A DNA stretch of 17,965 bases. It comes from an uncultured Rhodospirillaceae bacterium. GTDB lineage: Bacteria > Pseudomonadota > Alphaproteobacteria > UBA6615. Each line of letters begins with the position of its first letter. Within the stretch, counting starts at the first letter, position 1. The notes beneath the pieces are model-generated. The model saw only the letters and a program-made list of their open reading frames with translations, did no database searches and was not told the origin of the DNA. The stretch covers positions 1 through 17,965 of the forward strand of contig CAZHBA010000037.1 of assembly GCA_964530225.1 (NCBI GenBank), read 5' to 3'. Positions 1-17,965 of this stretch are shown in pieces. A program made the position numbers and the translations under genes.

Positions 1-23
1 TTCGAATCCCTCCCGCCCTGCCA
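1..23 (+). tRNA. 3' end of a tRNA gene truncated by the window edge (T-loop TTCGAAT, acceptor 3' strand, discriminator G, CCA)
   Basis: Sequence ttcgaatccctcccgccctgcca shows the canonical T-loop, a 5-nt T-stem strand, a 7-nt acceptor strand and encoded CCA. The G discriminator and T-arm nearly match the downstream tRNA-Ser, so this is probably another class II tRNA (Ser). Identity is not determinable from 23 nt. Confidence 0.55.
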
Positions 24-51
24 ATCAAGTTTAATAAACCAACCCCGAACC

Positions 52-139
<88 letters not shown>

Positions 140-146
140 TACTGTA

Positions 147-166
147 GTCCACTGATGTTCGTGGAC
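147..166 (+). terminator. Hairpin GTCCAC-tgatgttc-GTGGAC directly downstream of tRNA-Ser; possible tRNA transcript terminator or processing structure
   Basis: Perfect 6-bp inverted repeat with an 8-nt loop, 8 nt after the tRNA CCA, followed by an AT-rich tract (atccattaatatcatataaac). No clean U-run, so this is weak. Confidence 0.25.
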
Positions 167-213
167 ATCCATTAATATCATATAAACAATCGATTAGACT
201 TTCCTTTTTCTTT

Positions 214-264
214 GGGTGGTTCAGCAGTTACAATTTCCGATAGACTTAGAGAGTTAAAAACGAT
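214..264. repeat. Left copy of a 51-bp inverted repeat (50/51 identical to the reverse complement of 2137-2187)
   Basis: gggtggttcagcagttacaattTccgatagacttagagagttaaaaacgat, versus the reverse complement of 2137-2187 gggtggttcagcagttacaattGccgatagacttagagagttaaaaacgat. It encodes [16 protein letters not shown] on the plus strand, a duplicate of the linker and first half of the SHOCT domain of the 2067..3083 gene. It overlaps the last 3 codons and stop of the 254..1078 gene. Confidence 0.9.
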
Positions 265-1078
265 TGAATCCGGCAGTCGTCAGACGATAGACTGCAACGG
301 CGACTATAATACCTCCAATCCATTCACCTCCCCCGCGGCAGGGCGTGCATGCTCCGCCAATGATTACCCATGCGAACAAGAAACCGACAAAGGTCAGAAG
401 TATTCGTGAAATTTTTTGCCCAACGGTGAATGGTTTGGCTAACTCCGCTGTTCGCCAAGCAGCGCGAAGCCTATCATGTGCAGCCGCTGTTCGCCTATCA
501 CGTTCAACATTAACATGCTCTATATAGGCACTGTCGTCGTAGCTCTCATGGTAAAAACGACGGCATGCCAGCTGAATTTCTTCTTCGGATTCATTAGGTA
601 AATCATAACGCCCCTCCCCACCAAAATACCTGATCTGAATGCTCTCAGCATCACAAATCTTTTTGAAGTCCTCGACTTCAATAAATGAAACCGCTGTACC
701 TTTTTTCCAATAAACTTGTGAACTGCCGTCGCCCTGGATACCGTGGTCGCTTTCCCCGCTTTCAGTCTTTATAGGACTTACGATTTCCTCGTCACAGCTA
801 AATGCAATATTATCCATGGTGACCACGTCCCAACTGGGATAACCGGAAGATGCGGACGCCTCAGAAATAAAATAAAAACCGAGAAGATCTTCATCTTCAT
901 CCTCATATCTTCTGATAGTCAGATGTACTTTGGCGGCGTGGGTTCCGTGACCGGAGTAATAAAACCCTAACTCATCCTTAGAATAAGTTAGGGTAGATTC
1001 TTCATAAGGATCGAAGACAACTTTTATAAATTTTTTCTCAGTAACAACATTATCTGAAATTGACTCTTTTTTGGCCAT
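254..1078 (-). CDS. Hypothetical acidic protein (274 aa): ~210-aa Asp/Glu-rich soluble domain followed by two predicted C-terminal TM helices. Fourth gene of the low-GC operon.
   Basis: Long ORF with a good SD (AGGTGAG, 9 nt before the ATG) and 14 bp after the upstream gene's stop. Hydrophobic stretches ILLTFVGFLFAWVIIGGA and WIGGIIVAVAVY sit at the C-terminus, preceded by an Arg-rich segment. I recognise no family. The 5' two-thirds is AT-rich and the 3' ~280 nt is GC-richer. Confidence 0.55.
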   Translation of the reverse strand: MAKKESISDNVVTEKKFIKVVFDPYEESTLTYSKDELGFYYSGHGTHAAKVHLTIRRYEDEDEDLLGFYFISEASASSGYPSWDVVTMDNIAFSCDEEIVSPIKTESGESDHGIQGDGSSQVYWKKGTAVSFIEVEDFKKICDAESIQIRYFGGEGRYDLPNESEEEIQLACRRFYHESYDDSAYIEHVNVERDRRTAAAHDRLRAAWRTAELAKPFTVGQKISRILLTFVGFLFAWVIIGGACTPCRGGGEWIGGIIVAVAVYRLTTAGFNRF

Positions 1079-1092
1079 GGAAACTAACTCAC

Positions 1093-1359
1093 CTATTTCG
1101 AGCTCTCAGAATTTTTAATAGCAGCAATTTCTCTGTCAACAATTTTAATTTTTTTGTTAAGCATATCGCTTGGCGCAAGACCGAACGATTTTTGAAGGAA
1201 CGATTTTTTTCCTTCTAAGCGAGCCAATTCTTGCTCAATTTCCCGTTTGTCAGCTTCTTTCTTTTGGGCGGCTTTTTGTGCGGCTGGATTAACCTGTGTA
1301 CTTTTACAATAAGGGCAAATGTGAGTGTCACAGGAGGCTCCGCAATTATTACATTTCAT
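1093..1359 (-). CDS. Small zinc-ribbon protein (88 aa): N-terminal CxxC-x9-CxxC ribbon plus a Lys/Glu-rich coiled-coil tail; YdjG-like partner of SPFH proteins
   Basis: MKCNNCGASCDTHICPYCKS gives four Cys in CxxC...CxxC arrangement, followed by a charged helical region (KKEADKREIEQELARLEGKK). It sits in the operon 37 bp after the membrane-protein gene. Confidence 0.6.
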   Translation of the reverse strand: MKCNNCGASCDTHICPYCKSTQVNPAAQKAAQKKEADKREIEQELARLEGKKSFLQKSFGLAPSDMLNKKIKIVDREIAAIKNSESSK

Positions 1360-1396
1360 GGCAGAACTTTTCGGAAAGACTGTTCAGAGATCGCGA

Positions 1397-2077
1397 CTAA
1401 CATGACTTTGCTAAATTGGTTAGTTCCACAATTTTATTTCTACACTCAATAATCTCAGTTGAGTTAGGCTCTAATTTTTCAATAGACAAAACGAGAAGCC
1501 TATAACCATCCAGGTTTTTTATGCTAGCTAAGTGCGGCACCGAGTACTGAATAATTTCCTTTAATTTCTTCAAGTCTTTATCTAGCTCTTTTTTTTCAGC
1601 GGATAAATTGTTTGAAATCACCTGTAACTTTTTGATCAAATCTTCTTTCGGCAACACATCGTCAGGCACATTTACTTCCGCAGCTTTGGAAGCAATAATT
1701 AACAAAACAAATAAAATTGCGAAGATGCAAAACGAAATTATTTGACCTATAAGATGCCAATTTGGCAAAATTTCAAAATTATAAAAGAACCAAGAACCTA
1801 CTAAAAAAGAGCCACTTATAAGAGAATATAAAAAAACCACAAAACCCATGGATGGAAGGGCACCGATTAACGTTGATTTTTTACCTTCTCGTGATTTATG
1901 GACCAGAAGTGTTGCAACTCCCCAATTTAGTGCCGCTAAAAAAACGATCCATCCCACACTAAGCCAAAAATTTAGGTTACCCAATTTATCTGGTCGAATG
2001 AGAGCAGCTACGGCGACAATACCTACGGCAGTTATTAAGAAAATACTTATTAATAATTTGTTCATTTTAGATTTCAT
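1397..2077 (-). CDS. Integral membrane protein (~226 aa; 4 predicted TM helices in the N-terminal 140 aa) with a C-terminal cytoplasmic coiled-coil domain
   Basis: The ORF track gives 1397..2092 with a GTG start. Internal ATGs at 2077 and 2065 overlap or abut the stop (2067-2069) of the upstream SPFH gene, consistent with translational coupling. Hydrophobic segments are LLISIFLITAVGIVAVAALI, LSVGWIVFLAALNWGVATLLV, LIGALPSMGFVVFLYSLISGSFLVGSWFF and IGQIISFCIFAILFVLLII. The C-terminus is KEDLIKKLQVISNNLSAEKKELDKDLKKLKEI. Confidence 0.6.
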   Translation of the reverse strand: MKSKMNKLLISIFLITAVGIVAVAALIRPDKLGNLNFWLSVGWIVFLAALNWGVATLLVHKSREGKKSTLIGALPSMGFVVFLYSLISGSFLVGSWFFYNFEILPNWHLIGQIISFCIFAILFVLLIIASKAAEVNVPDDVLPKEDLIKKLQVISNNLSAEKKELDKDLKKLKEIIQYSVPHLASIKNLDGYRLLVLSIEKLEPNSTEIIECRNKIVELTNLAKSC

Positions 2078-3083
2078 CAATAATTTTATCACGTGCGGTG
2101 TTGAATTCTTCTTCTGTAATTAGGTTTTCATCCAACATCGTTTTTAACTCTCTAAGTCTATCGGCAATTGTAACTGCTGAACCACCCTTTGCTTCCACAT
2201 TAAGGTTTTGTCCAAGTTGTTGTCCGATAGGCAATCCAGCTCCTAAACCGATGCCAGCTCCTAGCATCGCTCCAACGCCTGCACCATCACCAGGGTTCTC
2301 GGCTGCAGCATTCAGTACTTCAAAGGTCTTGATAGCCTGATAGGCCCCGCCAACTTCCACTTTCGATAACTCTCTCGCTTCCATTGCCTTAGAAAATACC
2401 TCTTGGATTTGCGCCATTTGATCGTCAGGTATGTTGATACTTTCAATATTAAAATTCACAACCTCCAAACCAAATCGATCAAATTCATCCGAAATAGAAG
2501 AATATGTTCGCTCAGATAATTCGTTTAAGGACCCCGCAATTTGTAATATAGAAATTTGATCGTTGGTAATCCCTTCAGATAAAACGGAAATTAATTTTTG
2601 GATTATTTCCCCAATAAAATAATTTTGAAGTTTTAAAGCGTCAGCACTGTTTTGGGACCCCACAATCTGGGTCAAGAATGACCTGGTGTCGGTTATTCGT
2701 GCGCCCCATTTGCCAAAAGACCTTACGCTGACGGGAAATCCTAAAGCTAGATCCATTATTGGAACCGGTGAAGGGGTCCCCCATTTTAAATCTCTCTTTA
2801 CGTTTTTATTTACGTACCAAATTTCTGCAGTAAAAGGGGTATCGCCTCCAAATGGTAGATTTAAAAGCCTGTTTAATAGAGGTATATTTCCTGTCTCTAG
2901 TGTGTGGGTTCCAGGGGGCAAAACGTCCAAGACCTCTCCGCCTTTGACAAAAACGGCGTCTTGAGCTTGATTAACTATTACTTGAGAACCCAACTTCAAT
3001 TCTTCCCCTGGAAATTTCCAGACGAATTCTTGGTCGTTAGGTTGGTCATATTTAACTCTGTCAACTATAGCCATCATAACCAC
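2067..3083 (-). CDS. SPFH/Band-7 superfamily protein of the Band_7_1 ('virion core protein-like', B. subtilis YdjI-like) type with a C-terminal SHOCT domain
   Basis: The N-terminal region (VWKFPGEELKLGSQVIVNQAQDAVFVKGGEVLDVLPPGTHTLETGNIPLLNRLLNLPFGGDTPFTAEIWYVNK) matches my recollection of the YdjI/Band_7_1 signature. A Gly-rich linker (GDGAGVGAMLGAGIGLGAGLPIG) follows, then a C-terminal SHOCT-like tail (TIADRLRELKTMLDENLITEEEFNTARDKIIDEI). The track start is GTG at 3083. ATGs at 3077 and 3074 are better placed relative to GGTGG and are the likely true start. Low GC. Confidence 0.8.
   Translation of the reverse strand: MVMMAIVDRVKYDQPNDQEFVWKFPGEELKLGSQVIVNQAQDAVFVKGGEVLDVLPPGTHTLETGNIPLLNRLLNLPFGGDTPFTAEIWYVNKNVKRDLKWGTPSPVPIMDLALGFPVSVRSFGKWGARITDTRSFLTQIVGSQNSADALKLQNYFIGEIIQKLISVLSEGITNDQISILQIAGSLNELSERTYSSISDEFDRFGLEVVNFNIESINIPDDQMAQIQEVFSKAMEARELSKVEVGGAYQAIKTFEVLNAAAENPGDGAGVGAMLGAGIGLGAGLPIGQQLGQNLNVEAKGGSAVTIADRLRELKTMLDENLITEEEFNTARDKIIDEI
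2137..2187. repeat. Right copy of the 51-bp inverted repeat (inside the 3' end of the SPFH-SHOCT gene)
   Basis: Reverse complement is identical to 214-264 except one base (G/T; Ala versus Ser codon). It covers codons GGSAVTIADRLRELKT of the 2067..3083 gene. Confidence 0.9.
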
Positions 3084-3124
3084 CGTTAAAAGTTTGCGTT
3101 AAAAGTGGGTTTCACACCGGGAAA

Positions 3125-3130
3125 AGTCAA
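3125..3130 (-). promoter_or_regulatory. Candidate -35 hexamer TTGACT for the low-GC operon; -10 not clearly assignable
   Basis: Minus strand reads ...AGAGTATACTCTacaagaaaagTTGACTtttcccggtgtgaaacccacTTTTAAcgcaaacttttaacGGTGGttATGATG. The -35 is a perfect consensus but the best -10-like hexamers are at non-ideal spacing. Confidence 0.3.
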
Positions 3131-3140
3131 CTTTTCTTGT

Positions 3141-3152
3141 AGAGTATACTCT
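3141..3152. promoter_or_regulatory. Perfect 12-bp palindrome AGAGTATACTCT upstream of the operon -35; candidate regulator-binding site
   Basis: Seen directly. It is self-complementary over 12 bp, centred ~16 bp upstream of the TTGACT hexamer, in the 277-bp intergenic region between cbtA and the SPFH gene. Confidence 0.4.
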
Positions 3153-3310
3153 GTAAAAGAGGCTGGGAATTGCAGCTTATTGCGCCCCCTCGGCCCAAGC
3201 TCAGCAATCGCCCTCGCCGATCTCAGCCGCCCGACCCGCCGTCGATCAATGCCGAGTTAGTTTGGGGGTAGATTTGTGGGTAGCAATTAAACGGTATTGT
3301 CAAAACCTGA

Positions 3311-3346
3311 GAAAACATGGGTTTTCGGCGGACCCTCTCTCCGCCA
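3311..3346 (-). terminator. Tandem hairpins downstream of cbtA (GGCGGA-ccctctc-TCCGCC, then GAAAAC-atgg-GTTTTC followed by T-rich ttctcaggtttt on the minus strand); candidate intrinsic terminator
   Basis: They lie 15-50 nt after the cbtA stop (3361) on the minus strand. The second hairpin runs into a U-rich tract. Confidence 0.35.
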
Positions 3347-3360
3347 GATTTGCTCCGCCC

Positions 3361-4107
3361 CTACGCCTTGCTCTCGCCGAGGCGCCGATAGATTTCGCCG
3401 GCGCTGGCGCCGAGTAACAGCCAGAAGAACAGTGCCGCCGCCAGCGTCCAGACGACATAGAGCGACGCCAGTTCGGGTGGTACTGGCCCCGGTTCGAGGC
3501 CGGCCGGGCGCGGCGCACCAATCAGATGGGGCAACAGGATCACGGGCACGCCAATGGCGCGCAGCCATAGGGGCTTGGCGAAGACCAATAGGCCGAGCCC
3601 GAGCGCGGTCGCGCCCATGGCACCAAACCACCAAAGCTGGCGGACCTGTATTTCTGCCGCACCGCCGCCGGGCACTTCCGGCGGCAACCCGAGCGACGGC
3701 GCAAGTGTGAAGATGACGTAGCCCGCCATGCCCCACCACAGCCCAACCCGCATATCGACGGGCTTAGCCCGGATGGCGAACGCTGCAACCATGACAAAGG
3801 CAAAGCCCACCGCGGTGACGATATTGGCGAGAAAGGTAAAGCCGTAGCGTTGGAGGCCGTCCAGCGGCTGCCACGGCGCTACCGGCTCTACGTCAGACAC
3901 CCCTGTGGCGGCGCTTTTCTCGTGGAGGTGGATCTGGCCGTCATCGTGTAGATGCTCGACAACACCGTAGCTGTGGCCGCCACCGACTTGCTCATAGGCT
4001 TCGGCTTCAAGGATCAGCGGCGTTACCGTGAACGCCTGCACTACGCTGTAAATCACGGCTGTTAAAAACCCGGCGAACAGGCCGGTCGTTACCATCCGGC
4101 GCAGCAT
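3361..4107 (-). CDS. cbtA: Cobalt transporter subunit CbtA (multi-TM, His-rich periplasmic segment)
   Basis: 248 aa with multiple TM helices and a His-rich segment GGGHSYGVVEHLHDDGQIHLHE typical of CbtA. It sits immediately after a CbtB-like small protein (11-nt gap). Confidence 0.78.
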   Translation of the reverse strand: MLRRMVTTGLFAGFLTAVIYSVVQAFTVTPLILEAEAYEQVGGGHSYGVVEHLHDDGQIHLHEKSAATGVSDVEPVAPWQPLDGLQRYGFTFLANIVTAVGFAFVMVAAFAIRAKPVDMRVGLWWGMAGYVIFTLAPSLGLPPEVPGGGAAEIQVRQLWWFGAMGATALGLGLLVFAKPLWLRAIGVPVILLPHLIGAPRPAGLEPGPVPPELASLYVVWTLAAALFFWLLLGASAGEIYRRLGESKA

Positions 4108-4118
4108 GGCGAGCTAAC

Positions 4119-4301
4119 CTAGTGGCAGGGGAAAACCAGGCTGTGGCGGGAATCATGCGTGCCGTTGTGCAACACGTCGGCGTTAGCGAACCCCGACACC
4201 CACACCAGCGACAGGCCGAAGAACGCCAACAATGCGGCCACGGCAATAGTCGAGGCGCGCGATGTGGTTTTTACTTGCGGTATTGCTTGCGCGGTCGCCA
4301 C
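4119..4301 (-). CDS. cbtB: Cobalt transporter subunit CbtB (60 aa from GTG; single TM, C-terminal His-rich ...HNGTHDSRHSLVFPCH)
   Basis: The C-terminal motif HD(S/T)RH...FPCH and one TM helix are characteristic of CbtB. The track ORF (4119..4379, TTG start, 86 aa) looks over-extended. The GTG at 4301 has a GAGGGG SD 6 nt upstream and gives the canonical ~60-aa length. Confidence 0.7.
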   Translation of the reverse strand: MATAQAIPQVKTTSRASTIAVAALLAFFGLSLVWVSGFANADVLHNGTHDSRHSLVFPCH

Positions 4302-4460
4302 TTCACACCCCTCGCCCTGAATCATCAGACTTGGATTTCCCATTGCGCCTATTTGGCCACGACGACGCGCCGTAAGCAAGGGCTAAGGCGAGTGCGACAG
4401 TTGATTTTCAAAAAATTGTTTGGCTGCGCAGTAATTCTTAATTGCAGAGGCGATCCGCAC

Positions 4461-4622
4461 CTATTTGCCTAATCTCTTGAAAATACCCTTAACCGCACCG
4501 CCGGCACCCATGATGGCGTCGCTTGCCCCTTTCGCAACGTCTCCGCCAGAGTCCTCAATCACCTTTTGGGCTGCTTTGCATCGGCAATTGCGTAGATAAT
4601 TTAAGAAGTTGTTGCCATTCAT
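4461..4622 (-). CDS. Doubtful small ORF (53 aa, MNGNNFLNYLRNCRCKAAQKVIEDSGG/DVAKGASDAIMGAGGAVKGIFKRLGK) in the long cbtB leader; a nested 5-codon ORF (MATTS) has the ideally spaced SD
   Basis: GGAGG at 4628..4624 is only 1 nt from this ATG but 5 nt from the ATG at 4618 that opens the 5-codon MATTS ORF. Codon usage is AT-rich and atypical for the host. The C-terminal half is Gly-rich and cationic. Confidence 0.2.
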   Translation of the reverse strand: MNGNNFLNYLRNCRCKAAQKVIEDSGGDVAKGASDAIMGAGGAVKGIFKRLGK

Positions 4623-4810
4623 ACCTCCAACTAAATCTGAACGCTGTCGACTATCTACTTCGCCATCGCTGATCGCGTCGGCATTACCGCCCACCGTTGC
4701 GCTGAGATTTCTGAGGAATTGATGGCTTATAGCCTGCTGCGGCGCCTGAACGGTGTCAAACAGGGTTCGTACCAGCCCGATACAAACGAAAAATTCGTAG
4801 ATCAGTCTGG

Positions 4811-5542
4811 TTACGCCGCAGCTGTAAACAAGGGTGACATGTCGGGAACCGGCGCCGGTGTCATCAGCTTGCTTTCCTGACTCACCACGAGCGGCTGGGT
4901 TTGATTGAGGAATTCCCGCCACCGCGGATCCATGGCAACCGCATTGTGGCGGCGTTGGCGGTCGTCCATGTCGTCGAAAAACCAAAAATGTGAAACTTGA
5001 TGCAAGCGGCCAATCAGATTGAAAAAGCAGCCGATCAGGTTGGGCTTCAAGGGTGAGATCGCCGCCAGGGCGAATTCCTCATAAGCCACCCAATATTTTG
5101 GCAATCCGCCGGGCGTCAGCGATATGGTTTGTTCCTCGATTAGAAGGTTCGGCAGGCGCGCCATATCGGCCAGCGGAGCATCGCCAGGCCGCCAGTCGCG
5201 GCCTTCGCCATACAGCGGCGAAATGGCGGCGATTGGCGCCGGCATGAGAAACTTGTTTTTCTGCTGCAGCATCAGCGGTCGCACTGACTCGAAATAGGGT
5301 TGTAACTCTGGCACCACATAGACATCGGCGTAACGGCGGCGCCAGTCCTCAAGATCGTCGAGGGAATAAATGTGGACCAATTGCTCGGCTGACCCACTGG
5401 TCGTCGCGAAGTAGCCGGTCAGGCATTCGCGCATGATCGGCGCCATAACGCCGTCGAAACCCCGCTCGACCTGCAGTTCATAGAAACGGGCCAGATTTCC
5501 CGGCTTCATCGTATAAGCGCGATATTCGATGACCATTACCAT
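4811..5542 (-). CDS. NIPSNAP family protein (two tandem NIPSNAP-like domains)
   Basis: N-terminus MVIEYRAYTMKPG matches the NIPSNAP start signature (MI.E.RTY.LKPG). Total length is 243 aa. A second ATG at 5536 is better spaced from the AGGGGAG SD. Confidence 0.72.
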   Translation of the reverse strand: MVMVIEYRAYTMKPGNLARFYELQVERGFDGVMAPIMRECLTGYFATTSGSAEQLVHIYSLDDLEDWRRRYADVYVVPELQPYFESVRPLMLQQKNKFLMPAPIAAISPLYGEGRDWRPGDAPLADMARLPNLLIEEQTISLTPGGLPKYWVAYEEFALAAISPLKPNLIGCFFNLIGRLHQVSHFWFFDDMDDRQRRHNAVAMDPRWREFLNQTQPLVVSQESKLMTPAPVPDMSPLFTAAA

Positions 5543-5601
5543 TCTCCCCTTTTTAGTCCCAAGGACTTGACCTAGTGTTGCCTTAACCGCACGGTGCGTC
5601 C

Positions 5602-6246
5602 ATGGTTCAAATCGATATCTATTCCGATCCGGTTTGCCCCTGGTGCTTTATCGGCAAGCGTCGGCTCGAACGTACCCTGGTGGCACGCGATGATATCGCC
5701 GCAACCCTTACCTGGCGCCCGTTTCAACTCAGTCCAGACATGCCGCCGGATGGTATGGACCGGGCCACCTACCTCAATTCCAAATTCGAGGACAAGGAAC
5801 GCACCGAGAAGTTCCACGATGCGATTGCCGAAGCCGGACAAAGCGAACGGATCGCCTTCGATTTTGACGCCATTCAGCATACTCCAAATACCCTCGACAG
5901 CCACCGCTTGATCCGTTTTGCTGGCGCCTACGGTTCCCAGGCCGATGTCGTTGAGGCACTTTTTTCCGCTCATTTTCTGGAGGGCGAGGACATCGGCGAT
6001 CACGGCGTCCTAACCCGGATTGCCCACGCCGTCGATCTCGATGGACACGCGGTAAAGACATATCTGGCGAGCAGCGCCGACAGGCCCGAAGTCGCGGCGG
6101 AAGATTTGCGGGCACGGCGATTGAGCATCGATGCGGTACCCTGTTTCATTATCGACGGCCAGTACGCGATCTCCGGCGCGCAGGAGCCAGAAGCGTTCTA
6201 TCCCCTGCTCGATCTAGCTAATTTCAGCCGGCAGGCAGCGGAGTAA
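5602..6246 (+). CDS. DsbA-family thiol:disulfide oxidoreductase (FrnE / 2-hydroxychromene-2-carboxylate isomerase-like), CPWC active site
   Basis: MVQIDIYSDPVCPWCFIGKRRLE shows the thioredoxin-fold CxxC motif in the usual N-terminal position of DSBA-like (FrnE) proteins. 214 aa, divergent from the NIPSNAP gene. Confidence 0.8.
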   Translation: MVQIDIYSDPVCPWCFIGKRRLERTLVARDDIAATLTWRPFQLSPDMPPDGMDRATYLNSKFEDKERTEKFHDAIAEAGQSERIAFDFDAIQHTPNTLDSHRLIRFAGAYGSQADVVEALFSAHFLEGEDIGDHGVLTRIAHAVDLDGHAVKTYLASSADRPEVAAEDLRARRLSIDAVPCFIIDGQYAISGAQEPEAFYPLLDLANFSRQAAE

Positions 6247-6392
6247 ATCATACCCTACAGGACGAAAGTTTTTGATCCCCTCCCCAACTCCCCTCCCTTG
6301 TGGGTATGAGGCGGTGGAACGCGCCGTGCAAGTGGTGCTAACAACCCTGTTACGCGGAGAACGTTAATGCGCTTACTTTTGATGCAAAGAGG

Positions 6393-9300
6393 TCACTGCG
6401 CTACCGTCGTCGCTGGCTCGGCGGCCAGTTTGGCAAGCTGCATCATCAGCCGGTACACGCCACCCAGGCGCTGCTTATCGTTGACCCATTTGTGCTGATA
6501 GACCAGCTTGTGGTCAGGACGCAGTTTCACGGTGCCGACCTGGCTGGTGATGAACTCGATCAATGCCCCGGGATTTGCAAAAGAGTTGTCACGAAAACTG
6601 ATGACAGCGCCCTTGGGGCCAGCATCGAGTTTTTCGACACCGGCGTTGTGGCAGAGCTTTTTTAACGCCACCACCTGCAGCAGATTTTCCACTTCCGTCG
6701 GCAAAGGACCGAAGCGGTCAATAGCCTCGGCGGCGAAGCCATCGATTTCGGCTGGCTCGACCAATGCGGCGATACGTCGATAGAGGTTCAACCGCAAAGC
6801 CAGATCGGCGACGTAGGTTTCGGGAATGAGGATCGGCGTACCCAGCGCGATCACCGGTGTCCACTCTGCCACCACTGCGCCGCCACCGGAATCGCGCGCC
6901 GCCGCTACTGCCTCCTCCAGCATCTGCTGGTACAGCTCAACCCCAACTTCGCGGATATGACCCGATTGCTCCTCGCCTAAAAGATTACCGGCGCCACGGA
7001 TATCGAGATCATGGCTGGCAAGGCTAAAGCCGGCCCCCAGGGAGTCCAGGGTTTGCATGACATCTAGGCGTTTGCGCGCGGTGTCCGACAACTGACGGTC
7101 GACAGGCAATGTCAAATACGCATAGGCGCGCACCTTGGCGCGGCCAACCCGGCCGCGCAGCTGATAGAGCTGCGATAGGCCGAACATGTCGGCGCGGTGG
7201 ACGATAATCGTGTTGACCGACGGCAAATCGAGCCCGGACTCGATGATATTGGTGCACAGCAAAACCTCGTACTCGCCCCCGTAGAACGAAGCCATCACCC
7301 GCTCGAGCGCCCGCGCCGGCAACTGGCCATGGGCGACGGCGATTTTTACTTCCGGCACCAGGGTACACAGCCGCTCTTCAAGGTTTGCCATATCCTCGAT
7401 ACGTGGACAGACATAGAAGGTTTGGCCGCCGCGGAAATGCTCGCGCATGATCGCTTCGCGCACGGTCACTGGGTCGTAGGGCATCACAAAAGTACGCACC
7501 GCCAGCCGGTCGATCGGCGGCGTCGCGATCAGGCTCAGCTCGCGCACCCCGGTCAGGGCAAGTTGCAAGGTGCGTGGGATAGGCGTCGCCGTCAGCGTAA
7601 GAACATGTACATCGGAGCGTAATTTTTTCAGGCGCTCCTTTTGTGTGACGCCGAAATGCTGCTCTTCGTCGACGATGAGTAAGGCGAGATCGCGGAACTC
7701 GATGCTCTTGCTCAAAAGGGCGTGGGTACCAATGACAATATCGATGGTGCCATCAGCCATGCCGACGCGCACATCGTGGGCCTGCTGGCCGGTAACCAGG
7801 CGCGATAGCTGGCCGATATTCACGGGCAACCCAGCAAAACGCTCGCAGAAAGTCTGATAATGCTGGCGCGCCAACAGCGTGGTTGGTACCACGACGGCGA
7901 CTTGATAGCCGTTCAGCGCCGCCACGAAGGCCGCCCGCAAGGCAACCTCGGTCTTGCCGAACCCCACATCACCGCACACTAGCCGGTCCATGGGCCGACC
8001 GCTCGACAGCGCGGCAATCGTATCATCAATCGCACGCGTCTGATCGTCGGTCTCGTTGAACGGGAAGCGGGCGCAGAACTCTTCGTAGAGTCCCGACGGC
8101 AGCGGCAGCCTCTCTCCCTCGCGCAATTGCCGCTCGGCGGCAGTGCGCAACAGCTCGCCGGCAATCTCCTTTATTTGCCCCTTGACCTTGGCGCGGCGCG
8201 CCTGCCAACCGGCCCCACCCAAACGGTCGAGCTGCGCCGTCGCCTCTTCCGAACCGAAGCGCGACAGGAGTTCCAAATTCTCGACCGGCAGATACAGCTT
8301 GTCGTCGTTGGCATAGACTAGGCGCAAGCAATCGTGGGGGGCGCCGCCGATTTCTAACGTTTCCAAACCCTCAAATCGGCCAATGCCATGATCGACGTGA
8401 ACGACAAGATCGCTCTCCGATAGGCTGGCCACTTCGGCAATGAAATTTTCCGCCCGCCGGGTTCGCTGTGCGCGGCGAACCAGCCTGTCCCCCAATAGGT
8501 CCTGCTCGGTGTAGATAGTCAGCCCGGCGGAGGTAAAGCCAGTATCTAGACCAAGGACGAAGACCGGTAGTAGGTCGGCGACTGCTTTGCCAACGTCAGC
8601 CCATGTCTCCGCACTTTGCGCACCATCTATGCCGTGGTCGAACATCAATTGCACCATGCGATCGCGCGATCCGGCGGTGTAGGCCGCGATCGCCACACGC
8701 TGGCCGCTCGCCCTGTCATTAGCGATGCGTTGGCCGACGGCCTCGAACAAATCGACGTCGGGCCGGTTACGAGCATCGGCAAAATTATGCGCGCGGCGGC
8801 CCTCGATAGCGACCATATCGGGGGTGGTATCTGGCGCGTGGAACACGTTGAGACGTCCGATAACCCTATCGTCCAGACGAGCTTGCCACTCGTCTTCGGG
8901 CAGGTACAACGTTTCCGGCGGTAGCGGGTTGTAAACAACATTGTCATCCGACTGTTGTCCCTTCTTGACCGCCGCGGCAAAGTCTACCCGTGCGGTGTAA
9001 TAGTCGGTGATCAGCTCCTGGCGGGCGTTCAAGGCCTCGGCGCTTTGCAAGCCGATGAGGATAGGTCCGTCAACATAGTCGAACACCGTCGCCACGGAAT
9101 CGTAGAACAGCGGCAGCCAGTGCTCCATGCCGGGGTGGCGAACACCGGCGCTGACCGCCTCATAAAGAGCGTCCTTGCTGCGGACCGCGCCGAACATTTT
9201 CCGGTAACGGTTGCGGAATCTCTCGGCAGTGCCTGCGGCAAAAATAACTTCGCTGGCCGGCATCAGGTTCAGGCTGTCGCGCACCTCGATGGTCCGCTGG

Positions 9301-9917
9301 TTCAGAGCGTCGAAGCCACGGATGCCCTCCAACTCATCACCAAAGAGATCAAGGCGCAACGGGTCCTCGGTGCCGGGTGGAAATACATCAATAATGCCGC
9401 CGCGGACGGCAAATTCACCGGGTTCACGCACGGTATCGGTGCGCAGATAGCCGTTCTCCAATAAGAACGCGACGAGCCGAGCGGTATCAATAGTATCTCC
9501 AGGCTGGGCCGAGTAGTGACTGGCGGCAACGATTTCCGGGGTTGGTAGCCGCTGGAGTGCGGCGCTGGCCGTCGTAACAACCAGTGCCGGTGCACCTCCA
9601 TCGCCCCGGTTGGCCAAGGCGCTTAACGTCGCCAGGCGGGTCGCCATCACGTCATGACGCGGCGGCACCCGATCATAGGGCAGGCAGTCCCATGCTGGTA
9701 GCGTCAATATCCGGGCAGTAGCCGCGTAAAAACGTACCGCGTCGGCAGTACGCGCCATCGCCGCTTCGTCACTGGCGACGTGCAATATCGTTCGCACCTG
9801 CTCAGTGGACGCACTGTCTATAAGTTCGGCAAGTAACAATGCATCACACCCTTCGGGCACGCCGGTGAACGTTACGTCCTTACTGGTCGCGAAGGGATTA
9901 TCCTTGAAAAACAACAA
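6393..9917 (-). CDS. mfd: Transcription-repair coupling factor Mfd
   Basis: 1174 aa with UvrB-homology N-terminus, RNAP-interacting region, superfamily-2 helicase motifs (GDVGFGKTEVA, DEEQHFGV, TATPIPRT, QLRGRVGR) and C-terminal TRCF domain. Confidence 0.97.
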   Translation of the reverse strand: MLFFKDNPFATSKDVTFTGVPEGCDALLLAELIDSASTEQVRTILHVASDEAAMARTADAVRFYAATARILTLPAWDCLPYDRVPPRHDVMATRLATLSALANRGDGGAPALVVTTASAALQRLPTPEIVAASHYSAQPGDTIDTARLVAFLLENGYLRTDTVREPGEFAVRGGIIDVFPPGTEDPLRLDLFGDELEGIRGFDALNQRTIEVRDSLNLMPASEVIFAAGTAERFRNRYRKMFGAVRSKDALYEAVSAGVRHPGMEHWLPLFYDSVATVFDYVDGPILIGLQSAEALNARQELITDYYTARVDFAAAVKKGQQSDDNVVYNPLPPETLYLPEDEWQARLDDRVIGRLNVFHAPDTTPDMVAIEGRRAHNFADARNRPDVDLFEAVGQRIANDRASGQRVAIAAYTAGSRDRMVQLMFDHGIDGAQSAETWADVGKAVADLLPVFVLGLDTGFTSAGLTIYTEQDLLGDRLVRRAQRTRRAENFIAEVASLSESDLVVHVDHGIGRFEGLETLEIGGAPHDCLRLVYANDDKLYLPVENLELLSRFGSEEATAQLDRLGGAGWQARRAKVKGQIKEIAGELLRTAAERQLREGERLPLPSGLYEEFCARFPFNETDDQTRAIDDTIAALSSGRPMDRLVCGDVGFGKTEVALRAAFVAALNGYQVAVVVPTTLLARQHYQTFCERFAGLPVNIGQLSRLVTGQQAHDVRVGMADGTIDIVIGTHALLSKSIEFRDLALLIVDEEQHFGVTQKERLKKLRSDVHVLTLTATPIPRTLQLALTGVRELSLIATPPIDRLAVRTFVMPYDPVTVREAIMREHFRGGQTFYVCPRIEDMANLEERLCTLVPEVKIAVAHGQLPARALERVMASFYGGEYEVLLCTNIIESGLDLPSVNTIIVHRADMFGLSQLYQLRGRVGRAKVRAYAYLTLPVDRQLSDTARKRLDVMQTLDSLGAGFSLASHDLDIRGAGNLLGEEQSGHIREVGVELYQQMLEEAVAAARDSGGGAVVAEWTPVIALGTPILIPETYVADLALRLNLYRRIAALVEPAEIDGFAAEAIDRFGPLPTEVENLLQVVALKKLCHNAGVEKLDAGPKGAVISFRDNSFANPGALIEFITSQVGTVKLRPDHKLVYQHKWVNDKQRLGGVYRLMMQLAKLAAEPATTVAQ

Positions 9918-9918
9918 A

Positions 9919-10197
9919 TTACAGTCCGGTTCTAAATTTTCTCAGCAGCGCCATAATCTCCGTATCCCATTCCGGCGGAACCGGTTTGCGCCCGCTGATC
10001 CACATAAACAGGTCGGGATCGCTGTTCTCGATTAGCGCTTCATACTGGTCGAGCATGTCGGCAGACAACTCTGCCAGATGGCGTGCCGCGAACTGTCCCA
10101 GCAACACGTCAGTTTCCTTGGTGCCGGTGTAGCTGCTGCGGTAACGCAAACGCTTGATGCGAATGTCTTGAGGCTCCACGGCTCTAAGCTCCTCCAC
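9919..10197 (-). CDS. sdhE: Succinate dehydrogenase flavinylation/assembly factor SdhE (DUF339/Sdh5 family), operonic with mfd
   Basis: Core YRSSYTGTKETDVLLGQFA...LSADMLDQYEALIENSDPDLFMWISG matches SdhE (RGxxE-like motif and DPDL motif). Its stop is 1 nt from the mfd start. The track ORF extends to 10368 (149 aa). SdhE proteins are ~90 aa, so a GTG start at 10197 or 10179 (the latter with GGAGGA 10 nt upstream) is more plausible. Confidence 0.7.
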   Translation of the reverse strand: MEELRAVEPQDIRIKRLRYRSSYTGTKETDVLLGQFAARHLAELSADMLDQYEALIENSDPDLFMWISGRKPVPPEWDTEIMALLRKFRTGL

Positions 10198-10267
10198 AGC
10201 AAAACGCGCCGTCGGCGCTTTAGCGCGACGATTACTGGCCGACAGGGCGACACTGCCGTAGGATATA

Positions 10268-10295
10268 GCGGCTAGAGCAGTGTACAGATAGATGG
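10268..10295. repeat. Arm 1 of an imperfect inverted repeat in the sdhE-recG divergent intergenic region (25/28 matches with arm 2, 20-bp perfect core ATCTATCTGTACACTGCTCT)
   Basis: The reverse complement ccatctatctgtacactgctctagccgc aligns with 10511-10538 cgatctatctgtacactgctctcaccgc. Confidence 0.8.
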
Positions 10296-10510
10296 AATCA
10301 TTTCTATTGGCGGTCGGTGCGGAAGACGGCGCAGCCCAATGCGGCGTATTGGGTAAACCATCGGACAAAGCGGTTGCCCGCCGAACGCCAGCCCGGAGGG
10401 GGTGGGTGTCTATACGCCAAATCCTGCGAGCTTAGGCTCGACCATAGCTACGGCTATGCTCTTTACCGAAGCCCTTGGCCTTGACCTAAATCCGCTCCGT
10501 CAAAATGGTT

Positions 10511-10538
10511 CGATCTATCTGTACACTGCTCTCACCGC
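10511..10538. repeat. Arm 2 of the sdhE-recG intergenic inverted repeat
   Basis: See arm 1. The arms are ~243 bp apart and a 6-bp-stem hairpin CATAGCtacgGCTATG (10443-10458) lies between them. Confidence 0.8.
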
Positions 10539-10579
10539 ATGCTGTCAGCCATTGAAGCTAGTCATTCGGGTCTTATCCA

Positions 10580-12694
10580 TTGTCCGTCCACACGCGTCCC
10601 GAAATCCTGTTTCCCGTCTTCGCGCCCGTCACTTCGATTAAGGGCGTCGGACCGCGTATCGGCAGGTTGATCGAGCGCGTCGCCGGTCCGCACATCGCCG
10701 ACTTGTTATGGCACCTACCAACGGGCTTGCTTGACCGTCGCTACGCGCCATTGGTGCGCGATGCCGAACCCGGACGTATTGCCACCTTGACCATCCGTGT
10801 CGACGGCCACCGTCTGCCGCCAGTCGCTAACCGACGCATCCCATATAAGATCCATTGCTCTGACGAGACCGGCGACATTGATCTAGTGTTTTTCCACGCC
10901 CGTGCCGACTATCTAAAAAAGACCCTGCCACCGGGCGAGCAGCGGGTAATAAGCGGTACGGTAGAGCTTTTCGACGGCGTCTTGCAAATGACCCACCCCG
11001 ATATCGTCACGCCAGTGTCCGAACGTGATGCGGTGATGCAGGTGCATCCCATCTACCCGCTGACCGAAGGGCTAAGCCAAAACGTCTTGCGCCGCACGAT
11101 CGTTGAGGCCGTTGGTCGGACGCCTGAGCTATCCGATTGGCTCGATCCGGCTTTCGCGGCACAACGGGATTGGCCAGGCTGGCACGAGGCTATCGTCAGT
11201 GTACACGAACCGTCTGACCTCGCTGATTTGGACCCCAACCAATTGGCGCACCAGCGGTTGGCCTATGACGAGTTGTTGGCCAGCCAATTGGCTATTGGGC
11301 TGGTGCGCGCGAGGACCCGCAAGAGGCCGGGTCTACCGACCATCGGCGATGGCTCTCTGCGCGCAAAAGCCGTTGACGCCCTGCCCTTCGAAATGACCGT
11401 GAGTCAACACCAGGCCATCGACGACATCATCTCCGACATGGCGTCGGACACGCGCATGCTGCGCCTGCTGCAGGGTGATGTCGGTAGTGGCAAAACCGTG
11501 GTAGCGCTGATGGCGATGCTGAACGCAATCGAAGAAGGCCGACAAGCGGCCTTGATGGCACCAACAGAAATCCTCGCACGACAGCATTTTGCCACTATCG
11601 CGCCCCTCGCCAAGGCGATTGGTGTGTCTGCCGTATTACTGACCGGACGTGATAAGGGCAAAGCGCGGCAGGAAATCCTCGGCCGCTTTGCCTCCGGCAG
11701 AACGTCCATCGTCGTCGGCACCCACGCGCTGTTCCAACAGGATATCGCTTTCAACGATCTGGCGCTTGCCGTGGTCGATGAGCAGCACCGGTTCGGCGTC
11801 CACCAACGCTTGCTGTTAGCCGAAAAAGGCGCTGCGGTCGATGTGTTGCTAATGACGGCAACACCGATCCCGCGCACGCTGATGCTGGCTTTCTACGGCG
11901 ATCTCGATGAATCGCGGTTGACCGAAAAGCCGGCCGGACGCCTGCCCATCGATACCCGCACTATCCCCTTGTCGCGCCTCAACGAGGTGGTCGCCGCCGT
12001 TGGCCGTAAACTCGCTGAAGGCGCAAAGGTTTATTGGGTCTGCCCACTAGTTGAGGAATCGGAGAGTATAGATCTTGCCGCCACCACGGCGCGCCATACC
12101 GCACTGGCAGAGATTTTTGGCGAGCGGGTCGGTCTGATACACGGACAGTTGGGATCACGCGAAAAGGACGCCGCGATGAGCCGCTTCACCGGAGCCGCCA
12201 AAGGGACCCCGCCGATTGATTTGCTGGTAGCGACCACCGTCATCGAAGTTGGGGTTGACGTGCCCGATGCTACGGTCATGGTGATCGAACATGCCGAGCG
12301 TTTTGGTCTGGCCCAGCTCCACCAACTGCGCGGGCGGATCGGCCGCAGCGACAAACCCTCAACCTGTCTGTTGGTCTACGCCAACGAGTCCAGCAAAACT
12401 GCTCGTGCACGCCTGGCCATTCTGCGCGAGACCGACGACGGATTTCGCATTGCCGAGGAAGATTTGCGCCTGCGTGGCGCCGGCGACCTGCTTGGCACGC
12501 GCCAGTCTGGCCTGCCGGATTTCCGCTTGGCCGATCTGGAAGCCCATGGCGAGCTATTGGTCATGGCACGCAACGATGCGAAATTGATCATCGAGCGCGA
12601 CCCAGCCCTGGAGACGGAGCGCGGCGAAGCGCTGAGAGTTTTGTTGTACTTGTTCGAGCGCGACGCCGCGGTGCGATTGGCCCGAGCCGGCTAA
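10580..12694 (+). CDS. recG: ATP-dependent DNA helicase RecG
   Basis: 704 aa with N-terminal wedge domain and helicase motifs (GDVGSGKTVVA, DEQHRFGV, TATPIPRT, QLRGRIGR). TTG start at 10580; the N-terminus RPEILFPVFAPVTSIKGVGP resembles RecG N-termini. Confidence 0.96.
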   Translation: MSVHTRPEILFPVFAPVTSIKGVGPRIGRLIERVAGPHIADLLWHLPTGLLDRRYAPLVRDAEPGRIATLTIRVDGHRLPPVANRRIPYKIHCSDETGDIDLVFFHARADYLKKTLPPGEQRVISGTVELFDGVLQMTHPDIVTPVSERDAVMQVHPIYPLTEGLSQNVLRRTIVEAVGRTPELSDWLDPAFAAQRDWPGWHEAIVSVHEPSDLADLDPNQLAHQRLAYDELLASQLAIGLVRARTRKRPGLPTIGDGSLRAKAVDALPFEMTVSQHQAIDDIISDMASDTRMLRLLQGDVGSGKTVVALMAMLNAIEEGRQAALMAPTEILARQHFATIAPLAKAIGVSAVLLTGRDKGKARQEILGRFASGRTSIVVGTHALFQQDIAFNDLALAVVDEQHRFGVHQRLLLAEKGAAVDVLLMTATPIPRTLMLAFYGDLDESRLTEKPAGRLPIDTRTIPLSRLNEVVAAVGRKLAEGAKVYWVCPLVEESESIDLAATTARHTALAEIFGERVGLIHGQLGSREKDAAMSRFTGAAKGTPPIDLLVATTVIEVGVDVPDATVMVIEHAERFGLAQLHQLRGRIGRSDKPSTCLLVYANESSKTARARLAILRETDDGFRIAEEDLRLRGAGDLLGTRQSGLPDFRLADLEAHGELLVMARNDAKLIIERDPALETERGEALRVLLYLFERDAAVRLARAG

Positions 12695-12697
12695 AAC

Positions 12698-12722
12698 CCG
12701 ATTAGCCGACCCCATTAATCGG
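12698..12722. terminator. Hairpin CCGATTA-gccgaccccat-TAATCGG between convergent recG and the DUF502 gene; possible bidirectional terminator
   Basis: 7-bp perfect stem with an 11-nt loop in the 20-bp gap between the convergent stops. No U-tract, so weak. Confidence 0.2.
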
Positions 12723-13482
12723 CGGTAACCGGTTCCTTATTGGCTTTGCTGGGCGCGAGTTCGTCGTCGCCGATCGTCGGCTTATCGCTGTCGGCGCGAC
12801 CCACCCGCTTGATTTTTTGCTGCTCAACCGGACGTATGTCGGGCGGGGTTACTATGCCGCCTGAAATAATCATTTTAATGGCGTCCTCGACGCTCATAGA
12901 AAGATCTACCAACTCGCGGCGCGGCAAGAATAATAGGTAGCCGGACGTCGGGTTGGGTGTGGTCGGCAAGAATACATTGACCACTTCGTCCTCGGTCACG
13001 TTTTGAACCTCGCCGATGGTCTTACCGGTGACGAAGCCGATGGCCCAGCTGCCGCGCCTCGGATACTCGAATAACACCGCCTGGCGGAACGCGTCGGACT
13101 GGTGCGCCAGCACCGTTTCGACGATTTGCTTGGTGGCGCTATAGATACTGCGCACCACCGGCATGCGGCTGAGCAAATGTTCGCCACCGTGCACGATCCA
13201 ACGTCCCAGGAGAAGCCGGGTCAGGACACCGATAAAGGTAATGAATACAAATAGGACAATGACCCCAAGACCGGGAATACCGAACGGCACGTAGGTGTTA
13301 GGGTTGTAGGCCGTGGGGATTAACGGCGTGATACGGTCATCGATGAAGTTCAGCACCAGCCAGCTCAGCCAGAAAGTAATACCCACCGGCGCCACCACCA
13401 ACAGGCCGGCAAGAAAATAGCCACGCGTGCGCGCCCATATACCAGTCCGGTGCTTTCTTTCTCTATGGGGCATTCCACCCAA
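12715..13482 (-). CDS. DUF502 (COG2928) family membrane protein
   Basis: Two N-terminal TM helices, then the conserved core RMPVVRSIYSATKQIVETVL...AVLFEYPRRGSWAIGFVTG typical of DUF502 proteins. Confidence 0.8.
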   Translation of the reverse strand: MGGMPHRERKHRTGIWARTRGYFLAGLLVVAPVGITFWLSWLVLNFIDDRITPLIPTAYNPNTYVPFGIPGLGVIVLFVFITFIGVLTRLLLGRWIVHGGEHLLSRMPVVRSIYSATKQIVETVLAHQSDAFRQAVLFEYPRRGSWAIGFVTGKTIGEVQNVTEDEVVNVFLPTTPNPTSGYLLFLPRRELVDLSMSVEDAIKMIISGGIVTPPDIRPVEQQKIKRVGRADSDKPTIGDDELAPSKANKEPVTAD

Positions 13483-13639
13483 TCCGTTAAGCGGCGCAGT
13501 TTCGCCGAGCCGCCTATCATATAGGGACTAAACTACCGTCCGCCATGGCCTATTGTGCTAATTTTAGGATTATGAAACGCGCCCATCTATTTGACAAACA
13601 AAGATATTTCGGCGGAAATGTTAGAGAAAATCAAAAAGA

Positions 13640-13726
13640 TGGTGCGGCTGAGAGGACTCGAACCTCCACGGGCATGCGCCCACTAGCACCTGAAGCTAGC
13701 GCGTCTACCAATTTCGCCACAGCCGC
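13640..13726 (-). tRNA. tRNA-Leu (anticodon CAG), class II with long variable arm, CCA encoded
   Basis: Reverse complement GCGGCTGTGGCGAAATTGGTAGACGCGCTAGCTTCAGGTGCTAGTGGGCGCATGCCCGTGGAGGTTCGAGTCCTCTCAGCCGCACCA. Anticodon stem CTAGC/GCTAG with loop TTCAGGT gives CAG. T-arm GGTTCGAGTCC. Confidence 0.88.
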
Positions 13727-13830
13727 ACGGCTCACGGAAGGTCCGCCTGATACGCCACCCGAGGCCACCGATCAAGGGTGGTCCGCGAATGCCAAACTTT
13801 ACCTGTGCCCAATCCGCTGCAAATTCCCGA

Positions 13831-13917
13831 TGGTGCGGCAGAGAGGACTTGAACCTCCACGGGGTTTCCCCCACAACGCCCTCAACGTTGCGCGTCTACC
13901 AATTCCGCCACTGCCGC
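13831..13917 (-). tRNA. tRNA-Leu (anticodon GAG), class II with long variable arm, CCA encoded
   Basis: Reverse complement GCGGCAGTGGCGGAATTGGTAGACGCGCAACGTTGAGGGCGTTGTGGGGGAAACCCCGTGGAGGTTCAAGTCCTCTCTGCCGCACCA. Anticodon stem CAACG/CGTTG with loop TTGAGGG gives GAG. Confidence 0.88.
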
Positions 13918-14050
13918 GCCTTATGGGAACGGCGGTTATGTACCCGAAGGCCGTCAGCGAGGCAACTGCCGCTACGACCACGCTATAAGGCGTTGTCCCC
14001 TTGCTCTACGGGGCGACCTGGGGACATTATAGAAACCGAACGAACCAGGG

Positions 14051-14932
14051 ATGGGCAGATCGCAAATGGGATACAAATCAATACTCGTGCCGCTGGAGGA
14101 GAGCGATGTGTTGCCGTCGGTGCTGGCGACCACATTGGTTGTGGCACGTCAGTTTGATAGCTACATTGAGGGGCTATGTATTCGACCCTCATTGGCAGGC
14201 GCCATAGCGGTTGGATTCGAGGGTGGCGTCGCCGCGCTGGCCGGCACCGAAGAGCAGTTCGAGCAGGAACAGGAAAGCCGAACCCGCCGTCTGCAAGAGC
14301 AGTTCGAAGGGTTCGTACGCGATAACGGCCTGGCCGTCGCAGCGAGCGCCAGCGCCGAAGGACTAAGCGCACGCTGGTCTGAGGACGAAGCGTCGGGCAT
14401 CGGTGTGTTCGGCCAGCGGGGCCGGGTTTTTGATTTGATCGTTGTCGGCAGACCAACCCCAGGCGTGTTGACCCCGGCGATGAACACGTTGGAGACCGTA
14501 CTGTTCGAATCCGGCCGGCCAGTTTTGATTGCACCGCCAACACCGCCGCAATCCGTGGCCCACCATGTGGTAATCGCCTGGAACGGCAGCACAGAAACGG
14601 CTCGGGCCGTGGCCTTCGCGAGGCCGTTCCTACAGGGCGCCGAGCGTGTCACTGTACTCTCCGTCGAAGGCGCGTTAGTTCCGGGTCCCAGCGGCGATGA
14701 GGTTGCCGGTGGCCTGCGCCGCCTCGGCGTCAACGCGGAGGTGTCCAATTCAGTGGGCAAGCGTTCGCCCGCCACCGCCGGCGCCGTGATGCTCCAGGAA
14801 GCGGAAAAGCTGAACGCCGATCTGCTGGTTAAAGGCGGCTACACGCAAAGCCGATTCCGGCAAATGATTTTCGGCGGCGCCACTAACCATATACTTAATG
14901 AAGCGCAAATTCCGGTATTGATGGCGCACTAA
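14051..14932 (+). CDS. Universal stress protein family protein with two tandem USP (UspA) domains
   Basis: N-terminus YKSILVPLEESD and C-terminal motifs ADLLVKGGYTQSRFRQMIFGGATNHILNEAQIPVLMAH match the Usp signature (G-x2-G-x9-GS-like ATP-binding region). 293 aa fits a tandem USP. An alternative ATG at 14066 is possible. Confidence 0.85.
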   Translation: MGRSQMGYKSILVPLEESDVLPSVLATTLVVARQFDSYIEGLCIRPSLAGAIAVGFEGGVAALAGTEEQFEQEQESRTRRLQEQFEGFVRDNGLAVAASASAEGLSARWSEDEASGIGVFGQRGRVFDLIVVGRPTPGVLTPAMNTLETVLFESGRPVLIAPPTPPQSVAHHVVIAWNGSTETARAVAFARPFLQGAERVTVLSVEGALVPGPSGDEVAGGLRRLGVNAEVSNSVGKRSPATAGAVMLQEAEKLNADLLVKGGYTQSRFRQMIFGGATNHILNEAQIPVLMAH

Positions 14933-14935
14933 TCG

Positions 14936-14945
14936 CCGGCGCCGG
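14936..14945. terminator. 10-bp palindrome CCGGCGCCGG in the 24-bp gap between convergent usp and the coiled-coil ORF; possible short bidirectional terminator stem
   Basis: Self-complementary, with no flanking U-run. Confidence 0.15.
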
Positions 14946-14956
14946 TCGCTCGCTTA

Positions 14957-15283
14957 TTAGGCGGACGCAGTCTGACGCTCGATCGCGGCAACCAACAGCC
15001 CTACCGCCGATTGCAGAGCGGTGAACTTGCCTTCCGCGCGATTAACCCGTTCGACCAAGTGTTCGTGCTGAGCCTCGCCCTGAATGGGCGGCGATAACGT
15101 GCGTTGCCCGGCCAGCTTATTCAGGGCCGCCTGCATTTGTTGGCGCAAGACCTGCTCGCGCTCGTGCAGCTGCAACAGTTGGTCGACGTACTCGTTCAAG
15201 CGTTGCTGCTCGCGCAGCAGCCGACTGAGTTCGGTGCGTTGCATTTCGATGACCACCAACTGGCTATCCGCTGACAGGACCAA
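14957..15283 (-). CDS. Hypothetical coiled-coil protein (108 aa from TTG; 95 aa from ATG at 15243), Gln/Leu/Arg-rich heptad-like sequence
   Basis: It sits 55 bp downstream of, and on the same strand as, the hydrolase gene. It has no TM and a strongly helical composition (ELSRLLREQQRLNEYVDQLLQLHEREQVLRQQMQAAL). No family recognised. An antisense ORF (15084..15401) of similar length makes coding status uncertain. Confidence 0.4.
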   Translation of the reverse strand: MVLSADSQLVVIEMQRTELSRLLREQQRLNEYVDQLLQLHEREQVLRQQMQAALNKLAGQRTLSPPIQGEAQHEHLVERVNRAEGKFTALQSAVGLLVAAIERQTASA

Positions 15284-15337
15284 TTCTTCTTCCTCAGCCA
15301 GTTGTTCCGTATTTGCCGCCTGCTTGGCGCACTTCGC

Positions 15338-16189
15338 CTATCCCTTGCCGAATTCGAGGAGCTCCTCGACCAGGATACTCGGCGCTTCTTCATGCACATA
15401 GTGCCCGCAGTCATCGATTCCGCGTCCGGTGACATGGGGCGCATCAGGTCGCCACATCTCCAACACGTCGAAGGGGCCGCCCATGCCACCGCTGTTACCC
15501 CAAACGCAATGGATCGGGTCCTGTATGGCCTTTCCTAAACTTTCTTCGTCGAGTCGCCGGTTCTCTTCGAACATCGCTTTGTAGTAGGCAAAGCCGCCGC
15601 GCAAAGCGCCGGGCTTGGAATAGGCGCGGACATATTCGTCGATGGCGTCCTCCAGATCGGCCGGGTTGTGGTATTTGGGCCGGAAGAAAGCCTGTAGAAA
15701 TCCGCGCACATCGTTGGCAACAAGGCTTTCCGGCATGTCCGGCACCGCGTTGAAAAAATAGTGCCAAGCGCCCTTGGCGTAGTTAGCGGTGAAGTTGGCG
15801 AAGATTTGCGCGTGGGGAACGATGTCGACAATGGCCACGCGGGACAGTTCGCCCGGCCAGTCAAGGGCATAGCGCCGGGCCACCAAACCGCCCCAGTCGG
15901 CGCCGACCAGGTAGGAATTATCGAGACCGAGCACCGCCGCCAATTGGCGAATATCGGTTGCGACGGTGCGCATGTCGTAGCCGCCGGCTGGTTTGTCTGA
16001 ATCTCCCATGCCGCGCAAATCGGGCGCTATCACGCGATATCGCTCCGATAACGGAGGAATGACCTTGCGCCACGAATAAGACGTCTGTGGCCAGCCGTGC
16101 AACAAGATCATAGCCGGTCCCTGTCCTGCCTCGCGGTAATGCAGGTTAATACCGTTGGCTTTCGTGACATTTCGAGTGATTTCGGTCAT
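15338..16189 (-). CDS. Alpha/beta-hydrolase fold enzyme, epoxide hydrolase / haloalkane dehalogenase-like (HGWP oxyanion motif, Asp nucleophile in GADWGG)
   Basis: MILLHGWPQTSYSWRK followed by LVGADWGG are the hallmark motifs of the epoxide hydrolase-type alpha/beta hydrolases (Asp nucleophile rather than Ser). 283 aa. Confidence 0.85.
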   Translation of the reverse strand: MTEITRNVTKANGINLHYREAGQGPAMILLHGWPQTSYSWRKVIPPLSERYRVIAPDLRGMGDSDKPAGGYDMRTVATDIRQLAAVLGLDNSYLVGADWGGLVARRYALDWPGELSRVAIVDIVPHAQIFANFTANYAKGAWHYFFNAVPDMPESLVANDVRGFLQAFFRPKYHNPADLEDAIDEYVRAYSKPGALRGGFAYYKAMFEENRRLDEESLGKAIQDPIHCVWGNSGGMGGPFDVLEMWRPDAPHVTGRGIDDCGHYVHEEAPSILVEELLEFGKG

Positions 16190-16668
16190 GTAGCACCCTG
16201 TTGCGAATTGGCCAAATTATCGATGAGTGCCAGCATAACTGCAAAGCCTGTTTCGCCACTCTATCGTTGGGCGTGACCACGGCAGATGGACTAAGCTTAC
16301 CGGCAGTCTGGATCAGCGGCATATTTTCAACAGCTGACCGGAATTGTGATCGATGATGACCGATATTAACCCCAACGTCTTTACAACAGTATCGAGCTGG
16401 TTCCCGGCGTCGGCACCGCAACAAAAACGAGTTGTGCGTGATGTCACTGGTGGCGCTGCTCGCCCGCGAAAATCGCACAGACCAGCCTAATACCGCGTGC
16501 CCAGTCATCGCCACTTTTGCCATCTAAATTAACGACGGTGTCTTCCGCGATGCACGGCAAACATTGGAACCGTTTGCGCCGCGCATCATAGGCACGGGCG
16601 GAGAGAGCGACTGTCCGACAAGGATTGCCCTATCGTTACCCGCAGGTCACGATGAACCGCGTTAGGGT

Positions 16669-17370
16669 TTAGGCGGCTAGCAACTCGCGCAGTTTAGCCA
16701 CCGCCGCCCCGGGCGAGTTCAACACCGGAGTATCGGTTACCATCTCAACCGCCGGAGCGGCTCGCGACAAGGTGAACTGTGCCAGTGCGATAACGTCGCA
16801 ATCTTCCATTTTCTCTGCCGCTCCGGCGACCAGCCGATCGTGCAGCGCGGTATTGCCACTGGCCAAGGCATCAAATGCCCCATCGACAACGTAGGGTATC
16901 AACTCAACCGCCTGCCCCCGTTCGGCTGCCATGCCTTCGATTTCAACCGATATTGTCGGGATGGTCGCGGCAACCGTGGCGACTACGGCGATGCGCGAGC
17001 CGTGATCGAGCGCCTTTTCGATCATGGCGTCATTGGGCTTCAACATCGGCAGGCTGAATTCGGCAATGCAGGCGTTGATGCATTCGCCGAACGCCGAACA
17101 GGAATACAAAATACCCACCGCCCCACGCTCGACAGCATAGCGCGTGAGGGTCTGGAAGGCGCCGTACATTTCCGGCACCACGCCACCGGTCTCGCGCACC
17201 CATTGGAACAGGCCATCTTCGAGAATGTTGCTGATCCGCGCTTCCGGCCAGTCCTCGGCAAAGGCGCGTACGGCGGCCTCCATGGCGTCCTTATGGACGG
17301 AAAATATAACAATGTTGGGTGAAGGGTTCATGCCAGGCGAGATTGTTATTATGAACCGCCGCTTATGCAC
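16669..17370 (-). CDS. Asp/Glu/hydantoin racemase family protein (arylmalonate decarboxylase / maleate isomerase-like fold)
   Basis: ~230 aa with the two pseudo-symmetric halves, each carrying a conserved Cys/Thr region (GILYSCSAFG... and VIALAQFTLS), typical of PF01177-type proteins. The N-terminus may be over-extended; an internal ATG at 17331 gives MNPSPNIVIF. Confidence 0.65.
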   Translation of the reverse strand: MHKRRFIITISPGMNPSPNIVIFSVHKDAMEAAVRAFAEDWPEARISNILEDGLFQWVRETGGVVPEMYGAFQTLTRYAVERGAVGILYSCSAFGECINACIAEFSLPMLKPNDAMIEKALDHGSRIAVVATVAATIPTISVEIEGMAAERGQAVELIPYVVDGAFDALASGNTALHDRLVAGAAEKMEDCDVIALAQFTLSRAAPAVEMVTDTPVLNSPGAAVAKLRELLAA

Positions 17371-17376
17371 GCACGG

Positions 17377-17583
17377 CTAGTGCCGAACGACCGCGTAATT
17401 GATCACCTTGGCAACACCCTCGGTCTCCTTGATCGTGGCCAGCGCCTCAATCGCGCGGTCAAGCAAAGTTTTTAGCGGCAGAAATATATCTCTGAGTTGC
17501 GCGTGTGCCGGCTGCAGAACCACGGCGCTGGCGAACAACCCCGCGACCACCATTAGACTGTAGCGCGCTAATTTCATCACCAC
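17377..17583 (-). CDS. Small secreted protein (68 aa; cleavable signal peptide MKLARYSLMVVAGLFASAVVLQPAHA, ~40-aa helical mature part)
   Basis: GTG/ATG start cluster with GGAG and AAGGTGG SD-like sequences upstream. Positive n-region, hydrophobic core, AHA-Q cleavage site. It ends 7 bp before the racemase-family gene start. Confidence 0.45.
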   Translation of the reverse strand: MVMKLARYSLMVVAGLFASAVVLQPAHAQLRDIFLPLKTLLDRAIEALATIKETEGVAKVINYAVVRH

Positions 17584-17780
17584 CTTTACTCCAGTTTGCA
17601 GCTATCAGCAGAAACCGACTCGTATGGCGTTAGCCTAGAGCACTATCCTGCCAGATTGAACCAATCTTGTGCCGGAGGCCTTCCACATTCATGGAGCATA
17701 TCAGTATACTATGAAAAGGCGCACCAAACGGGCCGCCGTAATTGTAAACAACAATAACATTTGTGTTGGAGGGGAAATCC

Positions 17781-17965
17781 GTGGCCAGAGCGAAGAAACC
17801 AGCGCCGGTAGCAAAAAAGCGTATGGCGAAGCCAAAGAAGTATATGGACGAGCAGTCGAAAACCGATATTCGCGACGGCATGCGTATCGACTGGGACGTG
17901 CCAATCTCGATGGACGATGGCATCGTTTTACGCTGCGATGTTTACCGGCCGATCAAAGCCGGCAA
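17781..17965 (+). CDS. Partial (5' end only) CocE/NonD family hydrolase (X-Pro dipeptidyl-peptidase S15-like); runs off the window end and is absent from the ORF track
   Basis: Translation VARAKKPAPVAKKRMAKPKKYMDEQSKTDIRDGMRIDWDVPISMDDGIVLRCDVYRPIKAG... carries the characteristic N-terminal motif (v.iPMrDGvrLaaDvYrP) of CocE/NonD hydrolases. A GGAGGGG SD lies 8 nt before the GTG at 17781. There is no stop before the window end. Confidence 0.6.
   Translation, partial: MARAKKPAPVAKKRMAKPKKYMDEQSKTDIRDGMRIDWDVPISMDDGIVLRCDVYRPIKAG

Follow-up and report, generated by a model that had tools for sequence, protein, structure and literature searches.

In the analysed window (the whole stretch of DNA, 17,965 nt), we found four co-directional genes on the minus strand, A to D, which together occupy 254-3083 and adjoin tRNA-Ser(tga) (Table 1). 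They lie in an island (140-3180) that starts immediately 3' of the tRNA and has a GC content of 40.4% (about 40%), against 58.7% (about 59%) for the remaining window; codon GC3 is 0.32-0.39 in the island genes versus 0.62-0.76 across the window backbone. At the right edge, the match to an island variant with 84% identity (L109) stops at ~3111, and an imperfect palindrome lies inside the AT-rich region upstream of A. The stop codon of A and the ATG of B are 1 nt apart, or the two genes overlap if the GTG start of B is used; B and C are separated by 37 nt, C and D by 14 nt, and GGTGAG precedes D. Searching the window for pspA, we found none. A preliminary description of this DNA had reported the low-GC four-gene block at tRNA-Ser, its tight spacing, an A/B overlap and the lack of pspA, and our measurements agree, the overlap holding for the GTG start.

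Table 1. Positions (nt) of the features in and around the island
Feature	Position	Strand	Evidence or remark
tRNA-Ser(tga)	52..139	+	ARAGORN; Rfam tRNA model, 57 bits
Gene D, 274 aa, pI 5.0	254-1078	-	Composition, hydropathy, fold analysis
D, C-terminal TM hairpin	260-424	-	Residues 219-273
D, beta-sandwich and small alpha/beta subdomain	542-1048	-	Residues ~11-179
Gene C, 88 aa, pI 9.2	1093-1359	-	Zinc-ribbon motif read from translation
C, zinc ribbon	1306-1353	-	CxxC-x8-CxxC
Gene B, 222 aa from ATG	1397-2065; 1397-2092 with alternative GTG start	-	B-family HMM, AF2, hydropathy
B, predicted C-terminal helical bundle	1406-1648	-	AF2 model, pLDDT 61 (low confidence)
B, predicted four TM helices	1682-2062	-	AF2 secondary structure, pLDDT 61 (low confidence); hydropathy
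Gene A, 335-336 aa, pI 4.5	ORF 2067-3083; likely ATG 3077 or 3074	-	Pfam domains
A, SHOCT domain	~2082-2162	-	Pfam, 28.5 bits (cut-off 27)
A, glycine-zipper segment	~2226-2282	-	AGVGAMLGAGIGLGAGLPI; mean hydropathy 1.54
A, Band_7_1 SPFH domain	~2400-3023	-	Pfam, 160 bits (cut-off 24)
Inverted repeat arm 1	214..264	.	Repeat search, 98% complementary to arm 2
Inverted repeat arm 2, inside A	2137..2187	.	Encodes GGSAVTIADRLRELKT at SHOCT start
Right island edge, AT-rich, upstream of A	3084..3180	-	GC back at backbone level by ~3180
Imperfect palindrome	3128-3165		Inside right edge

Gene A encodes a Band_7_1 SPFH protein without an anchor, with a glycine-zipper linker and a C-terminal SHOCT tail; both domains had been called in the preliminary description, and both models score above their cut-offs. 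The Gly/Ala columns of the hydrophobic glycine-zipper segment are invariant among A homologues, and for this reason A may be membrane-associated and not purely cytosolic, as it had been placed earlier. Relatives of A number more than 1,700 in marine metagenomes, at 60-73% identity, and no relative was found in PDB by sequence. For gene B, the four TM helices that had been noted earlier were recovered by AF2 and hydropathy, and they are followed by a helical bundle predicted to be cytoplasmic. The charged second loop suggests, by the positive-inside rule, that B is probably N-in/C-in. No consistent Pfam, PADLOC or PDB match was found for 41 members of the B family, which is without an existing model.

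Gene C encodes an N-terminal zinc ribbon and then a charged helix, with no TM segment. It had been described as a TFIIB-like zinc ribbon; the two CxxC pairs are present, but none of the Pfam zinc-ribbon models matched C significantly, TFIIB reaching only E=0.44. Gene D is an acidic protein with two C-terminal TM helices, as first described. It is composed of a cytoplasmic beta-sandwich with a small alpha/beta subdomain, a long basic helix and the TM hairpin, whose short outer loop carries a CTPC motif. D belongs to a rare family, and no fold match for it was found in BFVD.

Co-occurrence was counted in 80 related metagenome loci. In 76 of them the B-family HMM hit the ORF immediately after A, and B is a near-obligate, translationally coupled neighbour of A. 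In 57 loci an N-terminal zinc-ribbon protein was found close to A-B; this pair and such partners are present in many marine bacteria. C groups with these proteins, its nearest relatives being the 75-79-aa proteins of L019, L096 and L097. The C-D pair is a rare accessory, found again in L096 (with stop and start overlapping) and L097. In L019 the C-like and D-like parts are fused in a 575-aa protein, in which a zinc ribbon, a D domain (E=8e-19) and a TM segment run on into a periplasmic peptidoglycan-binding domain (PG_binding). The four families thus do occur together in other loci. The same theme is retained in Verrucomicrobiota and Ignavibacteria, where a Band_7_1 protein is accompanied by zinc-ribbon/TM proteins and by a small polytopic one. 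Around the constant A-B core the accessory genes are highly variable, and between cassettes the accessory pair also comes in different gene order and orientation (L096 and L097; L104 compared with L023).

One related cassette is a fully delimited island: in L019 a 7.2-kb island that encodes an integrase lies at tRNA-Cys, with perfect 46-nt direct (att) repeats at 7727-7772 and 14956-15001, the repeat being a duplication of the tRNA 3' end, and its cargo consists solely of A, B, zinc-ribbon and D-domain proteins. A tRNA or tmRNA adjoins the cassette in at least ten other loci, including L020, L023, L031, L054/56, L059, L097, L100, L103 and L108. Four integrases and two resolvases were found among 134 ORFs neighbouring the cassettes. 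In L104, a second high-GC genome, a cassette of 40.6% GC lies in flanks of 64% GC with a resolvase alongside, while in genomes of ~30% GC the cassette equals its flanks in GC. The window cassette resembles tRNA-integrating islands of this kind in its position at a tRNA 3' end and in its foreign composition, but differs in having no integrase, no attR and only ~3 kb of length: we detected no integrase or att repeat in the window island, no trace of the tRNA 3' end at its right edge, and no recombinase in or beside it. Given its length of only ~3 kb, the window copy probably represents a remnant that has decayed or become fixed. We therefore agree with the preliminary description that the block was acquired horizontally at a tRNA, considering the GC and GC3 contrast, the tRNA- or tmRNA-adjacent relatives and the integrase island of L019. 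It is fairly probable that the segment from 140 to ~3150 entered by horizontal transfer and is a mini-island whose integrase has been lost, derived from a low-GC marine lineage and located at the tRNA-Ser 3' end of a high-GC marine bacterium, with a self-contained, PspA-less SamGHI/YdjGHI-like membrane-scaffold module as its cargo.

YdjI presumably belongs to the Band_7_1 Pfam family, and A is like it in the missing TM anchor and in the low-complexity linker after the SPFH domain. SamI/YdjI is an anchor-less SPFH protein with such a linker, and its recruitment depends on two membrane proteins, SamG and SamH (PMC8581546; bioRxiv 10.64898/2026.02.06.704340), and YdjG comprises zinc ribbons and a TM segment (PMC11237479); the window locus likewise has an SPFH gene beside integral-membrane partners and zinc-ribbon proteins. 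However, pspA is missing and the gene order is unlike; A ends in SHOCT whereas YdjI ends in a zinc finger; YdjH is a TPM-domain protein whereas B, with four TM helices and a helical bundle, comes from an unmodelled family; in place of the two zinc ribbons, NTF2-like domain and TM segment of YdjG, C has one short zinc ribbon; D is without counterpart; and the window module is mobile whereas that of Bacillus is chromosomal and sigma-W-embedded. We searched B, C and D for TPM or NTF2-like matches and found none, and no homology to SamH or SamG. B is not a YdjH homologue of the TPM-domain type, and C does not resemble YdjG. The parallel to ydjGHI drawn in the preliminary description stands in its theme (Band_7_1 SPFH, membrane partners, zinc ribbons) but not in the pairing of B with YdjH and C with YdjG or in a zinc-finger tail of A.

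Ravi et al. 2024 described Band-7 + 2TM + SHOCT proteins in PspA-free polyamine operons, and for SHOCT a role in anchoring or assembling proteins on the inner leaflet of the membrane has been suggested (PMC11237479). Compared by architecture alone, A has Band-7, a short hydrophobic segment and SHOCT in the same order, but its segment is a single borderline glycine zipper and the window contains no polyamine-metabolism genes. Like HflK/C-FtsH, stomatin/QmcA-NfeD and flotillin-YqiJ/YuaF, the cassette combines in one operon an SPFH scaffold and a small membrane protein that is its dedicated partner, and a membrane ring or cage oligomer is expected. In contrast to these pairs, A has no N-terminal TM anchor, B has no NfeD, YqiJ or protease signature, and the window-type cassette rides integrative islands.

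The 51-nt inverted repeat is outside what the scaffold model explains. It had been thought to flank the island; instead, one arm is located within the SHOCT region of A and the other spans the end of D (its final three codons and the stop) and 40 nt of 3' flank. Arm 1 duplicates a portion of the SHOCT-coding sequence, with sharply bordered similarity and none beyond the borders, and arm 2 is, judging from the surrounding A sequence conserved in homologues, the original copy. The arms are 1.87 kb apart and clearly non-random, the longest exact stretch being 28 nt compared with at most 18 nt in 100 shuffles. Such a repeat could make B-C-D an invertible, phase-variable switch that turns the module off and truncates the SHOCT end of A, and the differing arrangement of the accessory pair elsewhere (L096, L097, L104 against L023) would accord with this; yet the window island has no recombinase in it or beside it, all six assemblies crossing one or both arms have identical orientation, the flipped form would join A to an antisense-D tail without domain signature, and the repeat was absent when sought in related cassettes, so that we regard inversion as very improbable. 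The repeat may alternatively act as RNA, forming a 51-bp duplex that encloses B-C-D in the polycistronic mRNA like the processing stems of rRNA, where either an RNase III site or protection of the 3' end would set the stoichiometry of A to B-C-D. Both arms would be on one transcript if the operon is read through, no intrinsic terminator was found after D on the minus strand, and the predicted duplex reaches -86 kcal/mol. This explanation, compatible with the scaffold model as an added regulatory layer, is purely inferential and the repeat is carried by a single sequence lineage; we hold it to be rather unlikely.

The low-GC block might also be an assembly chimera of two organisms joined at a conserved tRNA, considering that the window is a metagenomic contig and that contig L012, which has the tRNA-Ser and island in common with it (a single mismatch, position 57 in the tRNA acceptor stem), diverges upstream of position 51, exactly at the tRNA 5' edge. 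But the divergence of L012 is on the far side of the tRNA and fits strain variation at a tRNA hotspot, and the GC junction is ~3 kb away from the tRNA. L014, L016 and L017, three assemblies from different projects (JGI 3300035250, ENA ERZ27286381 and Tara ERR599062), cross this junction at 99.95-100% identity, and therefore the block is not a chimera, an explanation we consider extremely remote. The preliminary description also suggested an anti-phage module. The cassette would then be a new membrane-acting system (abortive infection or exclusion) on small integrative islands, in which variable zinc-ribbon and D-type proteins sense infection and the A-B complex gates a membrane insult or blocks phage entry or assembly. 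The strongly varying accessory genes around a constant core agree with this, as do the cargo of the complete L019 island, of which the cassette is nearly the whole, and its patchy occurrence in different phyla (60-70% identity; SAR202, Pelagibacteraceae and Alphaproteobacteria are among the source names). Recombinases are close by, including a small serine recombinase in L104, a type proposed to mark defence loci (PMC13552941); and phage infection induces sigma-W and Psp-type envelope responses (bioRxiv 10.64898/2026.02.06.704340). On the other hand, PADLOC models matched neither A-D nor the 41 B relatives, the 134 flanking ORFs of 20 loci contained no genuine defence system, all hits being generic cross-matches (ABC ATPases, ThiF, trypsin), the flanking genes are housekeeping, no recognisable toxic effector domain is present, and no viral relative was found in IMG/VR with the patterns used. 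An anti-phage role is thus possible but without contextual support, and we judge the role to be unlikely.

For the mobile membrane-scaffold module that we favour, SamGHI/YdjGHI of B. subtilis and the rings or cages that SPFH proteins form suggest a mechanism by analogy. B and D would be seated in the inner membrane, and the A oligomer would form an SPFH assembly on the cytoplasmic face, docking through its glycine-zipper/SHOCT end onto the helical bundle of B. The zinc ribbon and helix of C may bridge A or B to D, and D, or the variable accessory protein replacing it elsewhere, would link the scaffold to an envelope cue or client. By this analogy the output is likely to be local membrane stabilisation or stress signalling, possibly through a PspA/ESCRT-III-type protein encoded elsewhere. 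The mobility of the cassette implies a conditionally useful, accessory envelope function. Against this reading, a cargo limited to the module on an integrative island could equally point to a role in conflict or defence.

The locus is a mobile, PspA-less module built on a Band_7_1 SPFH protein, with a new obligate family of four-TM partners and swappable zinc-ribbon adaptors. Its four minus-strand genes (A, the SPFH protein with a SHOCT end; B, a four-TM protein; C, a zinc-ribbon protein; D, a TM-hairpin protein) are closely packed, with 1 nt from the stop of A to the start of B and gaps of 37 nt between B and C and 14 nt between C and D. Since the tRNA-Ser(tga) gene lies on the plus strand, the gene block starts directly after the tRNA 3' end. 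The GC content of the block (140-3180) was 40.4%, against 58.7% in the remaining 14.8 kb, and its GC3 was 0.32-0.39, against 0.62-0.76 in the ten genes of that remainder. The four-gene low-GC operon at tRNA-Ser of the preliminary description was thus confirmed by ORFs, spacing, base composition and GC3.

Positions of features in the window, in protein D and in the complete island of L019, a metagenome locus with a related cassette
Sequence	Feature	Position	Strand	Remarks
Window	A	2067-3083	minus	ORF; likely ATG starts 3077 or 3074
Window	B	1397-2065	minus	ORF; from ATG, or from 2092 with GTG start
Window	C	1093-1359	minus	ORF
Window	D	254-1078	minus	ORF
Window	tRNA-Ser(tga)	52-139	plus	
Protein D	Beta-sandwich	residues 11-133		AF2
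Protein D	Small alpha/beta subdomain	residues 135-179		AF2
Protein D	Long basic helix	between alpha/beta subdomain and TM hairpin		AF2
Protein D	TM hairpin	residues 219-273 (window 260-424)		AF2; CTPC in short outer loop
L019	tRNA-Cys	7699-7772		
L019	Direct repeat (att)	7727-7772 and 14956-15001		46 nt, perfect
L019	Tyrosine integrase	13879-14856		

Insertion at a tRNA 3' end and deviant composition, which mark an island, were both found in the window. Horizontal acquisition, as proposed earlier, therefore stands in outline, but the window contained no integrase gene, and no remnant of the tRNA-Ser 3' end (attR) was found at the right border with up to three mismatches allowed and by short-word BLAST. 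The window copy looks like a decayed or fixed mini-island. As the window makes up an entire metagenomic contig, the possibility of a chimeric join was checked. The low-GC/high-GC junction is crossed with 99.95-100% identity by three independent contigs, each from a different project, namely L014 (JGI 3300035250, matching window 6111-3071), L016 (ENA ERZ27286381, window 3931-316) and L017 (Tara Oceans ERR599062, window 3357-1236), and chimeric assembly was ruled out on this ground.

Another contig (L012, NCBI GCA_035092285.1) has window 51-2306 in common with a single mismatch, at position 57 in the tRNA-Ser acceptor stem, where a G-C pair is changed to G-U. Upstream of the tRNA, L012 (2257-3368; 41-51% GC, small HTH-like ORFs) departs wholly from window 1-51. 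We read this divergence as strain variation at a tRNA hotspot, and the comparison suggests a second variable site at this tRNA cluster. Positions 1-23 of the window match the tRNA-Ser 3' end at 83% identity and form the 3' end of a further tRNA-like sequence. On the other side, an 84%-identical island variant with a different AT-rich upstream flank (L109) loses homology to the window at about 3111, so the right edge of the island lies between 3111 and 3180. An imperfect 22-nt palindrome centred on GTATAC is located at 3128-3165, at the island/backbone boundary between the cbtA end and the A start; it could be a cbtA terminator or a cassette operator.

Both domains named for protein A in the preliminary description scored above the Pfam thresholds: Band_7_1 (PF13421) with 160.3 bits (cut-off 24, 6.5e-47) over model positions 1-205 of 211, and SHOCT (PF09851) at the C-terminus, residues 308-334, with 28.5 bits, just above the cut-off of 27. 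The same SHOCT match was precomputed for most close A homologues. Protein A is acidic (pI 4.5) and has no TM segment (no hydropathy window of at least 1.6). After the SPFH domain there is an invariant glycine-zipper stretch, AGVGAMLGAGIGLGAGLPI, with a mean hydropathy of 1.54, and residues 262-290 form a Gly-rich linker. The C-terminal region contains no cysteine and ends in SHOCT, not in a zinc finger. Exact-sequence look-up of A from the GTG start or the first ATG start returned no record; the protein search gave A in 336-aa and 335-aa forms. More than 1,700 relatives of A were found, and those at 60-73% identity came from marine metagenomes, the named sources being SAR202, Pelagibacteraceae or Alphaproteobacteria. 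No PDB relative of the A family was found by sequence profile, and PHROGs and NCBIfam gave nothing informative for A-D.

Through the A profile, 80 metagenome loci were collected, and in 76 of them the B-family HMM matched the ORF directly downstream of A; A and B are therefore a near-obligate, translationally coupled pair. By structure model and hydropathy, protein B contains four hydrophobic helices, followed by a helical domain of about 80 residues at the C-terminus. The charged second loop and the positive-inside rule suggest an N-in/C-in topology with a cytoplasmic C-terminal domain. Pfam showed no match for B or D, the confidence of the B structure model was too low for a fold search, and a 41-member B alignment and profile compared with Pfam, PADLOC and PDB sequences gave scattered chance matches only, none consistent.

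Around this pair the accessory genes vary. In 57 of the 80 loci a protein headed by a zinc ribbon lies at most three genes from A-B; these proteins often have TM helices at the C-terminus, and window C falls in a single-linkage cluster of them. Three accessory sub-types were distinguished. In the first, a YidD-like protein (86 aa) and a DUF4177-like one (83 aa) occur with a zinc-ribbon/TPR/TM protein of about 290 aa; in the second, a zinc-ribbon protein of about 288 aa is paired with a further protein of about 170 aa; and in the third, a zinc-ribbon protein of 326-390 aa is paired with a further protein of about 200 aa. The first is the commonest (L031 2834-4275 and about 20-29 similar loci), and there the YidD-like protein (Pfam YidD, 5.7e-9), a membrane-insertion-factor homologue, and the DUF4177-like protein stand between B and the zinc-ribbon/TPR/TM protein. 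The window type, with a short zinc-ribbon C and a D, is rare, though other cases were found. The C homologue (77 aa) and D homologue (252 aa) of L096, with overlapping stop and start codons, converge on A-B, and in L097 the C and D homologues flank A-B, one on each side; the co-occurrence of all four families is thus borne out beyond the window. A GTDB genome scan with the single A sequence gave relatives at 28-44% identity only (Verrucomicrobiota, Ignavibacteria and one betaproteobacterium), and no homology to B, C or D was detected in their loci. In the Verrucomicrobiota loci a Band_7_1 protein is grouped with a zinc-ribbon/TM protein and a small 3-4-TM protein, and in the Ignavibacteria locus the Band_7_1 gene is followed by several genes for zinc-ribbon/TM proteins. 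These distant relatives keep the same theme as the window cassette.

Protein C contains one N-terminal CxxC-x8-CxxC knuckle pair in 88 aa (C3-x2-C6...C15-x2-C18), followed by a charged helix, and no TM segment; the motif is common to a 58-member cluster. The two knuckles are those of a putative zinc ribbon, as assigned to C earlier; the Pfam zinc-ribbon matches were insignificant (Zn_Ribbon_TF, E=0.44). For a longer relative, zinc_ribbon_3 gave 20.5 bits, short of its cut-off of 27.

Protein D, for which the AF2 model is confident (pLDDT 86.9), is a near-orphan: a word-indexed search of 5.8 billion clusters gave D itself only, and exhaustive HMMER of 1.84 billion representatives gave 26 remote relatives. 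These are mostly tail-anchored proteins of 210-290 aa with the common motifs FDPFEE, DQE and KKICDA..IE.R...FY.E..D. Most have a single TM segment, and in window D the TM region has a GC of about 0.53, higher than the rest of the gene. Four family members (P0128, P0136, P0143 and P0146) have no TM anchor and carry instead a conserved C-terminal module starting GGCF(I/V)ATA.YG...LR.FRD..L. The families of window C and window D occur naturally fused in a 575-aa protein of L019 (11501-13228, minus strand), which extends to the cell wall: its N-terminal zinc ribbon and D domain (E=8e-19) are accompanied by a coiled coil, a TM segment and a periplasmic PG_binding domain. As Rosetta-stone evidence, the fusion indicates that C and D probably act together, and it suggests that D-type proteins connect the scaffold in the cytoplasm with the envelope.

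SPFH scaffolds occur universally but are poorly understood, and the only studied example of the Band_7_1 branch is, to our knowledge, SamI/YdjI of Bacillus subtilis. The PspA-SamGHI (YdjGHI) system of this species is the closest studied one. SamI/YdjI is an anchor-less SPFH protein with a low-complexity linker and a C-terminal zinc finger; the membrane proteins SamG and SamH bring it to the membrane, and PspA foci depend on it (PMC8581546; bioRxiv 10.64898/2026.02.06.704340). YdjG contains two zinc ribbons, an NTF2-like domain and a TM segment, and YdjH a TPM domain (PMC11237479). The likeness to YdjGHI drawn in the preliminary description holds in outline, as window A also has no membrane anchor and has a low-complexity, Gly-rich linker, but there are several differences. 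The C-terminus of window A is SHOCT and not a zinc finger; unlike YdjH/SamH, no TPM domain was found by Pfam in window B, C or D, nor in 41 B relatives; unlike YdjG, window C has one CxxC...CxxC motif and no TM, and the NTF2-like domain is absent, with no NTF2-like match to the beta domain of D; and pspA (ESCRT-III family) is not adjacent, with no PspA match among the window ORFs scanned or the related loci surveyed. Since the logic is shared but most features of membership are lacking, we treat the window module as one that would work like SamGHI without belonging to that family. B and D would be anchored in the inner membrane, A would oligomerise under the membrane and dock via its Gly-zipper/SHOCT end, C might serve as a bridge to D, and the variable accessory protein would set the cue or client. 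A PspA-less version of the SamI/YdjI-type module with a strictly coupled new partner family offers a compact, transferable four-gene system for dissecting SPFH recruitment.

The mobility of the module is best seen in L019, where 7699-15001 is a complete 7.2-kb integrative island at tRNA-Cys. Besides the integrase, the cargo between the direct repeats consists only of A, B, a 169-aa protein, three zinc-ribbon proteins, the zinc-ribbon/D-domain/PG-binding protein and a 65-aa D-subdomain protein, so that the module is the near-exclusive cargo of a tRNA-integrating island. L020 has the same A protein with a different flank upstream of tRNA-Cys. The cassette lies near a tRNA or tmRNA in L020, L023, L031, L054/56, L059, L097, L100, L103 and L108, the tRNA in L031 likewise being tRNA-Ser tga, and on one JGI contig an integrase precedes A-B by two genes. 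The module has entered genomes of very different composition: in L104 (78-4456) an A-B cassette of 40.6% GC is located in a 64% GC genome beside a resolvase/small serine recombinase, and cassettes in genomes of about 30% GC have the composition of their flanks, which points to low-GC marine lineages as the likely reservoir. The accessory pair of L104 (221 aa and 386 aa) is inverted in orientation relative to L023.

The spread in marine bacteria raises the question of the benefit behind it, envelope stress tolerance or phage resistance. Under a defence reading, A-B and its interchangeable zinc-ribbon-headed accessories would be an unrecognised mobile membrane-based immunity or exclusion system, spread among marine bacterioplankton, streamlined genomes of about 30% GC included, by miniature tRNA-integrating islands, with zinc-ribbon and D-type proteins as infection sensors and the SPFH-4TM complex as effector. 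A conflict system would agree with the cassette being near-sole cargo of an integrative island, with the patchy distribution across phyla and with the variable accessory genes round a constant core. However, PADLOC-DB 2.0 gave no significant match for A-D or the 41 B relatives, 134 flanking ORFs from a small sample of 20 loci gave generic ABC, ThiF and trypsin cross-matches only, and by Pfam the flanks are housekeeping genes plus recombinases. Viral contigs gave no A relative with the patterns used, and D had no fold match in BFVD; none of the papers searched mentioned PF13421 or COG4260 or connected SPFH proteins with defence islands. With PADLOC, flank and viral tests all negative, the suggestion of an anti-phage module is unsupported, and we consider the defence system unlikely.

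There are two candidate readings of the inverted repeat mentioned in the preliminary description, a 51-nt pair, 98% complementary (214-264 and 2137-2187), which encloses B-C-D. The second arm is native SHOCT-coding sequence of A, and the first is an isolated inverted copy with sharp borders, from which D takes its stop and the three codons before it. The repeat exceeds chance: the longest exact stretch ran to 28 nt, and 100 shuffles gave at most 18 nt. It was absent from L019, L021, L023, L096 and L097, and the L109 variant stops before the first arm. The presence of an inverted repeat would suit a site-specific invertible DNA switch, but the window contains no recombinase and six assemblies showed one orientation only. 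As the other candidate, the repeat may act at the RNA level: in a read-through mRNA the arms are predicted to form a duplex of -86 kcal/mol with B-C-D inside.

Outside the island, the backbone genes include cbtAB, NIPSNAP, DsbA-like, mfd, sdhE and recG, which suggest a proteobacterial host. At 9919-12694, mfd, the Sdh5/SdhE-family gene and recG adjoin, followed by two tRNA-Leu genes (13640-13726 and 13831-13917).

Follow-up and report, generated by a model that had tools for sequence, protein, structure and literature searches.

The DNA analysed here, a stretch of 17,965 nucleotides that is called the window throughout, carries a 51-nt sequence twice in inverted orientation. The two copies bracket three genes, and one of them lies within the coding sequence of a fourth. 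We therefore asked whether the bracketed segment is a device that switches by inversion, or whether the repeat is what an earlier rearrangement left behind, two readings that the initial annotation had set side by side. The repeat is probably a lineage-specific scar of the re-orientation of two of the genes, C and D, and thus a structural leftover rather than a working device.

The four-gene cassette beside tRNA-Ser

The features of the locus are listed in Table 1. Pfam searches with the gene A product returned PF13421 at 6.5e-47 (160.3 bits, gathering threshold 24) and PF09851 at 1.2e-06 (28.5 bits, gathering threshold 27); both thresholds are exceeded, and gene A encodes an SPFH (Band_7_1) protein with a SHOCT domain. 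Its homologues (n=1725) originate in the main from marine samples. Exact-protein look-ups with A read from a GTG start and with P0002 gave no record for either.

Table 1. Coordinates of the features of the cassette and its left flank in the window
Feature	Position	Strand	Description
tRNA-Ser(UGA)	52-139	plus	found by ARAGORN; the low-GC islet starts directly past its 3' end
AT-rich spacer	140-213		32% GC, between the tRNA and the left arm
Left arm	214-264	plus	isolated 51-nt inverted copy of A codons 297-312
Gene D, 274 aa	254-1078	minus	soluble domain of ~190 aa and a membrane helix
'Alternative tail' frame, 48 codons and stop	265-409	plus	antisense to the membrane-helix region of D
Gene C, 88 aa	1093-1359	minus	small zinc-ribbon and coiled-coil protein
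Gene B, 222 aa	1397-2065	minus	multi-pass membrane protein with coiled-coil tail
Gene A, 335 aa	2067-3074	minus	SPFH (Band_7_1) domain, Gly-rich linker, C-terminal SHOCT domain
Right arm	2137-2187	minus	original copy; codes for A residues 297-312 (GGSAVTIADRLRELKT)
Region upstream of A	3075-3200	minus	promoter-like match 3102-3073; right edge of the low-GC islet

Gene B always follows A directly in the relatives, and 'A> B>' is the commonest architecture among the loci. Gene C aligned with the small CxxC...CxxC proteins that precede the D homologues in the related loci L115, L130 and L131; it is located upstream of D, and the two form a conserved module. Gene D has no close homologue, as a word-indexed search returned the self match only, and it gave no matches in Pfam, NCBIfam or PADLOC. 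HMMER recovered 27 remote relatives of D, the nearest of them with 23-29% identity, which belong to an unnamed family; the nearest homologue, P0127, is on a contig of only 1 kb and its context is uninformative. The C-terminal ~30 residues of D (254-345) overrun the end of most homologues (alignment A3). D was also compared with the fourth gene of the L006-type cassettes, but the two are not homologous, the alignment being forced.

The GC profile revealed an islet from ~140 to ~3150 with 33-48% GC, against 58-64% elsewhere in the window. The islet consists of the four cargo genes only, its location at a tRNA 3' end and its deviant base composition are those of a tRNA island, and its right neighbour is the high-GC host gene cbtA (3361-4107). 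The four genes A-D are a horizontally acquired SPFH-SHOCT operon or cassette that adjoins tRNA-Ser in an islet of ~3 kb. No integrase of the islet was found in the 18-kb contig, the tRNA 3' end does not recur, att-type direct repeats were not found around the islet, and searches for a PADLOC, plasmid or phage-type context returned nothing. An assembly chimera of the low-GC islet with high-GC DNA was rejected, since contigs L003, L004 and L171 independently span the right junction at an identity of at least 99.9%.

The inverted repeat and the end of gene D

A repeat search of the window recovered the near-perfect inverted repeat: the left arm is the reverse complement of the right arm at 50 of the 51 positions (98% complementary) and the arms are 1872 nt apart. 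When the window was searched with the 51-mer at up to three mismatches, the arms themselves were the only two sites, and none of 200 dinucleotide-preserving shuffles contained any match. The window, 174 loci and the viral, metagenome and genome collections held no further copy of an arm; an exact 28-mer of the arm gave 0 matches in the metagenome, GTDB genome and viral contig collections, a count of little weight as the source contig is absent there. The lone mismatch is at position 236, where the left arm has T against the complement of G in the right arm; it leads to Ser versus Ala and leaves perfect blocks of 22 and 28 nt. The same Ala is found at this position in the relative L005, which makes the Ala of the right arm the ancestral state. 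Both arms, with the identical single mismatch, are present in the independent NCBI contig L001 and the right arm in six more contigs, so that an assembly artefact is ruled out.

The uniqueness of the arms bears on the notion of a small transposon-like or MITE-like element that carries B, C and D and has the arms as its terminal inverted repeats. Formally, two inverted 51-nt ends do surround a 1.9-kb segment within a horizontally acquired islet, but the segment is without a transposase, the arm is without another copy in any of the collections named above, the A-B junction is conserved without a repeat in more than 90 related loci, and the flanking 'duplication' is only TTT, which is trivial in AT-rich DNA. 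Since the reading frame of A crosses the right arm unbroken and yields a complete SHOCT domain on the segment side, nothing has been inserted into A. The transposon is effectively refuted, and we give it hardly any probability.

The right arm comprises the last base of codon 296 of A, codons 297-312 and two bases of codon 313. It is inside gene A, as the initial annotation had it, and reaches from just ahead of the Pfam match to SHOCT into the first part of that match. The left arm had been placed just past the end of gene D, which proved to be wrong: on the minus strand the arm overlaps the last three codons of D (NRF) and its stop codon, and hence encodes the end of D. No gene body was found upstream of the left arm (140-213). 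Comparison of the arms with L005, the closest relative, showed that the left and right arms differ at 1/51 positions, that gene A of L005 differs from the right arm at 7/51 and that the left arm differs from L005 at 8/51. The left arm is therefore a copy, of recent origin, of this lineage's own gene A. The same figures (1/51 versus 7/51), and the fact that no second gene body is attached to the arm, leave the proposed derivation from two SHOCT-encoding paralogues unsupported.

Read on the plus strand, the left arm is followed by an open tail of 48 residues (ORF 212-409), as had been noted. This 'alternative tail' overlaps, on the opposite strand, the conserved membrane helix of D; it has no homologues in the related loci and no similarity to the SHOCT core that it would replace. 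We judge the frame to be non-coding, and for an open frame as long as 48 codons after the left arm a chance origin is plausible.

The arms might also act at the level of the RNA. They would pair in the A-B-C-D transcript to a 51-bp duplex that loops out B-C-D, and the duplex would serve as an RNase III site or as a stem protecting the 3' end, setting the amounts of A mRNA versus B-C-D mRNA. An operon read from the promoter upstream of A would have both arms on one transcript, the stop codon of the last gene falls within the left arm, and the duplex, with its single G-A mismatch, has a predicted energy of -86 kcal/mol. The minus strand of 140-264 is without an intrinsic terminator-like site, so the transcript probably continues through the left arm; the nearest minus-strand terminator candidates are at 397-384, inside D, and at 59-42, within the tRNA-Ser gene. 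However, pairing is disfavoured by the 1.9 kb between the arms and by translation of the upstream one, a cut inside A would cost A its stop codon, and the 3' region folds locally no better than shuffled sequence (z = -0.23). The repeat is moreover confined to one lineage, which leaves no covariation to draw on, and no such pairing was found in relatives. We give this role a small chance only.

Orientation of the bracketed segment

If the 1.87-kb segment were flipped, by RecA or by a recombinase from another part of the genome, A would be truncated before its SHOCT core and the A promoter would no longer face B-C-D; some of the cells would then have the operon OFF, or transcribed from the spacer on the tRNA side. 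Inverted repeats do flank the segment (51-nt arms, 50/51), and the geometry is that of a 'partial intergenic' or gene-altering inversion, with a long near-perfect repeat and one arm in a coding 3' end (PMC9881135, PMC10028968). A promoterless partner frame starts exactly at the other arm, and gene D stays whole in either orientation as both arms supply the same ending, NRF and stop. A plus-strand promoter-like site in the spacer (162-190) points into the segment, although it is weak, scoring 9/12 in a region that gave 12 such matches versus 5.9 expected.

Against these features, only one orientation was observed in ten assemblies (the window and nine others, from about six to eight marine samples), where an assembly represents the majority orientation and a flipped subpopulation of 1-10% would be invisible. 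The second orientation was found neither within the population nor in close strains in this set, the left arm being crossed by two assemblies only, the window and L001. Contigs L001, L003, L004, L169, L171, L172 and L173 extend across the right arm in the same order as the window, to which they are 99.6-100% identical, and in all contigs collinear with the window the mismatch is on the same arm. The locus is represented in ERR599062, TARA SAMEA2619970 and SAMEA2623390, SRR26502663, JGI 3300035206 and 3300020423, and the reads underlying GCA_035092285.1. Some contigs end near the left arm (L002 at 248, L003 at 274 and L004 at 316); these ends were considered as graph branching, but their offsets are unlike k-mer logic and they were judged uninformative. 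The same reads may underlie L003 and L004, a guess from their near-coincident ends, both end pairs being ~43 nt apart.

Pfam and NCBIfam searches of all large ORFs of the 18-kb contig revealed no recombinase, invertase or transposase, although recombinases for invertible segments are sometimes encoded far away (Milman et al., PMC9881135). An A protein with the alternative tail was not found among ~15 billion predicted proteins; the matches to A included two entries that are 100% identical, and the next one was 73% identical. A 373-aa member of the A cluster was examined as a flipped form and rejected, being an N-terminal miscall of a 90%-identical relative with the native SHOCT tail. The tail that inversion would add is, as described above, antisense to the membrane helix of D, without a homologue and unlike the segment replaced, and a repeat of this kind was found in no related locus.

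Perfect blocks of 22 and 28 nt are near the minimum for RecA-dependent exchange. Because the mismatch splits the arm into two such short blocks, the arm is at most a poor substrate for a rare RecA-dependent inversion.

Every test that was run (recombinase, orientation, tail protein, tail homology and recurrence) thus went against the phase-variation or C-terminus-switching device that the initial annotation had proposed, and we consider an active switch unlikely. Quite unlikely, too, is its more specific form, an inverton of a free-living marine bacterium worked by a recombinase in trans or by RecA, in which a minority of cells would lose the SHOCT oligomerisation tail of the SPFH scaffold, the three partner genes would be re-wired or silenced and the arms would be kept alike by gene conversion.

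Gene order in related loci and likeness to known systems

An architecture scan of the related loci showed that the C-D module is convergent with A-B, in the order A> B> D< C<, in L115, L130 and L131. In L006 and L008 convergent D-like genes are located downstream of the cassette, and L006 additionally carries a C-like gene. These five convergent loci represent three lineages, since L130 and L131 are 96% identical and L006 and L008 are 99.7% identical. The arrangement with all four genes co-directional (A> B> C> D>) was found in the lineage of the window only. L005, which is 84% identical and whose lineage is represented by ERZ23495038 and SAMN05991696, has A> B> C> and its contig ends inside C; searches with D and with C returned self matches only and no D region of the L005 lineage. 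None of 160 related loci had a comparable repeat at the 3' end of A, the sole significant inverted repeat touching it being that of this lineage, and no stray inverted SHOCT fragments were detected in other related loci. Comparison with relatives, which had been suggested as a means of finding the opposite orientation, thus revealed C-D turned the other way relative to A-B in five loci, but without a repeat there. Related cassettes are the cargo of tRNA-integrating islands with tyrosine integrases, a setting that is prone to rearrangement; that of L006 is in a 7.2-kb island that has an integrase and is bordered by tRNA-Cys and by 46 bp of the tRNA 3' end repeated without mismatch.

The idea of a scar of a past inversion or duplication gained support from this comparison, as C-D is opposite in relatives and the left arm is at one of the breakpoints; its paralogue version, as shown above, did not. 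We infer the following order and mechanism of events, and with them the absence of a function. The ancestral-type cassette would have had the C-D module convergent with A-B, as in the relatives, and a rearrangement would have made A-B and C-D co-directional in this lineage. A 51-nt inverted copy of the lineage's own gene A would have remained at the breakpoint distal to D, and the D reading frame now terminates in it. This copy could be templated filler at the inversion junction, the residue of an inverted duplication of the s-Atail-B stretch by staggered breaks with subsequent trimming by deletion, or the last trace of another A gene that was once located near the tRNA. The arm is without a gene body, a partner cassette or a dedicated enzyme, and a D that ends inside the arm with an extension of ~30 aa is what would be expected from a junction within or beside the D reading frame.

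Besides the limits of the assemblies and the possibly distant recombinase mentioned above, two points weigh against the scar. Each of the three origins is a proposal and would need one complex event or two. Moreover, if the re-orientation is older than the split from L005, in which C is already co-directional, a neutral left arm should differ by more than one base. That the arms are much more alike than such an old arm would be speaks for the switch, as does the fact that the orientation of C-D relative to A-B varies within the family. Near-identical arms despite an old rearrangement imply either that the arm is younger or that gene conversion has occurred between the arms, and if the latter holds, the arms do recombine.

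If the repeat is a scar, the locus is mainly a caution, in that an overwhelming inverted repeat and an open 'alternative tail' can stem from a single rearrangement. A long inverted repeat with one arm in coding sequence need not signal phase variation, and here it was gene order among relatives that pointed to a scar. A four-gene SPFH-SHOCT cassette moves on tRNA-integrating islands among marine bacteria of widely different GC, and its C-D module has been re-oriented in the course of evolution. Should the segment invert after all, an oligotrophic marine bacterium would have an inverton of an unusual kind, with a membrane-scaffold operon as target and not a surface antigen or a restriction specificity subunit.

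The gene-altering ('partial intergenic') inversions and shufflons, such as hsdS, R64 pilV and the G segments of phage tail-fibre genes, have been surveyed by Milman et al. 2023 (PMC9881135) and Chanin et al. 2023 (PMC10028968). As in these systems, one arm is near the 3' end of a coding sequence and a promoterless frame is at the other, so that inversion would swap the C-terminus. The present locus differs from them in that no recombinase is nearby, the tail is unrelated to the segment replaced and antisense to another gene, three whole unrelated genes are inside the segment, no variation of orientation is seen within the species and the repeat is not conserved in relatives.

Inversion breakpoints with inverted duplications are explained by staggered-break or replicative template-switch models, as for Drosophila inversions and complex rearrangements. 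The locus resembles such breakpoints in that exactly the border of a re-oriented gene block carries, in inverted form, a short stretch copied from close by, with sharp boundaries without homology. Since B and the tail of A separate the 51 nt from the other C-D breakpoint, an extra step of deletion or of templated filling must be assumed. With the tRNA-integrating islands that carry tyrosine integrases the islet shares its start at the tRNA-Ser 3' end and its strongly deviant GC; unlike such islands (e.g. that of L006), the window is without an integrase and without a distal repeat of the tRNA end.

In the pspA-ydjGHI operon of Bacillus subtilis, YdjI is an SPFH protein, YdjH a membrane protein and YdjG a zinc ribbon. 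The present cassette differs in its C-terminal SHOCT domain, in gene order and in having no pspA. It resembles that operon in that a membrane protein comes after the Band_7_1 SPFH protein, A, and a small zinc-ribbon protein belongs to the set, and homologues at ~42-44% identity were retrieved from Bacillales genomes.

The inverted repeat and the low-GC islet

A repeat search of the window indicated that the left and right arms, 51 nt long, 98% complementary and 1872 nt apart, form by far its longest inverted repeat. A search of the window with the 51-mer, allowing up to 3 mismatches, recovered the two arms only, and none of 200 dinucleotide-preserving shuffles gave any match to it; the repeat claimed in the initial annotation is thus real, and viral, metagenome and genome collections yielded no further copy of it. 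The sole difference between the arms is at window position 236. The right arm is the coding sequence of residues 297-312 of gene A, GGSAVTIADRLRELKT, at the start of the SHOCT match. The left arm had been placed just past gene D, which needs a small correction: it overlaps the end of D by three codons plus the stop codon, so that the NRF* ending of D is written by the arm. Read on the plus strand, the left arm gives 16 residues and, as had been described, runs into an open frame, of 48 codons, the alternative tail that would replace the SHOCT core of A upon inversion.

The GC content is 32-46% from position 140 to approximately 3150, 64% in the adjoining cbtA-like gene and 58% in the remaining contig. 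This low-GC islet contains exactly the four minus-strand genes A, B, C and D, while the remaining window codes for NIPSNAP, DsbA, Mfd, SdhE, RecG, DUF502, Usp, a hydrolase and a racemase; no recombinase, integrase or transposase is encoded in the window. In the spacer separating tRNA-Ser from the left arm, a weak promoter-like match is directed into the repeat-bounded segment. A second inverted repeat is located mostly in the gap of the divergent sdhE-like and recG-like genes and reaches with its left arm into the 5' end of the sdhE-like ORF. The two tandem tRNA-Leu genes, with CAG and GAG anticodons, are 82% identical over 89 nt.

Coordinates of features in the window and in related loci (L numbers)
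Feature	Sequence	Position	Strand	Remarks
tRNA-Ser(UGA)	window	52-139		
Promoter-like match	window	162-190	plus	TGGACA, 17-nt spacer, AACAAT; 9/12
Left arm	window	214-264		
Right arm	window	2137-2187		
Gene D	window	254-1078	minus	274 aa, no family match
Gene C	window		minus	88-aa zinc-ribbon protein
Gene B	window		minus	222-aa membrane protein
Gene A	window	2067-3074	minus	SPFH Band_7_1 domain (6.5e-47) and SHOCT
Second inverted repeat	window	10268-10303 / 10503-10538		36 nt, 89% complementary, 199 nt apart
tRNA-Leu, first of two	window	13640-13726		
tRNA-Leu, second of two	window	13831-13917		
C-D module	window	254-1359		
C-D module	L115	3374-4365		
C-D module	L130	2546-3750		
C-D module	L131	2375-3534		
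tRNA-Cys	L006	7699-7772		
Phage_integrase gene	L006	13879-14856		
Repeat of tRNA-Cys 3' end	L006	14956-15001		46 bp, direct, perfect
SHOCT-coding direct repeat	L150	2612-2732 / 3162-3282		121 nt, 80% identity

Orientation of the C-D module and origin of the left arm

A set of 160 related loci was drawn from GTDB genomes and JGI metagenomes, and in each the final 240 nt of A were compared with the remainder of the locus. A significant inverted match to the 3' end of A was found only in the window lineage, and a SHOCT-tail profile detected no stray inverted SHOCT fragments in the relatives. In the related locus L150, the SHOCT-coding end of A is duplicated as a direct repeat, with the second copy inside a downstream co-directional 162-aa SHOCT protein. 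HMMER search of 1.8 billion cluster representatives revealed a remote D family at 23-29% identity, whose members carry a soluble domain of ~190 aa and a single membrane helix at the C-terminus; most stop right after the helix, while D extends ~30 residues more, into the arm.

The comparison of orientation in relatives that had been suggested revealed loci with C-D opposite to A-B. A D-family search of all fetched loci identified D-like genes beside A-B cassettes in L115, L130, L131, L006 and L008, on the strand opposite A in all five; since L130 and L131 are 96% identical and L006 and L008 99.7% identical, these represent three lineages. A small CxxC...CxxC protein aligning with C precedes the D-like gene on the same strand in L115, L130, L131 and L006, while in L008 the D-like gene alone was detected. 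An automated scan found the architecture A> B> D< C< in three loci and A> B> C> D> in the window lineage only; two loci carry A> B> C'> D'> followed by convergent D-like genes, with a C-like gene also in L006, and the closest relative, L005 (84% nucleotide identity), reads A> B> C> up to the contig end. C and D form a conserved unnamed two-gene module accompanying SPFH-SHOCT A-B pairs, with no Pfam, NCBIfam or PADLOC match.

Since C-D is convergent with A-B in the relatives, we infer that the ancestral orientation was convergent and that the module was re-oriented in the window lineage. The D-distal edge of this block is exactly where the left arm lies. It differs from the right arm at 1 of 51 positions, against 7 of 51 for A of L005, which indicates that it was copied from the window lineage's own A; it was either made after the split from L005 or kept identical by gene conversion. 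Because the right arm keeps the Ala at the mismatch that is common to L005, the change occurred in the left arm.

The most likely history may have taken any of three routes. The C-D module could have been inverted once, 51 nt of templated sequence being inserted at the junction on the tRNA side; an inversion through staggered breaks could have duplicated arm-Atail-B in inverted form, the redundant Atail-B copy then being deleted; or a second, tRNA-proximal A copy, convergent with D as in the relatives, could have decayed. In each of them the junction would fall at the end of D, which now stops three codons into the arm, and the repeat would be a by-product. The sequence is consistent with all three alike. 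The scar offered as an alternative in the initial annotation is supported and made more precise by the opposite C-D orientation in relatives and the position of the arm at the edge of the re-oriented block. A transposon with terminal repeats is excluded, as the coding sequence of A runs across the right arm and on to a complete SHOCT domain, and relatives lacking the repeat share the conserved A-B junction.

Same-locus contigs and the inversion reading

Nine further contigs of this locus (L001-L004 and L169-L173; NCBI, JGI, ENA/TARA and Logan) came from exact-protein look-ups and have 99.6-100% identity to the window. An assembly artefact or chimera was rejected, since L001 has both arms, with the identical mismatch, and L003, L004 and L171 each run from the islet across the junction into the high-GC cbtA side. 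The right arm is crossed by seven of the nine and the left arm by one; all arm-crossing contigs run collinear with the window, with no flipped one among them, so that of the two orientations of a switch only that of the window occurs among the assemblies.

When A was searched against 5.8 billion protein clusters, two entries were 100% identical and the next at most 73%; the cluster members were one fragment and one 373-aa protein, a 90%-identical relative with a miscalled start and the native SHOCT tail. No gene call with the alternative tail was found among these clusters and cluster members, and no homologue of the tail in 174 loci. The tail bears no resemblance to SHOCT and is antisense to the membrane helix conserved in the D family. 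These results speak against the proposed C-terminal cassette switch.

As a substrate for recombination, the repeat has perfectly matched stretches of 22 and 28 nt only, which are marginal for RecA-dependent exchange. Phase variation, also proposed, is unsupported, with no recombinase in the window, no flipped contig or protein and no recurrence. An active inverton served by a recombinase encoded far away would explain the near-identity of the arms by ongoing exchange, and assemblies, of which two only cross the left arm, hide minority orientations; however, with a window devoid of recombinases and a single orientation in the arm-crossing contigs, it is unlikely. An RNA-level role, the arms pairing as a duplex in the operon transcript (-86 kcal/mol), is conceivable but lacks comparative support and appears very improbable.

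Comparison with gene-altering inversions and tRNA-integrating islands

Published surveys of gene-altering inversions (PMC9881135; PMC10028968) emphasise a recombinase encoded nearby, variation within a species and truncation of the partner coding sequence; the repeat described here agrees with such inversions in its bare geometry only.

Across the islet and tRNA-Ser, L001 has the sequence of the window except at tRNA position 6 (window 57, G versus A). Immediately 5' of the tRNA its divergence from the window is complete (window 1-57 compared with L001:2250-3368); here window 1-23 is the 3' end of another tRNA. The difference suggests heterogeneity among strains, or a hybrid tRNA that integration left behind.

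The 7.2 kb island of L006 extends from tRNA-Cys to the direct repeat of the tRNA 3' end. Besides the A-B-C'-D' cassette it carries D-like and C-like genes in convergent orientation and, at its far end, a tyrosine integrase; so bracketed and equipped, it identifies the SPFH-SHOCT cassette as the cargo of an island of the classical tRNA-integrating type. L008 resembles this island in a shorter or circularly permuted form, and the contig of another relative, P0006, has an integrase just upstream of A. The window islet looks like the stripped cargo of such an island, inserted in a high-GC host.
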